In this document: positions 1 through 64,000 of the stretch, one piece after another
Numbering within the stretch: position 1 is the stretch's first letter
Layout: every line of letters begins with the position of its first letter
DNA from: an uncultured Dehalococcoidia bacterium
Lineage (GTDB): Bacteria > Chloroflexota > Dehalococcoidia > Lucifugimonadales > UBA1127
NCBI GenBank assembly: GCA_964612825.1
Contig: CAZTCW010000036.1
Location: 26,603 to 90,602 of the forward strand
Length of the DNA: 64,000 bases
Reading direction: 5' to 3'
The notes under the pieces: generated by a model
Database searches by the model: none
The model's input: the letters and a program-made list of their open reading frames with translations, nothing else
What the model was told of the DNA's origin: nothing
Translations under genes and position numbers: made by a program

Positions 1-159
1 TGCTTGGTTTTCCCAACACTCTCCGATATTTGGGCAGTGAGCTTCTTCACATACAGTGTGGAGGTCACTTTCTCGAAGGAGTGTGCGAAGTTTAAGGAAA
101 TTGGGGCCACCAGGCATCTTGGATTTCATCCATTTTGGTAAACGCTCTTCTCTCAGCAC
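1..159 (-). CDS. lipA: lipoyl synthase, N-terminal fragment (gene runs off window start)
   Basis: Not in the ORF track. Reverse-strand translation from GTG (157-159) gives [53 protein letters not shown], with the LipA N-terminal C-x4-C-x5-C cluster. AAAGGGG SD lies 4 nt upstream; in-frame TAG further upstream. Confidence 0.8.
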
Positions 160-337
160 ATTACCCCTTTCGTAATCATAATAACAGGACTACCCGGTGA
201 AGCCCATACAGAGGTTGACGATTTCGTCAAATTTACTGATCGTTTGGTTAGCAAATCAAATTAGAATCCCACAGTCGAAGTTTAGTGATGCGTCCGTGGC
301 ATGGAAAGGGTAAAATGTTTTAGGAGGAGGTAATGAT

Positions 338-1858
338 TTGTTAGAGAATGTTCGAGTTCGTTATGCTCCGAGCCCTACAGGCGAACCACATTTGGGTAAT
401 ATCCGAACCGCCTTATTCAATTGGCTTTTTGCTCGTCACCATGGCGGAAGTTTTATTGTTCGGTTTGAAGATACGGACCGGGCGAGGTATATCCCGGAAG
501 CACTTCCCAACATTCTGGAAACATTGCGATGGCTTGGATTAGATTGGGACGAGGGGCCGGATTCCAATGATTTCGAATCGGCCGGGTCGTATGGACCATA
601 TATTCAATCCCAAAGACTGCAGTTATACCAGGACACTGTGGGCACTCTTCTAAACAATGGCTATGCGTATCCATGTTACTGCTCTCCAGACCGCCTCAAG
701 GAATTGCGGATTTCACAGCAGAAAACGAAATCGATGTTAGGTTATGATGGCCATTGCCGGCGATTGACTACAGGGGAAAAACAAAAGTTGGAGAAATCTG
801 GAGCCCCCAAGGTTATTCGTTTCCGAATCCCGCGGCAGGGTAGTACGTTAGTTCAGGACCTCATCAGAGGGCAAGTCGTGTGGGAAAATGATCTTTTGGA
901 CGATTTTGTTTTAATCAAATCTGATGGATTCCCAACCTATCATTTGGCTGTGGTAACCGATGACCATCTAATGGAGATTAGCCACGTGATGAGAGCCGAA
1001 GAATGGCTTCCTAGTACCCCAAGGCATTTGATGATTTATGATGCTTTGGGTTGGCGGCCTCCTTCCTTTGCTCACTTACCAATGATCCTTGGTTCGGATC
1101 GATCCAAATTATCAAAACGTCACGGAGCGACTTCAGCCTTATCTTATAAAGAGCAAGGATATTTATCAGATGCCATGTTTAATTTTCTAGCTTTATTAGG
1201 CTGGTCTTTTGACGATAAAACTGAATTATTTTCCAGGGAAGAATTGATATCAGCCTTTTCACTTGAGAGAGTAGCCAAAGCTGGGGCAGTGTTTGATCAA
1301 GAAAAATTAAGTTGGATGAACGGAGTTTATTTACGTAAGCTTTCGGTTGATGAATTTATAACAAACCTTCAACCATTTTTAGAGCGTCCATTCAAATCCG
1401 GTGGGTTACCCGATTCAATTCCCAGAGATTTGGATCGCGAAAGGCTGATCTCAATTGCGCCGTTGATTCAAGAACGGATGAAATTGTTGTCACAGGGAAT
1501 TGACTTAATTAGTCTTTTTCTTGAAGAGAATCCTGCTTACTCCACTAAAATTCTTCTACAGAAAGGTATGGATGTTCCAACCACTTGCCAAGTTTTAATA
1601 TCGACCAGGGCTACCCTAGAATGCGTTGAGCATTGGAATGCTTCAGAATTAGAACGAGCGGTTAGGTTACTTCTTGAAGAGTTAGATCTAAACACCGGGC
1701 AGTTATTTGGATCGATCCGAGCCGCTGTAACTGGTCGAGTGGCAAGCCCTCCTTTGTTCGAGACTATGGATGTTCTGGGTCGAGAAGTATGTGTCGTCAG
1801 ATTGACTCAGGCGATTAATCATCTGGATTCAAGAGACCACTTAGATGAGGGAATGTGA
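338..1858 (+). CDS. gltX: glutamate--tRNA ligase
   Basis: 506 aa. N-terminal RYAPSPTGEPHLGN (HIGH-type motif) and KLSKRHG (KMSKS-type motif). TTG start preceded by AGGAGGAGG SD. Confidence 0.93.
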   Translation: MLENVRVRYAPSPTGEPHLGNIRTALFNWLFARHHGGSFIVRFEDTDRARYIPEALPNILETLRWLGLDWDEGPDSNDFESAGSYGPYIQSQRLQLYQDTVGTLLNNGYAYPCYCSPDRLKELRISQQKTKSMLGYDGHCRRLTTGEKQKLEKSGAPKVIRFRIPRQGSTLVQDLIRGQVVWENDLLDDFVLIKSDGFPTYHLAVVTDDHLMEISHVMRAEEWLPSTPRHLMIYDALGWRPPSFAHLPMILGSDRSKLSKRHGATSALSYKEQGYLSDAMFNFLALLGWSFDDKTELFSREELISAFSLERVAKAGAVFDQEKLSWMNGVYLRKLSVDEFITNLQPFLERPFKSGGLPDSIPRDLDRERLISIAPLIQERMKLLSQGIDLISLFLEENPAYSTKILLQKGMDVPTTCQVLISTRATLECVEHWNASELERAVRLLLEELDLNTGQLFGSIRAAVTGRVASPPLFETMDVLGREVCVVRLTQAINHLDSRDHLDEGM

Positions 1859-2617
1859 TTGACCGCCATCCACGTTAATACTTGCCGCGGTTAATAAATC
1901 AGACCTGTTAGAGCACAGGAAAGCCACGGTGGCCCCGATAGGTTCTGGCCATCCAAATTTCCCCATAGGTAAATTGCGATTGATGAAATCTTCTACAGCT
2001 TCAGGTGTATTGTTTTGGCGAAATCGATCCCAACTCCCCCCTGGGAATAAGATTGATCCAGGTGCGACCGAATTTACTAGAATGTTATGGGGAGCTAAAT
2101 TCACACCTAAATGTTTTGAGAGGCCAATCAATGCTGCTTTGGCAGCCATATAAGTAGGAGTGCCTCCTAATTCCCGCCCATAAATTGAAGCAATATTGAC
2201 TATCCGACCCCATTTCTTTCTTTTCATTTCTGGGAGTACTAACCTAACCATTCTTACCGCGGATAACAAATTTAGTTCCAAAGTGTCTAGCCAGTCTTGA
2301 TCTGAAGCAGAATCGAAATCCCTACCTCCTTTCGTTCCGCCTACATTGTTGACAAGGATTTGTGGGGGCCCGAGAGCTTTACTCGCTTCCTCATAAAATC
2401 GTTTGCATTCCTGGGTATTCGTAACGTCTGCTTCAATCCCAAGAGATCCGGGAGAAATAGCTTTTAATTCTTTCTCGGCAGCGTTGAGGAGTTCTAAATT
2501 ACGAGCACATATTGCCACTTTGCAGCCTTCTCGTGCTAGTGTGATTGCGATTTGTTTTCCAAGGCCATGACTACCCCCTGTGACCAAAGCGACTTTGCCT
2601 TCTATCCCCAAATCCAT
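1841..2617 (-). CDS. short-chain dehydrogenase/reductase (FabG-like)
   Basis: 258 aa. TGGSHGLG Rossmann motif, NNVG, catalytic YMAAKAAL (YxxxK). 3' end overlaps gltX 3' end by 18 nt (convergent). Confidence 0.85.
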   Translation of the reverse strand: MDLGIEGKVALVTGGSHGLGKQIAITLAREGCKVAICARNLELLNAAEKELKAISPGSLGIEADVTNTQECKRFYEEASKALGPPQILVNNVGGTKGGRDFDSASDQDWLDTLELNLLSAVRMVRLVLPEMKRKKWGRIVNIASIYGRELGGTPTYMAAKAALIGLSKHLGVNLAPHNILVNSVAPGSILFPGGSWDRFRQNNTPEAVEDFINRNLPMGKFGWPEPIGATVAFLCSNRSDLLTAASINVDGGQSHSLI

Positions 2618-2626
2618 AACACCTCC

Positions 2627-3541
2627 TTATTTATCTTCTGGTTCAGATATCGAATGCCCCCCAAACGAATTTCGTAAAGAAGAGAGCAGACGATGAGAGA
2701 ATTGGTTTGTGGTTCGGGATTGTAACCGTTCCAAGAGGGAAAGGGAAATAATTGGTGCGGGAACACCTAATTTGATAGATTCTTCGACTAACCAACGAGT
2801 TTCTCCTGAATCTTGGACTGCACTACCAATTTTGCTCAAGTCAGGGTTTTCAACCAGAATTTCAGTAATTAATTCAAGAAGCCAAGAACGTACTACACTC
2901 CCAGAACTCCAAATTTCTGCAATGTTTCCCAAATTAAATTCAAACTCTGATTTGGCCTTGATTATTTCAAACCCTTCGGCAAAAGCCTGCATCATCCCAT
3001 ATTCGATACCGTTATGTACCATTTTTATGAAGTGTCCAGCGCCCGATGGCCCCACTAAACCGTATCCTGATTCAGGGTTGGCAGCCAAAGTTTTGAAAAT
3101 GGGTTCTAATTGATTAAAATTCTCTAGATTTCCTCCGATCATGAGGCTGTACCCTTGTTCCCAACCCCGAATGCCCCCGCTTGTCCCAACGTCCATAAAA
3201 AATAATTCCATTACCTCTAAGGTTTTAGCTCTTCTTATACTGTCTAAAAAATGCGAATTCCCGCCATCAATGATTCCATCTCCGGAAGATAAGTTTCTCG
3301 CTAGGTGAAAGATAGTAGTTTCTGTGGCATCACCCGCTGGTGTCATAACCCACACGATTTTCGGGGCCGATAACTGGTTTAGGAGGTTTTCGATTGAGTG
3401 AGCAGGTTTTGCCCCAAATGGAACTAGAGAATCCACTAATTCCAAGGAGAGATCGAAAACTACGACAGAGTGCCGACCTTTTAGTAGGCGCTTAGTTAAC
3501 CCGCTTCCCATTTTCCCTAATCCAATGACTCCTATTTCCAT
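2627..3541 (-). CDS. gnd: 6-phosphogluconate dehydrogenase, short (about 300 aa, YqeC/Gnd-like) form
   Basis: 304 aa. N-terminal IGLGKMGSGL NAD(P)-binding motif and GAGHFIKMVHNGIEYGMMQ signature of 6PGDH. Confidence 0.8.
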   Translation of the reverse strand: MEIGVIGLGKMGSGLTKRLLKGRHSVVVFDLSLELVDSLVPFGAKPAHSIENLLNQLSAPKIVWVMTPAGDATETTIFHLARNLSSGDGIIDGGNSHFLDSIRRAKTLEVMELFFMDVGTSGGIRGWEQGYSLMIGGNLENFNQLEPIFKTLAANPESGYGLVGPSGAGHFIKMVHNGIEYGMMQAFAEGFEIIKAKSEFEFNLGNIAEIWSSGSVVRSWLLELITEILVENPDLSKIGSAVQDSGETRWLVEESIKLGVPAPIISLSLLERLQSRTTNQFSHRLLSSLRNSFGGHSISEPEDK

Positions 3542-3629
3542 TCCAAGACTCCCTAAGTTAAATCGATACCGTTCTATAACGAAGATAGTATTTATGTATG
3601 AGAAATGGTTTTTACTAGATTTGTTTTCT

Positions 3630-5270
3630 TTAGGGAATTAAAAAACTCTGCAACTCTGACAAGGTATTATTTTTGAGATGGATTCTAACTACTGATCTAC
3701 CTAAGGTTTTTAAGGCTACGAGATCAGCCTCAGCTTGTGCAGAAACCAACATACCGAATGTGTAGGATTTTTCAGGGATTAGAACATCATTTTCATAATC
3801 AGCAATAACTTGAAGGAATCGACCGTTATTTGGTCCTCCTTTGTGTAATTGGCCCGTAGAATGTAGAAATCGTGGTCCATAGCCGAATGTAGTGGTAATT
3901 TGGTATCGTTCGAGGATGTTTCTGCGGATTTGATGGAACGACTGGTCGGTTTCATGGTTTTGCGGGATATAGGCCATAATTGTAAGGTAAGCGTTACTGG
4001 AGGGATCGGTAAGGAGCCCGGTAGGATTTTGTGAATCGGTGGTGGCCTTAAAAGAGCCAGTGAGTTCGTACTCAAGGAGTATTTTGTTAGTCCCGTCTTT
4101 AGCTTCCTGGACATTAGGTTGGTCAAATGGCTGAATCCCCAGGAAACTTGAAGCGACGGCTGTAGCAAATTGCCACAAATAAAACTCCCCGCTTAAATCA
4201 TACTTGTCCTTCAAATTTATTTGTATGGATGGATGTCCGAAACCTTGGATTTCCTTTACGAAATTGTCCAAGTCTTCATTCTCATCTCCCGATAAACGTA
4301 TATAAACAAATAGTCTATCGTTTCCATAATTGGATGGGCTGGATAGCGGTTCGTCATTAATCGGAATGATCCCTCTCCCGTCCTTTCCAGTGCTTTCGGC
4401 AAGCATTTGTTCCACCCAAATTCCGAAACCTTTTAAACCGGGGGAAGCAATTAAAGTTAATTTATCGCGACCTCGAACCCCAAGACTTCCTATTGCGGAA
4501 CCAAGTAGGGCTGCGGGATTCTTTTCTATAGGGACTTCCTTAAGGCATGAACGTCGCATTTCTTTAGCTCGGTGGATAAGTAATTCTGTATTAATTCCTG
4601 TTAAAGTCGCTGGAAGAAGTCCAAAGGCGGAGAGAACAGAGAACCGGCCTCCAATATCCGCGGGATTAAGAATAATTTTTCGGAAATGGTGCTCGAGTGC
4701 AATTTTATGGAGGGGTGAGTCTTTGTCGGTAATCGCGATAAATCGTTCCCCTACTAATTCTTGATTGATAGAATCTTGAAGTGAGGAACGGAAAAACATA
4801 TATAGTGAGTTGGTTTCAATAGACCCCCCGGTTTTTGAGGAAATTATGAAGAGGGTTCTATTTAAATTAATCGAATTAACTACAGTTAGAATCGATTTTG
4901 GGACCGTGGAATCAAGAAGTATGAGTTCCGGGAAACCAGATTTATGATCGAATATACGATTAAGAACTTCTGCGCCTAAAGTGCCTCCACCCATTCCGAT
5001 AAGCACTAAATGACTGAAGCCTTCCCTTTTTATTTGTTCGCCAAATTCCAAAAATTTGCTTAGTTGGGTTTCCGCATACTCGGGGCCTATAAGCCAACCG
5101 AGACGATCTAATACCCCTTTAGGGCTAGGAGACCAAACCGTATAATCTTTTTGCCAAATTCTTTGGATAATCCCCATCCTCTTAACATCTTCTAAGCCGT
5201 CTTGGAAGAATTTGAAATGGGTTCCTAAATTTAGTTGGATTAGATCATTATCTGAAGCCTTTGGCTCCAT
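3630..5270 (-). CDS. pgi: glucose-6-phosphate isomerase
   Basis: 546 aa. SIS-domain motifs IGMGGGTLG and ISSKTGGSIETNS. Sits in a pentose-phosphate context (gnd, rpiB). Confidence 0.8.
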   Translation of the reverse strand: MEPKASDNDLIQLNLGTHFKFFQDGLEDVKRMGIIQRIWQKDYTVWSPSPKGVLDRLGWLIGPEYAETQLSKFLEFGEQIKREGFSHLVLIGMGGGTLGAEVLNRIFDHKSGFPELILLDSTVPKSILTVVNSINLNRTLFIISSKTGGSIETNSLYMFFRSSLQDSINQELVGERFIAITDKDSPLHKIALEHHFRKIILNPADIGGRFSVLSAFGLLPATLTGINTELLIHRAKEMRRSCLKEVPIEKNPAALLGSAIGSLGVRGRDKLTLIASPGLKGFGIWVEQMLAESTGKDGRGIIPINDEPLSSPSNYGNDRLFVYIRLSGDENEDLDNFVKEIQGFGHPSIQINLKDKYDLSGEFYLWQFATAVASSFLGIQPFDQPNVQEAKDGTNKILLEYELTGSFKATTDSQNPTGLLTDPSSNAYLTIMAYIPQNHETDQSFHQIRRNILERYQITTTFGYGPRFLHSTGQLHKGGPNNGRFLQVIADYENDVLIPEKSYTFGMLVSAQAEADLVALKTLGRSVVRIHLKNNTLSELQSFLIP

Positions 5271-5328
5271 TACCTCTCCTTAAGCGAATAGGCGAATGAA
5301 TTGATACGCTGGCAATTCTTGATAGTGC

Positions 5329-5799
5329 TTAATTATCCCGTTTTAAAGATTGGGATTCTATAGTAAGCAGTTTTTGCAATCGTCTTTCGTGGCGTTCTTC
5401 TCTAGAAAAAGAGGCTATAAGAAAGGCTGAAATTATCTCCTTTGCTACTTCGATACCGATTATTCGGGCACCTAGGCAAAGGACGTTCATGTCATCATGT
5501 TCTACTCCTTGGTGGGCAGAATAAACATCATGACAAATGCCTGCCCTAACACCTAAAACTTTATTTGCAGCTATACACGCTCCAACACCGCTTCCGCAAA
5601 TAATCAGCCCTTTATTTGACGCCCCCGAAGCGACATGTTCACCTACTAAGTTTGCAAAATCAGGGTAATCGTCATTGGGATCAAATTCATACGCGCCAAG
5701 GTCATTAACTTTGCAATTTTGCTGATTTAGCCAAAGACGCAGTTCAACTGTTAGCGGGAAGCCTGCATGGTCAGTCCCCAAGGCTAGACTCGTGGTCAC
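5329..5799 (-). CDS. rpiB: ribose-5-phosphate isomerase B
   Basis: 156 aa. LALGTDHAGF and CGSGVGACIAANK motifs typical of RpiB/LacAB. Confidence 0.9.
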   Translation of the reverse strand: MTTSLALGTDHAGFPLTVELRLWLNQQNCKVNDLGAYEFDPNDDYPDFANLVGEHVASGASNKGLIICGSGVGACIAANKVLGVRAGICHDVYSAHQGVEHDDMNVLCLGARIIGIEVAKEIISAFLIASFSREERHERRLQKLLTIESQSLKRDN

Positions 5800-5842
5800 A
5801 TTTCTCCTTTCGCCTCAGATGGTTGTCTAATTGTAAGAGCGA

Positions 5843-5919
5843 TGGCGTCCCAGGCAGGATTCGAACCCGCGACCCGCTGCTTAGAAGGCACCCGCTCTAT
5901 CCGACTGAGCTACTGGGAC
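5843..5919 (-). tRNA. tRNA-Arg (anticodon UCU), CCA encoded
   Basis: Reverse complement GTCCCAG-TA-GCTC-AGTCGGATA-GAGC-G-GGTGC-CTTCTAA-GCAGC-GGGTC-GCGGG-TTCGAAT-CCTGC-CTGGGAC-G-CCA folds as a 77-nt cloverleaf. 7-bp acceptor stem, GTTCGAAT T-loop, anticodon loop C-U-UCU-A-A. One G:G mismatch in the anticodon stem. Confidence 0.9.
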
Positions 5920-5939
5920 ACGTTACAATACTCTCCCTG

Positions 5940-5968
5940 ATGGTATCTAGGGGTGCGACTACTGTCAA
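5940..5968 (-). promoter_or_regulatory. sigma70-like promoter for tRNA-Arg (TTGACA-N17-TACCAT)
   Basis: On the minus strand, TTGACA (5963-5968) and TACCAT (5940-5945) are separated by exactly 17 nt. The -10 ends about 20 nt upstream of the mature tRNA 5' end. Confidence 0.5.
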
Positions 5969-6154
5969 CGGAAACGGTGATCCAAATTTCACTTTATGAG
6001 TGGGTGATTTGGAGTTTCCTGAAGAACATTACCCAATTTCCTGCGAAAATGATAATTTGATGGTTAAATTAAAATCATATCTCGAGGTTAAAATGAGTGA
6101 TGAGAGTCTCGTCAAGTAATAAAAAAAGAAAACGAGATATCCGGGAATTTCTAT

Positions 6155-6163
6155 TGATATAAT
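6155..6163 (+). promoter_or_regulatory. extended -10 promoter element (TGaTATAAT) upstream of the HAD-glmS genes
   Basis: TG-n-TATAAT at 6155-6163, about 54 nt upstream of the TTG start at 6217. No good -35, as expected for extended -10 promoters. Confidence 0.45.
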
Positions 6164-6216
6164 TTCGTCAACTTTTTTCTTTTGTTGCGTAAAGTTTAAA
6201 TTGACTGGGAGGCAAT

Positions 6217-6864
6217 TTGTTTAAAATAAAAGCGATTGCACTTGATTTTGATGGAGTCATCTTAGAATCTGCCGAAATTAAAACGCAAGCATTTTCAGGG
6301 GTATTTAAGAATTACCCGGAACATTTAGACGCCATAGTTGACCATCATCTTAACAATGTCGGTGTTTCGCGGTACGAAAAATTCAAATTCATTTACAAAA
6401 ACATTCTTAAGGCTAAATTAACAGGGAAAGAAATGGATAGGTTAGGTAAATGTTTTACCGAACTAAGCCTTGAAAAAGTGAAGGCCTGCGAGGAAGTCCC
6501 TGGAGCATTGGACTTTCTTAATGGAATCTATGGAACGTATTCTATTTTTATTGTTTCAGGGACTCCACAAAAGGAGCTTGAAGAAGTTATAGAGTTTAGA
6601 GGTTTATCTGGTTATTTTACGAGAGTATTTGGATCTCCTCCAGCTAAAAACAAAATTTTCACCGAAATCCTAGAACGCTGGAGTTTTTATCCGGAAGAAG
6701 TTTTATTTGTAGGAGACTCCATGACGGATTACAAAGAAGCCCATCTTATTGGGGTTCCTTTTATTGGGCGTAAAGGACCAGAAGGAGAAACTTTTCATAG
6801 TATTCGTGTTCCTACTATCTCTGATTTGAGGGAATTGCGTTCCCTTGTCGATTTGAACGATTAG
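6217..6864 (+). CDS. HAD-superfamily hydrolase (phosphatase-like)
   Basis: 215 aa. Motif I ALDFDGVILES (DxDG), later SGTPQ and a VGDSMTDY motif IV-like acidic pair. Confidence 0.8.
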   Translation: MFKIKAIALDFDGVILESAEIKTQAFSGVFKNYPEHLDAIVDHHLNNVGVSRYEKFKFIYKNILKAKLTGKEMDRLGKCFTELSLEKVKACEEVPGALDFLNGIYGTYSIFIVSGTPQKELEEVIEFRGLSGYFTRVFGSPPAKNKIFTEILERWSFYPEEVLFVGDSMTDYKEAHLIGVPFIGRKGPEGETFHSIRVPTISDLRELRSLVDLND

Positions 6865-6909
6865 AGGTATTTTGGTGAGAATGGTTTGAATTGTGAATAA
6901 GGATAATCT

Positions 6910-8703
6910 ATGTGTGGGATAGTGGGATACACTGGACTTTCAATAGCCTTCCCGATTTTGATTAATGCGATGAGCCGTGTCGAATATCGTGGATATGACT
7001 CATGTGGGATAGCAATTCTGGATTCGGGGAAAATTCAAGTTGCTAAGAGCGTTGGGATCGTTGAAGAATTGGAGCGTAAAACCCAACCCTTTTCTGGAAC
7101 AATTGGGATAGGGCATACCCGGTGGGCTACGGTGGGAGAACCGAACGAATTAAACGCGCATCCACATTTAGATTGCGCGAACGAAATTGCTATTGTTCAT
7201 AACGGAGAAATCGAGAATTTTTTGGCCTTAAAACGTTTTTTAGAAAATAGAGGCCATAGTTTCCAATCCGATACAGATAGTGAAGTCTTGGTTCACCTGA
7301 TTGAAGAGCATGGCTATTCCGATCTAGTTCGTTCAGTGGCATCCGCGTTAAAGGAAGTTGAAGGATCATTCGCGCTTACTGTTCTCCAAAAGAATAGCAA
7401 CAAACTGGTTTTGGCTCGTAGAAACAGTCCGTTAGTTCTAGGTGTAGGTGATAAGGAAAATTTTGTAGCATCAGATGTCCCGGCGTTGTTGGAAAAGACA
7501 AACCAAGTGATATACCTTGAAGACGGCGACTTAGGTATCGTATCACCAGAGACGGTTCACTTATGGCATAATGAACTCCCCGTATTTCGTAAGAAACACC
7601 AGATCGATTGGCCATTAGCAGATCTCGACAAAGCTGGGTACCCACATTACATGCTCAAAGAAATTTTTGAACAACCTAGAGTTATCAGGGATATTTTAAC
7701 TGGGAAAATAAATGATACTCGCAGGGTCGTAACCCTTGAAGAGAAGTTGAACGGAGGAGAGTTACCTGAGAAGGTTATTTTCCTAGGTTGCGGGAGTGCC
7801 TATCATGCTGCTTTGTTAGGGGCCCATTTTTTTTCCGAGATTTCTGATTGTATTGTATCTGCTAATGTTGCTTCAGAAGTAGATCTTCGTCGTTCTCCCC
7901 GCACTAAATCATGGGCTGTGTTGCTAACACAATCCGGCGAAACGATCGATACTATTTCGGCTGCAAGATCTGCAAAATCAGCGGGATATTTCACCATAGG
8001 GATCACCAATAACCCTGATAGCAGTATCACGAGAATAATCGATCAAATTATCTATACCGGAGCTGGTTTGGAAGTTAGTGTAGCGTCAACTAAAACATTT
8101 ATTTCTCAATTAATTGGAATCTACCTCATTGGACTCAACTTATTCCCTCCTTCGCAAAATGTTCTGCACCATCTCTTGGGAGAGATACAGCTTTTACCAG
8201 AAAAAGTTCAAAGAGTTCTAGGCATGACTGAGGAAATCAAAAAGGTTTCCAGGATGTTAGCTTTATACGAAAATGTTTTTTTTGTTGGAAAAGGGACTAG
8301 TTATCCGGTCGCACTGGAAGGAGCCTTAAAACTTAAGGAGATCGCTTATATTCATGCAGAGGGGTACCCTGCAGGTGAACTCAAACACGGCCCATTCGCT
8401 CTTTTAAATGAAAATACCCCCGTAATAGCTATTCTTCCAAAAGATGAAACGTATCGTCGAATGTTTAGTACTATCAAGGAGATAAAAGCTCGGGGTGCAC
8501 CAGTCATCGTAATAAGCAACTTTGAGGATTATGAAGTTAATCAGTTAGTTGACTACGTACTTCAATTACCTTCTACGGAACCACTGTTTTCACCCGTAAT
8601 CCAATCAGTAGCTCTCCAGCTTTTAGCATATTTTTGTGCCTCTGAAAGAGGTTTCCCTATCGATCGTCCAAGGAATTTAGCGAAAAGCGTTACCGTTCAC
8701 TGA
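6910..8703 (+). CDS. glmS: glutamine--fructose-6-phosphate aminotransferase (isomerising)
   Basis: 597 aa. MCGIVGY N-terminal nucleophile Cys, two SIS domains, C-terminal ...AKSVTVH. Confidence 0.95.
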   Translation: MCGIVGYTGLSIAFPILINAMSRVEYRGYDSCGIAILDSGKIQVAKSVGIVEELERKTQPFSGTIGIGHTRWATVGEPNELNAHPHLDCANEIAIVHNGEIENFLALKRFLENRGHSFQSDTDSEVLVHLIEEHGYSDLVRSVASALKEVEGSFALTVLQKNSNKLVLARRNSPLVLGVGDKENFVASDVPALLEKTNQVIYLEDGDLGIVSPETVHLWHNELPVFRKKHQIDWPLADLDKAGYPHYMLKEIFEQPRVIRDILTGKINDTRRVVTLEEKLNGGELPEKVIFLGCGSAYHAALLGAHFFSEISDCIVSANVASEVDLRRSPRTKSWAVLLTQSGETIDTISAARSAKSAGYFTIGITNNPDSSITRIIDQIIYTGAGLEVSVASTKTFISQLIGIYLIGLNLFPPSQNVLHHLLGEIQLLPEKVQRVLGMTEEIKKVSRMLALYENVFFVGKGTSYPVALEGALKLKEIAYIHAEGYPAGELKHGPFALLNENTPVIAILPKDETYRRMFSTIKEIKARGAPVIVISNFEDYEVNQLVDYVLQLPSTEPLFSPVIQSVALQLLAYFCASERGFPIDRPRNLAKSVTVH

Positions 8704-8731
8704 GGTATTCGGGATATTTATGGGCTTGATA

Positions 8732-8764
8732 AACCTTGTTTGATTTCTCAGGTCAAACAAGGTT
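8732..8764 (+). terminator. hairpin downstream of glmS (12-bp perfect stem)
   Basis: AACCTTGTTTGA (8732-8743) / loop TTTCTCAGG / TCAAACAAGGTT (8753-8764), followed by ATTCTTCT. Begins 29 nt after the glmS stop. The U-tract is weak. Confidence 0.55.
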
Positions 8765-8817
8765 ATTCTTCTGCTCACATACATTTAGTCTAAAAACAAT
8801 TCATGTGAGGGAAATCA

Positions 8818-9756
8818 TTGCCTAAAATTGTTGTGATAGGTGGGGGGACAGGCTGTCCTGTAATTTTAGAAGGGCTTAAATCCCGAGAGGTTTCTTTAAC
8901 CGCTGTTGTAACTATGATGGATAGTGGGGGTAGCTCCGGCAGGCTAAGAGAGGAATTAAACATTCCTGCAGTAGGTGATTTTAGGCGCTGTTTACAAGCT
9001 ATGGTTGGCCCAAATGAATGGACAGATCTTATATCTAAATTATCAAATTATAGATTTGAAAGCAGTGGCGGATTAGCGGGTCATTCTTTGGGTAACCTGA
9101 TTCTGTCAGGCTTAATTAAATTAGATGGGTCAACAGAATCTGGCTTGGATTCAGCATTAGATTTATTTGGTGTAATTGGGTCCGTTTTACCTGTAACTAC
9201 TGAAAATTCTACCGTTTGCGCAATTCTTTCAGATGGAAGCAAGCTAATTAGTGAAGGAATCATCGATCAGCGGGGAGATAGTGATCTAGGAATCAAAGAA
9301 GTGTATTTGGAGCCTGAAGTTCATGCTGATCCGCGGGTCGTAGAGGCAATCCAGAACTGTGACGCAGTGGTGCTTGCTCCAGGGGATCTCTTTACCAGTT
9401 TAGTGCCTATCCTATTAGTAAATGGGGTTTCTCAAGCGATCGAAGCCTCATCCGCACAGCTAATCATGATTGCAAATCTCCACACAAAAAATAGCGAAAC
9501 AGGTGGGTATAAATTGTCTGATTTTCTATCCACGCTCGTCCAGTATTTGGGTGAGAATACTATTTTTGACAGCGTAATCGCTAATAATGAAAATATCCAG
9601 ATGCATGAAGGTAACCAACGTGTAGAGTTGGATCTTGATGCAAGCAATAACTGGACTCGTGGAATCAAATTGCGACCCGTCGCATCTTTGGAGAATTTGG
9701 GATTTCATGATCCTGTTCGAACCGCGGACGCAATTTTAGAAGTCCTAAACTTGTAA
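8818..9756 (+). CDS. YvcK/GlmR (UPF0052, CofD-like) family protein
   Basis: 312 aa. VIGGGTGCPVILEGLK and DSGGSSGRLREE...GDFRRCL motifs characteristic of the YvcK branch rather than CofD proper. TTG start after GAGGGA. Confidence 0.8.
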   Translation: MPKIVVIGGGTGCPVILEGLKSREVSLTAVVTMMDSGGSSGRLREELNIPAVGDFRRCLQAMVGPNEWTDLISKLSNYRFESSGGLAGHSLGNLILSGLIKLDGSTESGLDSALDLFGVIGSVLPVTTENSTVCAILSDGSKLISEGIIDQRGDSDLGIKEVYLEPEVHADPRVVEAIQNCDAVVLAPGDLFTSLVPILLVNGVSQAIEASSAQLIMIANLHTKNSETGGYKLSDFLSTLVQYLGENTIFDSVIANNENIQMHEGNQRVELDLDASNNWTRGIKLRPVASLENLGFHDPVRTADAILEVLNL

Positions 9757-9845
9757 TTTTTTGCAGGCAATATTCTTGAAATCTAAATGCAGGAATAATC
9801 ATCTGGATTCTTGTTTTATAATCCCGTTAAATGACGGATGTAACT

Positions 9846-11198
9846 CTAAGAAATTAATGGTGGTGATTTTGGGGGTCTCACCAACATAAAGACTATTGCT
9901 GACGCCGCCCAAACGAGTGAAAGAAACCAAAGAATTATGGAGTAACTTTCGGTTCTGTCATAAATTATCCCAGCTAGCACTGGGAAAACTGCTGTTCCCC
10001 AACCATAAACCAGATTCATTGAACCCCTTATCGTAGCAAAGCTCCGTCGCCCATAAAAATCGCCAATCATCGCCCAGTTAAGAGTCCCGGTTGCATCAGG
10101 AATAGTGTAGAGGAGTATAAACAACCACAGTTGCCAGGTTCCTTCGCTGTATACCAAGTACACTAATGTAAGGGAGCCAAGAACTAAGGCAAACGTCATT
10201 ACTCTGGCTTTCGGCCAAATATCACCCAATACACCTAGCAAAATCCGCAAGGGAATGTTTAGGACACCAATAGCTCCGAGCAAAAATGCCCCATAGGTAG
10301 CTGTTACTCCTTTCCATACCATTATTGGAATGAAATGGATAGTAATCGTATGATTCACGGCTAAACGCAGGGTGATGGCAAGTAACAGCATCCAAAATGA
10401 CTTTGTACGGAAAGCTTGAGTAAAGGTGAAGTTAGTAGGTTCATTATTTTGGATACCGCTCTGTTCTACCGTTGTTTTGTTTAACTCTGGAGGGGAGGTT
10501 CCATCGGGGTGTAGACCCATTTTGTCGGGGGTTTTTCTCAACAAGAAAGAACAAGGCACGGCAGTAACCAGAGCAGCGATACCAGCTAATATCGCTGCTA
10601 CCCGCCATCCCCAGAGGTGAACTGCCATCCCTAACGTAGGGGCGGTGAATGCACCCCCAAAGCCTACCGCTGATCCAACTAAACCCATAGCCATCCCGCG
10701 CTTTTTCACAAACCATTGATTTACAGCCGTTAGGACGGTATGCATGAATCCGATGTTGTGTCCGACAGAAATCACGCCGATATAAATTAAAATTAATCCA
10801 GTGTATGAATCCACTCTTGCAAGTAAAAGATATCCGCCGGTAGTTATAAGAGTTCCTAAAAAAACCATCTGTCCAGGGCCCCATCGGTCAACTGCATAAC
10901 CTACGATTGGTCCTGATAAGGCCCCTTGGGCTCTTGAGAGGGAGAATACTAAGGAAGTAGATGTTCGACTTAATCGGAGATCCTTTGTTAACGGTAAGAA
11001 AAAAATGCTAGTAACGCTCGAATAGAAACTACTTGGGATGGAGTGCACTATGAATGCGGCAAGAACAACCCACCACCCAAAGAAGATTTTCGATGGCCTT
11101 CCAGAAACGTTTTTCTGAAAGGGAAATTGGGATTTATGTGAATGCTCGCCTTCTTGTTTTTTGGGGTGGTTACTGTCCGGGGGGCTGAGTTCCTTCAA
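9846..11198 (-). CDS. MFS transporter
   Basis: 450 aa, about 12 predicted hydrophobic helices. N-terminal FFGWWVVLAAF motif shared with the second MFS at 42143..43447. Confidence 0.8.
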   Translation of the reverse strand: MKELSPPDSNHPKKQEGEHSHKSQFPFQKNVSGRPSKIFFGWWVVLAAFIVHSIPSSFYSSVTSIFFLPLTKDLRLSRTSTSLVFSLSRAQGALSGPIVGYAVDRWGPGQMVFLGTLITTGGYLLLARVDSYTGLILIYIGVISVGHNIGFMHTVLTAVNQWFVKKRGMAMGLVGSAVGFGGAFTAPTLGMAVHLWGWRVAAILAGIAALVTAVPCSFLLRKTPDKMGLHPDGTSPPELNKTTVEQSGIQNNEPTNFTFTQAFRTKSFWMLLLAITLRLAVNHTITIHFIPIMVWKGVTATYGAFLLGAIGVLNIPLRILLGVLGDIWPKARVMTFALVLGSLTLVYLVYSEGTWQLWLFILLYTIPDATGTLNWAMIGDFYGRRSFATIRGSMNLVYGWGTAVFPVLAGIIYDRTESYSIILWFLSLVWAASAIVFMLVRPPKSPPLIS

Positions 11199-11378
11199 TT
11201 TTACTCCTGTCTATCAATCCTGATATCATCTACTAATTATAATTCCACCTACCAGTGTTAGAAAGTTACTTGTTGACATAAAGGGTTACCATTGTTGCAG
11301 TGTGTTTATAAATCATAGGAAACGATCCAGTCTCTAATTCCGGACACAAAATTATGCCAACAACTTAGGAGGTGAGGG

Positions 11379-11615
11379 ATGAGTATGCGCACTTATGTCT
11401 TGATTGAAGTAGCAGTAGGAAAAACCCGGGAAGTGGTTGATTCGTTGACTGGTATCTCAGGTATGCAAGCGGTAGATAGAGTGACAGGGCCTTACGATGT
11501 AATTGCTGTTTTAGAAACCGAAGGGCTTAATGAAGCGGGGAAGGTAGTAGCGGAGAGCATCCATACTATTTCAGGAGTAGTTCGAACAATGACCTGTCTC
11601 AAAATGGAGATGTAA
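11379..11615 (+). CDS. stand-alone Lrp/AsnC ligand-binding (RAM) domain protein
   Basis: 78 aa. YVLIEVAVGK...V...VTGPYDVIAVLE... beta-alpha-beta-beta-alpha-beta pattern of AsnC-type effector domains. No HTH. AGGAGGTGAGGG SD. Confidence 0.7.
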   Translation: MSMRTYVLIEVAVGKTREVVDSLTGISGMQAVDRVTGPYDVIAVLETEGLNEAGKVVAESIHTISGVVRTMTCLKMEM

Positions 11616-11712
11616 GCAACCATGCTTTAAATTTTCGAAGGTATTATTCCGGCTCCTCCATGACTTCTTGGATAGGAGCTAGGAATCTGGCCTTATTAGG
11701 ATCGGTACAGCG

Positions 11713-12057
11713 TTGGAACCTAGTTGTATTTTCTGTCAAATAGCTAACGGGGTTGTAGAAGCTGACATTTTGTATAAAGATGATTTGGCGTTCGTAATCA
11801 AAGATCTTTCTCCCAGATCTCCGATACATCTGTTAATCATCCCCATTTTACATATTGAATCTCTGGAGAATAGACCCCGCACGGAGACGTTCACTTTCGG
11901 ACATTTATTGGAGGTATGTGAAAAAATGGCTAATATCCACAATGCCTTTAAGGACGGGTACCGGATAGCGATCAATCAAGGAAAGAATGCCGGACAGACT
12001 ATTTCCCACCTCCATCTTCACCTTTTAGGAGGCAGTATGCTTGGACCTGAGGGGTAA
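11713..12057 (+). CDS. HIT-family (histidine triad) nucleotide hydrolase
   Basis: 114 aa. CIFCQI zinc-knuckle-like start and HLHLHLLGG histidine triad. Confidence 0.9.
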   Translation: MEPSCIFCQIANGVVEADILYKDDLAFVIKDLSPRSPIHLLIIPILHIESLENRPRTETFTFGHLLEVCEKMANIHNAFKDGYRIAINQGKNAGQTISHLHLHLLGGSMLGPEG

Positions 12058-12062
12058 ACTTC

Positions 12063-12650
12063 ATGGACCATAGTTTTGGTGCTCGCTTGCCAGAGCCGCT
12101 CAAAGCTGTTTTGGACAAATTGCCTAACGGGCTTTATTTACATACCCAAAGGGTGTGTAGTGAAGCTAAATCCCTTGCCCGTTTATTTGGATTGGATTTT
12201 GAACCTGTAGAGGTAGCCGCGGCGGCTCATGATATTTGCAGAGCCATGAATGGGAAAGACCTGCTCTCAGAAGCCCAGCGTAGACGGTTGCCAATCAACG
12301 AAATTGAACAACACTTACCAATACTATTACACGGCCCTCTAGCCGCGGCAATCGTCCGGGACGAATTCGGTATGACGGATAAAGATCTCTTACAGGCGAT
12401 TCATTGGCATTCCACGGGGACCCCTGGGATGCATCCCTTGGCCGAGTTAATATTCTTGGCTGATAAACTGGACCCAATGAAAAAGGCTCGGTATCCATTT
12501 ATCGATGATGTTCGTGAGTGCTTAATCAAGGATTATGAGAAAGCCTCGTTTCTATTTATATCTGAAGACATTAAACGTTTAGTGAGTTCGGGTCAGCTCC
12601 TTCACCCTGCTTCTGTGGCAACTAGGAACTGGTTGCTTGAGCGCTTCTAA
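12063..12650 (+). CDS. yqeK: HD-domain bis(5'-nucleosyl)-tetraphosphatase, YqeK type
   Basis: 195 aa. H...HD (AAAHDICRA), HGPLAA and HWHSTG motifs as in YqeK. Confidence 0.75.
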   Translation: MDHSFGARLPEPLKAVLDKLPNGLYLHTQRVCSEAKSLARLFGLDFEPVEVAAAAHDICRAMNGKDLLSEAQRRRLPINEIEQHLPILLHGPLAAAIVRDEFGMTDKDLLQAIHWHSTGTPGMHPLAELIFLADKLDPMKKARYPFIDDVRECLIKDYEKASFLFISEDIKRLVSSGQLLHPASVATRNWLLERF

Positions 12651-12668
12651 TGAGGAAGCGCTCAAGCA
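12634..12668 (+). terminator. 14-bp perfect hairpin spanning the yqeK stop codon
   Basis: TGCTTGAGCGCTTC (12634-12647) / loop TAATGAG (contains the stop) / GAAGCGCTCAAGCA (12655-12668). No clear U-tract, so the terminator role is tentative. Confidence 0.4.
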
Positions 12669-12799
12669 GGTCCTGTTGTGTAGTCTTATTTCCTCAGGGA
12701 GTTTAAAATTTTTTTCTGGCACCGTATTAACGAAATATTTACTGTCTTTTCAAAGGAAGTTCGGCGATCTCCATAAAATCGCTTAATTAAAATTGGCCT

Positions 12800-14125
12800 A
12801 TGCTGCTTCGAAGATTGAGCTATTTGAACAAGTCGGGTATGAAGCCAATGAGATTCGTGTCGAATATTGTGAACTGTCAGCGGTTTCGTAACATATCTTT
12901 TATTGTCCTAGTTACCGTAATCCTGCTATTCCAGCGGGATGTTACCCCATATTCTGATTTAAGGCTTTTCGTCGCACCACATTCTTTTTCAATCGAAAGA
13001 TGGGTAGCAACGAATAGCATTTCAAAATTGATTTCTTCAATCAAAATGTCCACTGAAACTCCATTCCAGGAATTTTCAAATAAAAATAGTTTGATTAATG
13101 AATTTTTCGGTATTAATCAGGAAATCAAAAACAGAAAGAATTCACTCAACCAATTATCGATAAGTGATTACAGCGAATTTACCGAGGGAAATTTAAAGAG
13201 TTTAAGTGAAATTGAACAGACATTAATCATTGAAATTAATCAATTAATTCAAGCTAGAAATTCATTCAAGAATGATGCAGAACTAGTTATAGAAGAATCG
13301 ATTCGTAGTGTACTTGAAGATGAAGGCTTGGTTTGGCCTAGGAATTCTCGTGGATTTGTTTTTCCGCCTGTTTCACTTCGGTTCGAGGAAGCTCCATATA
13401 TAATTGTTTCATCACCGAGGGATAAAATAGCCATGTTGGAATCAGTGATTTTGCGCCCAAACCTTTCTTCTGAGGAAATTCGAGAGATAGAACGATTCAC
13501 TCTTCTTAGGGATGATTTGTCAATTTGGATTGGGAAAATCGGTGGACTCGCTACCTACCCCGCGATTATCCCTTATGTTTCAAATTCAGAATTAGGATTC
13601 AAAACCGCAGCTCACGAATGGTTGCACCATTATTGGTTTTTCCGTCCTCTTGGCTTGGGATATTTCCGGACGTTAGAGATGACTACCTTAAATGAAACAG
13701 CCGCGAATATCGCAGGGGATGAGTTGGGGATTCAAGCAATGAAAAAGTTGGGCTTAAATCTTGAGATTGAAACTTCCCCTTTATTACCTCAGGTAAGTCA
13801 CCAATTTGACTTCAAAAATGAAATGCATTCAACAAGAGTTACGGCAGAAATGCTTTTAGAAGAGGGGAGAGTCGTAGAAGCAGAACAATATATGGAAGAA
13901 CGACGGCTTTTTTTTGCAATGAATGGGTATACAATTCGTAAATTGAATCAGGCGTACTTCGCGTTTCATGGTACTTATGGTGATAGTCCAGCTTCGGTAA
14001 GTCCTGTCGCCTCACAATTGAGATTACTTCGAAACCACAATAGTGATTTAGGTTCATTTATTCGATTGGTAGGTGGATTTGGCTCTTATAAAGAATTTCT
14101 CCAATACTTGGAGAAATTTGATTAA
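12800..14125 (+). CDS. hypothetical membrane-anchored protein with HExxH motif (putative Zn-metallopeptidase-like)
   Basis: 441 aa, very N/K/I/S-rich. One N-terminal hydrophobic helix (ISFIVLVTVILLF). Single HEWLH (HExxH) at TAAHEWLHHYWF, followed by NETAAN. No family recognised. True start uncertain (ATG at 12800, 12839 or 12848). Confidence 0.55.
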   Translation: MLLRRLSYLNKSGMKPMRFVSNIVNCQRFRNISFIVLVTVILLFQRDVTPYSDLRLFVAPHSFSIERWVATNSISKLISSIKMSTETPFQEFSNKNSLINEFFGINQEIKNRKNSLNQLSISDYSEFTEGNLKSLSEIEQTLIIEINQLIQARNSFKNDAELVIEESIRSVLEDEGLVWPRNSRGFVFPPVSLRFEEAPYIIVSSPRDKIAMLESVILRPNLSSEEIREIERFTLLRDDLSIWIGKIGGLATYPAIIPYVSNSELGFKTAAHEWLHHYWFFRPLGLGYFRTLEMTTLNETAANIAGDELGIQAMKKLGLNLEIETSPLLPQVSHQFDFKNEMHSTRVTAEMLLEEGRVVEAEQYMEERRLFFAMNGYTIRKLNQAYFAFHGTYGDSPASVSPVASQLRLLRNHNSDLGSFIRLVGGFGSYKEFLQYLEKFD

Positions 14126-14196
14126 ATACTTCTTTAGCCCGAAATTCATTAACGGTGTCCTAGGGTGCCTTATATAATTTATGGATTAATCTGACG

Positions 14197-14799
14197 ATGA
14201 AAATTTGGTTATGGGTAACCCTGTCGATCATATTTTTTCCGGTGGCTTACTTGGCTTTTATAGGCCATGTATTTGGTTGGGAAAATAGGATTTCCGTTGG
14301 GATTCAAGACTCCGAAATGGTTACTTTTTTAGCCACCATTGAATTGCTTTCGATATTTGGAAACTATTTTGGATTGATAATTTCATTTTCAACGTTAATT
14401 TTACTGGCATTTTGGTTAAAGGGATTTGTTATAGCGGTGTGGGTTTCTACCGTTTCGCTAAGCCAATTCATCCTTATTGAAATATTAAAAACAATTATAG
14501 GACGTCCGCGTCCCTTTCCAATAGGGGAAACTGTCTTTGACAGTTTCCCCAGTGGTCAGGCATTTTACTCGTTAGTATTCTTCTCTCTTCTTTGGTGCAT
14601 TCTTAATCCATATCTCCCAAAATGGATATACCAATTTCTTCTAATATCGTTCTGTATACTTGCCACAATTACAGTCGGGGTTCTTCGAATTCACTCTGGG
14701 CAACATTGGCCTACTGATGTGTTAGGTTCATGGATAATCGGTGGTTTCATTTCTCCCATTTTTGTTTTGGCAGTAGGAAGGGGCGTACGGCAACGCTAG
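14197..14799 (+). CDS. PAP2-family (type 2 phosphatidic acid / lipid phosphate) phosphatase
   Basis: 200 aa, polytopic. KxxxxxxRP (KTIIGRPRP), PSGQ and SRxxxxxHxxxD (RIHSGQHWPTDV) PAP2 signature motifs. Confidence 0.88.
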   Translation: MKIWLWVTLSIIFFPVAYLAFIGHVFGWENRISVGIQDSEMVTFLATIELLSIFGNYFGLIISFSTLILLAFWLKGFVIAVWVSTVSLSQFILIEILKTIIGRPRPFPIGETVFDSFPSGQAFYSLVFFSLLWCILNPYLPKWIYQFLLISFCILATITVGVLRIHSGQHWPTDVLGSWIIGGFISPIFVLAVGRGVRQR

Positions 14800-17012
14800 G
14801 GGATTTTAGGGGAGGGGTTCTCTTTCCTTGAAATAAATCTTGGGCACCACCAATTCCAATCTCCCAGTAAATACATAATGGAAGGAACTAAGAGGATTCT
14901 AACTACTGTAGCGTCGATTAAAATGGCAAGGGCGGTTCCGATTCCTAAAGCCTTTACGAATACAATTTCCCCAGTAGCGAATGCTGCTGAAACTAATGCC
15001 AGAATAAGAGCGGCACTTGTAATGACCCGCCCGGTTCTCGCAAGGCCATATTCTACACTTCTGGAATTACTTCGAGTACTGTCATAGAATTCTTTTACAC
15101 GAGTTAATAGGAAAACTTCGTAATCCATACTCAAACCAAAAATTACACAGAACATAAGTATCGGAATCGTAGCTTCAATGTTCCCTTGTGGGACAAAATC
15201 CAAATAATTGTGAAAATTCCCATCCTGAAAGATAAAAACCAAAGCTCCATAGCTCGCGAATATGCTCATACCATTCATGGCGATAGCTTTAATGGGTAAG
15301 ACTACAGACCGGAACAAAAAGAATAATGCAATATAGGTGCTGACCATTACATAGAGGATTATTTTTGGGAAATCTTTATACATCTCATCTACTGAATCCA
15401 TGATGTCTGCAGTAACCCCAGTTACATAGGTATTAAATGGAAATTCAGGACTAAGCAGCCGGAGATCTTCGACTAAACGTTTACTTGATGAAGAAAGTGG
15501 AGGGTTTTCCTCAAAAACGCGTATCAGAGTAGTGTCTCCCGCGAGTAAGTTTGATAGCGAGTTTTCTTCCCCCAGTGCTTGGATTCGAAGTGGGTCAGAA
15601 TAGAGGAATTGATAATCCGCCCGCGTAGCTTGGGGCCGTAGCGTCACGATACTATCAACCCGATTGACTCTTGAATCGGAATCTATTGTTTCTACGTAAT
15701 CGTAAAGCCTACCGATGCTCTCTGGGTTTCCCAAAAAGGAGGTGGGGCTACTTACAACAATTAATATTGGAGCCATTTCACCTTCACCGAATTCTTGGTT
15801 CAATTTTTCCCAACCGATCCTCGCTTCTGCATTCTCGGGAAGAATTGAAGCCCAGGGAGCGCCAATTTGCACTCGGAGGAATGGAATTCCCAAGAGAACT
15901 AGTATTGTAATAACGGGTACCATTATGAGTATTGGGTAGCGCATGACAAACCGAGCGAAGGTGGTCCAAACCTGATCATTTTCTGGGCGAAGCTTCGTTA
16001 TGGGGAGTGAATTTATGCGACCGCCTAAGAAATATAAGACTGCAGGTAATAGAGTGAAAACTTGTAGTAATGAAAGAATGACAACGAAAATGCCGCCAAT
16101 ACCTATAGAACGAAGGGCCATAAAATCGAAAAATAATAATCCTGATAAACCTAAAGCGGTAGTTAAGCCGGAAAATAGCAAGGCTTTCCCTGCCGTACTC
16201 ATTGTTAATCCGAGGGCGATTTCTTTGGGGTATTGTTTTAACTCCTCCCGGAACCGGTTTACTACTAGTAGGGAATAATCAATTGCAATCCCCAAGCCGA
16301 GAAAGCTAGCAATGTTAAGGACAAAAATAGAAACATCGGTAATTTGCGATAAGCCAAATACCATTGCTAGGGTAAAGACAATACTTAAACCTCCAATGGC
16401 AATGGGAAGGCCAGCTGCGACAACGCTGCTATAAACTAGAACCAAGGCGATTAGGACGATGGGTAAAGCTATAAGTTCTGCTCGGCGTAAGTCACTAGCA
16501 ATTGCCCTGTTAAGGTCGGCAAATATGGCAATTCCACCCGTAACTAAGACCTCAAGTTTTGAAGGAGCTATTAGGTTCTTTAATTCGTCGAATTTGTCCA
16601 TCGATTCATCAATCGAGGTGTTCAAGAATACGACTACGTAAGCGCTCTTTTCGTCAGGCGAAATCATCGATTCAGTTCCGCCATCATAAGGAGTCATCAC
16701 CCGTGAAACGTATGGGGACTGAGTAAGAGGGGTTATGCTCTTTTGTAACTCTGCCGCAAACGTATTATCCTTGGCGGAAAGATTCGGGTCTTGACTGGAA
16801 AAGAAAATTGTAAGACTAGATTCCGGGAAACCTAGTTTCTTCTCCATAATTTCAAGGCCTCGTCGGGATTCAACGTCTATTTCCCCGAAGCCTGCTTTCA
16901 GGTTGGATTGGGCCATTGGGGCTATAAAAAGGGCGCTTATGAATGCCAAGATCCATAGGCTCACTACTGTCCAGCGATTTCGTGCTATAAAAAGACCGAA
17001 AGAATACAGCAT
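14796..17012 (-). CDS. MMPL-family (RND superfamily) transporter
   Basis: 738 aa. Two 6-helix hydrophobic blocks separated by soluble loops. Typical MMPL N-terminus (LFIARNRWTVVSLWILAF). 4-nt convergent overlap with the PAP2 gene. Confidence 0.85.
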   Translation of the reverse strand: MLYSFGLFIARNRWTVVSLWILAFISALFIAPMAQSNLKAGFGEIDVESRRGLEIMEKKLGFPESSLTIFFSSQDPNLSAKDNTFAAELQKSITPLTQSPYVSRVMTPYDGGTESMISPDEKSAYVVVFLNTSIDESMDKFDELKNLIAPSKLEVLVTGGIAIFADLNRAIASDLRRAELIALPIVLIALVLVYSSVVAAGLPIAIGGLSIVFTLAMVFGLSQITDVSIFVLNIASFLGLGIAIDYSLLVVNRFREELKQYPKEIALGLTMSTAGKALLFSGLTTALGLSGLLFFDFMALRSIGIGGIFVVILSLLQVFTLLPAVLYFLGGRINSLPITKLRPENDQVWTTFARFVMRYPILIMVPVITILVLLGIPFLRVQIGAPWASILPENAEARIGWEKLNQEFGEGEMAPILIVVSSPTSFLGNPESIGRLYDYVETIDSDSRVNRVDSIVTLRPQATRADYQFLYSDPLRIQALGEENSLSNLLAGDTTLIRVFEENPPLSSSSKRLVEDLRLLSPEFPFNTYVTGVTADIMDSVDEMYKDFPKIILYVMVSTYIALFFLFRSVVLPIKAIAMNGMSIFASYGALVFIFQDGNFHNYLDFVPQGNIEATIPILMFCVIFGLSMDYEVFLLTRVKEFYDSTRSNSRSVEYGLARTGRVITSAALILALVSAAFATGEIVFVKALGIGTALAILIDATVVRILLVPSIMYLLGDWNWWCPRFISRKENPSPKIP

Positions 17013-17149
17013 GCCTGATACTTTAAGGATTCTCTGGACGCCCTACAAGTGCATTTTCTTCTATGCACGTATTCAGGAACTTGCAGATATTATGGATTCC
17101 AGTCTAACATTCAAGGATAATTCTTGTATTAAATTACTAATACAAGCTC

Positions 17150-17896
17150 ATGAGTGGCAATATGGACCGAAGAAACGGCATGTCTAAGGTGATTTTTGAC
17201 CTTGAATTTGGACAGATTACTCATCTAGGTTTATTTGAATCTGGAAATAATTACACCTTCCTTGTCCGTTTGAAAAATGAATCTGGCAATCAATATATGG
17301 GTATTTACAAACCTTTTTGTGGCGAGGCTCCTTTAAGTGATTTTCCATGGGGAACTTTATACAAAAGAGAGGTCGCCTCGTATCTTGTTTCAAAAGGATT
17401 AGGTTGGGATTTTATTCCCCCAACGGTCATCAAAGATGGCCCATATGGAATTGGCTCTCTGCAACTTTATATCGAACATAACCCTGAAGAGAATTACTTC
17501 ACCCTTAAAGGCTCCCATAATACGGAGTTCCAAAAGATATGCCTTTTTGATTTGCTTACAAATAATGCTGACCGAAAAGGCGGACATTGCTTAAAGGGAT
17601 TCGACGGAAAGATTTGGGGTATCGACCATGGGTTGACTTTCAATGCTCGGGAAAAACTTCGAACCGTAATCTGGGAATTTTCTGGAGAATCAATCAGCAT
17701 TGAACTCCAGAACGATTTGACAAAGTTACGCGATCAGGTTTCGACTGATTCTACATTGGCAAAATCACTAAAAGACCTTATCTCAATAGAAGAATTCCAA
17801 TCATTTCTACAACGTTTGGAAAAAATTCTAAGGGATCCTACCTTCCCTATACTTGATCTAACAGGGAGACGGAGTTGGCCTTACCCATTATTGTGA
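17150..17896 (+). CDS. SCO1664-family / PI3-PI4-kinase-like protein
   Basis: 248 aa. Catalytic-loop-like NNADRKGGHCL and GIDHGLTF (DFG-equivalent) motifs. True start may be a downstream ATG (MDRR.. or MSKVIF..). Confidence 0.7.
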   Translation: MSGNMDRRNGMSKVIFDLEFGQITHLGLFESGNNYTFLVRLKNESGNQYMGIYKPFCGEAPLSDFPWGTLYKREVASYLVSKGLGWDFIPPTVIKDGPYGIGSLQLYIEHNPEENYFTLKGSHNTEFQKICLFDLLTNNADRKGGHCLKGFDGKIWGIDHGLTFNAREKLRTVIWEFSGESISIELQNDLTKLRDQVSTDSTLAKSLKDLISIEEFQSFLQRLEKILRDPTFPILDLTGRRSWPYPLL

Positions 17897-17935
17897 TTTT
17901 CATCGTGCATTGGTCTATGGGTAAAACCAGTCCGT

Positions 17936-18862
17936 TCACTTTTTCCCTTTCAGGAAAGATTTTAGTTGTTCCCAAAAAAGTGGCGGGCGCTTCTTTCGCC
18001 GTTTGAGGTTGCTACTGACAAAACTCGCAATTTTGGGGTTTCCGACTAGGATGGATGATTTCCATTCTCGCAAAGTTACTTGCCCTGGAGGTCCTGGTTC
18101 TTCAATATTGGAAAATCTGTGGAATTCAGTCCATCGGTCACTGTTTGGTTCTAAGGACAGGGTAACTCCCCCAGCTTCCTTTACTAACAGCATACCCGCA
18201 GCGACATCCCAAGATTTGGGTGATGGGAAAACTGCGAATTGGTAAGTCCCGTCTGCGACGAGAGCTAATTCGAAAGCTATACTACCGACTGACCGTCGGT
18301 CTCCTGGTTGCATCCTTAAGGGTTTCCCAGCTTGAAACGGCCCAAAAATAAAATTGGGAGCAATAGCTACTCTCCCCGGAATAGGAATATTCTCGGTTGA
18401 AACCGCTAATTTTCCGCGTTGGTCCCAAGTTCCCCCACCTTTGTGGGCATGGACGACTCTTCCGTTTGCTGGGGATGGCCAAGGAATAAATATTGCTCCA
18501 ACTACCGGCACTCCATCCTCTAAGAGCGCAATAGAACAAGCAAATAAGGGTAGGCCATTGTAAAAATTAGTTGTCCCATCTAGCGGGTCTATAACCCAAG
18601 TAAATTTTGTCGAGATTGACCCGATTCCAGCCCCTTCTTCCCCGACTATTCCGTGTTCAGGAAACATTTGTGAAATCTTTTTTGTTAGATGTTCTTCTGC
18701 TTGGCGGTCGGCTTCAGTGACTGGGTCATCCCCGGTGATATTTCCTTTATATTCGACCTGTAGAGGCTGTTTGAAATAAGTTAAAAGAATTTCTCCTGCG
18801 CTCCAAGCCAAGCTTACGGCTGTTTCTTCAAGTTGTTTCAAGTCGTTTGAATTGAGAGACAA
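17936..18862 (-). CDS. inositol monophosphatase-family phosphatase
   Basis: 308 aa. GEE...WVIDPLDGTTNF and WDVAAG motifs of the IMPase/FBPase fold. Basic C-terminal tail (KRRKKRPP). Confidence 0.88.
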   Translation of the reverse strand: MSLNSNDLKQLEETAVSLAWSAGEILLTYFKQPLQVEYKGNITGDDPVTEADRQAEEHLTKKISQMFPEHGIVGEEGAGIGSISTKFTWVIDPLDGTTNFYNGLPLFACSIALLEDGVPVVGAIFIPWPSPANGRVVHAHKGGGTWDQRGKLAVSTENIPIPGRVAIAPNFIFGPFQAGKPLRMQPGDRRSVGSIAFELALVADGTYQFAVFPSPKSWDVAAGMLLVKEAGGVTLSLEPNSDRWTEFHRFSNIEEPGPPGQVTLREWKSSILVGNPKIASFVSSNLKRRKKRPPLFWEQLKSFLKGKK

Positions 18863-18955
18863 GCGTCAACCTCAGTTTTGAAATAAAATTCCCGAGAGTT
18901 CTAATCGTTACTATGGTTAGACGTAAATCGGTGAAGGGTGCTACGGAGTCAATCC

Positions 18956-19567
18956 TTAAAATTTTTCATCAATAAGATTTTTAACTTGGGCAACAGTTTG
19001 CTCTAAATCCGTGTTCACGATAACAGGCAACCCATATTGTTCTCCAAGGCGAACATAAGCTTCTTGAAGTTGAATAATTGACTCTAATTGGCTTTTGTCT
19101 AAGTTACGGCTTTTGTGGGTAGGACCCATGGATCGTTTTATTAATGCTGACCGGTCCGGAACATCGAGTATGCAGAAGAGAGAAACTCCCAAAATTTGGG
19201 GGTCGAACATTCCGGGTAATAGGTGGGTTCCTTCCATAACAAGCGAGGCTCCTTCTCTTACTGACCGAGATATACAAGCGTCGATAGCTGGTTTTAATAA
19301 TTGGGTTTGTGCAATTGCTCCGTTCAGGACTTGGTCATCGTGTGAATTAGCTTGTTCAGGCATCAATTTCCAAGCGTCGAAAGTGAAACCGCCTAGCAAT
19401 TTCCGTTCCTGAGTTGGGAGAACAGCGGATATTGCTTCCCTTACGAACCCGGTACTAAGATGATGCGCTAGGTCAAATTCCTGGACTAGGGCGTTAGCGA
19501 GGGTAGTTTTCCCAGTCCCTGAACTTCCCCCTAATAGTATTATGAGAGGAGAATCAGAACTTTCCAT
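18956..19567 (-). CDS. P-loop kinase, 2-phosphoglycerate-kinase-like
   Basis: 203 aa. Walker A GGSSGTGKTT, then STGFVREAI and MEGTHLLPG, which resemble the 2PGK kinase domain. Confidence 0.55.
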   Translation of the reverse strand: MESSDSPLIILLGGSSGTGKTTLANALVQEFDLAHHLSTGFVREAISAVLPTQERKLLGGFTFDAWKLMPEQANSHDDQVLNGAIAQTQLLKPAIDACISRSVREGASLVMEGTHLLPGMFDPQILGVSLFCILDVPDRSALIKRSMGPTHKSRNLDKSQLESIIQLQEAYVRLGEQYGLPVIVNTDLEQTVAQVKNLIDEKF

Positions 19568-19705
19568 GGTAAAATTTCTTTCTAAAATCTTTGTCCTTAT
19601 TGTAGGTGGAATTCAGGTATTGTCGCAAGTTCGCCGCATTTAATTTGCCAATTAAGATGAAAGTCGTTCCTAATCGGGTGGATATTTTGTCGGGGGTTAT
19701 TATAG

Positions 19706-20260
19706 ATGATGCTGCGTATTATAAATTCTATCCATGAAAGAATTGGTTCCCCTATAACCTGCCTAATAATAGGCCTGTGTTTCGCGTTGCTACCACTCAT
19801 TTCTTGCTCAACCCCGGAAATGGCACCTAATTTTGTATTGACCAGTTACGGCAATTCTGCTGAAGATTTTAAGAATAAGAAATTTTCATTGGATGAATTT
19901 CGGGGAAATGCAGTCGTATTGAACTTTTGGGCTCCTTTATGTCCTCCGTGTCGTTCGGAAATGCCTCTGTTTGAATCATATTGGCAAGATGTAAAGGATA
20001 AAGGGGTGATAGTGTTAGGTGCTGACGTAGGACCTGCTTTGGGCTTGGGAAACGAAGAGGAAGCTCGAGAGTTCATTGAACAAATTGGTGTAACTTATCC
20101 CACTGGAAACACTAACTTAAATTCTGTAGTGGATTCGTATAGCATTCTGGGTATGCCGACCACGGTTTTTATTTCACCTGAGGGGGTTATAAAACATACT
20201 TGGATTGGTTCAATTGGTGAAGAGGATTTATTCCGATTGACAAAGGAATTCATCCAATAA
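19706..20260 (+). CDS. TlpA/ResA-like thiol:disulfide oxidoreductase, probable lipoprotein
   Basis: 184 aa. Signal peptide ending in lipobox-like LISC. Thioredoxin motif FWAPLCPPCRSE. Confidence 0.85.
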   Translation: MMLRIINSIHERIGSPITCLIIGLCFALLPLISCSTPEMAPNFVLTSYGNSAEDFKNKKFSLDEFRGNAVVLNFWAPLCPPCRSEMPLFESYWQDVKDKGVIVLGADVGPALGLGNEEEAREFIEQIGVTYPTGNTNLNSVVDSYSILGMPTTVFISPEGVIKHTWIGSIGEEDLFRLTKEFIQ

Positions 20261-20514
20261 ATGTGTTTACCGATGTAGTTGCATAATCTTTTTGGTTACC
20301 CCTTCACTAATCATTGTGGGAGATTCATTGGGGTAAAATATGTATCGTTTTACCCTCGCCTTAGTACTTGCCTTATAATGTGGATGCCTGTAAACTCAGA
20401 TGGTCGTTGGGCTCTGGATTACTATCAACTTTCCTATTTAACCGTAATCTTTGGGGGTAAATACAAGCAGGGGCCCGCGGGAAAGTTGCGTGCTTGTATC
20501 AAGGAGGTATTCTC

Positions 20515-20808
20515 GTGGCATTTCAGGATAAGACCTTGGTGTGCAGGGAATGTGCAAACGAATTCACGTTTACGGCAGGCGAGCAAGAGTTCTATCAACA
20601 GCGTGGCTTAGTTCACGAGCCTGCAAGATGCCCTACATGTCGGGCTGATAGAAGAAGGATGCGATCAGGCTATGATAGCGGGCCTAGAGCGATGTACCCA
20701 GCAGTTTGTGCATCTTGCGGTAAGGAGACTGAGGTACCATTCCAGCCCAGACTTGGCAGACCCGTATATTGCAGCGATTGCTACTCCTCTATTCGAAGCA
20801 CTCAGTAA
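20515..20808 (+). CDS. zinc-ribbon (2x CxxC pairs) small protein
   Basis: The ORF-track start at 20494 is unlikely. GTG at 20515 sits 7 nt after AAGGAGG. Sequence has CRECANEF...CPTCR and CASCGKE...CSDCY pairs. Confidence 0.7.
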   Translation: MAFQDKTLVCRECANEFTFTAGEQEFYQQRGLVHEPARCPTCRADRRRMRSGYDSGPRAMYPAVCASCGKETEVPFQPRLGRPVYCSDCYSSIRSTQ

Positions 20809-21006
20809 TTCTTCGTTTGTAATTTGAAACTTGTTGTAACTGGATTCTTGGGCTTTTCGTAGATTGCCCAGGGATTTCAGATATGTATTTTGTGGCTTTT
20901 GATTTAGGTTTACCTTTTCCTACTCGCGTCCCGCTTATTGTTGTTGAGGTTTCGATATTTCCTTCCATTAAGTACATAACTACCGCTTTAACTGAACCTT
21001 TTTGGG

Positions 21007-21837
21007 CTATCCTCTGCTTAGGTTTTGGCTAATCGATTCAATAATCCTTGATTTACCTAGCCTGCTGTAGATATTAATTAAATTTTTTGATGTTCTTGCG
21101 TGTACCTCTGCGATTTCGATTTGCATTGTTTCACTGAGTTTCTCAGCAATTTGGGAAAGATCTCTAGGTTCCGTCCAATTTTCACGATTCTTTTTAAATG
21201 GTTGTGGATAGGAGTCCGTTTCGAGAACAATCCCTTCTAGGGGAAGAGATTTTACTAACTCTTGTAGCTTTGGTTGTCGAATAAGTGGCTTCCCTAGAGA
21301 AATTAAAAACCCTGAATCTAAACATTTATTGGCGGTGTATTCATCACCTTGAAAATAATGCATGGCCCCACCCACTTCCCATCCTCGTTCTTGGTTTAGA
21401 ATTTTGAGCACTTCATTGTGGGTTTCAGGGTGTCCATTCAGTTCCCTCGAGTGAAAGATTATTGGTAATTTTACTTCTCTTGCTAATCTGATGGCTTCGC
21501 GAAAAGTTTGGTATTGTACTGGGAGTGGTGGAGCATCCTCGCTAAAATCCAATCCTATCTCGCTAATGGCTGCTATTTTTTGGCTGGAGTTAACTAGGTC
21601 TCTCATGTTACTGATAGTTTTTTCGTCTAAGAAAGATTCCACGTCCATCGGGTGAATTCCTACTCCCGCAAAAAGAGATTCATCGGTATTTGCAACTGTT
21701 ATGCATTTTGCTGACGACTCTAGAGTGGTTCCTGCTAGGAACACAACTCCGACAGAAGCAGCTTTTGCTCGTTCCAAAACCAATGGAATTTCCTCTGGTG
21801 GAAATTCGTGGATATGTGTATGGATGTCAACAAGCAT
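21007..21837 (-). CDS. tatD: TatD-family metal-dependent hydrolase
   Basis: 276 aa. MLVDIHTHIH start, EIGLD, IFHSRE and ETDSYP motifs. Confidence 0.9.
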   Translation of the reverse strand: MLVDIHTHIHEFPPEEIPLVLERAKAASVGVVFLAGTTLESSAKCITVANTDESLFAGVGIHPMDVESFLDEKTISNMRDLVNSSQKIAAISEIGLDFSEDAPPLPVQYQTFREAIRLAREVKLPIIFHSRELNGHPETHNEVLKILNQERGWEVGGAMHYFQGDEYTANKCLDSGFLISLGKPLIRQPKLQELVKSLPLEGIVLETDSYPQPFKKNRENWTEPRDLSQIAEKLSETMQIEIAEVHARTSKNLINIYSRLGKSRIIESISQNLSRG

Positions 21838-21906
21838 AAGAAGTTTCGATATTATAGAGTGAAACCTATTCTATACTATAGGTAAATATAACTACTGGGC
21901 CAGTGG

Positions 21907-23580
21907 ATGAAAATGAATTGTAATGCTTCAAATAGAATGCCATGGGTTATGTTATTACCAATTATATTTTTATCTTGTTTTTGTCTTAATTTTGATAGCG
22001 ATGTTGAGGAGTTTGCCCCCGAATATCCTGGGATCTCCCCGTGGATGATTCCTCTTGAGGATTCAGATGAAACGAGCTCGGAGGCAAAGATTTCGGGAGG
22101 GACGCTCGTAATCTCAACCAGAGTTCAGAATTCAAAAGGAGAAAATGGAATACAAAACCCTTCTTTTTCTTCTTGGGGGCCAGGGATCGTTTATAGTCGG
22201 TTGTTTCGATTAAGGAGCGGAGAAGGAGTCGAACTTCCTAATCAAATTGTGGAATGTGATTTGTGTGACTCTTGGACATTAAGGGACCCAACCACTTTAG
22301 AAATTCATCTAAAAACAGATGTTTTTTGGCAGAAAACCCCACCGGTTAACGGGCGTGCGGTTACGATTGAGGATGTAGTTTTGAGTTTAGAACAGTTGGC
22401 AAAATCGGATTCGCATTTGCTGGCTGGAGGCTTCAATATCCGAGAAATTGAAACCACACCATCGGGAATTTTGATTCATATGCTTACTCCTGATCCTGAC
22501 ATTTTGATTTCCTTGGCCAATGGATCCTCAAAAATCATTCCCCTAGAACATTTGGGTATTGAAGATCTGCACCCGGATGATTTTGTGGGAAGTGGACCTT
22601 GGGAGATACAATCAACGGATTCTAACGACCGGTTTGAGTTTAAAGCCAATAAAGATTATTTTGAAATCGGGTATCCTCATCTAGATGGTTTGAAGATACT
22701 AGTGATAAAAGATGGGGCTACTCGGTTAGCGGCATTTAAAAATGGCATCTTGGACATCGGACAACTTGCTACACCAGAATCTATCGATTACCTTGAATTT
22801 CATCGAGAGATACGTGATTTCATGTACATAGATTATGGGTCGGGGGTAAACTTGTTACTCAATACCCAAGCGTATCCTTTTTTGAACCCACAAATTAGAC
22901 AAGCTTTATTCTTTTCTATTGATCCGTGGACGTTGAATCAGGATTTTATGGTAAATTCTTCTGTGGTTAGCAGTGGAATACCGATAATTGACAGCTCATG
23001 GATATTAGAGAATGAGATTTGGGAGGCGGGGTTAAATAATAGCGCTAGGGCGTTGGAATTATTGTCGTTGGAAAACGAGGGGAGTCTTCTCCCTTTAGAC
23101 CTTTTGGTAGCGGACTATGGGGATTCACACCTGGAGTATGCCGAACGTTTTGTTAACCAGGCAAAGCCACTGGGATTTGAGTTCTTTATTACGCCGCTTA
23201 ATCCGACAGATTATCTGGAAAAAGTTTGGTTGAAGAAGGAGTTTACTATCGCTTTGGGCCCAACACCCCCCATGAAAACCCCAAACCAATACCTGAAAAA
23301 TATTGTTCATAGTCAAGGTAGTATGAATATTTCAGGGTATCAACACAAAGAGTTAGATTATTTGATACAAAGACAGTCTGAAGAATGGGATCTTTCTAAA
23401 CGAACGAATCTGATAAAATCCGTCAAATTGCACATGCTGGAGAATGCGGTAGGGCTTATGCTCTCTACGAATACGCATGTTTGGGCTTGGTGGCCCAAAG
23501 TACAAGATCTTCATCTAAATTTTGCCAATAGCGAATATATTTTTTGGTCTCGCGTTTGGCTAGAAAATAGACCAAAATAA
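21907..23580 (+). CDS. ABC transporter substrate-binding protein (family 5, peptide/nickel type), probable lipoprotein
   Basis: 557 aa. Signal peptide with FLSC lipobox. Size and motifs (W..TP..GR..T.EDV, FKANKDYF) fit SBP_bac_5. No permease or ATPase genes adjacent. Confidence 0.7.
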   Translation: MKMNCNASNRMPWVMLLPIIFLSCFCLNFDSDVEEFAPEYPGISPWMIPLEDSDETSSEAKISGGTLVISTRVQNSKGENGIQNPSFSSWGPGIVYSRLFRLRSGEGVELPNQIVECDLCDSWTLRDPTTLEIHLKTDVFWQKTPPVNGRAVTIEDVVLSLEQLAKSDSHLLAGGFNIREIETTPSGILIHMLTPDPDILISLANGSSKIIPLEHLGIEDLHPDDFVGSGPWEIQSTDSNDRFEFKANKDYFEIGYPHLDGLKILVIKDGATRLAAFKNGILDIGQLATPESIDYLEFHREIRDFMYIDYGSGVNLLLNTQAYPFLNPQIRQALFFSIDPWTLNQDFMVNSSVVSSGIPIIDSSWILENEIWEAGLNNSARALELLSLENEGSLLPLDLLVADYGDSHLEYAERFVNQAKPLGFEFFITPLNPTDYLEKVWLKKEFTIALGPTPPMKTPNQYLKNIVHSQGSMNISGYQHKELDYLIQRQSEEWDLSKRTNLIKSVKLHMLENAVGLMLSTNTHVWAWWPKVQDLHLNFANSEYIFWSRVWLENRPK

Positions 23581-23622
23581 TATGAACTTTCTAAAAGTTC
23601 GGAATGCTAGATAATTCTCTCG

Positions 23623-23645
23623 AAATTCAGGAGCGACTGAATTTT
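23623..23645 (+). terminator. rho-independent terminator-like hairpin after the SBP gene
   Basis: AAATTCAG (23623-23630) / GAGCGA / CTGAATTT (23637-23644) running into TTTTCT. Lies 43 nt after the stop. Confidence 0.45.
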
Positions 23646-23742
23646 CTAGCTTGACGTTATCGTTAAGTGATTTGTGAAGGGCACTTTCGTACTAAGTCAA
23701 TATTTGTAAGAGCTTGGGGGTAGACAACAAATAATCCTTTGT

Positions 23743-24042
23743 TTGACAATGGTTCTCATGGCTGAACAATTATCCTTCCATATGGTAGTCTGGGGGTCAG
23801 TTCAAGGCGTCGGGTTCCGGGAATTTGTATTACAAACGGCTCTCAAACTGGGCGTAAGTGGTTATGTGAGAAATTTGCAATCTCACAACGCGGTAGAGGT
23901 AGTGGGTGAGGGATTGCAAGATAACCTCAGACTGTTTACTGAATACCTCTGGGAGGGCCCGCCTGCGTCAACAGTTATAAAAATTAACTTGTCTTGGAAC
24001 AGATCGTCCCTTGGTCGAAAGGGATTTATTCGTTTAGATTAG
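23743..24042 (+). CDS. acyP: acylphosphatase
   Basis: VWGSVQGVGFREFV and GYVRN motifs. True start is probably the internal ATG at 23758 (MAEQLSF...). Confidence 0.88.
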   Translation: MTMVLMAEQLSFHMVVWGSVQGVGFREFVLQTALKLGVSGYVRNLQSHNAVEVVGEGLQDNLRLFTEYLWEGPPASTVIKINLSWNRSSLGRKGFIRLD

Positions 24043-24487
24043 CCATTATTCCATAGGAAGTTTGGGAGTTTAATACTCGCCCCAACGTAGAAATGGAGAG
24101 TGAGCGAGGGCTCATTCCTAATGACCATGTTGCTTCAATGTTTTCTCCAAGTTGAGTGACAGACATCGGCCGGTTCCCCTGTTTTAATAGCAAACGAAAT
24201 ACTGCTTCAACCATAGGGGTTTTAGAATGAATATAATCCTCTTTTTTGGAGCATGATTTCATTATTTCCCGCATCTCTTTTTGCCAGTTTGGGGTGGAAT
24301 TTTTCCTTACATTTTTTTGTGATTCGTTCCAAGCTTCATAGGCCTGACACTCAGCGCAGCGCCTTTGATGAACTATTAAGCTAAGGGAAATACCATGATT
24401 TTCATACCACGCGGGGTCAATTGAGTAAAAGGTATCCTTAAATTCATTTACGGATCCCGTGGATTGGGCTAATTCGCCGTTTGTCAT
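24026..24487 (-). CDS. hypothetical protein (no recognisable family)
   Basis: 153 aa. Start lies 1 nt from the moeA stop (operonic). 17-nt convergent overlap with acyP. Contains a CAEC pair. The C-terminal half looks helical. Confidence 0.5.
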   Translation of the reverse strand: MTNGELAQSTGSVNEFKDTFYSIDPAWYENHGISLSLIVHQRRCAECQAYEAWNESQKNVRKNSTPNWQKEMREIMKSCSKKEDYIHSKTPMVEAVFRLLLKQGNRPMSVTQLGENIEATWSLGMSPRSLSISTLGRVLNSQTSYGIMANLNE

Positions 24488-24488
24488 T

Positions 24489-25787
24489 TTAAACCTCTAC
24501 CTCTTCTGGCCAATCTAGCATTTGCACAATAACTATCTGACCGTCATTTATTTCCGGAACATCCTGAGGGCAAATGGCTAACCCATTTGCCCTGGAAATT
24601 GAAGTTAGAATATTGCTCCCTTGAGGTCCGGTTGGAATAGCATAATAATTTTCTCCTGTTTTGCCAACAACAACCCTGGCGTATACTCTTCTTCCATCGT
24701 AATTAATAATCTTTCCTCTTAAAATCGCAGTTACGGTGGGCTTAGTTAACTCGGTACGTCCTAACATTCTTAAGATTGCTGGTCGGCAAAATTGTTCAAA
24801 TGCTACTAAAGCGCTTACTGGATTTCCGGGCAATCCGATATGTGGGACCATACGTCCCTTCGGGTCCTTAATCGTCCCAAACGCGAGTGGTTTCGCGGGC
24901 CTCATTCGAACAGACCAAAACTTAATCTCTCCGTGTTGAACTAACACGTCTTTGATAAAGTCGTAATCTCCTTTGGAGACTCCAGCGGATGTAATTAGGA
25001 GATCGGCATCCAATCCTTGGTTTAATTTCTCAACGGTGGCTTCTAAATTGTCAGGAGCTATACCAAGGGGATGAGGAATTCCTCCGTATTTTGTAACAGA
25101 TGCAGCTAAGCTAAAACTATTGGAATCAAAAATTTTTCCGGGTTCAATAGGGCGCCCTGGTTGTAAGAGTTCATCCCCTGTGGCTAGGATTGATACGTGT
25201 GGTTTTCGGATGACCTTTACTTCTGATTTTCCCATTGAGGCAAGCACTCCAATTTCAGTCGGTCTTAGAATTGTTCCTTTTGTCAAAATGACCTCGTCTT
25301 TTTTTACGTCTTCTCCGGCGGGACGAATATTTGCACGCCTTTGAGAAATAATTCTAATACCAATCTGGTTGATCTTCTTTCCGCTATTTTTGCGGTCAAT
25401 TTCATCGGTGTCCTCAAATGGAATTACTGTATCAGCACCATCGGGAATCGGTGCTCCGGTCATAATTCGAATCGCTGATCCTGGCCTAACTTCCTTATTA
25501 GATATGTGGCCCGCTGCTACTTCCCCAATTACTTCCAGTGTCGTGGGGTGATCAGGGGTGGTGTGACTAATGTCTTCGTATCTTAACGCGTATCCGTCCA
25601 TTGCTGAATTTTCTAAGGGTGGAATGTCAAATGTAGCGGTAATTGATTCGTCAAGAGTTTGGCCTAATGTGTCAAGGATGGGTTTTACCTCTGATGGTAA
25701 TTTTCTGAAGTTAGCGAGAATAAGTTCTAACGCTTCTTCTACTTGAAGCATATCCTCATTATGGTTGTGATGATGGTGTGTATCCAT
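24489..25787 (-). CDS. moeA: molybdopterin molybdenumtransferase
   Basis: SAMDGYALR and the rest of the MoeA fold. Start chosen at ATG 25787 (MDTHHHHNHNED...). The ORF-track start at 25832 would overlap pheT by 20 nt. Confidence 0.88.
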   Translation of the reverse strand: MDTHHHHNHNEDMLQVEEALELILANFRKLPSEVKPILDTLGQTLDESITATFDIPPLENSAMDGYALRYEDISHTTPDHPTTLEVIGEVAAGHISNKEVRPGSAIRIMTGAPIPDGADTVIPFEDTDEIDRKNSGKKINQIGIRIISQRRANIRPAGEDVKKDEVILTKGTILRPTEIGVLASMGKSEVKVIRKPHVSILATGDELLQPGRPIEPGKIFDSNSFSLAASVTKYGGIPHPLGIAPDNLEATVEKLNQGLDADLLITSAGVSKGDYDFIKDVLVQHGEIKFWSVRMRPAKPLAFGTIKDPKGRMVPHIGLPGNPVSALVAFEQFCRPAILRMLGRTELTKPTVTAILRGKIINYDGRRVYARVVVGKTGENYYAIPTGPQGSNILTSISRANGLAICPQDVPEINDGQIVIVQMLDWPEEVEV

Positions 25788-25812
25788 TACATTAATCTCG
25801 AATAAGACTCGT

Positions 25813-28218
25813 TTAATCCCGCCTGATTGCACCGAATTCCAGATTCAGTTTTTCCAGAATGGTATCGGTGGCTACGTCAATTTCATTTGAGGTTAGAGTT
25901 TTCACATTGGATTGGAATATTACTCTTAATCCTAGAGATCTTTTTCCTTTTGGTACTTGGGATCCCGAGTATACGTCAAAAAGAGTCGTCTCAACGACCA
26001 AGGGTTCCTTCTGAATCAAGGCAACAATTTTGTTGCTTTCGATCGTCGAATTAACTACTAAGGCTAGATCTCGTTCCGATCCAGGAAACCGTGGAGGGGC
26101 CGTAAATTGGTTTTCTCGATGGGGGAGTATAGATAGTAACTGGCTCAGATAAACTTCTAAATATGTAACTGGACGCCCTACCACATCAAAAGAATTCAAC
26201 ACTTCGCGGTTAACTTCACCAATATTGGCAATTTCTACATCTTTTACATACACTGCGGCAGTTTTTCCTGGTTCTAACCCAGGTTTTTTGATAACACTAT
26301 AAGTTTCGCTAAGGTTGAGACCACGAAAGACTGTTTCTAGAACTCCTTTACCGTCAAAGAAATTCATCAATTCATTTGCTTCTAGCCAAGAAAGTTCTGA
26401 GCGTGGGCCAGATAGTACAGCTGTAAGCACATCTTCTTCTAAGGGAAGTTGCCCATCTTGGGGTATATAACGCCGTCCGATTTCGAAAAGAAGGATAGGG
26501 CCTTCTACAAATCGTTGATTGGAAGCTAACGTTTGAAGGGTGCTAGAGATAAGCTCCGTTCTGAGGTATTGGTGTTCGGGTCTTAAGGGGTTGGATAATT
26601 TAAGTGGTTCTGGAGAGTTTTCTATCCACGATTTGGATTTTTCCAGGACGTCCGATCCGACAAGAGGGTAGGTTATTATTTCTTGAAATCCGACTGATAC
26701 AAAAGAATCCCTTAGATACTCTTTTATGTTCCGGTAGATATCAGGGTTATGATAAGGAATCGATGTTGAGATCATTGTTGTAGGAATTTTGTCATAGCCC
26801 ACGACCCTAGCAATTTCCTCTATCAAGTCATCTTCTATTGATATATCTGCTCTCCAATAAGGAATCTCTACTTTAAGTGATGATGTGCCCATTTGGGACG
26901 ATTCAAATCCTAGGGTTTGAAGAGCCGATTGAGCGAGTCGGATTGATAATTTCATTCCTAGCAATTGGATAAGACGTTTTTTTGTTAAGATTATTGACGA
27001 TTGAGATTCGGATATTGGATTTGTGTCTATAATGCCGCTGGAAACAATTCCGCCGGCAATCTGAACGATAAGCTGTGTAGCTCGTCGTAATCCCATGGGA
27101 GGGAGGCACGGGCGTTCACCTTTCTCAAAACGTAACGAGGCCTCGGTTCGTAATTTTAATTCTGTCCCCGTCCTTCGGGTATTGAAGGCGTGGAAACTCG
27201 CTGCTTCAAGCATAATGGTGGTGGAAGTTGGAGATACTTCACTGTTGGCTCCTCCGATGATTCCAGCGAGTCCAAGAGTTTTTTTTGGGTCAGAAATTAC
27301 TAGCATTGGTGGTTTAAGTGTCCGTTGAATTCCGTCTAATCCAATAAATTGCTCATTTGGATTGGCCTGCCTTACGATAATTGTTTGATCTTCAATTTTA
27401 TCAAAATCAAACGCATGCAATGGCTGACCGTATTCAAGCATAACGTAATTGGTGATATCGACCACATTATTTATAGGGCGCATCCCGCCTTCAATTAACC
27501 TATTTTGCATCCATTTCGGGGAAGGGCCAACCGAAACCCCTGTAATAAGGCTAGCAGTGTATCGAAGGCATAATTGTGGGTCATCGACATTCACGGACAC
27601 TGAGTCTGAAATCAAAGGACCTAATTCATCATAGCTGAGATTCGGTGGGGCTATTCTCGTGTCACAGATAGCAGCGATTTCATGCGCTAAGCCTAAAAGG
27701 GATAATCCGTCGGGACGGTTCGCTGGGACATCTACTTCCAATATTATGTCCCCTAGGAATTCATGTAGAGACATCCCTATGGGGGCGTCGTCGGGTAGAA
27801 CTAAAATTCCGGAATGGTCATCTCCAATTCCAAGTTCCAACTCAGAACAGATCATCCCGTTTGAGGCTATCCCTCTGATAACTGCCGACTTGAGAATTTC
27901 CTTTTTCCCGCTTCGGGTGTTGAATAATTCCGCGCCTGATTTTGCGAAGGCAATACGCTGGCCGGCTTCTACATTTGGGGCGCCACAGACCACTTGTAAC
28001 TGTTCATCCCCAATATCTACAGAACAGAGTTTAAGTCGGTCCGCATTTGGGTGTGAATCTACCGATATGACGGATCCAACTTGGCAGTACTCCCAACCAT
28101 CGCCCTTGGTTTCAATTGCACTAACTTCCAGTCCGGCCATAGTTAACCGGTCGGCCAATTCTGAAGGAGAGACGGTAATATCGACTATTTCTTTAATCCA
28201 TGAAAGAGGAAGACGCAT
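25813..28218 (-). CDS. pheT: phenylalanine--tRNA ligase beta subunit
   Basis: 801 aa. MRLPLSWIKE start. tRNA-binding, B3/4, B5 and FDX-ACB domain order is recognisable. Confidence 0.95.
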   Translation of the reverse strand: MRLPLSWIKEIVDITVSPSELADRLTMAGLEVSAIETKGDGWEYCQVGSVISVDSHPNADRLKLCSVDIGDEQLQVVCGAPNVEAGQRIAFAKSGAELFNTRSGKKEILKSAVIRGIASNGMICSELELGIGDDHSGILVLPDDAPIGMSLHEFLGDIILEVDVPANRPDGLSLLGLAHEIAAICDTRIAPPNLSYDELGPLISDSVSVNVDDPQLCLRYTASLITGVSVGPSPKWMQNRLIEGGMRPINNVVDITNYVMLEYGQPLHAFDFDKIEDQTIIVRQANPNEQFIGLDGIQRTLKPPMLVISDPKKTLGLAGIIGGANSEVSPTSTTIMLEAASFHAFNTRRTGTELKLRTEASLRFEKGERPCLPPMGLRRATQLIVQIAGGIVSSGIIDTNPISESQSSIILTKKRLIQLLGMKLSIRLAQSALQTLGFESSQMGTSSLKVEIPYWRADISIEDDLIEEIARVVGYDKIPTTMISTSIPYHNPDIYRNIKEYLRDSFVSVGFQEIITYPLVGSDVLEKSKSWIENSPEPLKLSNPLRPEHQYLRTELISSTLQTLASNQRFVEGPILLFEIGRRYIPQDGQLPLEEDVLTAVLSGPRSELSWLEANELMNFFDGKGVLETVFRGLNLSETYSVIKKPGLEPGKTAAVYVKDVEIANIGEVNREVLNSFDVVGRPVTYLEVYLSQLLSILPHRENQFTAPPRFPGSERDLALVVNSTIESNKIVALIQKEPLVVETTLFDVYSGSQVPKGKRSLGLRVIFQSNVKTLTSNEIDVATDTILEKLNLEFGAIRRD

Positions 28219-28249
28219 ATTCTACCTACCTATTAGGGAGCGGTGTGAA

Positions 28250-29320
28250 TTAGAACTGTCTTAAAAATCTTAGGTCGTTGTCGTAGAAAAAACGGATATC
28301 ATCAATTCCATATTTCAGCATTCCGATTCTTTCAGCGCCTAGGCCGAAAGCAAAACCAGTATATCGGTTTGGGTCATAGCCAACCATCTCCAGCACTTTC
28401 GGGTGGACCATGCCTGCCCCCATAATCTCAATCCAGCCTGTTTGCTTGCAAATCCGGCAACCTATTCCGTCGCAACTAAAGCAATCAATTGCCATTTCAA
28501 CTCCGGGTTCAACAAAAGGAAAATAGTCACAACGGAACCTTACTTTTCTTTTTGCGCCAAATGTTTGCCTCGCAAATTCGTATAAAGTTCCTTTTAGGTC
28601 AGAAAATGTTATGCCTTCATCCACTGCGAGTCCTTCGATTTGGAAAAAATGCCATTCATGAGTCGCATCAGTCGCTTCGTAACGATAACATCTGCCAGGT
28701 ACAACTACCCGGATCGGTGGTTGCACTTTAAGCATGGTACGAGCCTGCATGGGAGAGGTATGTGTTCTTAGAAGCATCCCTCCCCGGTCGTCAAAATTGT
28801 CATTGGTGTTTTCTATCCAAATGGTGTTCCACATATCTCTAGCAGGGTGGTCTTGGGGGATATTTAATAAGCCGAAGTTGAACAATTCCCACTCTACTTC
28901 AGGGCCCTCCACCGTTTGGAATCCCATTGATTCAAAAGCTGAGCATACTTCTCTAATAATTTGTGTGGTCGGGTGAAGTCGGCCTTTCCGTGTCGGCCTA
29001 CCTGGAAGAGTGACGTCAATGGAATATTGGTCATTCTTTTCCGTTGAATTTTGATTTTTAATTAATTCTAATTGTTGGGAGTATTTGGATTCAAGGAATG
29101 ATTTGACCTCATTTGCGAAACTGCCGGTGGCTTGTCTGTCTTCTTTGGGTATTACCCGTAGTAATTTAATGGCTTTCGGCAAAAGTCCTTCAGTTCGACC
29201 GAGATAAGTGACCCGCCATGCCTCTAACTCGGATGTAGTTAAGGAGCATCCAAGTTCAGCGGTGGCATTTTCCTTTAAGGCAATAAGTTGTTCTGTAAGA
29301 TTTATAGGACTAAAGTCCAT
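28250..29320 (-). CDS. pheS: phenylalanine--tRNA ligase alpha subunit
   Basis: 356 aa. HPARDMWNT, LLRTHTSP and the class II motif 3 region GFAFGLGAERI. Confidence 0.95.
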   Translation of the reverse strand: MDFSPINLTEQLIALKENATAELGCSLTTSELEAWRVTYLGRTEGLLPKAIKLLRVIPKEDRQATGSFANEVKSFLESKYSQQLELIKNQNSTEKNDQYSIDVTLPGRPTRKGRLHPTTQIIREVCSAFESMGFQTVEGPEVEWELFNFGLLNIPQDHPARDMWNTIWIENTNDNFDDRGGMLLRTHTSPMQARTMLKVQPPIRVVVPGRCYRYEATDATHEWHFFQIEGLAVDEGITFSDLKGTLYEFARQTFGAKRKVRFRCDYFPFVEPGVEMAIDCFSCDGIGCRICKQTGWIEIMGAGMVHPKVLEMVGYDPNRYTGFAFGLGAERIGMLKYGIDDIRFFYDNDLRFLRQF

Positions 29321-29380
29321 GGATGCTCCTGAAGCATTTTCGTTTGCAAGGTCTAAGGTTCATTTGTTACCTCGCGAGTA

Positions 29381-29409
29381 ATTATAGGTTTCACAACTTG
29401 GAAGAGCAA
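29381..29409 (-). promoter_or_regulatory. sigma70-like promoter for pheST (TTGCTC-N17-TATAAT)
   Basis: On the minus strand, TATAAT (29381-29386) and TTGCTC (29404-29409) have a 17-nt spacer. The -10 is about 60 nt upstream of the pheS ATG. Confidence 0.5.
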
Positions 29410-29537
29410 CATAATGCTATCTACTTCAGGGATCCACCCCATTTGTTGCCCGTAGTATCTTAGTTCCATGGGGTGGATTACAATCATCAGTAATAGTTTA
29501 TTTTTACAGGGTTTTCTTTGATAAGGGGTCTATTAAA

Positions 29538-30035
29538 ATGCGGGAATTCTTGAATCAGAATTCATATGTCTTTCTTGGTTTAATCATCGTTGTTTTAAGT
29601 AGCCTCCTCCTAGTTCGAATCAATCTTCCTTTCAGTAAAATTTTTATTTTCGTTGGAATTTTAGCGATTATATTTTCGATCGGTATTAGTTTTAGAAACG
29701 GTAACAGTTCAATCAGTTCAACTGGTGAAGTTAAAGCAACCTTACATGGAGGGGAACCCACCGTAGTAATGTTCTATTCGGATTACTGAATTCTTTGTCT
29801 TTCGATTAAACCTGTCGTGAATAGGCTAGAACGATCTCTAAAAGGACAAGCAAAACTGATTCGGCTAAATCTAAGGGAATCTGTAGGTAGAGAATTATGG
29901 GACGTACATTCCTTGTCGGTGGTCCCGGCATTCGTAGTTTTTGATTCGAAGGGTCGAGAAGTTTGGAGGCAAGAAGGTCAATATCCAGACACCCATATGA
30001 TTATTAAAATGGCTGGTTCTGGTCAGATTCATTAA
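29538..30035 (+). CDS. membrane-anchored thioredoxin-fold protein interrupted by one in-frame TGA at the CxxC position (candidate selenoprotein U-I-L-C; alternatively a pseudogene)
   Basis: ORF-track entries 29538..29789 and 29817..30035 share a frame (both coordinates are 0 mod 3). The joined read is ...EPTVVMFYSDY-[TGA 29787-29789]-ILCLSIKPVVNRLERSL...SVVPAFVVFDSKGREVWRQEG, a canonical thioredoxin layout with TGA where the first redox Cys belongs. The N-terminus has two hydrophobic helices. Confidence 0.5.
29814..29835 (+). promoter_or_regulatory. weak hairpin downstream of the in-frame UGA (possible bacterial SECIS-like element)
   Basis: GUCGU / 12-nt loop GAAUAGGCUAGA / ACGAU (4 Watson-Crick pairs plus 1 G:U). 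Begins 27 nt after the UGA. Only a modest structure. Confidence 0.25.
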
Positions 30036-30140
30036 GATTTCCAGATAAATTAAAAAAATGATTACCGAATGATGGTTATCTATATTGCCCTTGTAAGAAA
30101 ATTGGTCATATAATGCGTGCAATCGAACACTGGAGAAGCG

Positions 30141-33100
30141 GTGTTTACCCATCTTCATACCCATACTGAATATAGTCTACTTGACGGCTTATCGCGGATT
30201 AATCCCATGGTGCAAAAATGTGTTGATTTAGGTATGGATTCCATTGCGATTACCGACCATGGGGCCATGTATGGCGTGTTAGATTTTTATAGCGAAGCCT
30301 TGGAAAAAGGGATCAAACCAATAATAGGTTGTGAGGTCTATGTTGCCCCCGGGGACCGGAAGAGTAAGGATTCGACCGATAGGACACCCTTCCATCTGAC
30401 GTTATTAGCCAAGGACAACGCGGGCTATAAAAACCTTATTCAGTTGGTAAGCAAAGCCCATTTGGAAGGGTTTTATTATCGTCCAAGAGTCGACAAGCAA
30501 CTCTTAGAAGAATACCGGAATGGAATCGTGGTTCTTTCTGGGTGTCTTAACGGAGAAATAGCCAAAAACATTCAAACCGACCGAATGCAGGAGGCAAAGT
30601 CCGTGGCTTCTTGGTTTAAAGAAGTCTTTAGGGATGATTTCTACTTAGAGCTTCAGCGCCACCCAGGGTTAACAGAACAAGATTCAGTTAACACTTCGCT
30701 TCTGGAACTTAACAAGGATCTAGGAATCCCAATCGTCGCGACTAATGATTTTCACTATGTACATAAAGAAGATGCTCCCCTCCAGGATATTCTGATATGT
30801 ATTCATACCAATACTACCGTGAATGATAAGGCACGCTTAAAAATGCATGGCGATTCTTTTTATCTAAAGAGTGCCGAAGAAATGACGGCGCTTTTTGAGG
30901 ATATTCCCCAAGCTATATCAAATACTCAGCGAATCTCTGAAATGTGCGATGTCCGGATTAATTTTGATCAAATTTATCTTCCAGATTATAAAACCCCAAA
31001 TGATGAAAACCCAGATAAATACCTATCTCAACTGTGTTTAGATGGACTTGTGCGACGGCTTCCGGGGGCTCCTTCCAGGTATAAAGAGCGATTAGATTAC
31101 GAACTGGAAGTTATCCGTCAAATGAGGTTCGCGAATTATTTCCTTGTGGTTTGGGACATTATTACTTATGCGCGGGAAAATGGTGTTTTGTACGGTGTCA
31201 GAGGGAGTGCGGCTGCCAGCTTGGTTCTCTATTGCCTAGGTGTGACTGACGTTAATCCACTCCAATACAATTTGGTCTTCGAACGATTTCTAAACGTTGA
31301 GCGAAAAGAGATGCCTGATATTGACATGGATTTTCAGGATGACAGGCGTGATGAAGTAATCCAGCATGTCGTAAGGAAATACGGAAAAGATCATGTAGCT
31401 CAAATTATTACCTTTGGGACAATGGGCCCGAAAGCAGCAATCCGAGACGTAGGGCGTGCTCTGGCTATGCCATATTCAGCTGCCGATAAAATTGCTCGAT
31501 TAGTTCCTCTTAGGACGCAATCACTGGCGGAAGCAAAAAAGGTGAATCCTGAACTACAGGCCTTGTATGATTCTGACAATGAGCTGTCTACATTGATGGA
31601 TCTGGCACAAAGCGTTGAAGGGATGGTTCGCCATGTGAGTACGCATGCCGCCGCGGTGGTAATAACTCAGGAACCTACTACTGAATATGTCCCGGTCCAG
31701 AGACCCGTCAGGGGAGAAAGCAGCGAAATATCCATGACCCAATTTCCTATGGGTCCGATAGCAAAACTTGGTTTACTCAAAATGGACTTTTTAGGCTTAG
31801 CTAACTTGACCGTTTTAAAAAGGGTGATGGGATTAATCCATCAAAGGCATGGCCGATTATTTACGCTTCAAGATGTCCCCTTAGATGATGAAACCACCTT
31901 CAAGCTCTTGTCTTCAGGAGAAACCGCGGACGTATTTCAGCTTGAAGGGACAGGTATGCGGAAGCATATTCGTGAATTAAAACCTTCTTCATTGGAAGAA
32001 GTAGCTGCCATGATAGCCCTATATCGCCCAGGGCCTATGGAGCATATAGATACCTACATTAGGGCAAAACATGGCCAAGCTGAAGTCCAATATCCCCATT
32101 CATCTCTGAAAGAACTTTTGGAGGAAACTTATGGGGTAATCGTCTACCAGGATCAGGTATTACGTATTGCACAGCGATTTGCAGGATATAGTTTGGGTGA
32201 GGCGGATATCGTCCGGAAGGCCATGGGTAAGAAAGTGCCTGAAATTATGAGAGAAGAAAGAGAGCGTTTCATTTCAGGGGCAGTCTTACTAGGCTATACG
32301 AAAGACGAGGCTGAAAGTGTATTTGATCTTATAGAACCTTTTGCTGGATACGCCTTTAACAAAGCACATGCGGTAAGTTACGCTCTAATTGCTTATTGGA
32401 CGGCATATTTTAAAGCAAATTATCAGCTGGAATACATGACTTCTGTATTAAATATCCGAATGGGGAATACGGAAAAAATTGCTGGAGTCGTTGGGGAATG
32501 CCATCGGCTCTTAATCCCGGTTCTTCCGCCTGATCTCAATAAAAGTGAGACCGATTTTCATATAGAGGAATTAATTGATGGGAAGCATGGCATTAGGTTC
32601 GGATTGGCGGCAGTTAAGAATGTAGGAGAACAGGCGGCGAAAACTATTGAGGCGGCTCGTTTCCTAACTGGGACATTTGATAGTATCGAAGATATGTGCC
32701 ACCGAGTGGACACAAAAGGGACGAATCGAAGAACGCTAGAGAGTCTAATAAAAGTTGGCGCCATGGATTCTCTGAACCCCGATCGTTTATCCATTTTGTC
32801 TGGATTGGATCGTATTGTAAGCCTAGCTCAAAAAGAGGCACGAATTAGAGAGTCTGGCCAACGGTCGATGTTCGAAATTTTAACCGATTCAGTGGAAGAA
32901 ACCCAGAGCTCGTTGGAATTTGAATCGGGCCCTTTAATGACTGATAGCGAAAAAGCGGAATGGGAACGTGAGCTTTTAGGGATATCCTTTTCGGATGAAT
33001 CTTTTCGAGACCTGCTTTCTACTGTAGATCCTTCAGACGCCATTGTTTCTATAGCCGCTGTAGATTTAGATAATACTAAGGAGCGGTTAAATTTTATTGG

Positions 33101-33698
33101 TCAAGTTGCTTCTGTACGACCTGGATTGACTCGAAAAGGACAACAATTTGTTGTTGTAGAAATTTCCCTTTTGGATGGGAAACTTCGAGCTTTGGTATGG
33201 CCTGACGTGTATGAGAAAACTAAGGCACAATGGGAAGAAGGGAATCTCCTTAGGGTTAAAGGGCGAATTCGTAGTGGATCTGATAGTTTGGAAATAAATT
33301 GTGATGATGCTAGCCCTTTCTCCATGGCTAACATGAATGGAAAAAATCCTCGATTTGGAAGTTCTGGTAAATTGGATTCTGGCAGTAAGGTTAGTGAAAA
33401 TCGATTCGTAAGGGCTAAACCATTTCTTCGGTTGGTTATCCGCGAAACGGAAGATCCTCAATATGATGAGACACGACTCCGTGGGATTATAAAAATCCTT
33501 TTGGAGTATGAAGGGAATGAAAAAGTTTACCTTGATATGTTTAGTGGCCGAAAAAAGATCCTTATGGAAATCCCATATACGACCACGATTTGTACTGACC
33601 TGAAGAATGAGCTTATAGAGATGCTTGGGGAAGAAGCAGTTTATGCTGGAGAATCGATGGAAAAGGAACCTATAAAAACTAGCACTTTTAGTAACTAG
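30141..33698 (+). CDS. dnaE: DNA polymerase III alpha subunit
   Basis: PHP-domain start FTHLHTHTEYSLLDG, polymerase core and a C-terminal OB region. Start moved to GTG 30141 (GGAG SD 5 nt upstream). TTGCCC-N18-TATAAT (TATAAT at 30109-30114) would place the ORF-track start 30117 at or before the transcript start. Confidence 0.93.
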   Translation: MFTHLHTHTEYSLLDGLSRINPMVQKCVDLGMDSIAITDHGAMYGVLDFYSEALEKGIKPIIGCEVYVAPGDRKSKDSTDRTPFHLTLLAKDNAGYKNLIQLVSKAHLEGFYYRPRVDKQLLEEYRNGIVVLSGCLNGEIAKNIQTDRMQEAKSVASWFKEVFRDDFYLELQRHPGLTEQDSVNTSLLELNKDLGIPIVATNDFHYVHKEDAPLQDILICIHTNTTVNDKARLKMHGDSFYLKSAEEMTALFEDIPQAISNTQRISEMCDVRINFDQIYLPDYKTPNDENPDKYLSQLCLDGLVRRLPGAPSRYKERLDYELEVIRQMRFANYFLVVWDIITYARENGVLYGVRGSAAASLVLYCLGVTDVNPLQYNLVFERFLNVERKEMPDIDMDFQDDRRDEVIQHVVRKYGKDHVAQIITFGTMGPKAAIRDVGRALAMPYSAADKIARLVPLRTQSLAEAKKVNPELQALYDSDNELSTLMDLAQSVEGMVRHVSTHAAAVVITQEPTTEYVPVQRPVRGESSEISMTQFPMGPIAKLGLLKMDFLGLANLTVLKRVMGLIHQRHGRLFTLQDVPLDDETTFKLLSSGETADVFQLEGTGMRKHIRELKPSSLEEVAAMIALYRPGPMEHIDTYIRAKHGQAEVQYPHSSLKELLEETYGVIVYQDQVLRIAQRFAGYSLGEADIVRKAMGKKVPEIMREERERFISGAVLLGYTKDEAESVFDLIEPFAGYAFNKAHAVSYALIAYWTAYFKANYQLEYMTSVLNIRMGNTEKIAGVVGECHRLLIPVLPPDLNKSETDFHIEELIDGKHGIRFGLAAVKNVGEQAAKTIEAARFLTGTFDSIEDMCHRVDTKGTNRRTLESLIKVGAMDSLNPDRLSILSGLDRIVSLAQKEARIRESGQRSMFEILTDSVEETQSSLEFESGPLMTDSEKAEWERELLGISFSDESFRDLLSTVDPSDAIVSIAAVDLDNTKERLNFIGQVASVRPGLTRKGQQFVVVEISLLDGKLRALVWPDVYEKTKAQWEEGNLLRVKGRIRSGSDSLEINCDDASPFSMANMNGKNPRFGSSGKLDSGSKVSENRFVRAKPFLRLVIRETEDPQYDETRLRGIIKILLEYEGNEKVYLDMFSGRKKILMEIPYTTTICTDLKNELIEMLGEEAVYAGESMEKEPIKTSTFSN

Positions 33699-33720
33699 CT
33701 ATGCAACATCAATGGGTCGT

Positions 33721-35394
33721 TTATTCGTGTAAGACTTCATCTAAGCATTCTATCAAGGTTTCTTCCGGGACATCCGATCGCAATGTCGCTTTTCCGACGC
33801 CATCAAGTAAAATCCATGTGATTTTGCCGCCAGAACTTTTTTTGTCTACCGTCATCGCATCGCGAACTTCAGAGTAATCCCTTAAAGGGAATTTAGTAGG
33901 AAGTCCATAATGCTGTAAAAGTTTCTCTTGGCGGACGACCAATTCGTTGCTTATCAGGCCTAATTTCTCACTGATTCTCGCCGCTACGCCCATGCCGATG
34001 GAAACTGCTTCTCCATGGAGAAGTTTCCCGTACTGAGTGGCCGTCTCTAATCCATGTCCAACCGTGTGGCCATAGTTTAACAATGTTCTTATTCCTAGGG
34101 TCTCTTTTTCATCCTGAGAGACGATGGCTGCTTTTATTGCCATGCTTCTTTTGATGATGTTTACGGAGGCGTCGCCTTCGAGTGTGATAATTTTTTGAGA
34201 ATGGGATTCGAAATCATTCAACAGGTTTGGGTCGAGTATTAGACCATGTTTTATTGCTTCTGCCCAACCGGATGCAAGTTCTCGTTTGGGCAGCGTTAGA
34301 AGTGTTTTAACGTCAGCGAAAACACATTTGGGTTGATAGAAGGTTCCGACGAGGTTTTTCCCGTGGACCAAGTTTACTGCGGTTTTACCGCCAATTGAGG
34401 CATCCACCATTGATGCCAGCGAAGTTGGGACTTGTATAAATGGAAGACCTCTATTGAAGGTAGAGGCTACGAATCCAGCGAGATCTCCTACTACACCCCC
34501 TCCAAGCGCAATGATCAAGTCACCTCGTTCGGCACGTTGGCTGGCCAACCATTCGTAGCATTTCGTGGCCAATAACAAGGATTTAGACTGTTCTCCGCTT
34601 GGCACGATGAAACATTCAGTTTCGAGGCCTGCTTTCTTTAGTGATTCTTGAACGATTTCTCCATATTGTTTCGACACGTTCTCGTCAGATAAGAGAAACG
34701 CTCGTTTGTCGAAACCTAGAGCACGGCATCGTGTTCCCAGATTTTCTAATATTTCCCAACCAACGAAAATTGGGTAGGGGCCTGAAGAAGTATGAACTAG
34801 GGCAGATAGTTCCCCCCCGGGGCTGGCTGGTCTGTTTGAAATGGCGCGAGTTCGGGTTTCATTTCTTAGAGCATCCCAAATCTTTATGGTTTTCGTTGCT
34901 ACTTCATTGGCGGTCAGGTCATCAGTGAAAATAGTCGAATCAGCTAGTTCATAATCAGGCTCCCTTTGTGACTTTAGGGAAACTATTTTATCTAATGGGT
35001 TGGTTCCTAGAAGCATAGGCCGCGTATGGTTTGAATCATTGGCTAAGTTTGATTGAGAGGAAAGACGTGCCTCGATAGTTTTTGGGCTAGCATCGAGTGA
35101 AATTACTATCCCGGAATTCAATAATAATTCTCTATTTTTGGGGTTGCTAAAGGCACCTCCCCCAAGTGCGATTACTAGTTCCGATAGCGAAGCAACTTCT
35201 TTTATTACTTCACCTTCAAGTTCTCGAAAGAACTCCTCCCCTTTCTCAGTGAATATTTGGCTAATCTCTAATCCAGCTTTGAGAGAAATCAGGTTATCTG
35301 TATCAATAAAATCTCTGCCTAGGAGGAAGGCTACTTTTTTTGCAACCGTTGATTTTCCAGTACCGGAAAATCCACTGAGTATGAGGTTATTCAT
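33721..35394 (-). CDS. aroKB: bifunctional shikimate kinase / 3-dehydroquinate synthase (fusion)
   Basis: 557 aa. N-terminal GFSGTGKST...FIDTD (AroK). C-terminal about 360 aa has GGGVVGDLAGF and the HGEAVSIG metal site (AroB). Confidence 0.9.
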   Translation of the reverse strand: MNNLILSGFSGTGKSTVAKKVAFLLGRDFIDTDNLISLKAGLEISQIFTEKGEEFFRELEGEVIKEVASLSELVIALGGGAFSNPKNRELLLNSGIVISLDASPKTIEARLSSQSNLANDSNHTRPMLLGTNPLDKIVSLKSQREPDYELADSTIFTDDLTANEVATKTIKIWDALRNETRTRAISNRPASPGGELSALVHTSSGPYPIFVGWEILENLGTRCRALGFDKRAFLLSDENVSKQYGEIVQESLKKAGLETECFIVPSGEQSKSLLLATKCYEWLASQRAERGDLIIALGGGVVGDLAGFVASTFNRGLPFIQVPTSLASMVDASIGGKTAVNLVHGKNLVGTFYQPKCVFADVKTLLTLPKRELASGWAEAIKHGLILDPNLLNDFESHSQKIITLEGDASVNIIKRSMAIKAAIVSQDEKETLGIRTLLNYGHTVGHGLETATQYGKLLHGEAVSIGMGVAARISEKLGLISNELVVRQEKLLQHYGLPTKFPLRDYSEVRDAMTVDKKSSGGKITWILLDGVGKATLRSDVPEETLIECLDEVLHE

Positions 35395-35406
35395 TCCTGT
35401 CTCCGG

Positions 35407-36282
35407 TTAAATATGTCGGGGTGCAGGGATAATTTTGGCTTCCGCTTTAATCCTTTGTGTCTCTATAATCTGCTGGCCTATTTCACGGATCATGTATTCC
35501 AAGGTCCTGCGAAGTTGGGATCCGCTACGATAGTCCGCTTCAGAAAGTTGTTCGACTCTATGCGCCTTATGTAATTGCATTGCAGAATCGAAAGAATTTG
35601 GGTTCTCCGGATTGTACACCGCAATTGATCTTCCCCCGTATTCACTCATTACTGCAAAGCAAGGGACGTCAGTGGGGCCATCCCCAATATAAATCATGTT
35701 TTCAAATGGGATTCGCCGGTCTTCCTCTCCTACATGATCATTAACATCGGTATGTAGGTCTAGATACCCCTTATTGATTCTGAACAAGTATTGAGTTTTC
35801 TCAGTGTGGCCTATCGCTCTTTTTGGGAACGCTAATTCATTATTTTGATTTTCGTCAAATTCAGACCCAAAGATTGCCTTCATATATGGTTTTATATTGC
35901 TTCCTTCTAAGATTTCACGAAGACCTGAAGTAACAACGTAGTGTTCAATTGTTACAGAGTCCCCTAGAAAATTTAAACTGTCTAGGAGTTTTGAAATTTC
36001 CGGGAAAACTTGGGGAACCCCAGGGAAGTAAGTGAGGGTCAACCCCATGTTTCTTAGATCGGCATTCGAGAGTTTTCGAAACGCATCTTCCTCTAGTAAA
36101 AGGCGCATCCAAGCGAGTTCGCTTTGGTAAAATTTTTGTTGTACCAAATCATTAACACGTTTCCAGAAGTTTTCAGATTGCAATTCAAGATATGGGAGGA
36201 TAGTGTCTTCTTGCATTGCATGCGGACTTAGGGTGTTATCGAAGTCGTAGACAATTCCAATAATGTTCTGGGGTTGCGGCAT
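35407..36282 (-). CDS. HAD-like hydrolase of unknown specificity embedded in the aro operon
   Basis: 291 aa. Motif I VYDFDNTLS, VVTSG, and motif IV IGDGPTDVPCF. Confidence 0.7.
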   Translation of the reverse strand: MPQPQNIIGIVYDFDNTLSPHAMQEDTILPYLELQSENFWKRVNDLVQQKFYQSELAWMRLLLEEDAFRKLSNADLRNMGLTLTYFPGVPQVFPEISKLLDSLNFLGDSVTIEHYVVTSGLREILEGSNIKPYMKAIFGSEFDENQNNELAFPKRAIGHTEKTQYLFRINKGYLDLHTDVNDHVGEEDRRIPFENMIYIGDGPTDVPCFAVMSEYGGRSIAVYNPENPNSFDSAMQLHKAHRVEQLSEADYRSGSQLRRTLEYMIREIGQQIIETQRIKAEAKIIPAPRHI

Positions 36283-36293
36283 TTATCATCCCC

Positions 36294-37553
36294 TCACGCT
36301 TTAGTTGTATAATTTGGCCAAACTGTATTGAGGTAGGATTGGAAATTCCTCTTCGTCTCACTCAGATGATCTCCCCCAAATTTTTCTAGGATTGCATCAG
36401 CCAATATAATGCTTACCATAGCTTCCCCAATTACAGCGCATGTAGGGACAAACGTGATATCGCTGCGTTCAAAATGGGCCTTTGAAACGAAGGCGCCCGT
36501 CTCCAAATCAACTGTTTCTAATCCATTAATGAGAGTTGCGATGGGTTTCACTACCGCTCGGACTACGATGGGCTCGCCGGTGGTCATCCCTCCTTCGAGT
36601 CCTCCGGAATTGTTGGTTCTCCTTTGCCATGGTTGGTCAGAAAGAGAGTACGGGGAATTTTTCCACTCAGTCATAGGTTTGATGACGTCATGGACTTCCG
36701 TCCCCATCAGATTAGCCTGAGTAAAACCAGCACCAAATTCCACACCTTTTACGGCATTAATGCTCATTACTCCAGCTGCCAAGCGGGTTGTAATTTTTCT
36801 ATCCCACTGTATGTGGCTTCCCAGACCAATAGGAACTCCAGTTGCTATAATCTCAATGACACCACCTACGCTGTTACCGGCTTTCCTGGCAGAATCGATG
36901 ATTTGAATCATTTTTTCAGCTGCATCTGGGTCTGCGCATCGAACCGCTGACATTTTGGAACCCTCTGGGCGATCTTGGTGAAAAGGAGGAGCTTCCAATT
37001 CTGCCCAATCTATAGAGGTTGTGTCTTTGGCTTGTTGTCCCCCTATATTTGTGACGTGGCCATGGATTTCTATTCCGAACTCTTCAAGAAACCGTCTTGC
37101 TACAGACCCTGCGGCAACCCGAGCAGCACTCTCACGTGCGCTGGAACGCTCTAGGATGTTCCGTGCGTCCTCTTGAAAGTATTTAGCGGTTCCTGCCGTG
37201 TCTGCATGTCCTGGCCTCAAATTGGTAATAGTTTCAAATTTTTTATCGGTGGGTAGCAAAGACATTACATCTTGCCATGGTACCCCGTCCGGCCCTTTGC
37301 CATTAACCCAATCGCGATTCTGTATCCAGATACTTATTGGACTTCCCATGGTGAGTCCATGGCGCACACCCGATAAAATTTCTGCTGTGTCCTGTTCAAT
37401 CAACATCCTTCCGCCACGACCGTATCCAATTTGGCGTCGCGCTAAATCTCCAGTTATATAGTCTTCCGTTAGAGTTAATCCCGCAGGTGCTCCCTCGATT
37501 ATTACGGACAATCCTCTCCCATGCGATTCACCAGCAGTAAGAAACCGGAACAT
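36294..37553 (-). CDS. aroC: chorismate synthase
   Basis: 419 aa. MFRFLTAGESHGRGL start and GRGGRM, RPGHAD motifs. Longer than the usual length of about 360-390 aa. Confidence 0.93.
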   Translation of the reverse strand: MFRFLTAGESHGRGLSVIIEGAPAGLTLTEDYITGDLARRQIGYGRGGRMLIEQDTAEILSGVRHGLTMGSPISIWIQNRDWVNGKGPDGVPWQDVMSLLPTDKKFETITNLRPGHADTAGTAKYFQEDARNILERSSARESAARVAAGSVARRFLEEFGIEIHGHVTNIGGQQAKDTTSIDWAELEAPPFHQDRPEGSKMSAVRCADPDAAEKMIQIIDSARKAGNSVGGVIEIIATGVPIGLGSHIQWDRKITTRLAAGVMSINAVKGVEFGAGFTQANLMGTEVHDVIKPMTEWKNSPYSLSDQPWQRRTNNSGGLEGGMTTGEPIVVRAVVKPIATLINGLETVDLETGAFVSKAHFERSDITFVPTCAVIGEAMVSIILADAILEKFGGDHLSETKRNFQSYLNTVWPNYTTKA

Positions 37554-37635
37554 ATTCGACCTCCTAATTTTCTGAAGGGTTTTGAGAGCGGGATAGTGGT
37601 GGTAATCGAGGTGTTGTAATAGTAATGGTGGATAT

Positions 37636-37848
37636 TTAGTTGGTTTCCTTTTTGTTTATTAGGCTTTTATAAAAGTTGTAGAAGGCAACACCAATGAAAC
37701 CGCCAATAATGTACTGCATTTGTTCCACAAAACTATTCCCGAGGATCCCCCATACATATAGAGCAACTACAATGGAAATAAATAGGATTAGTGAAATGTA
37801 GGATGTCACTCTATTCATGCTTTCTAGGCTAGCATAATTGTTCACCAA
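37636..37848 (-). CDS. small two-helix membrane protein (hypothetical)
   Basis: 70 aa. Two hydrophobic segments (ISLILFISIVVALYVWGIL; IIGGFIGVAFYNF). Tightly packed between aroE and aroC. Confidence 0.45.
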   Translation of the reverse strand: MVNNYASLESMNRVTSYISLILFISIVVALYVWGILGNSFVEQMQYIIGGFIGVAFYNFYKSLINKKETN

Positions 37849-37851
37849 GAG

Positions 37852-38709
37852 CTACTCCAAGGCAGTTCTTGCGGCTTCAAACATTATTTGTATCGGTGGT
37901 TCATAATTGGACCAAAGGCGGAAAGCAAGGGCTCCTTGGTGAACAAGCATTGGAAGGCCGGTCAGAGTTTGCGCCCCTGATTCGATGGCACCATTTAGTA
38001 ACGGAGTGAATAGTGGATTATAGACTAAATCACAGACTAACGAGGACTGTGGTATTAGGTGGGCTGGGATCGCCATTAGTGTTGGGCCTGGCCCTCCTAC
38101 CATACCGAGGGATGTACAGTTTACGATAAGATCCGGAGGGGATTTTGAAGAAAGGATTAATTCTAATTCTGTTCCTGTTGGGGAAACAAAGTCGATATTT
38201 TCATACCCCAGTGATTTAAGAGAAGCTCCAAGAATTTCTGCCCTGATATGAGTTCGATTGGCTAAAAGTAAATGAGAAATTTTATTCTTCAATAAATGAT
38301 ATGCAACGGCCTTGGCAGATCCTCCTGCCCCTATGATTAGCGTGGTTTTCCCCTCAGGATCGAATTCTCCTTCTTCTTTTAGGGCTCGGATGAATCCGGC
38401 GCCATCAGTATTGTGCCCAACAAGAGTACCGGCTTGGTTAATCACAGTATTTACTGCTCCAATATTCGTCGCTTCCTCTGTGATTTCATCAAGTTCCTTC
38501 ATTATCGATTCCTTGTAGGGGACTGTAACGTTGAATCCCAATACCTTGGATTGACGAAGGTTGAATACGGCTTCCTTTAGATGATTCGGCTCAATTTCCC
38601 AAACGTGATACCGAATATCCAGTTTATAATGGTCAAATGCAGCTTGTTGAAAAATAGGAGAGATGGAATGACCAATTGGGTACCCAATGATTCCTACTTC
38701 GGCCGTCAT
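37852..38709 (-). CDS. aroE: shikimate dehydrogenase
   Basis: 285 aa. GIIGYPIGHSISP, NVTVPYK and GAGGSAKA motifs. Confidence 0.92.
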   Translation of the reverse strand: MTAEVGIIGYPIGHSISPIFQQAAFDHYKLDIRYHVWEIEPNHLKEAVFNLRQSKVLGFNVTVPYKESIMKELDEITEEATNIGAVNTVINQAGTLVGHNTDGAGFIRALKEEGEFDPEGKTTLIIGAGGSAKAVAYHLLKNKISHLLLANRTHIRAEILGASLKSLGYENIDFVSPTGTELELILSSKSPPDLIVNCTSLGMVGGPGPTLMAIPAHLIPQSSLVCDLVYNPLFTPLLNGAIESGAQTLTGLPMLVHQGALAFRLWSNYEPPIQIMFEAARTALE

Positions 38710-39131
38710 GAAGAATGGTCTCCATGGGCGTTTAGGTAACTTTGAAGAATCAACGCAGCAGCCGCGGAATCAACCATTGATTTGATTCTGGATGGTTCAC
38801 TTCCAGCTTCTCTCAGTAATTTTTCAGCTTCCGCCGATGTAAAGCGCTCGTCCCATGTGTCGATTTGGATAGAGCACGATTTTTGAAGTAATTCCGCGAA
38901 TCCTAAAATCATCTCGCCTTGCTGCCAAATTTTTCCGTCTAGAGAGATTGGGAGTCCTACTACGATGGTACTGACTTCGTAGGTCCGAGCCAGTTCCAGG
39001 ACATTCTCGATATCTTTTTTTTGGTTTTTGTGCATAAGGGTAAGAAGAGGGGTGGCTAACAAGCCTAAAGGATCGCTTAAGGCTACGCCAATCCTTTTTG
39101 TGCCGATATCCAACCCTAGTAATCGTGTCAA
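38706..39131 (-). CDS. ruvX: putative pre-16S rRNA nuclease / Holliday-junction-resolvase-like YqgF
   Basis: 141 aa. LGLDIGTKRIGVALSD start and DERFTS motif. 4-nt overlaps with both alaS and aroE. Confidence 0.9.
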   Translation of the reverse strand: MTRLLGLDIGTKRIGVALSDPLGLLATPLLTLMHKNQKKDIENVLELARTYEVSTIVVGLPISLDGKIWQQGEMILGFAELLQKSCSIQIDTWDERFTSAEAEKLLREAGSEPSRIKSMVDSAAAALILQSYLNAHGDHSS

Positions 39132-42058
39132 TTCGTTACCATTCGCGACATCATTTTCAGTGCTTCGTTGAGTTTCTCTTCGTATTGTCCTCCGGCTTGG
39201 GCCATTTCAGGCTTTCCTCCTCCGCCTCCTCCAATAATTTCAGAACCGGTTTTTATGATTTCCTTCGCATCGAAGCCCTTGGAAACTTGGTCAGAGGTGA
39301 CCATTACAACCAGCATCGGCCGGCCTTTTATCACGCTCCCAAGGATAATAATTCCATTTTGCAGCTTATTCTTTAGGTAATCTCCAACTTCTCTGAGAGA
39401 TTCGCCTGAATTTACGTTTACGGCTGCACTTAGTACTAAAGAACCATCTATTTCAATAGCTTGATTAACTAGTGTTTCTGCGTCTCGAAGGGCTAAGCGT
39501 CGTTCAAGGGATTCATTCTTTTTTCGTTCGGAATCAAGTTCATTTAGAACCGATTTAATTTTCTCGTTAATCCCTTCATTTGGAGAGTCCAATGTCTTAG
39601 AAAGTTTTGACAGGGTTGTAAAATTATTTCTTGCTGTCGATTCAGAAGTTGATCCAGAGATCGCTTCAATTCTTCGCATGCCAGCGCCGATTGAATTCTC
39701 AGTAAGAATGAGGAAGAGCCCGAGTTCACCAGTACGGTAAAGGTGAGTACCTCCACACATCTCTTTACTAAAATACTCAGAGGACTCTCCTTGTTCCTCC
39801 CTGTTACTACCAATTCCCACCACCCGAACTTCGGCGCCATACTTATCGCCAAAGAATGAAAGAGCCCCTTCATTTATCGCATCTGAATATCTTGTTTCTT
39901 TCATTTCTACAGGGGTATCATTCCGTACTTGTTCGTTCACAAGTTGTTCTACTTGTTGTAATTCCTCGTCTGTAAGCGGTTTTGTGTGGGTGAAATCGAA
40001 TCGTATTTTGTCCGATGTCACCAATGAGCCTGCTTGATGTACATGGTGGCCTAATACGCTCCGTAATGCAGCATGAAGTAAATGAGTTCCGGTGTGATTG
40101 GAGGCTATTTTTTGACGTTCCGACGCATTTACTTTGGACTGGACCGTCTCTCCTTTGGAAAGAGTACCGCTGGAAATGATCCCTTTATGGATAATTAGTC
40201 CCGAGATTGGGCTTTGGGTGTCAATTACTTCCATTGAGCCTCGTGGGCCGATAATCAATCCTCTATCCCCAATTTGGCCGCCACCTTCTGGATAAAATGG
40301 GGTTTCTTGTAAAACAATTTCAGCATGCTGTCCAGTTTGGATGTTCTCACATACGGCGCCATCTAGGAAAATCCCAATGATAGATGATTCACCAGATATT
40401 TGGTCGTACCCGATAAATTTCGAATTATTAAAATTGAGTGATTCATACTGGAATATCTTCGCCGAACTGGGCCCAGTATATTTCGATGCTCCTAAACGGC
40501 TTCTAGATTGCTGTAATGACATTTCCTCAGAAAATTCTTCCAGATTAGTTTTAAGACCGAACCCCGCGCCTATTTCTTGGGTGAGTTCTGGCGGAAAGCC
40601 AAATGTGTCATAGAGAAGAAAGGCGGCTTTTCCTGAAATAGATAGAATCTTTGTTTCGAGATTAATTATTGATATCTGCGGATTGTTTTTAGTTAACGTC
40701 GATAAGGTTAATTCTTCTTGAAGTGGGGTAAGATAAGCAGTTGCGACAGACTCAGGAATCCTTCCAGAACTATTGAAGAGATCGAGAAGTTTGAGGATGT
40801 CAGAGGGTTTTTTAGAGACTAGAGATTTAACGCTCTCCAATAAATCTTGCGCTTCCGATCCAAGGATCTCCATGGTGTGAATACCCCAATCTAAAGTGGA
40901 ATAAAATCGATCCTCTTCATTTGTAATGACTTCTAAAATGTGGTTCCTGTTAATTGTTAATTCCGGGTAGGTCCCGCCAAATTGGTTGATTACGGTATTT
41001 ACTACCTGAGGAAGCAAAGGACTATTAGACGAGGGGTAATTTAACTTGTTCCGAGCATAAAAGGCAGCTCTACGGAGTAATCGTTTCAACACATATCCCC
41101 TATCATCGTTTCCTGGGATTACTCCATCTGCGATTAAAAATGCAGCCCCTCGTGAGTGTTCTGCGACTACCCTGATTCCTTTATCGATTGCCGTGTCTAC
41201 CCCGTATTTATTTCCCGTAAGGGAACAGACTGTTTGGATAATGGGACGGAATAGATCTGTCTCATAAACGTTTTTTACTCTTTGGCTGATAACAGAGACC
41301 CGCTCAAGGCCCATCCCAGTGTCGATGTTTGGCGACGGTAATGTGGACAATTCCTTCTCCTGATTTTGGAAAAAGCCCATAAAAACGAGGTTCCATAACT
41401 CTATGAATCGTTCACAGTTATCGCAATTAGGGTGACATCCCGGCTGATCAAATTCGGTAGGGGAATCCGCTCTATTTACCTCCCAGAGTTTAATTTGTTC
41501 GGGTGAAGCGATCGGTGCACAACCCAAAGTTTGACCAAAATCGTAATGGATTTCAGAGCAGGGGCCACATGGTCCTTCTAATCCAGGAGGTCCCCACCAA
41601 TTGTCTTTTTTGCCGTACCGGTAGATACGTTCGACCGGTATTTTTATTTTGTCTTTCCATAATGAGAAAGCTTCGTCATCTTCTAGGTATACCGTCACCC
41701 ATAATCTGGTTGATTCTAGCCCGAGTTTGGCGGTGAGAAATTCCCATGCGAATTCTATGGCGCTTTCTTTGAAGTAGTCACCGACTGAAAAATTCCCTAA
41801 CATTTCAAAAAAAGTAAGATGTTTATGGTCCCCTATGGTACTTATATCGGTAGTCCTAAAACATTTTTGAGAAGATGTGAGGCGATTTGAAGGAGGGGTA
41901 GCTTCTCCAAGGAAGTAAGGCTTAATTTGAACCATTCCAGCGGTGGTTAAGAGGAGTGTAGGATCTCCTGAGGGGATCAGTGAGGAGCTTGGGATCCGAA
42001 GATGTTTTTTGGATTCAAAAAACTCAAGAAACATCTCTCTTAATTCGTTACTGTTCAT
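39128..42058 (-). CDS. alaS: alanine--tRNA ligase (with about 65-aa insertion)
   Basis: 976 aa. FFESKKH, class II core, editing-domain HTGTHLLH and the C-terminal DHHA1 GGGGGKPEMAQAGG. Extra segment between the aminoacylation and tRNA-recognition regions (aa about 400-465). Confidence 0.95.
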   Translation of the reverse strand: MNSNELREMFLEFFESKKHLRIPSSSLIPSGDPTLLLTTAGMVQIKPYFLGEATPPSNRLTSSQKCFRTTDISTIGDHKHLTFFEMLGNFSVGDYFKESAIEFAWEFLTAKLGLESTRLWVTVYLEDDEAFSLWKDKIKIPVERIYRYGKKDNWWGPPGLEGPCGPCSEIHYDFGQTLGCAPIASPEQIKLWEVNRADSPTEFDQPGCHPNCDNCERFIELWNLVFMGFFQNQEKELSTLPSPNIDTGMGLERVSVISQRVKNVYETDLFRPIIQTVCSLTGNKYGVDTAIDKGIRVVAEHSRGAAFLIADGVIPGNDDRGYVLKRLLRRAAFYARNKLNYPSSNSPLLPQVVNTVINQFGGTYPELTINRNHILEVITNEEDRFYSTLDWGIHTMEILGSEAQDLLESVKSLVSKKPSDILKLLDLFNSSGRIPESVATAYLTPLQEELTLSTLTKNNPQISIINLETKILSISGKAAFLLYDTFGFPPELTQEIGAGFGLKTNLEEFSEEMSLQQSRSRLGASKYTGPSSAKIFQYESLNFNNSKFIGYDQISGESSIIGIFLDGAVCENIQTGQHAEIVLQETPFYPEGGGQIGDRGLIIGPRGSMEVIDTQSPISGLIIHKGIISSGTLSKGETVQSKVNASERQKIASNHTGTHLLHAALRSVLGHHVHQAGSLVTSDKIRFDFTHTKPLTDEELQQVEQLVNEQVRNDTPVEMKETRYSDAINEGALSFFGDKYGAEVRVVGIGSNREEQGESSEYFSKEMCGGTHLYRTGELGLFLILTENSIGAGMRRIEAISGSTSESTARNNFTTLSKLSKTLDSPNEGINEKIKSVLNELDSERKKNESLERRLALRDAETLVNQAIEIDGSLVLSAAVNVNSGESLREVGDYLKNKLQNGIIILGSVIKGRPMLVVMVTSDQVSKGFDAKEIIKTGSEIIGGGGGGKPEMAQAGGQYEEKLNEALKMMSRMVTN

Positions 42059-42142
42059 AACGGTTTAGCCTCGATGAATCAACACAATCGTAGATTAGTG
42101 TATCCAGTGTCAAGAATCGATGTCAACGATCTTTACAAGAGA

Positions 42143-43447
42143 TTAAACTTCTCGCTCGAGAGACTCCCATTGTGGCCTGCGGATCAATGATAGCCAAATG
42201 CTGCCTGTAGCTCCAATAATCGCGACAATGATGTAGCCTAAACGGTAGTTTCCACGGATGTCGAATAACGCCCCCATAAATAATGGGGCAAGGAAGGTAG
42301 CCGGAAGTAAGAGAGCTTGTCGTAGGCCACGAATGGTAGAATAGCGTTTGGTGCCGAAGTAGTCAGCAACTATCGAATCTCGACCGATTACAATGGCGGC
42401 ATGAGAAATTCCTTGTGTTATAAGATAAATTGGAGCCAGCCAAATATTTTCAGGTGACAGGAATGCAAAGCTGATAATTCCGACTGTCTGGAAAAGATAA
42501 CTAGAAATGTAGATTCTTCGTCGCCCTATCCTGTCTGATAAAACCCCAACTCCATATCTAAGAACTACTTGGAGTAACCCATATATCCCTACGATAGTGG
42601 TAGCAGCTTGCAAAGAAAACCCCGAGGTTTGCATGTGTGGAATATTAAAGGTTACCCACGGCCCATGAGAGAAACCCTCTACTCCGGCGGCCAACAGCAT
42701 TAAATAGAATGCAGGAACCCGAAGGACTTCGCGAACCTCCATCCCCGAGTCTAGGTCTTTTTGAGGTGACGCAACCAATGTTTGATTGGTTCGCTTTTGA
42801 GAAGCTGATCCCAATGAAGAAACGGTAGTATGGTTTTCCGATGATTCAGGTTTATCGCGTACGACAAAAGCTAATGGAACTCCAACCACAAGAATTACTA
42901 ACCCTGAAATAAATAATGTTTCCCTCCAGCCTACAGCTGCTAATAAAGATGCCATGACTAACGGGGCGAAATAGCCCAAAGCATTACCAGTGTTCATCAA
43001 TCCTATCGCTTGTCCTCGTTTTTTCTGAAACCAATTCATTACAGCCCGCGTGAATGAGGGTAACCCTCCTACGCTCTGTCCAAGAGCTAAAGTTGCTGAG
43101 GCAAGGTAGTAGGTTGAAAGACTATTCACTTGAGAAAAAAGAAACAGTCCCACCGCCATTAATGAAGTGCCTAGGACTGTCGCTTTTCGAGCACCAATAC
43201 GGTCTATAAGATAACCAGTGAACGGAGAAAGCAAACCGGTTTCGAAGCTCCGTATTGAAAAACCGAGTGCGATTGCCTTAATACTCCATCCGAACTCCGA
43301 TCGGAATTCCTCAACAAATATCCCTAATCCCCACGCTAAAATTCCGATCGTAAAGAGGTTTGAAACGGCTCCAGCCCCTACGATATACCAACCGTAGAAC
43401 AACTTTTTGTCTTCAGCTTGGTTTGGGGGTATTAATTGTTGGTTCAT
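42143..43447 (-). CDS. MFS transporter
   Basis: 434 aa, about 12 hydrophobic helices. N-terminal LFYGWYIVGAGAV motif, paralogous in style to 9846..11198. Confidence 0.8.
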   Translation of the reverse strand: MNQQLIPPNQAEDKKLFYGWYIVGAGAVSNLFTIGILAWGLGIFVEEFRSEFGWSIKAIALGFSIRSFETGLLSPFTGYLIDRIGARKATVLGTSLMAVGLFLFSQVNSLSTYYLASATLALGQSVGGLPSFTRAVMNWFQKKRGQAIGLMNTGNALGYFAPLVMASLLAAVGWRETLFISGLVILVVGVPLAFVVRDKPESSENHTTVSSLGSASQKRTNQTLVASPQKDLDSGMEVREVLRVPAFYLMLLAAGVEGFSHGPWVTFNIPHMQTSGFSLQAATTIVGIYGLLQVVLRYGVGVLSDRIGRRRIYISSYLFQTVGIISFAFLSPENIWLAPIYLITQGISHAAIVIGRDSIVADYFGTKRYSTIRGLRQALLLPATFLAPLFMGALFDIRGNYRLGYIIVAIIGATGSIWLSLIRRPQWESLEREV

Positions 43448-43611
43448 GAAGATTCCCGTTTGAATCTATAGGATTGTTTACCATCCCTAATTTTCTTTAC
43501 GGAGAGAACACTTCTCAGGGATAATTCGAGGAGGACTAGACTCCATCGTAGCATAGCATATTGGCAGTGGATCTGTGTGGGTGAGTCATTCAAAGAGATT
43601 TGAGGAAAGCA

Positions 43612-43902
43612 ATGATCAAACAAAGTTGGGTTTTACTTGGGTTCTCATCTATTGGTTTTTTTGGGGTGAACGTAGTTTATCTCTATTGGCAGATCGTTGA
43701 ATTTAGCTGGCAAGCGTTTTCCAAAAACACGATAGGGATTGCATTATTTAGTGAGGTGTTTTTGGTAACGATTTTACTTGCTCTTTATTTCAAACGATAT
43801 CCAATTGGACCATACAAATGGTATTGGTTTATTTTATTATCGATTATCGGAAGTTTGTTATTTGGATTACCGTTTTATTACTGGTTAAATAAAAGAAAAT
43901 AA
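43612..43902 (+). CDS. small integral membrane protein (hypothetical)
   Basis: About 96 aa, three hydrophobic helices. Start moved to ATG 43612 (GAGGAAAG SD). The ORF-track TTG at 43600 lies inside the SD. Confidence 0.5.
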   Translation: MIKQSWVLLGFSSIGFFGVNVVYLYWQIVEFSWQAFSKNTIGIALFSEVFLVTILLALYFKRYPIGPYKWYWFILLSIIGSLLFGLPFYYWLNKRK

Positions 43903-44094
43903 TATTGAGCCCTCCAATTTCCAGGACTAGAGGGGTACGTGTCAAATATGGTTTGTTTTGGGCCGGGTAAGTTTTGACGAATTACCTCCATCTTGTAAAA
44001 ATATCTTCGTCATACCATACTTTTTGGAGTCTCCGAAATCATTGTGCGACGTCAAGAAAATCTGGAAATCCTGTAATTTTATTGGGGGTGTGAA

Positions 44095-45120
44095 ATGGAA
44101 TTCATTGATTTACGAAGCGATACATTTACCCAACCCACGGTTGAGATGCGTAAGGCCATGGCTGAAGCTGAGTGTGGGGACGATGTTTGGGATGAAGATA
44201 TAACAGTCAAACACTTGGAAGGTCTAGCCGCTGAAAAAACGGGGAAAGACTCCGCGATATTCACCGCGAGTGGGACAATGAGTAATTTGATAGCAATATT
44301 AACTTGGTGTGACAGGGGAACAGAAATAGTTGTTGGGGATCAAGCGCATATATTTTGGAATGAGGGTGGAGGGGTTTCCGCGTTGGGAGGAGTTTCCGTT
44401 CGTACCGTTCCAAATACGCCAAGAGGAGGGATGGATCCTCTTGACGTAGAAGAGGCGATACGACGACAAAACATTACATCTATGATTGGGCTGGAAAATA
44501 CTCATAATCGGGGTAGCGGGGGCGTTCTCACCATGGATGAGACCGAATCAATTGCGAAAATTGGGCGAGCCAAAGGAATACCTATCCATCTCGATGGAGC
44601 TCGGATTTTTAATGCATCTGTGGCATTGAATGTTCCCGTTAAGGATCTGTGTTCTCCAGTGGATTCCGTATCATTTTGTCTGTCTAAGGGATTAAGTGCT
44701 CCTATCGGTTCACTCTTGTGCGGAAGTAAGGAATTTGTCGATGATGCTAGGAAATGGCGAAAAATGGTTGGAGGTGGGATGAGACAGGTTGGAGTGATTG
44801 CTTCTGCGGGCCTAGTGGCTTTGGATACCATGGTAGAGCGATTAGCTGAAGATCACGCAAACGCTAACTCCTTGGCTCAAGGACTTTCAGGCGTTACTGG
44901 AATTAACTTAAATACCGATTTGATTGAAAGTAATATCGTCATTTTTGAATGGATGCTCGGGCCAACCCTCGAATTTATTGAGAGGTTAAGCCAAAAAGGA
45001 TTAAAAGCCTCATATGTTGGCGGGCAAAAAATTAGAATGGTTACCCATGTGGGTATATCCACGGAGGATATCGATAGAGCAATTAGGATCGTCAGAGAAA
45101 CCGCTAACATGCCCCTCTAA
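44095..45120 (+). CDS. ltaE: low-specificity L-threonine aldolase
   Basis: 341 aa. DLRSDTFTQPT start and a PLP-fold with the SFCLSKGLSAPIGS lysine region. Confidence 0.88.
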   Translation: MEFIDLRSDTFTQPTVEMRKAMAEAECGDDVWDEDITVKHLEGLAAEKTGKDSAIFTASGTMSNLIAILTWCDRGTEIVVGDQAHIFWNEGGGVSALGGVSVRTVPNTPRGGMDPLDVEEAIRRQNITSMIGLENTHNRGSGGVLTMDETESIAKIGRAKGIPIHLDGARIFNASVALNVPVKDLCSPVDSVSFCLSKGLSAPIGSLLCGSKEFVDDARKWRKMVGGGMRQVGVIASAGLVALDTMVERLAEDHANANSLAQGLSGVTGINLNTDLIESNIVIFEWMLGPTLEFIERLSQKGLKASYVGGQKIRMVTHVGISTEDIDRAIRIVRETANMPL

Positions 45121-45149
45121 TCGGTTTGATTAATGCAATGTAGAGGGGC
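45111..45149. terminator. bidirectional terminator-like hairpin between convergent ltaE and bioY
   Basis: GCCCCTCTA (45111-45119) pairs with TAGAGGGGC (45141-45149), 21-nt loop, followed on the + strand by GTTGTTTTAT. Confidence 0.5.
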
Positions 45150-45155
45150 GTTGTT

Positions 45156-45872
45156 TTATCTTCCCTGATCGAGAGGGCGAAATCTGTTTACAAGAGTCCA
45201 AGCCGTGGGAAGGGCTAGCGAAGCAAGGAAAAGCTTCATAAAATCACCCACTATGAAAGGATAAAGACCCCCTTTAAGCGCTTTATCCCATGTTCCGGTC
45301 CCGGCGATGAGATCGGAAAGCGGTTGTCCAACTGGGTGAACCCAACCACTCCCAATAAGATAGGCCAGCCATAGTATACCTGGGACATAAAGAAGAACGT
45401 TTCCTGCAAACATACTAAATAAGAGCCAGGGTTTTTGATCCCATTGGCGTTGGGCAGTGTACCCAATCAGGGCAGCTGCTAATATGAATCCAACAATATA
45501 CCCACCGCTTGACAGGTCCCAAGGCGACCCAGAACTTCCGCTCCATGGCAAGATGAAGTGAAGATCCCAAGCACCAGCTGTAGCTCCGGATCCTGGGGCG
45601 AATACCGGAAGGCCAACCATTCCAAAGACCATGTATGTTGAAAGGGCTCCTGCACCTCGCCATAATCCTAGGGACCCGCCTGTGACCAGCACTCCAAAAG
45701 TTTGACCGGTTATAGGTACTGTTGTCCAAGGCAGCCGGATGGTAATTTGGGCACATATTGCTACAAATCCAGCAAAGGCGAGGATTAGAATAACGTTTCT
45801 AACTAAATCTTTTTGTAATATTCCAAATCGGGGCCACAAAGCATCGGCGAGGGTAAGAGCTCCAGTTTGCAT
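45156..45872 (-). CDS. bioY: biotin transporter BioY (ECF S-component type)
   Basis: VPITGQTFGVL and GGYIVGFILAA motifs. Start moved to ATG 45872 (MQTGALTLADAL). Contains an extra Gly/Ser/Trp-rich loop (GSGATAGAWDLHFILPWSGSSGSPWDLSS). Confidence 0.8.
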   Translation of the reverse strand: MQTGALTLADALWPRFGILQKDLVRNVILILAFAGFVAICAQITIRLPWTTVPITGQTFGVLVTGGSLGLWRGAGALSTYMVFGMVGLPVFAPGSGATAGAWDLHFILPWSGSSGSPWDLSSGGYIVGFILAAALIGYTAQRQWDQKPWLLFSMFAGNVLLYVPGILWLAYLIGSGWVHPVGQPLSDLIAGTGTWDKALKGGLYPFIVGDFMKLFLASLALPTAWTLVNRFRPLDQGR

Positions 45873-45941
45873 AATTGGTATATAACCTCCAAAGATTAAG
45901 AAAATTTTACCTTCCATAATTAAGAATGTCAAAATGAAGGG

Positions 45942-46445
45942 TTAAAGGAATCTTTTTTCCATATCCAATAGGTTGGATTTCATAGCTAGTCCACCACCAT
46001 ACTGGTGAAGTGAACCGTTTCCTAGAATCACTCGGTGGCAGGGGACGATTATTGGGAAAGGATTCTTAGCCATCGCCTGTCCCGCAGCTCTGGCAGCCCT
46101 TGGGTTTCCACATTGCTTGGCAACCCATCCATAACTTCTTTTTTCACCGAAGGGAATTTCTAAGCAGGAATTCCATGCTTTGATGAAAAAGGCTGGGTAA
46201 TGGGAAAAATCTAACGGTATGTGCGAATTTATTGGGTTTCCGAGAAAGTATTGCTGGATTAAGTCAATAACTTGGTCAAGATTCTGGGATGAACGGGTCA
46301 TAGTGGCTGCATTAATACCCAATAGTTCTAATGATTCTTTTTCGTTTTCCCTGGGAAGCGAAATCCGTCGGATTCCTTTTTCTGAGGTCAATATTCCGAC
46401 CCATCCCCAGCCAGTTTTAAAGGTGTCAAACCAAGTGTTCGGCAC
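45942..46445 (-). CDS. ogt: methylated-DNA--protein-cysteine methyltransferase
   Basis: 167 aa. Active site IIVPCHRVI (PCHR). GTG start with AGGAA SD. Confidence 0.9.
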   Translation of the reverse strand: MPNTWFDTFKTGWGWVGILTSEKGIRRISLPRENEKESLELLGINAATMTRSSQNLDQVIDLIQQYFLGNPINSHIPLDFSHYPAFFIKAWNSCLEIPFGEKRSYGWVAKQCGNPRAARAAGQAMAKNPFPIIVPCHRVILGNGSLHQYGGGLAMKSNLLDMEKRFL

Positions 46446-46522
46446 GGGAATTCCTAACGTTTATCTTATTTGGATAGATTTTCTCATAAGTATGTTGGTA
46501 CAGACAAATGGAGAGTTAAAAT

Positions 46523-46567
46523 GACCATGAGCAATCGTATTTCCCGGAAATACGATTGCTCATGGTC
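46523..46567. repeat. 45-nt perfect palindrome (22-bp arms around a single central C)
   Basis: GACCATGAGCAATCGTATTTCC (46523-46544) - C - GGAAATACGATTGCTCATGGTC (46546-46567). The arms are exact reverse complements. Confidence 0.9.
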
Positions 46568-46578
46568 TCTACTGTCGT

Positions 46579-46607
46579 TAGATAATCCTGATGGATGTTG
46601 TTTGTAA
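46579..46607 (-). promoter_or_regulatory. possible ogt promoter (TTACAA-N17-TATCTA)
   Basis: On the minus strand, hexamers at 46602-46607 and 46579-46584 have a 17-nt spacer. The predicted start would make the 45-nt palindrome the 5' end of the ogt mRNA. Confidence 0.3.
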
Positions 46608-46625
46608 TCACAGTACGTGTTCAGG

Positions 46626-46654
46626 TTGACACTAATTAAGTCGTTAATTACCAT
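46626..46654 (+). promoter_or_regulatory. sigma70-like promoter TTGACA-N17-TACCAT upstream of mtnA
   Basis: TTGACA (46626-46631) and TACCAT (46649-46654), exact 17-nt spacer. This is the same hexamer pair as the tRNA-Arg promoter at 5940-5968. It implies a leader of about 190 nt before the mtnA ATG. Confidence 0.5.
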
Positions 46655-46677
46655 GGATCAGTCAGAATTTTTGGGGG

Positions 46678-46726
46678 AACCATAATAATCCATAAACCGG
46701 AATCCGGACAGGATCCTTGGTTTTTT
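46678..46726 (+). terminator. terminator/attenuator-like imperfect hairpin plus U6 inside the mtnA leader
   Basis: Three stacked helices: AACCA/TGGTT (46678-82 / 46718-22), ATCC/GGAT (46688-91 / 46711-14) and CCGG/CCGG (46697-700 / 46704-07), then TTTTTT (46721-46726). Starts about 20 nt after the predicted TSS. Confidence 0.4.
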
Positions 46727-46847
46727 GACTAGGGTTTCTTAAAGGAAATTCTTCTACCAAATTATTGTCGGGAATCAGGTCAAATAGATACCGATCCCTT
46801 GAAGGCGCCGGGCCCCAAAAGAATATTCTCCCCTGAGGGATTTTGTC

Positions 46848-47879
46848 ATGAGTAATCTGCCAATAAAATGGGAAGATGGCCATCTTTGGCTATTGGATCA
46901 AACTCGTCTTCCTTCGAAAGTAGTGTATCTAGATATTTCAGACACCTCCCAAGCTATTGAAGCGATACAGAACCTAAGAGTTAGAGGGGCCCCAGCTATC
47001 GGAGTTGCAGGAGCTTACGCTCTCTATTTGGCTGCAAAGGATTATCTGGATTTATCTCTTGAAGGATTCCGGGAATCACTTGACTACTCGGCGAAATCCA
47101 TCTCCTCCGCACGGCCGACTGCTGTAAATTTAGCTTGGGCAGTTAGTCGCGTCAAAGAAGCAGCGGCCAATGCCACCACTACTCGTGACGCAGCAGATAT
47201 GATATTGGCTGAAGCGAAGAAAGTGGAAATAGAAGACCGAGCCGGGAACGAAAAGATCGGTCATCACGGGGCGACCTTGATTCCTGAAGGTTCAACATTG
47301 TTAACCCATTGTAATGCTGGCACTCTTGCAACTGCTGGTTATGGAACTGCTCTCGGGGTAGTTCGTGCTGCTTGGACATCAGGTAAATTAAAAGGGGTAA
47401 TAGCGACTGAAACACGGCCATTGCTTCAAGGGGCAAGACTGACAACCTGGGAACTTATGCAAGATAATATTCCTGTGAAATTAGTGGTGGATGGGGCAGT
47501 TGGGCATCTGTTTCAACGGGGGGAGATAACGGCGGTAGTTGTGGGGGCTGATCGAATTGCATCCAACGGAGATGTAGCCAATAAGATTGGGACTTATGGG
47601 ATCGCAATATTGGCTAAAGCCCATGGAATACCTTTTTATGTTGCTGCTCCTTTTAGTACTGTTGACCTTGACACTCCCACCGGTTCAGATATTCCGATTG
47701 AGGAACGTCAAGGAGGCGAAGTGGCCTCGTTTGCTGGTATTCCTTTGGCCCCTGAAGGAGTAGCAGTATTCAATCCCGCGTTCGATGTAACCCCTTCGCA
47801 ATACGTATCGGCAATTATTACGGAACTTGGGGTGATAAGAGCCCCCTACGACGAAGGGCTGAGGAAGGTAGCGTGCTAA
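46848..47879 (+). CDS. mtnA: S-methyl-5-thioribose-1-phosphate isomerase
   Basis: 343 aa. eIF2B-related fold. RGAPAIGVAGAYAL, THCNAG and GADRIA motifs. Confidence 0.9.
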   Translation: MSNLPIKWEDGHLWLLDQTRLPSKVVYLDISDTSQAIEAIQNLRVRGAPAIGVAGAYALYLAAKDYLDLSLEGFRESLDYSAKSISSARPTAVNLAWAVSRVKEAAANATTTRDAADMILAEAKKVEIEDRAGNEKIGHHGATLIPEGSTLLTHCNAGTLATAGYGTALGVVRAAWTSGKLKGVIATETRPLLQGARLTTWELMQDNIPVKLVVDGAVGHLFQRGEITAVVVGADRIASNGDVANKIGTYGIAILAKAHGIPFYVAAPFSTVDLDTPTGSDIPIEERQGGEVASFAGIPLAPEGVAVFNPAFDVTPSQYVSAIITELGVIRAPYDEGLRKVAC

Positions 47880-47880
47880 A

Positions 47881-48741
47881 ATGTCCGAAGTAAAAATTGC
47901 TGTTATTGGCGGAAGCGGGATTTATCAAATGGAGGGCTTGACGGTTCTAAGCGAGATTAATCCAAAGACTCCTTTCGGAAAAACAAGCGATTCAATTGTT
48001 ATAGGTGATTTAGATGGGATTCAAGTAGCATTTTTACCAAGACATGGTAGGGGACACCGTTTAAACCCGTCAGAAATACCAACAAGAGCTAATTTTTACG
48101 CCTTGAAATCGATTGGAGTTGAACAAGTAATATCTGTAAGTGCGGTCGGGAGTTTACGAGAAGAAATCCAGCCTTTAGATCTAGTGGTTCCTGACCAACT
48201 TATTGATCGAACTAAGGGTCGTGTTTCCACATTCTTTAATGAAGGAATTGTTGCGCATGTTGCTTTTGCTGACCCATTTTGCCCTGTGATTCGGAAAGAA
48301 TTGATCCAATGTGCTTCCGAAGTAGGTGCTACGGTTCATCCCGAAGGCACCTATGTTGTTATGGAAGGGCCTGCGTTTTCAACTCGTGCTGAATCTCACC
48401 TTTATCGGTCATGGGGGGCAAGCATTATCGGAATGACAGCACTACCTGAAGCAAAACTGGCCAGAGAGGCAGAAATATGTTACGCGACAATTGCCTGCGC
48501 AACAGATTATGATGTCTGGAGGGAAGGATCTGAAGACGTTTCTGTGGAGCAGGTGGTGGCAAATCTTCTTCGCAACGCTGAAACCTCCCAATTGGTTCTC
48601 AGGAAAATGATTCCCAGGCTGCCATCGAAGAGAAATTGTGTCTGCGTTTCAGCTATGCACAATGGGATTATCACTAATTCGGAAATGATTTCCACCGAGG
48701 CAAGAGATCGACTCAGCATTTTCCTGCCGAATGAACAATAA
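47881..48741 (+). CDS. mtnP: S-methyl-5'-thioadenosine phosphorylase
   Basis: 286 aa. IAVIGGSGIY and FLPRHGRGH motifs, PNP/MTAP family. Starts 1 nt after the mtnA stop. Confidence 0.9.
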   Translation: MSEVKIAVIGGSGIYQMEGLTVLSEINPKTPFGKTSDSIVIGDLDGIQVAFLPRHGRGHRLNPSEIPTRANFYALKSIGVEQVISVSAVGSLREEIQPLDLVVPDQLIDRTKGRVSTFFNEGIVAHVAFADPFCPVIRKELIQCASEVGATVHPEGTYVVMEGPAFSTRAESHLYRSWGASIIGMTALPEAKLAREAEICYATIACATDYDVWREGSEDVSVEQVVANLLRNAETSQLVLRKMIPRLPSKRNCVCVSAMHNGIITNSEMISTEARDRLSIFLPNEQ

Positions 48742-48802
48742 CAATTCAGAAAATTGAGAGAAAATAGAGGGATTTCCAAAATTAATCGGATCGGAGGTAT
48801 TC

Positions 48803-49159
48803 ATGCCTGAACAAGTACCGGGAGAGCCATATATCCGGGTAAGTTCGCTCGAAGCAAAAGAATTGATGGACTCTTTACCTGAGATAGCGTTGATTGACGT
48901 GCGGGCTCAAGATGAATATGAGTCTGGCCACGCCAGTGGAGCCCTGCACATCCCAGTGGACGAGGTTTTATCCAGATTTGATGAACTTCCAAAGGATAAA
49001 AAATTATTTTTTATTTGTGCTATGGGTGCTAGAAGCGGATTGGCATGTGAAATGGTGGCAGCATTAGGGATAACTTCAGATAATCTATACAATATCGAAG
49101 ATGGCACGCCAGCTTGGATACAAAAGGGATTTCCCGTCACCTATGGTTCCGAAGCATAA
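48803..49159 (+). CDS. single-domain rhodanese (sulfurtransferase)
   Basis: 118 aa. LIDVRAQDEYESGH and active-site loop CAMGARS (CxxxxR[ST]). Confidence 0.85.
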   Translation: MPEQVPGEPYIRVSSLEAKELMDSLPEIALIDVRAQDEYESGHASGALHIPVDEVLSRFDELPKDKKLFFICAMGARSGLACEMVAALGITSDNLYNIEDGTPAWIQKGFPVTYGSEA

Positions 49160-49248
49160 AATTTTTATCTATGGGTTTGCCTTGGGCTGATGACTGAACA
49201 AATTTCTGATATGCTAAAAACTAAGTTCTACTTGTAAAGGAACATGTT

Positions 49249-49932
49249 ATGTATAAAAAGAGTCGGTTGGCTAGGTTGAAACAGAGAGTCCATGGGAAGA
49301 AACAATTGGTTCGAAGAAAAATGGCACGGCAGTTATTATCAGGAACCTTAAGCTTGGCTCAAGTCGAAGAACGCGACCCTGAAGGGCTTTCGAAAATACT
49401 CAGAACCGTGGCATACCTAAACGAATCGGAAGGGTCAGAAATACCTTCGGCCATCGCTCCAGCAGTCTCTCATGCACTAGCTCCGGCTACATTTGGTGCT
49501 TCTATCCCACAAGTGAGTCGTGGCCCGAAGGTTACTACTGGACGTCAGGGTTCGACTAGTAGAGCTTCAAAAGCTGCGGTGGCTAATGAAAATACCGAAC
49601 CTATTGCTCAGGAAGAGGTTCAGCCGCCCGCACCAAAACGACGACGAGCGGCTTCTGCGAAATCAGAAACATCTGTGGCTGAAGAGATGGGAGGGGCTAC
49701 ATCTGTAACAGGTGCTCCTAAGAAAACGACTACTACTCGCAGTGCGAAAAAACCGAATGCGGGTAAAAATACCGAATCCGCTTCAGTAGCGAAAGAGAAA
49801 ACAGCCTCTCCTAACCGTCGCAGTGCTAAAGCACCTCAGAGTAAATCTACCATAGGCGACGTGGAAACCCCAGTTACGCCGCGCCAATCAAAACGTCAAA
49901 GTTCCAAACCGAAGGCTGACGAGGAGAATTGA
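49249..49932 (+). CDS. highly basic, low-complexity (Ala/Lys/Ser/Thr/Pro-rich) protein of unknown function
   Basis: 227 aa. Basic helical-looking N-terminus (KKSRLARLKQRVHGKKQLVRRKMARQLL), then a long tail with PKRRR, SAKKP and SAKAP-type repeats. Visibly GC-richer than its neighbours. Confidence 0.55.
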   Translation: MYKKSRLARLKQRVHGKKQLVRRKMARQLLSGTLSLAQVEERDPEGLSKILRTVAYLNESEGSEIPSAIAPAVSHALAPATFGASIPQVSRGPKVTTGRQGSTSRASKAAVANENTEPIAQEEVQPPAPKRRRAASAKSETSVAEEMGGATSVTGAPKKTTTTRSAKKPNAGKNTESASVAKEKTASPNRRSAKAPQSKSTIGDVETPVTPRQSKRQSSKPKADEEN

Positions 49933-49982
49933 TACGTATATTAAGAAATCCGGGTCTAAACTTAACGAACTAAGGAACAACA

Positions 49983-51254
49983 ATGACTAGTGATTCAGAA
50001 GTGGATGCCATTCTCGATCCTTCGTTAGCCGAGGAAGGTCAGCGCAGAATCGAATGGGCAGCACGCGAAATGCCTGTTCTTAGAACCCTTCGAGAGCGAT
50101 TTTCTCGAGAGAAACCCTTTGAAGGTCTTAAAATTTCAGCTTGCCTCCATGTAACGACTGAGACAGCGAATCTGGCGCTAACCTTGAAGGAAGGGGGGGC
50201 TCAGATTGCGCTTTGTGCAAGTAATCCTTTGAGTACTCAAGATGATGTGGCTGCCGCGTTGGTTGAGAGGTTCCAGCTTCCTACGTTCGCAATTAAAGGG
50301 GAGGATACTTCAACTTACTATAACCATATTCTTATGGCGCTTAGCCATGGTCCCCACATTACCTTGGACGATGGGGCAGATTTAGTGAGTATTCTTCATA
50401 CTGAGCAAAGAGAACTGCTATCTGGGGTATTTGGAGGGACTGAGGAAACTACTACAGGCGTAATCAGGCTTCGAAATATGGCTAATGCTAAGAAGTTAGA
50501 ATATCCGATTATTGCAGTGAATGAAGCGGATACTAAGCATATGTTTGATAATCGGTATGGGACTGGGCAGAGTACGCTTGATGGGATAATTAGGGCTACA
50601 AATGTTCTTTTCGCCGGGAAGTATCTGGTGGTTGCTGGTTATGGTTGGTGCGGCCGTGGAGTGGCAATGAGGGCCAATGGCCTTGGGGCGAAAGTAATTG
50701 TTACAGAAGTGGACCCGATACGGGCCCTAGAAGCAACCATGGACGGTCATCAGGTGATGAGGATGGACGACGCGGCTAGGATTGGTGATATCTTTGTTAC
50801 TGTTACCGGGGGGAAATTCGCCCTTAATGCGGAACATTTCCAATTGATGAAGGATGATGTTTTGGTCGCTAATAGCGGTCATTTTAATGTAGAGATTAAT
50901 ATTGGTGCCTTAGAAGATGCAGCGGTGGAAAAACGACAACTGCGTCCGATGGTTGAGCAGTTTGTAATGAGCGATGGTAAACGGATTAATCTCCTAGCAG
51001 AAGGCAGATTAGTTAACTTGTCGGCTGCTGAAGGACATCCTTCAGCAGTTATGGATATGAGTTTCGCGAACCAAGCTCTTAGTGTGGAATATTTGGTGAA
51101 AAATGCGAAAAATCTTGCGGTTGAAGTGTATGACGTTCCTATAGATATTGATCGGGAAGTTGCGATTCTTAAATTGCAAAGTATGGGGTTAGCTACAGAC
51201 GAACTGACCGATGAGCAAACCCAGTATCTATCGGCTTGGGAAACTGGGACCTAA
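49983..51254 (+). CDS. ahcY: adenosylhomocysteinase
   Basis: 423 aa. [18 protein letters not shown], and the NAD site GYGWCGRG. Confidence 0.95.
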
Positions 51255-51281
51255 AAGTTTTATCCTGTTCGGAGTTTTTTT

Positions 51282-52502
51282 ATGGAACAATCTGGTACGA
51301 CATTTGAGAATTCTTCTTCATATCTATTCTCTTCTGAATCTGTCACGGAGGGGCACCCAGATAAATTGTGCGATCAGGTCTCTGACGCCATCTTGGATGC
51401 TATTTACGCCCAAGATCCGAAAGCACGAGTTGCTTGTGAGACAGCTACTAGTACTAATTTAGTAGTCGTCATGGGAGAGATTACTACCACCGCATCAGTC
51501 GATTATGAAGCGATTGTTCGAGATACGGTTAGACTGATTGGATATGATGACTCTGAAATTGGTATTGATTATAAAACTTGCGAAGTCATCGTCCGCCTTC
51601 ATGAGCAATCTCCTGATATCTCCGGAGGTGTTACAACTGCGTTGGAGGAAAGGGATTCTGGTGGTTCTGACGATGAGGTGGCTTCACTTGGGGCTGGTGA
51701 TCAAGGAATGATGGTTGGGTTTGCGTGTAATGAGACTGAGGATCTTATGCCTCTTACAATTTCTTTATCCCATAAACTCACCCAACGTCTTTCGATCGCT
51801 AGACGGGAAGGAACTATCCCTTACTTGAAACCTGATGGCAAAGCACAAGTAACCATTGAATACTCTTATGGGAAACCCAAAAGGGTTCATACCATTATCG
51901 TGAGCACTCAGCACTCTGCCGATGTTCAAAATGAACAAATCGAGAAAGATGTTCGTGAACACATTATTAAGCCTGTAGTCCCTTCTAGTCTTGTTGATGC
52001 CGAAACAAGGATACTGGTAAATCCTTCTGGAAGATTTGCTGTTGGGGGACCCCATGGAGACGCAGGGTTGACTGGAAGGAAAATTCTCGTTGATACATAC
52101 GGTGGCGTTGCGAGGCATGGTGGGGGCGCATTTTCCGGCAAGGACCCAACTAAAGTGGACAGATCGGCAGCATATGCAGCGCGATGGGTGGCGAAAAATG
52201 TAGTAGCCGCCGGAATGGCGGACCGCTGTGAGGTTCAGATTTCTTATGCCATCGGAGTTGCCTCTCCCATTAGCCTCTCTATTGAGACATTTGGTACAGG
52301 GAAAATTGAGGATGATCGGATTATCGAGCTTATTAGGAAACATTTTGATCTACGACCAGGTGCCATCATTCGGGATTTGGACCTTCGTCAACCCATCTAC
52401 AATCAGACAGCTTCTTACGGACATTTTGGCAGGAATGACCTAGACCTACCATGGGAGAGGACAAATAAAGCGGGGATTTTATCTAAAGAAGCTTTTGGAT
52501 AG
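51282..52502 (+). CDS. metK: S-adenosylmethionine synthase
   Basis: 406 aa. [25 protein letters not shown] and [16 protein letters not shown] signatures. Confidence 0.96.
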
Positions 52503-52573
52503 TGATTCTGGGATAAAAACGATACTAATTAAGCATTTGTTTGTCTTTAGTTACCCACTGCAGGAGTCGCTTG

Positions 52574-54004
52574 ATGGGAATAACTCCAATAAAATTTGGT
52601 ACTGATGGTTGGCGTGGGGTAATAGCACAGGATTTTACGTTTGATAACGTCCAATTGTGTGCCCAAGGGGTAGCTAATTATCACCTTAAGAATGGGTTGG
52701 CTGGGAAGAAAATTGTTGTTGGATTTGATACTCGGTTTGCGTCAAGTGAATTTGCTATTGCAGTAGCCGAAGTGCTGGCCGGAAATGGTTTCCCAGTGCT
52801 TTTGATGGACAAGAATTCTCCCACTCCAGTATTGAGTTCTAATATTGTTGCGAATGAGGCCGCAGGCGGGGTAATGATAACAGCGAGTCATAACCCGAAG
52901 CAGTGGAACGGCTTTAAGTACAGAACCTACTATGGTGGAAGCCCATCAGCCTCAGTCATTGAAGGGATTGAATCGAATATACCTACGGCACAAGAAATGT
53001 CTTTTGTTCGTAATTTGAGTTACGAGAGGGCTTCGGACTCAGGGCTTATTAAATTGATAGATCCAGATATTTTTTATCTAGACAGGGTTAAGTCCTTAAT
53101 CGACGTCGAACGTTTAAGTCGGATTAATCAAATGGTAGTAGTGGATGCAATGCATGGAGCTGGGGGTGGATACTTCTCAAAAATTTTGGGAGTAAATAAC
53201 GAAAACATCTCAGAATTACGTTCTGAGATTAATCCAGCATTCCCTGGAATGCGTAATCCGGAGCCGGTAGAACACAATCTCCGATGGCTATCAAAGGTAG
53301 TGGGTGATTCTGAAGCAATGATGGGATTAGCGTTAGATGGTGATGCCGATCGGTTAGGAGTAATTAAAGAGGACGGTAAATATATCACCTCCTTAGAGGT
53401 ATTTGCCCTATTGATATATTACCTTCTTGAAGTCCGAGGGTTGAGAGGTCCGATAATAAAATCAATTTCTGTTGGCCGCATGGCTGCAAGGCTCGCAAAG
53501 CAATATGGAGTTCCCGTGCATGAAACAGGGGTGGGATTTAAATATATAGCTCCGGTAATGATGCAGGAGGATGGATTAGTGGGAGGGGAGGAAAGCGGGG
53601 GGTACGCTTTCCGAGGGCATTTACCTGAACGAGATGGAGTTGTAAGCGGGCTGTTCTTGATTGATTTATTGGTATCCACTGGACAAACCTTATCGAATCT
53701 TATCGAAGAGTTGTACAAGAAAATTGGTCCTCACTATTATGGGCGGATTGATCTTACATTTCCCGCAAGTCGGCGTGACGAAATACAATTAAGAGTCGCT
53801 TCCACAAACCCTCAGCGTTTAGGCGGGCTTCTTGTCCATTCAATCGATACCATGGATGGAATTCGATTCAACCTTGATGAGGACGCGTGGGTCATGGTGC
53901 GGTTTTCGGGGACGGAACCACTTTTACGGATTTATTCGGAGGCAGATAATGAGCGTCAGGTCCTCGGATTGTTAAATGCAGCTAGAGAAATCACAGGAAT
54001 TTGA
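52574..54004 (+). CDS. phosphoglucomutase/phosphomannomutase-family enzyme
   Basis: FGTDGWRG, active-site TASHNP and DGDADR. Start moved to ATG 52574 (GGAG SD 7 nt upstream) rather than the ORF-track TTG 52541. Confidence 0.88.
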   Translation: MGITPIKFGTDGWRGVIAQDFTFDNVQLCAQGVANYHLKNGLAGKKIVVGFDTRFASSEFAIAVAEVLAGNGFPVLLMDKNSPTPVLSSNIVANEAAGGVMITASHNPKQWNGFKYRTYYGGSPSASVIEGIESNIPTAQEMSFVRNLSYERASDSGLIKLIDPDIFYLDRVKSLIDVERLSRINQMVVVDAMHGAGGGYFSKILGVNNENISELRSEINPAFPGMRNPEPVEHNLRWLSKVVGDSEAMMGLALDGDADRLGVIKEDGKYITSLEVFALLIYYLLEVRGLRGPIIKSISVGRMAARLAKQYGVPVHETGVGFKYIAPVMMQEDGLVGGEESGGYAFRGHLPERDGVVSGLFLIDLLVSTGQTLSNLIEELYKKIGPHYYGRIDLTFPASRRDEIQLRVASTNPQRLGGLLVHSIDTMDGIRFNLDEDAWVMVRFSGTEPLLRIYSEADNERQVLGLLNAAREITGI

Positions 54005-54010
54005 CATTTC

Positions 54011-54039
54011 TTGACATAGATTTGCTTCGATCCTAAAAT
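54011..54039 (+). promoter_or_regulatory. strong sigma70-like promoter TTGACA-N17-TAAAAT for rplU-rpmA-rpmE
   Basis: TTGACA (54011-54016) and TAAAAT (54034-54039) with a 17-nt spacer. A second TTGACA at 54001-54006 overlaps the pgm stop. Confidence 0.6.
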
Positions 54040-54076
54040 GTTTGGATTGGTCTCCGAATTAAAGGCAGGGAAAATT

Positions 54077-54394
54077 ATGACAGAATTTGCAATCGTACAA
54101 ACCGGAGGTAAACAGTATAAAGTTCAACGAGGTGAACTGGTTGACGTCGAGCATTTGGATGCTGAAGTGGGGGGGAAAGTTGAACTCACGGACGTCCGTT
54201 TTGTCTCAAAGGAAGACCATGTGGCGATAGGAACTCCAACGGTTGAGGGCGCCAGAGTTATGGCGGAGGTTCAAGGACAACATAGGGGCCCTAAAATTGT
54301 AGTGTTTAAATATAAGGCCAAAACGCGATATCGAAAGAAAACAGGGCATAGACAATCCTACACTCGCTTGTTGATCCAAGATATCGTTTCTTAG
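54077..54394 (+). CDS. rplU: 50S ribosomal protein L21
   Basis: MTEFAIVQTGGKQYKV... is the canonical L21 start. The ORF-track start 54038 falls inside the promoter -10 element, so ATG 54077 is preferred. Confidence 0.93.
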   Translation: MTEFAIVQTGGKQYKVQRGELVDVEHLDAEVGGKVELTDVRFVSKEDHVAIGTPTVEGARVMAEVQGQHRGPKIVVFKYKAKTRYRKKTGHRQSYTRLLIQDIVS

Positions 54395-54444
54395 TAAATC
54401 TTTCATAAGCGGATACAGTCCGTTGTGGATCATGAGGTAAAAAT

Positions 54445-54723
54445 ATGGCTCATAAAAAGGGTGGGGGTTCTTCTAAGAACGGACGGGATAGTCAGGGGCA
54501 ACGTTTGGGGGTTAAATTATTTGATGGCCAACTGGCTAAAGCCGGCAGCATTATAATGCGACAAAGAGGTACTAGGATCTTTCCAGGAAGAAATGTTGGG
54601 CTGGGAAGAGACCACACCTTGTTCGCTCTTATAGATGGAAAAGTAAAATTTGAATGGGCGGCAAAAAACCGAAAGAGAGCCAGTGTTTACCAACACGATG
54701 AGACAGGAGGGTCCCCCTCATGA
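54445..54723 (+). CDS. rpmA: 50S ribosomal protein L27
   Basis: [24 protein letters not shown] canonical L27 N-terminus. Confidence 0.96.
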
Positions 54724-54923
54724 AATCAGCGACCCATCCTGAGTGGAATCAAGAAGTAGTCGTTTCTTGCGCTTGTGGTAATTCTTTTACTACCTCGTCT
54801 ACCAAGGCCAGTATAAGAGTTGAAATTTGTAGTGCTTGCCATCCTTACTTCACGGGTGAGCAAAGGATTGTAGACACTGAAGGTCGAGTTGAACGCTTGA
54901 AGAGGAGATACGGGCTTCAATAA
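54720..54923 (+). CDS. rpmE: 50S ribosomal protein L31 (Zn-binding type A)
   Basis: 67 aa. HPEW..., CACGNSF...[14 protein letters not shown] start/stop overlap with rpmA. Confidence 0.93.
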
Positions 54924-54980
54924 ACCCTCTCCTTCAAGGAATTTAATTATTTTCTTCCTGTTTGTCATTCAAAATCCCCA

Positions 54981-55931
54981 GTGGAGATTCTTGTGAAGCA
55001 ATTCTATTATGGCGGGCAGGCAGTCATTGAAGGGGTCTTGATTAGGGGAAGACAGACCGCTTCCTTGGCCGTACGTCGCTCGGATGGGCTAATCTGGACC
55101 GGATCCTTGCCCCTAACATCTTTATACAATGCTAAGCTTCGTCAAATTCCCGTTGTTAGGGGCGTTATTGTCTTAATTGAAACGATGTTTTTGGGGATTC
55201 AGGCCCTTCATCGTTCTGCGGAAATTTCTATGATTCCCCCTGAGAAACTAACTTCCGATTCTCAAGAATTGCCCCGAGGTGAGAAAATGAACCGTGGAGC
55301 GATTATTGGCTCTATGGTTATTTCTATTGGTTTGGGGGTAGGCATTTTCTTACTTTTGCCCCTTTTTGGTGCAAGGTCTTTAGATTCAGTGATTGACCAC
55401 TCTGTTCTAACAAATGCGATTGAAGGAGTATTGAGGCTAGGCCTGTTAATTGGATATATTTGGGCCATTGGGCATATGGAAGATATTCGTAGAGTGTTTG
55501 CGTACCATGGGGCGGAACATATGACTATTCATGCATATGAACATGGAGTTTCGTTAGAACCTGATAATATCGCAAAGTTCCCTAAAGCACATTCGCGATG
55601 TGGAACAGCCTTCCTTCTTACTGTGGTAGTTGTTTCAATATTTGTCTTTACCGCCTTAGGTCGTCCTGAAATGATGGTTGCGATAGCTTCGAGGATTCTG
55701 CTGATTCCGGTGATTGCTGGGATCAGCTATGAATTCCTTCGTTTTACTGCCGCATATAGTCAACATTTGTTCGGGAGGATCGCGGCTACTCCGGGATTGG
55801 CTTTGCAGAGTCTCACGACTCGTTATCCCGACTATGAACAAATCGAGGTAGCCATTGCCGCACTTAAGCATGCATTAGATGGGGACTCTGTTGAGACGGC
55901 AAGTAGTGATTCAGGTAAAAAATCCCGTTAA
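54981..55931 (+). CDS. DUF1385-family membrane protein
   Basis: 316 aa. YGGQAVIEGVLIRG start and YHGAEHM motif. The family commonly follows rpmE. Confidence 0.8.
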   Translation: MEILVKQFYYGGQAVIEGVLIRGRQTASLAVRRSDGLIWTGSLPLTSLYNAKLRQIPVVRGVIVLIETMFLGIQALHRSAEISMIPPEKLTSDSQELPRGEKMNRGAIIGSMVISIGLGVGIFLLLPLFGARSLDSVIDHSVLTNAIEGVLRLGLLIGYIWAIGHMEDIRRVFAYHGAEHMTIHAYEHGVSLEPDNIAKFPKAHSRCGTAFLLTVVVVSIFVFTALGRPEMMVAIASRILLIPVIAGISYEFLRFTAAYSQHLFGRIAATPGLALQSLTTRYPDYEQIEVAIAALKHALDGDSVETASSDSGKKSR

Positions 55932-56018
55932 CTAAGAACTAGATAGTGCGTGAAAATTGGAATCGTAGCTTACGAGCACCGAGCGATAAAAATATAAAGT
56001 ATGTATTTTATAGCCTTG

Positions 56019-56058
56019 TTCAATTGAAATTATTTTTGGACCATGAAACAATTCATGG
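56019..56058. promoter_or_regulatory. two palindromes upstream of argJ (candidate operator sites)
   Basis: TTCAATTGAA (56019-56028, perfect 10-bp palindrome) and CCATGAA-ACAA-TTCATGG (56041-56058, 18 bp, 7-bp arms), 46-85 nt upstream of the argJ ATG. Confidence 0.35.
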
Positions 56059-56103
56059 GAGCCCCTTTATCTAAAACGGCTTATAAGAAACTGGAGGGTA
56101 AAC

Positions 56104-57321
56104 ATGGTTTCTGAAATTAAACAGGTTCAAGAAGGTTCAGTTACCAGTCCCCAAGGATTTTTTGCAGGATCAGTGCACGCAGGTTTAAAAACTCAGGGAA
56201 CCGATCCTCTGGACCTTGGTGTAATTTTTTCTGACGTCTCTGGTAATGTCGCAGGAACTTTTACCACCAACAAGGTGCGTTCGCCATCTGTGATCTTATC
56301 CGAAGAACACGTTAGATCAGGGGTGGCTCAGGCGATTTTTGCGAATAGTGGTTGTGCAAATTGCTGCGTTGGTAAACAGGGTTTATTGGACGCAAAAGAA
56401 ATTTGCCAATTAATTTCGAAAAAATTGAGTATCAACCTAGAGGATGTTTTAGTGTGTAGTACTGGAATGATAGGGGTTGAATTGCCTATGGCTCTTCTTC
56501 GCAAAGGGATAGAGTCGATTTCTTTGGACGATAACGGAGGTCATGAGTTTGCCCAGGCTATTATGACTACAGACATCAGCACGAAAGAATTTGCAGTCAC
56601 GTTTGATATTCAAGGTGAAAATATTACGTTAGGAGGCTGCGCAAAAGGGGCTGGGATGGTTCACCCAAATATGGCTACCATGTTATGTTTTCTAACCACT
56701 GACGCGTCCGTTGAGTCTTCATTTTTGACATCTGTCCTGAAAAGGGCCGTGGGGTATTCCTTCAATTTGATTAGCGTTGACAATGACACTAGCACAAATG
56801 ATAGTGTTCTCCTTCTCGCGAATGGTGCCAAGGGTTTACCTCCAATCGTTGAAGGTACAGAAGAGGCGGAAATCTTTGAAAAGGCTTTATTAATTGTCTG
56901 TAAGGAACTGGCCAAAATGGTGGCTCGGGACGCTGAAGGAGCAACAAAATTGATCGAAACCACCGTTGATGGAGCGGAATCTCTTTCAGATGCTCGTTTG
57001 GCCGCAAGGTCGGTTGTGAGTTCAATATTGGTTAAAACGGCGGTATTTGGAAACGATCCAAATTGGGGACGAGTTATGATGGCGTTGGGTAAAAGTGGAG
57101 CAAACATCGAAGAATCGAAGGTCTCACTATATATTAATGACGTTTGTATCATGGAATCTGGTTTACCTATTCCGTTCTTTAAAGAAGCTGTGACGGCGAA
57201 CATGCGAAAGCCAGAGGTAAAATTCCAAGTTCAATTGAATTTGGGCACCGAATCTGCAACTGCTTGGGGTTGCGATATGAGCCCAGAGTACGTAACCTTC
57301 AATAGCGCTTATTCTACATAA
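56104..57321 (+). CDS. argJ: bifunctional ornithine acetyltransferase / N-acetylglutamate synthase
   Basis: 405 aa. KGAGMVHPNMATMLCFLTTDA self-cleavage region and C-terminal NSAYST. Confidence 0.95.
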   Translation: MVSEIKQVQEGSVTSPQGFFAGSVHAGLKTQGTDPLDLGVIFSDVSGNVAGTFTTNKVRSPSVILSEEHVRSGVAQAIFANSGCANCCVGKQGLLDAKEICQLISKKLSINLEDVLVCSTGMIGVELPMALLRKGIESISLDDNGGHEFAQAIMTTDISTKEFAVTFDIQGENITLGGCAKGAGMVHPNMATMLCFLTTDASVESSFLTSVLKRAVGYSFNLISVDNDTSTNDSVLLLANGAKGLPPIVEGTEEAEIFEKALLIVCKELAKMVARDAEGATKLIETTVDGAESLSDARLAARSVVSSILVKTAVFGNDPNWGRVMMALGKSGANIEESKVSLYINDVCIMESGLPIPFFKEAVTANMRKPEVKFQVQLNLGTESATAWGCDMSPEYVTFNSAYST

Positions 57322-57357
57322 CTAATAAAAATTCCCGAGATTGTTGGGGCAAGAAGG

Positions 57358-58152
57358 ATGAATTTCGCTCAACCGTATTCTAATGTGGTGATCAAAATAG
57401 GGGGAAGCACCCTAGGCTCTGGAGATACTACCTTAGAGGATTTGGTGTCTTTGCAAAAGGAAGGAATAATTCCGGCTGTAGTCCATGGCGGAGGTAAAGT
57501 AATTAGCCAGTGGATGGAAAATTCTGGGATTGAGCCAAATTTTGTTCGTGGATTAAGGGTTACAGACGAACGCACGTTAGAGGTAGTAGTCGCCGTTCTG
57601 GGAGGCCTGATAAACAAACAATTGGTGGCAAAGCTACTGTTAGCTGGTGGCAAGGCTATCGGATTGACAGGGATTGACGGCGCTTTATTCACAGCTTCCA
57701 TGATGGATCCAGATTTGGGAGCAGTTGGTGAGATTACTAAGGTAGACATCACACCTTTGTCCCCGATTTTAGAGAGTAAATATATACCTGTAATCGCTCC
57801 GATTGCCCTCGTGAACAGCGATTCCAAGAATTGCGGATTTGAATTCTTAAATATTAACGGCGATACGGCAGCAGGCGCTTTAGCAGCGACTTTATGTGCA
57901 GAAAAGTTAATTTTTCTAACGGATGTTGAAGGTGTGATGGACTCTTCAGGAAAAGTTGTCCAGCAACTCTCGAGGGATGAAGCTGAACTTATGATTCGGG
58001 AAGGGACGGCGGCCGGAGGAATGATTCCTAAACTGGAGGCCTGTCTTCATTCTCTCCCGTTTGTTTCCGAAACCTGGATTATTGATGGAAGAAACCCGAA
58101 CGCATTATTAAATTCCCTTTCTGGTCCTGGAACAGGGACACGAGTGGGTTAA
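57358..58152 (+). CDS. argB: acetylglutamate kinase
   Basis: 264 aa. VIKIGGS, VHGGG, and NINGDTAAG motifs. Confidence 0.93.
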   Translation: MNFAQPYSNVVIKIGGSTLGSGDTTLEDLVSLQKEGIIPAVVHGGGKVISQWMENSGIEPNFVRGLRVTDERTLEVVVAVLGGLINKQLVAKLLLAGGKAIGLTGIDGALFTASMMDPDLGAVGEITKVDITPLSPILESKYIPVIAPIALVNSDSKNCGFEFLNINGDTAAGALAATLCAEKLIFLTDVEGVMDSSGKVVQQLSRDEAELMIREGTAAGGMIPKLEACLHSLPFVSETWIIDGRNPNALLNSLSGPGTGTRVG

Positions 58153-58200
58153 AAGGAGTAGAATGTCTGGTGTACTCTTTGGTTTTGGAGGTTTGCCCTC

Positions 58201-60948
58201 ATGACGCCAAATACTGATTTTGGTTTCCTAGGGAATATTCGAAGCGCCTTGAAATGGGGGATTCTAGTCGGCGGGATCCTTCTTCTCCTTTTCTTGGCTA
58301 ACTGGATTGCTCACATCTATACGGATCTTCTGTGGTTCGGAAATATGGATTACCGTTCTGTTTTTACAACAATACTCTCTACTCGGATTTGGCTATTTGT
58401 TACAGGGGCCTTGGTATTTGCCATAATCGGCGGGATTAATATTTTCGTCACCTATAAGTTAGGAGGGGGCCCTGAAGTAAACCCTATGTCGGGAGACTCA
58501 TTCCAACTTTTCACTACTTTGTTGCGATTAGGGAGTCTAACGGCCATTTTAGTGGGTTCTATTGCATTTGGTATTCTTTTGTCCGGTCGATGGGAAACAT
58601 TTCTGGGTTTCCTAAATTCTACTTCTTTCTCTCTAACGGATCCTCAGTTTAATCGTGACATAGAATTCTATGTTTTTCGACTGCCCATTTTTCATTTTGT
58701 GCAAAGCTGGTTAATAGCTGCTCTTGTCGTTTCGCTGGCTTTATCAATTGGCATGTACTTTTTGCACTTTAGTCTTCGTGGTGCGGTTTTCACACTTACA
58801 AAGCCTGTTCGAGCTCATATTTCTATCTTAGGAATTCTGATTTTACTACTTTTTGCGCTTGGCTATTATTTGAAAATTTTTGATCTTGTGTTTTCTCCGG
58901 GTGGAGCGGTTGTTGGGGCTACCTATGCTGATGTACATGCTAGGGTTAATGCCTTTCGGATAATTATCGCAGTAATTTTTGTAGGGGCAGGGCTTTTAAC
59001 CTTTAATATGTTTGGTGGACTTGGTACTCGTTTAATGATAGCTGCGGTGGGATTGTGCGTTGGTGGGGCAATTTTAATAGGATTGGTTTACCCGAATGTT
59101 ATCCAGAGGGTGGTTGTTAATCCGAATGAATTACGGCGGGAGGCCCCGTTTATTGAGCGAAACATCGAATTTACAAGGGCTGCCTTTGCCTTAGATAGAA
59201 TTGAGGCCAAAGATTATCCCTTGGCTACCGATGAAGCAATTTCTCCCCAAATGATTGAAGCGAATCAGGAGACTGTAAATGATGTCCGGCTTTGGGATCA
59301 TCGGCCATTCCGTTCTATTCTCAATCAAATTCAATTTTTCCGACTTTACTATACTTTCCCGAATGTCGATGTTGACCGATATGTTGTAAATCAGGATGGC
59401 GAAACGCGTCTTCGACAGGTAATGTTGGGAACTCGTGAGCTTGATTCAGCGAATTTGCCGGAAGAAGCTCAATGTTGGATTAACCGGAAATTGCAGTTTA
59501 CACATGGGTACGGAGCGGTTGTATCGCCCGTGACGGAATTTACCCAAGAGGGAAGTCCGATCTTCTTTGTGAAAGATATGCCTCCTACTCAGGATATTAT
59601 CCCGCTTGAGCGCCCTGAAGTTTATTACGGGGAGATAAGCGAAAACTTCGTAATTGTGAACTCGAATCAGCCCGAACTTGACTTCGCTCCCACATCTGGT
59701 GAGCCTGTTTATACGTCATATCAAGGTGATGGAGGGGTTACTTTATCTGGGTTTTTGCGTAGGGTGGTTTATGCATGGCAATTCCGAGATGTTAACATCC
59801 TTATTAGTGGAGAAATCAACTCCAAAAGTAAGATCCAATACCATCGTCAAATTCAACAGCGCGTCCAAAAACTGGCTCCTTTCCTTAGGTTAGATTCAGA
59901 TCCCTATATTGTGTTAGATCAGGGGAGATTGTTTTGGATCCAGGACGCCTATACGGTCACCAAACAATTTCCCTACTCGACTCCGTTGAACCTTGAAGGA
60001 GAGAAGATAAACTATATACGGAACAGTGTGAAAGTGGTGATTGATGCTTATAGCGGGCATCCTACTTTATATGTGACAGAAGCAAGCGACCCCTTAGTAC
60101 AGACGTACCAAAAAATATTCCCCGAATTGTTTAAAGGGTTGAATGAAATGCCCCCGGGTCTCCGCTCGCATATTAGGTACCCCCAAGATCTGATGGGAAT
60201 CCAATCCCGCCAATATCTTATCTATCATATGACAGATCCTACAGAATTCTTTAACAAGGAAGACCAATGGAGTATACCCAATGAATACCTCCAAGGGGCT
60301 TTCGAGGAAATGCAACCGTATTTTCTTAATATGCGTCTTCCAGGAGAAGAGACTCTGGAATTCGTACAGCTTCTTCCTTTTACTCCGGCAAACAAAGAAA
60401 ACATGGTAGCTTGGCTCGCTGCTAGGAGTGATGGTGAAAATTACGGTAAATTAATTGCCTATGCATTTCCTAAAGGTGTCACTATATTCGGGCCGGCACA
60501 GGTTGAAGCTCGAATTAGTAATGACCAAGATATTAAACAATTTTTTGCGTTAGTGTGTACTGGGGAGGCCAGCTGTATACGGGGAAACCTCTTGGTAATT
60601 CCTATGGAAGACGATTCTGGAAACAAGCAAATATTGTACGCCGAACCCCTATATCTTCAAGCGACTGGATTAGCCTTCCCTGAATTAAAGAAAGTTATTT
60701 TGGCAGATAGTAATGACGTGGTTATGGAGGATACCTTGGAGCAAGCCATCGCGTCGCTCACCAAGAGTTCGGCTCCCCTTTTGAGCAGACAGGAAAAACC
60801 CGAAGTCACTGTAGAAACCGGTAAATCGAAACTGGAGATAGCCCTTTCTAACTTAGTTGAGGCTTTGGGGAGCCTAAAAGAACAGTACACCTCTTTGGAG
60901 AAAGCTGTGTCAGAGATACAGGAAGCGACCGAAGGGTCATCGAAATGA
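58201..60948 (+). CDS. UPF0182-family large membrane protein
   Basis: 915 aa. About 7 N-terminal helices with the LWF..MDY start typical of UPF0182, then a large soluble region. ATGA overlap with the argD start. Confidence 0.8.
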   Translation: MTPNTDFGFLGNIRSALKWGILVGGILLLLFLANWIAHIYTDLLWFGNMDYRSVFTTILSTRIWLFVTGALVFAIIGGINIFVTYKLGGGPEVNPMSGDSFQLFTTLLRLGSLTAILVGSIAFGILLSGRWETFLGFLNSTSFSLTDPQFNRDIEFYVFRLPIFHFVQSWLIAALVVSLALSIGMYFLHFSLRGAVFTLTKPVRAHISILGILILLLFALGYYLKIFDLVFSPGGAVVGATYADVHARVNAFRIIIAVIFVGAGLLTFNMFGGLGTRLMIAAVGLCVGGAILIGLVYPNVIQRVVVNPNELRREAPFIERNIEFTRAAFALDRIEAKDYPLATDEAISPQMIEANQETVNDVRLWDHRPFRSILNQIQFFRLYYTFPNVDVDRYVVNQDGETRLRQVMLGTRELDSANLPEEAQCWINRKLQFTHGYGAVVSPVTEFTQEGSPIFFVKDMPPTQDIIPLERPEVYYGEISENFVIVNSNQPELDFAPTSGEPVYTSYQGDGGVTLSGFLRRVVYAWQFRDVNILISGEINSKSKIQYHRQIQQRVQKLAPFLRLDSDPYIVLDQGRLFWIQDAYTVTKQFPYSTPLNLEGEKINYIRNSVKVVIDAYSGHPTLYVTEASDPLVQTYQKIFPELFKGLNEMPPGLRSHIRYPQDLMGIQSRQYLIYHMTDPTEFFNKEDQWSIPNEYLQGAFEEMQPYFLNMRLPGEETLEFVQLLPFTPANKENMVAWLAARSDGENYGKLIAYAFPKGVTIFGPAQVEARISNDQDIKQFFALVCTGEASCIRGNLLVIPMEDDSGNKQILYAEPLYLQATGLAFPELKKVILADSNDVVMEDTLEQAIASLTKSSAPLLSRQEKPEVTVETGKSKLEIALSNLVEALGSLKEQYTSLEKAVSEIQEATEGSSK

Positions 60949-62138
60949 GTTCTTGGATTGAAAAAGATGAAACGTATTACATGCCAGTGGCTAGACGTCA
61001 GCCTATTGTAATCACCCGCGGTCTGGGAACGACAGTTTGGGATGAAAATGATGTTCAATATCTTGACTTTACTTCTGGATGGGCTGTAAACAACATAGGG
61101 CATTGTAATCCCGTACTTGTTGAAGCAATTCGAAAACAGGCAGGGACCCTGATTCAAACGTCTAATCAATTTTATACCGTCCCTCAATTAGAACTTGCTG
61201 AATTCCTGACCCAAAATAGCTGTTTGGACAAAGTATTCTTTTGTAACAGTGGGGCAGAGGCTAATGAAGGGGCAATTAAGCTGGCTCGGAAATTTGGAAA
61301 ACTAAACTTAGATGGCGCTTACGAAATTATTGCAACGGTAAATTCTTTCCATGGACGGACATTAACCACAGCGGCAGCCACTGGAAACGTGCATTACCAA
61401 GAAAATTTTACACCAATGACCCCGGGCTTCATCCATGTTGAATATAACAACATTGAGGCCCTCCAAAATGCTACAAATAACAATACTTGTGCAGTCATTT
61501 TAGAACCGGTTCAGGGAGAGGGTGGGGTTATTATCCCGGATGGGCAATATTTGAAGCGGGTTCGCGAATTGTGTGATGAGAAGGGGATTCTTCTGATACT
61601 CGATGAAGTGCAAACTGGGATGGGACGTTTGGGGGCCTTATTTGGTTATCAGCGGTTTGATATTGAACCAGATGTTATGACGTTGGCAAAAGGTCTGGGC
61701 GGAGGAGTGCCAATTGGAGCCTTTCTTTCTAAATCTCATTGTGATGTGCTTCGTCCAGGTGATCATGGCTCAACATTTGGGGGTAATCCATTAACCTGTG
61801 CGGCTTCGTTTGCCGTTGCCAACTTCATTGTAGAACAGGGAATACCTGAAAAAGTGTTAGAAAGTGAACGAATCCTTATGGATGGCCTTGAGGCTATAAA
61901 AGCCCGACACGAAACTCTCATAAAAGAGGTCAGGGGAATGGGATTGCTCTTGGCTGTTGAGTTCTACGAAGATATCGGACCTCAGATCGTTTCTATTTCT
62001 AACGACAATGGATTGCTTTTGAACCCTGTTCGCCCAAATGTTGTCCGATTCATGCCACCATTAACGGTGTCTGAAACTGAAATTCGAGAAGCGGTTGATA
62101 GGTTTGGGAAGGCTGTTGATTCTTTGTCGACTAAGTGA
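60945..62138 (+). CDS. argD: acetylornithine aminotransferase
   Basis: 397 aa. Class III aminotransferase: FCNSGAEANEGAIK, LDEVQTGMGR and TLAKGLGGG (PLP lysine). Confidence 0.93.
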   Translation: MSSWIEKDETYYMPVARRQPIVITRGLGTTVWDENDVQYLDFTSGWAVNNIGHCNPVLVEAIRKQAGTLIQTSNQFYTVPQLELAEFLTQNSCLDKVFFCNSGAEANEGAIKLARKFGKLNLDGAYEIIATVNSFHGRTLTTAAATGNVHYQENFTPMTPGFIHVEYNNIEALQNATNNNTCAVILEPVQGEGGVIIPDGQYLKRVRELCDEKGILLILDEVQTGMGRLGALFGYQRFDIEPDVMTLAKGLGGGVPIGAFLSKSHCDVLRPGDHGSTFGGNPLTCAASFAVANFIVEQGIPEKVLESERILMDGLEAIKARHETLIKEVRGMGLLLAVEFYEDIGPQIVSISNDNGLLLNPVRPNVVRFMPPLTVSETEIREAVDRFGKAVDSLSTK

Positions 62139-62177
62139 CCTTACGAACGTCATCTGGGAATTGATTGGTAGGAAGTT

Positions 62178-63383
62178 ATGACTAATAGTGCTCGGGTAAT
62201 TTTAGCTTATAGCGGCGGATTGGACACGTCAGTTGCCATTCCATGGATTAAAGAACAATTTGGTTTAGATGTTGTAACTTTGACCCTTGAATTAGGCCAA
62301 GGACGCGATTTAGAAGAAGCTCGACAAAAAGCCTTGAAATCAGGGGCAGTCGGAGCTCATATCGCTGATGTTCGGAAGGAATTTGTTACTGAGTTTGTTT
62401 GGCCCGCTTTACGAGCGGGAGCACTTTATGAAAGTAAATATCCTCTTGCTACGGCCTTGTCTCGTCCCCTTATCGCTCGGCACTTGGCAGATCTTGCTGT
62501 CTCTGAAGGAGCCACCGCTGTTGCCCATGGATGTACCGGCAAAGGCAATGATCAGGTTCGATTGGAGTTGGGTATCGTAGCGCTAGCACCGAATTTGAGT
62601 GTTATTGCCCCCGCTCGACAATGGGGAATGAGTAGGGAAGATGAACTTGAATATGCGAAAGCCCGGGGAATCTCGACTCCAGTGTCGGTTGAAAACCCTT
62701 ATTCAGTTGATGAAAATCTTTGGGGGCGTTCAATTGAAGCGGGAAAACTAGAGGATCCGCTATTTGAGCCTCCTGAGGAAATTTATGCATGGACGAAATC
62801 GGTTAATGAAACGCCTAACGAGCCTACTTATTTGGAAATAGAATTGCGAGAAGGCGTCCCATTTGCAATCGACGGGAAACCCATGGAGGGGATTTCCATG
62901 ATTGAACACCTAAACGAACTTGCCGGATTTAATGGGATAGGCCGTATTGACCATCTTGAGAATCGATTAGTTGGGATAAAATCCAGGGAAATTTACGAGG
63001 CCCCAGCCGCTGTGGTCCTCAATATTTGCCACCGCGCCTTAGAAGAATTAACTTTGACGAAAGACCAGCACCGGTTCAAAGATCTGGTTTCAGGCCATTA
63101 TGCGGATTTGGTCTACAATGGACTTTGGTTTACGAAACATCGGGAAGACCTAGACCAGTATGTCTCAAGCTCCCAACGATTTGTAACAGGTATGATTCGA
63201 GTGAAACTTCATAAGGGAACCTGTTCAGTAGTTGGTAGGAGTTCCCCTTATAGTCTCTACTCTTATGAACAAGCGACTTATGATAAATCTGATCAATTTG
63301 ATCATCTTGCCTCAGAAGGATTCATAAAAATTTATGGTTTACCGACTGGTACTCAGGCAAAGTTTCAGCCTCCATCCAGTTAG
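62178..63383 (+). CDS. argG: argininosuccinate synthase
   Basis: 401 aa. AYSGGLDTS and HGCTGKGNDQVR signatures. Confidence 0.96.
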   Translation: MTNSARVILAYSGGLDTSVAIPWIKEQFGLDVVTLTLELGQGRDLEEARQKALKSGAVGAHIADVRKEFVTEFVWPALRAGALYESKYPLATALSRPLIARHLADLAVSEGATAVAHGCTGKGNDQVRLELGIVALAPNLSVIAPARQWGMSREDELEYAKARGISTPVSVENPYSVDENLWGRSIEAGKLEDPLFEPPEEIYAWTKSVNETPNEPTYLEIELREGVPFAIDGKPMEGISMIEHLNELAGFNGIGRIDHLENRLVGIKSREIYEAPAAVVLNICHRALEELTLTKDQHRFKDLVSGHYADLVYNGLWFTKHREDLDQYVSSSQRFVTGMIRVKLHKGTCSVVGRSSPYSLYSYEQATYDKSDQFDHLASEGFIKIYGLPTGTQAKFQPPSS

Positions 63384-63422
63384 ATTTGATGTTGGGTCTT
63401 CCCATTAGAAGTTAGGTGGATT

Positions 63423-64000
63423 ATGAGAGGAAAAGGCTACACTGCCTCTATTTCGTACGACCGCCGTCTATATAAGGAAGATATTGCCGGGTCGATTGCC
63501 CACGTAAAAATGTTGGCACGTCAAGGGATCCTTTCCGACAGAGATTCAAAAACAATTGTTTCAGGACTTGAAGCAATTTTGCGTGAAATCGCTGAAGGGA
63601 TATTCCCTTGGAAGGAAGAACTGGAAGACATTCATATGAATGTCGAAGCTCGTTTATATGAAATCATTGGTTCTGTCGCTGGAAGGATGCATACCGCCCG
63701 TTCTAGAAATGATCAAGTAACTACTGATTTACGTCTTTACGTAAAATCAGCTATTGATAGCACGTGGGCGGGTATAGTAGCTCTCCAAACAGCTATCCTA
63801 GATCAGGCAGAAAAGAATATCAGTGTTGTAATGCCAGGGTACACACATCTTCAAATGGCGCAACCAGTCCTTTTAGCACATCATCTTTTAGCCTATTTTG
63901 AGATGTTGGAAAGAGATAAAGATCGATTGCAGGAGGCATTTGCAAGAGTTGACGTTCTTCCCTTAGGAAGTGGGGCGTTGGCCGGCTCTCCTTATCCCCT
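63423..64000 (+). CDS. argH: argininosuccinate lyase, N-terminal part (runs off window end)
   Basis: Not in the ORF track (no stop in window). ATG 63423 after AGGTGG. Translation MRGKGYTASISYDRRLYKEDIAGSIAHVKML...HTARSRNDQVTTDLRLY carries the ASL/fumarase-family signature. Confidence 0.9.
   Translation, partial: MRGKGYTASISYDRRLYKEDIAGSIAHVKMLARQGILSDRDSKTIVSGLEAILREIAEGIFPWKEELEDIHMNVEARLYEIIGSVAGRMHTARSRNDQVTTDLRLYVKSAIDSTWAGIVALQTAILDQAEKNISVVMPGYTHLQMAQPVLLAHHLLAYFEMLERDKDRLQEAFARVDVLPLGSGALAGSPYP

What the first reader, a model, noticed from the sequence alone, without database searches (positions are those of the whole stretch)
29538..30035. In-frame TGA sits exactly at the first Cys of a thioredoxin CxxC motif: candidate UxxC selenoprotein
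Two ORF-track entries (29538..29789 and 29817..30035) are in the same reading frame. They are separated only by TGA (29787-29789) plus nine sense codons.

Read through, the product is two N-terminal transmembrane helices followed by ...GGEPTVVMFYSDY-[TGA]-ILC-LSIKPVVNRLERSLKGQAKLIRLNL...SVVPAFVVFDSKGREVWRQEGQ. This is the textbook thioredoxin-fold order: beta strand, redox motif at the helix N-cap, cis-Pro 'VP' before beta3, then G-x-x-x-x-R-x-x-G. The TGA occupies the position of the nucleophilic Cys, giving U-I-L-C.

Neither half makes sense alone. The first half is an anchor plus one strand. The second half lacks any redox motif and would need a GTG start with no SD.

TGA is a real stop elsewhere in the window (gltX, glmS), so this is not a recoded genetic code. 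A modest hairpin (29814-29835) starts 27 nt after the UGA, within the distance range described for bacterial SECIS elements.

Sec/Cys interchange in UxxC/CxxU thioredoxin-like proteins is well established in bacterial selenoproteomes. The competing explanation is a one-hit TGY-to-TGA nonsense mutation, i.e. a pseudogene.
Basis: partly seen in the sequence, partly recalled or inferred. Interest (0 to 1): 0.78.

Follow-up and report, generated by a model that had tools for sequence, protein, structure and literature searches.

The report
Membrane-anchored selenocysteine thioredoxin gene
The in-frame TGA is almost certainly a selenocysteine codon in a membrane-anchored thioredoxin-like protein of a marine Dehalococcoidia bacterium; public gene calls split this gene in two, but it belongs to an already well-known kind of bacterial selenoprotein.

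Summary
Window 29538-30035 (+) is one reading frame with a single TGA (29787-29789). The joined product is two transmembrane helices plus a thioredoxin fold, and the TGA sits at the first Cys of CxxC.

The selenoprotein reading is strongly supported:
- The exact gene, TGA included, lies on 16 contigs from at least 8 assemblies.
- Orthologues diverged to dS 0.65-1.9 keep the TGA. Both halves are under purifying selection (omega 0.12-0.27).
- In an unbiased search the column is Cys in 83 cluster representatives and TGA-type in about 49.
- Syntenic Chloroflexota orthologues carry Cys or UGA.
- At least 120 metagenome contigs carry the same UGA.
- A conserved hairpin lies 19 nt after the UGA (window 29809-29827). 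It has a GU loop and strong covariation that survives GC-stratified and codon-usage controls.

The window's own hairpin is the weakest in the family. selA, selB, selC and selD are not in the window, so the machinery is untested for this genome, although Dehalococcoidia include very selenoprotein-rich genomes.

UxxC thioredoxin-like selenoproteins have been catalogued in marine metagenomes since 2005-2008. This is therefore a new member of a known kind, of modest interest.

The parts
29538..30035 (+). Complete selenoprotein gene: 165 codons (UGA = codon 84) plus the TAA stop at 30033-30035.
   Evidence: Single frame with one TGA. Pfam Thioredoxin match spans the TGA. omega is 0.12-0.27 on both sides of the TGA against L002, L132 and L160.
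29523..29528 (+). Possible Shine-Dalgarno sequence (AAGGGG), 9 nt before the ATG at 29538.
   Evidence: Read directly from the sequence. This is inference only.
29562..29690 (+). Two transmembrane helices (residues 9-27 and 32-51) joined by a short positively charged loop (RINLPFSK).
   Evidence: AF2 secondary structure. Positive-inside analysis of 96 family members puts the loop in the cytoplasm.
29751..29999 (+). Thioredoxin-fold domain (residues 72-154).
   Evidence: PF00085 at 31.3 bits, above the gathering score of 23.5. Foldseek matches solved thioredoxins with TM about 0.80 (normalised to the target) and rmsd about 2.2 A. The PDB profile search gives E = 3e-15.
29787..29789 (+). UGA read as selenocysteine (residue 84).
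   Evidence: It aligns with Cys in 83 homologue clusters. TGA is kept in L001, L002, L132, L160, L187 and L212-L219.
29787..29798 (+). Redox motif U-I-L-C. The resolving Cys87 is at 29796-29798.
   Evidence: Cys87 is invariant in alignments A3 and A8. It lies upstream of the GTG at 29817 that would start a separate second ORF.
29809..29827 (+). SECIS-like hairpin AACCUGUC-GUG-AAUAGGCU. In the window the core stem is 29811-29815 paired with 29821-29825, and the loop is CGUGA (29816-29820).
   Evidence: RNAalifold consensus and pair counts on 82 sequences: 90.4% of cells paired against 23-41% in slid registers; pair 27-37 is C-G 40 / U-A 38; pair 28-36 is G-C 41 / A-U 31. Controls. Covariance model hit.
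29925..29927 (+). Codon for the invariant Pro130, the cis-Pro of the thioredoxin fold, just before beta3.
   Evidence: Invariant in A3 and A8. Strand 131-135 follows it in the model.

Best explanation
The locus is one gene for a 165-residue selenoprotein.

Inferred mechanism. During translation the UGA at 29787 is recoded to selenocysteine. The mRNA hairpin 19 nt downstream (29809-29827, with GU in its apical loop) recruits SelB carrying Sec-tRNA(Sec) to the ribosome, so termination is bypassed.

Product. The product is anchored by a two-helix hairpin. Its short positively charged inter-helix loop faces the cytoplasm, so the thioredoxin domain is exposed on the outer face of the cytoplasmic membrane. 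There the U-x-x-C centre acts as a thiol/selenol-disulfide oxidoreductase.

What is shown: a single translated frame; Sec/Cys interchange at this column; a conserved, covarying hairpin; the thioredoxin fold.

What is inferred: that the inserted residue is Sec and that SelB inserts it; the membrane topology; the redox role. The substrate is unknown.
For: - Conservation and selection. The TGA is kept in orthologues from independent samples. Against L002, omega is 0.16 upstream and 0.23 downstream (dS 0.85). Against L132, omega is 0.12 and 0.18. Against L160, omega is 0.27 and 0.23.
- Second half is not a separate gene. The GTG that would start it is GTT in L002. Codon +10 is GTG in only 44 of 82 family members.
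- Unbiased search of 1.84 billion representatives. The column is Cys in 83, W (a code-4 call of TGA) in 19 and Ser in 5; 27 fragments begin just after it and 3 end at it. W = TGA is verified by DNA for 8 of the 19.
- Synteny. Chloroflexota orthologues in the same gene order have Cys (L205, L207, L208) or UGA (L209-L211).
- Abundance. Nearly all have 65-96 open codons of Trx C-terminal half after the TGA; the exceptions are contig-end truncations, one spurious hit (L097) and one frameshifted tail (L181).
- Hairpin. It is paired in 90.4% of cells against 23-41% in slid registers; 0 of 500 shuffles reach the observed score. RNAalifold finds it independently.
- Codon usage. Gly at +12 is GGG 40/40 (baseline 21%, p = 1e-27). 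Arg at +12 is NGG 40/40 (baseline 35%). Pro at +8 is only CCC or CCU. GC3-stratified shuffles reach the observed pairing 0/5000 times for three pairs.
- Protein proxy. Residue +12 is R or G in 106/108 UGA-type members against 28/82 Cys-type members.
- Covariance model. A model built from other lineages hits 29787-29831 at 43.7 bits.
- Published bSECIS consensus (PMC13188914). The family meets the loop, G-position and spacing criteria. The energy criterion is met by the hairpin alone in 60 of 82 members (median -8.6) and by nt 4-63 in 81 of 82.
- Lineage. Dehalococcoidia MAGs are among the ten most selenoprotein-rich bacteria in BSepDB (PMC13326102).
Against: - No selA, selB, selD or tRNA-Sec is present in the 64-kb window or in 1.7 Mb of related flanks, so the machinery is unverified for this genome.
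- The window's own hairpin is the weakest of 82: -3.4 kcal/mol alone against a median of -8.6, with 6 of 8 pairs. It reaches the published -7.5 criterion only when nt 4-63 are folded (-9.3). Its stability is no better than shuffled sequence.
- Part of the hairpin's complementarity is built into the conserved peptide K-P-x-V-D-[RG]-L. Cys-type orthologues with R or G at +12 still form 6-7 of 8 pairs.
- My metagenome pattern fixed AAR CC on the 5' arm.
- No Rfam family matches.
- There is no experimental evidence of selenium in the protein.
Confidence: 0.9

Rival explanations
1. Pseudogene: a single TGY-to-TGA nonsense mutation inactivated a CxxC thioredoxin-like gene.
For: One base change from TGT or TGC would suffice. 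Public gene callers split the locus into 83-aa and 72-aa ORFs with no Pfam hit. The window's hairpin is weak.
Against: The TGA is kept across dS 0.65-1.9, with omega 0.18-0.23 on the downstream half. The window's close orthologues carry no second stop or frameshift, and neither do nearly all of the roughly 120 loci. The same TGA occurs across many divergent subfamilies and comes with a covarying hairpin.
Confidence: 0.02
2. Two separate products: translation ends at the UGA to give an 83-residue membrane peptide, and the C-terminal half is translated independently from an internal start.
For: A GTG lies at 29817. Gene callers find varied starts for the second half.
Against: The GTG is GTT in L002. 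No start codon is conserved after the UGA: 20 of 82 members have none in codons +1 to +12. The invariant resolving Cys87 and the rest of helix alpha1 lie between the UGA and the GTG. Cys-type orthologues are single polypeptides.
Confidence: 0.02
3. The UGA is read through, but not as selenocysteine. For example, a near-cognate or suppressor tRNA inserts Trp, Cys or Gly, with the hairpin acting as a generic read-through stimulator.
For: The Sec machinery is not shown for this genome. The identity of the inserted residue cannot be read from DNA.
Against: TGA ends 11 of 46 genes here, so there is no global reassignment. The position is the nucleophilic Cys of a redox motif, the classic Sec/Cys site. 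The hairpin fits the published SelB-type bSECIS consensus in loop size, G-U loop start and 27-nt spacing. The class is known to be selenoprotein-rich.
Confidence: 0.05
4. Sequencing or assembly error created the TGA.
For: None beyond the a priori possibility.
Against: The identical sequence is on 16 contigs from at least 8 independent assemblies, and in diverged orthologues.
Confidence: 0.01

Closest known systems
Selenoprotein thioredoxin (PF00085, UxxC), experimentally verified in Treponema denticola. Listed in the prokaryotic selenoprotein inventories (PMC13188914, PMC9312934).
   Same: Thioredoxin fold. Sec replaces the N-terminal nucleophilic Cys of CxxC. UGA is followed by an in-frame coding-region SECIS. 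Under the domain-plus-motif rule used in those inventories, this protein falls in the same class.
   Different: It has an N-terminal two-helix membrane anchor and a predicted extracytoplasmic location. The motif is U-I-L-C, not U-G-P-C. It scores only 29.5 bits against NCBIfam's thioredoxin model, whose cutoff is 96.8.
Marine metagenome families 'Trx-like 1' (COG0526, UxxC, 321 Sec sequences) and 'Trx-like 3' (weak cd02950/TxlA similarity, 212 Sec / 183 Cys) of the GOS selenoproteome (PMC2398784), and 'thiol-disulfide isomerase-like' (UxxC) of the Sargasso Sea (PMC1088965).
   Same: Marine origin. UxxC on a Trx-like fold. Both Sec and Cys forms exist. JGI labels the Cys forms of this family 'thiol-disulfide isomerase/thioredoxin', the COG0526 name. 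There is a weak match to the TxlA-like slr1796 model.
   Different: Identity with either GOS family could not be established. The GOS supplements held as text contain none of the signature peptides, and the papers mention no transmembrane anchor.
Membrane-anchored extracytoplasmic thiol:disulfide oxidoreductases (TlpA, ResA, CcmG/DsbE, DsbD C-terminal domain).
   Same: A thioredoxin-like domain tethered to the outer face of the cytoplasmic membrane with a CxxC-type centre. The DsbD C-terminal domain appears among the fold matches (rank 37).
   Different: The anchor is two helices rather than one. The fold is closest to plain thioredoxins. NCBIfam scores are far below the cutoffs (TlpA 17.5 against 230; DsbD 16.7-25.1 against 330). 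No CcdA/DsbD-type partner is a conserved neighbour family-wide.
Bacterial SECIS elements (E. coli fdhF/fdnG type; bSECISearch consensus).
   Same: A hairpin inside the coding region just after the UGA. The apical loop is small and starts G-U. The spacing of 27 nt is within the 16-37 range. The stem of 8 bp is within the 4-16 range.
   Different: The sequence is family-specific and overlaps the conserved peptide K-P-x-V-D-[R/G]-L. No Rfam model matches it. The window's copy has only 5 contiguous pairs and a 5-nt loop.

Membership tests
Bacterial selenoprotein gene (Sec-UGA decoded through SECIS/SelB) | The in-frame UGA aligns with a conserved Cys in homologues (Sec/Cys pair). | tested here: met
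   Cys in 83 of 138 cluster representatives and TGA-type in about 49. Syntenic Cys and UGA orthologues exist.
Bacterial selenoprotein gene (Sec-UGA decoded through SECIS/SelB) | The UGA is conserved in orthologues, and the frame after it is under purifying selection. | tested here: met
   Downstream omega is 0.23 (L002), 0.18 (L132) and 0.23 (L160). The gene is on 16 contigs from at least 8 assemblies.
Bacterial selenoprotein gene (Sec-UGA decoded through SECIS/SelB) | bSECIS geometry: apical loop 3-9 nt, upper stem 4-16 bp, G in the first two loop positions, 16-37 nt from the UGA (PMC13188914, Fig. 2 legend). | tested here: met
   Family: 8-bp stem, GUN loop, 27-nt spacing. Window: 5-bp stem, loop CGUGA, 26-nt spacing.
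Bacterial selenoprotein gene (Sec-UGA decoded through SECIS/SelB) | bSECIS stability: MFE <= -7.5 kcal/mol. | tested here: inconclusive
   The family hairpin alone has a median of -8.6, and 60 of 82 meet the criterion. The window's hairpin alone is -3.4. Folding window nt 4-63 gives -9.3.
Bacterial selenoprotein gene (Sec-UGA decoded through SECIS/SelB) | The structure is supported by compensatory base changes. | tested here: met
   Pair 27-37: CG 40 / UA 38. Pair 28-36: GC 41 / AU 31. Pair 24-40: GC 46 / AU 13. 0/500 plain shuffles and 0/5000 GC3-stratified shuffles reach the observed values.
Bacterial selenoprotein gene (Sec-UGA decoded through SECIS/SelB) | selA, selB, selC (tRNA-Sec) and selD are present in the same genome. 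| not testable with these tools
   They are absent from the window and from 1.7 Mb of flanks. The class is known to contain Sec users (PMC13326102).
Bacterial selenoprotein gene (Sec-UGA decoded through SECIS/SelB) | Selenium is demonstrated in the protein. | not testable with these tools
   This needs 75Se labelling or mass spectrometry.
Thioredoxin fold (Pfam PF00085) | Score above Pfam's gathering threshold. | tested here: met
   31.3 bits against 23.5, residues 72-154.
Thioredoxin fold (Pfam PF00085) | Beta-alpha-beta-alpha-beta-beta-alpha core, with the redox motif at the N-terminus of alpha1 and a cis-Pro before beta3. | tested here: met
   AF2 model at pLDDT 91.2. Foldseek TM about 0.80 to solved thioredoxins, normalised to the target. 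Pro130 is invariant.
Canonical thioredoxin TrxA (NCBIfam TIGR01068) | Equivalog score above the cutoff; WCGPC-type motif; soluble protein. | tested here: not met
   29.5 bits against a cutoff of 96.8. The motif is U-I-L-C. There are two TM helices.
Curated selenoprotein-specific NCBIfam families (GOS_C NF045500, SaoT NF040730, HUIPC NF047660, TsoB NF045694 and others) | Score above the family cutoff. | tested here: not met
   The only match is TsoB at 18-27 bits against a cutoff of 805, and only for family members, not for the window protein. The other models do not appear in the table.
TlpA/ResA/CcmG/DsbD-type extracytoplasmic oxidoreductases | Family model score above the cutoff. | tested here: not met
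   TlpA 17.5 against 230; ResA 16 against 170; DsbD 16.7-25.1 against 330. The functional resemblance rests only on the predicted topology.

The most novel reading that the evidence does not exclude
This is a distinct and so far uncatalogued selenoprotein family, widespread in marine and sediment metagenomes. Its members are two-helix-anchored, extracytoplasmic selenothioredoxins with their own compact SECIS. That RNA structure dictates protein sequence: residue +12 can only be Arg (AGG) or Gly (GGG), and it switches together with a synonymous Pro codon. In Chloroflexota the gene is translationally coupled to a TPMT/TehB-type methyltransferase, which hints at a role in handling selenium, tellurium, arsenic or thiols at the membrane surface.
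Probability: 0.3. Interest if true: 0.5.

Novelty: new member of a known kind. Interest (0 to 1): 0.33.

Why it matters
- **Annotation.** This gene and its many relatives are split into two meaningless ORFs, or deposited as truncated ~70-residue 'thioredoxin family protein' entries, in public records. Some pipelines translate them with a false Trp. A family model with a Sec exception would repair hundreds of gene calls.
- **Biology.** It adds a membrane-tethered, probably outward-facing selenoprotein to the already large selenoproteomes of marine Dehalococcoidia.
- **Method.** It is a clean example of an RNA element constraining amino-acid choice inside a coding region.
- **Limits.** It does not change any concept of how selenocysteine is used.

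Tried and rejected
- **Genome scan with trx patterns.** A scan of species-representative genomes with trx-derived peptide patterns found nothing.
- **PheS scan.** The second scan, with PheS, named the lineage, but none of the 80 loci has a trx gene next to pheS. Synteny therefore gave no orthologues.
- **Thermodynamics alone.** Single-sequence folding gave no signal for the window (z about 0).
- **Rfam.** No SECIS family matched at gathering or permissive thresholds.
- **Sec machinery.** E. coli SelA/SelB/SelD probes and ARAGORN found no machinery in anything fetched.
- **Neighbours.** Clustering found no partner gene conserved across the family.
- **GOS supplements.** They held no signature peptides, so identity with the GOS 'Trx-like' families could not be settled.
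The hairpin at 29814-29835 was tested and rejected.
- **GC content as the cause of apparent covariation.** This was considered and rejected: stratified shuffles do not reach the observed pairing, and the two variable pairs vary independently.
- **A probe detail.** The third row of alignment A5 carried an N-terminal prefix I added to P0005. It served only as a search probe, and that search found nothing.

Full report
**The observation.** Window 29538-30035 on the + strand translates as one frame with a single internal stop, TGA at 29787-29789, and ends at TAA 30033-30035. With Cys put at the TGA, the 165-residue product scores 31.3 bits on Pfam Thioredoxin (threshold 23.5), and the match covers residues 72-154, so it runs across the TGA. 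An AlphaFold2 model built on 61 family sequences has mean pLDDT 91.2. It shows helices at 9-27 and 32-51, then alpha-beta-alpha-beta-alpha-beta-beta-alpha. Residue 84 lies directly before helix 85-101, and the invariant Pro130 lies directly before strand 131-135. The soluble part superposes on solved thioredoxins at TM about 0.80 (normalised to the target) and rmsd about 2.2 A. A profile of the family finds classical thioredoxins in the PDB at E = 3e-15.

**TGA is an ordinary stop elsewhere in the window.** It ends 11 of 46 long ORFs. These include GltX, GlmS, AlaS, chorismate synthase, a phosphoglucomutase and an aminotransferase, whose Pfam matches run to the ends of the profiles. No other ORF pair or ORF extension in the 64 kb looks like a read-through gene.

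**Not an error and not a pseudogene.** The exact 83-residue N-terminal half is recorded on 16 contigs from at least 8 assemblies. It is always followed by the same 72-residue ORF and always called as two genes with no Pfam hit. The two closest full-length database proteins show W at the critical column, but their DNA has TGA: the gene caller had used code 4.

- Against the orthologue L002 (71% protein identity, from a different sample), dS is 0.85. omega is 0.16 upstream and 0.23 downstream of the TGA.
- Against L132, omega is 0.12 upstream and 0.18 downstream at dS 0.65-0.82.
- Against L160, omega is 0.27 upstream and 0.23 downstream at dS about 1.9.
- The GTG at 29817, which a separate second gene would need, is GTT in L002.
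- Across the family no start codon is conserved after the UGA.
- The invariant resolving Cys87 lies between the UGA and that GTG.

**Sec/Cys interchange.** A profile search of 1.84 billion cluster representatives, which is blind to the TGA, found 732 relatives at E <= 0.001. The best 150 were listed, and they include many proteins of about 160 residues with the same N-terminal NQ[YN]S motif, two TM helices and a Trx domain. Among the 138 of those 150 short enough to align (<= 210 residues), the column is Cys in 83, W in 19 and Ser in 5. A further 27 are fragments of about 66-83 residues that begin just after the column, and 3 are 83-residue fragments that end exactly before it. For the 8 W-type representatives with a near-identical locus in hand, the W lies opposite TGA.

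In one Chloroflexota subfamily the gene order is the same in every locus: an EF-G paralogue, then trx, then a TPMT/TehB-type methyltransferase, with a PF01676 metalloenzyme gene after it in most. In that order the trx gene has Cys in three loci and UGA in three others, where callers split it into 83-85 and 70 residues. Nearly all continue in frame for 65-96 codons of Trx C-terminal half; the exceptions are contig-end truncations, one spurious hit and one frameshifted tail.

**The SECIS element.** Counting the U of UGA as position 1, the 82 sequences that are under 90% identical align without gaps. They share a hairpin with stem 23-30/34-41 and loop 31-33 (GUN). RNAalifold predicts its six outer pairs unaided.

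- In register, 90.4% of cells pair, against 23-41% when the partner is slid by 1-3 columns. No shuffle of 500 reaches the observed score.
- Pair 27-37 is C-G in 40 sequences and U-A in 38.
- Pair 28-36 is G-C in 41, A-U in 31 and G-U in 6.
- Pair 24-40 is G-C in 46, A-U in 13 and G-U in 5.

The hairpin overlaps the conserved peptide K-P-x-V-D-[RG]-L, and genome GC content could mimic covariation, so I ran further controls.

- Gly at +12 is always GGG (40/40), against 21% of Gly codons elsewhere in the same genes (p = 1e-27).
- Arg at +12 is always NGG (40/40, of which 39 are AGG, the rarest Arg codon elsewhere; p = 4e-19).
- Pro at +8 is CCC or CCU in 81 of 82, although CCG is the commonest Pro codon elsewhere.
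- Shuffles within GC3 strata never reach the observed Watson-Crick counts for three pairs (0/5000).
- The two main variable pairs combine freely: U-A with G-C in 25 sequences, C-G with A-U in 23.

At the protein level, residue +12 is R or G in 106 of 108 UGA-type genes but in only 28 of 82 Cys-type relatives. The loop Val is present in 108/108 UGA-type against 53/82 Cys-type. The three distinct Cys-type genes that do have R or G there keep only a degraded hairpin, with 6-7 of 8 pairs and mismatches in the core.

The family element fits the published bacterial SECIS consensus in geometry: loop 3-9 nt, stem 4-16 bp, G then U or G at the start of the loop, and 16-37 nt from the UGA (PMC13188914). 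The energy criterion (MFE <= -7.5) is met by the hairpin alone in 60 of 82 members, and by nt 4-63 in 81 of 82. A covariance model built from 79 sequences of other lineages, excluding the window and its close relatives, hits the window once at 29787-29831 with 43.7 bits. The next best hit in both strands of 64 kb scores 13.7 bits and lacks the hairpin.

**Caveats on the SECIS.**
- The window's copy (AACCUGUC GUG AAUAGGCU) is the weakest of the 82. An Asp-to-Asn change (GAU to AAU) breaks the closing pair, leaving five contiguous pairs and a CGUGA loop. The hairpin alone folds at -3.4 kcal/mol, against a family median of -8.6. The -7.5 criterion is met only when nt 4-63 are folded together (-9.3).
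- L132 shares this variant and still shows omega 0.18 downstream, so the weak form appears to work. Efficiency may be low.
- My search pattern fixed AAR CC on the 5' arm, which contributes to the invariance of columns 22-26, though not to the partner columns.

**Organism and machinery.** The nearest PheS sequences in species-representative genomes are from uncultured Dehalococcoidia/Chloroflexota MAGs, at 54-66% identity over the full protein (74% for one partial match). The nearest relatives of the gene come from marine metagenome assemblies. The window holds only a tRNA-Arg. E. coli SelA, SelB and SelD used as tblastn probes, and ARAGORN, find nothing in the window or in 1.7 Mb of fetched flanks. 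The decisive genome-wide check therefore cannot be made here. As indirect support, BSepDB lists two Dehalococcoidia MAGs, with 49 and 46 selenoprotein genes, among the ten richest bacteria (PMC13326102).

**Likely function.** In 96 family members with two predicted TM helices, the loop of about 8 residues between them carries on average 2.8 Lys+Arg. The N-tail carries 0.26, and the segment after TM2 is net-acidic. The loop is the more positive in 89 of 96. By the positive-inside rule the loop is cytoplasmic and the Trx domain lies outside the membrane. That would make the protein an outward-facing selenol/thiol-disulfide oxidoreductase, working like TlpA, ResA or CcmG. This is inference. NCBIfam scores for those families are far below their cutoffs, and no partner gene is conserved across the family.

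**Comparison with what is known.** UxxC selenoproteins on a thioredoxin fold are long established. A Sec-thioredoxin is experimentally verified. The Sargasso Sea and GOS surveys list Trx, 'thiol-disulfide isomerase-like', 'Trx-like 1' (COG0526, 321 Sec sequences) and 'Trx-like 3' (212 Sec, 183 Cys) among the most abundant marine selenoproteins (PMC1088965, PMC2398784, PMC9312934, PMC13188914). Under the domain-plus-motif rule of those inventories this protein belongs with Trx (PF00085, UxxC).

What is not documented is this particular two-helix-anchored family. No NCBIfam model, including the selenoprotein-specific ones, reaches its cutoff. NCBI MAG records carry only truncated 70-residue halves. 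The GOS supplements held as text do not contain its signature peptides.

**Verdict.** This is a genuine selenoprotein gene and a new member of a known kind.

Noticed in passing
L205-L211 (e.g. L209 10001-10779; L210 10001-10770): In the Chloroflexota 'LLEFQSPY[C/U]' subfamily, the trx gene in the UGA-type loci overlaps by 4 nt with a downstream TPMT/TehB-type SAM methyltransferase. A PF01676 'Metalloenzyme' gene and, in several loci, a HemN-like radical-SAM gene lie nearby, and an EF-G paralogue lies upstream in most loci. From my own knowledge, bacterial TPMT and TehB are linked to selenium and tellurium methylation, so there may be a functional link. The window's gene lacks this neighbour.
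   Followed up: partly
L083-L202 (neighbour clusters): Subsets of the family loci sit next to other genes: a CsoR-like metal-sensing repressor (9 loci), an ArsM-like methyltransferase with a Cys-rich N-terminus (5 loci), and MFS transporters (6-7 loci). No neighbour is shared by the whole family.
   Followed up: partly
P0001, P0002, P0013 and other 'W' proteins; L103: ENA and JGI metagenome gene calls under genetic code 4 put a false Trp at the Sec codon. In P0013 they also appear to read through the true terminal TGA (183 residues against 161 for the locus read to its TGA stop). Database proteins of this family that show W-x-x-C are artefacts.
   Followed up: yes
L002 470-629 compared with window 30100-30160: Downstream of the conserved start region of dnaE, L002 diverges completely from the window after about 30 nt. 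It is either a chimeric contig or a different gene arrangement.
   Followed up: no
window 19706-20260 (+): An AhpC-TSA/Redoxin-family protein is encoded about 10 kb upstream (called as 146 residues in L212). It is a second thiol-redox protein in the neighbourhood, has no in-frame TGA, and is a Cys form.
   Followed up: no
window 58201-60948 (+): A 915-residue UPF0182 protein (PF03699, 900 bits) of unknown function ends in TGA, and the next gene (60945-62138) overlaps it by 4 nt.
   Followed up: no
family-wide: Five cluster representatives have Ser at the Sec/Cys column (SxxC), and a few have CxxS. A second architecture also exists, with a single N-terminal TM helix and the motif YSNF-U-STCL, and it carries the same hairpin.
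   Followed up: partly
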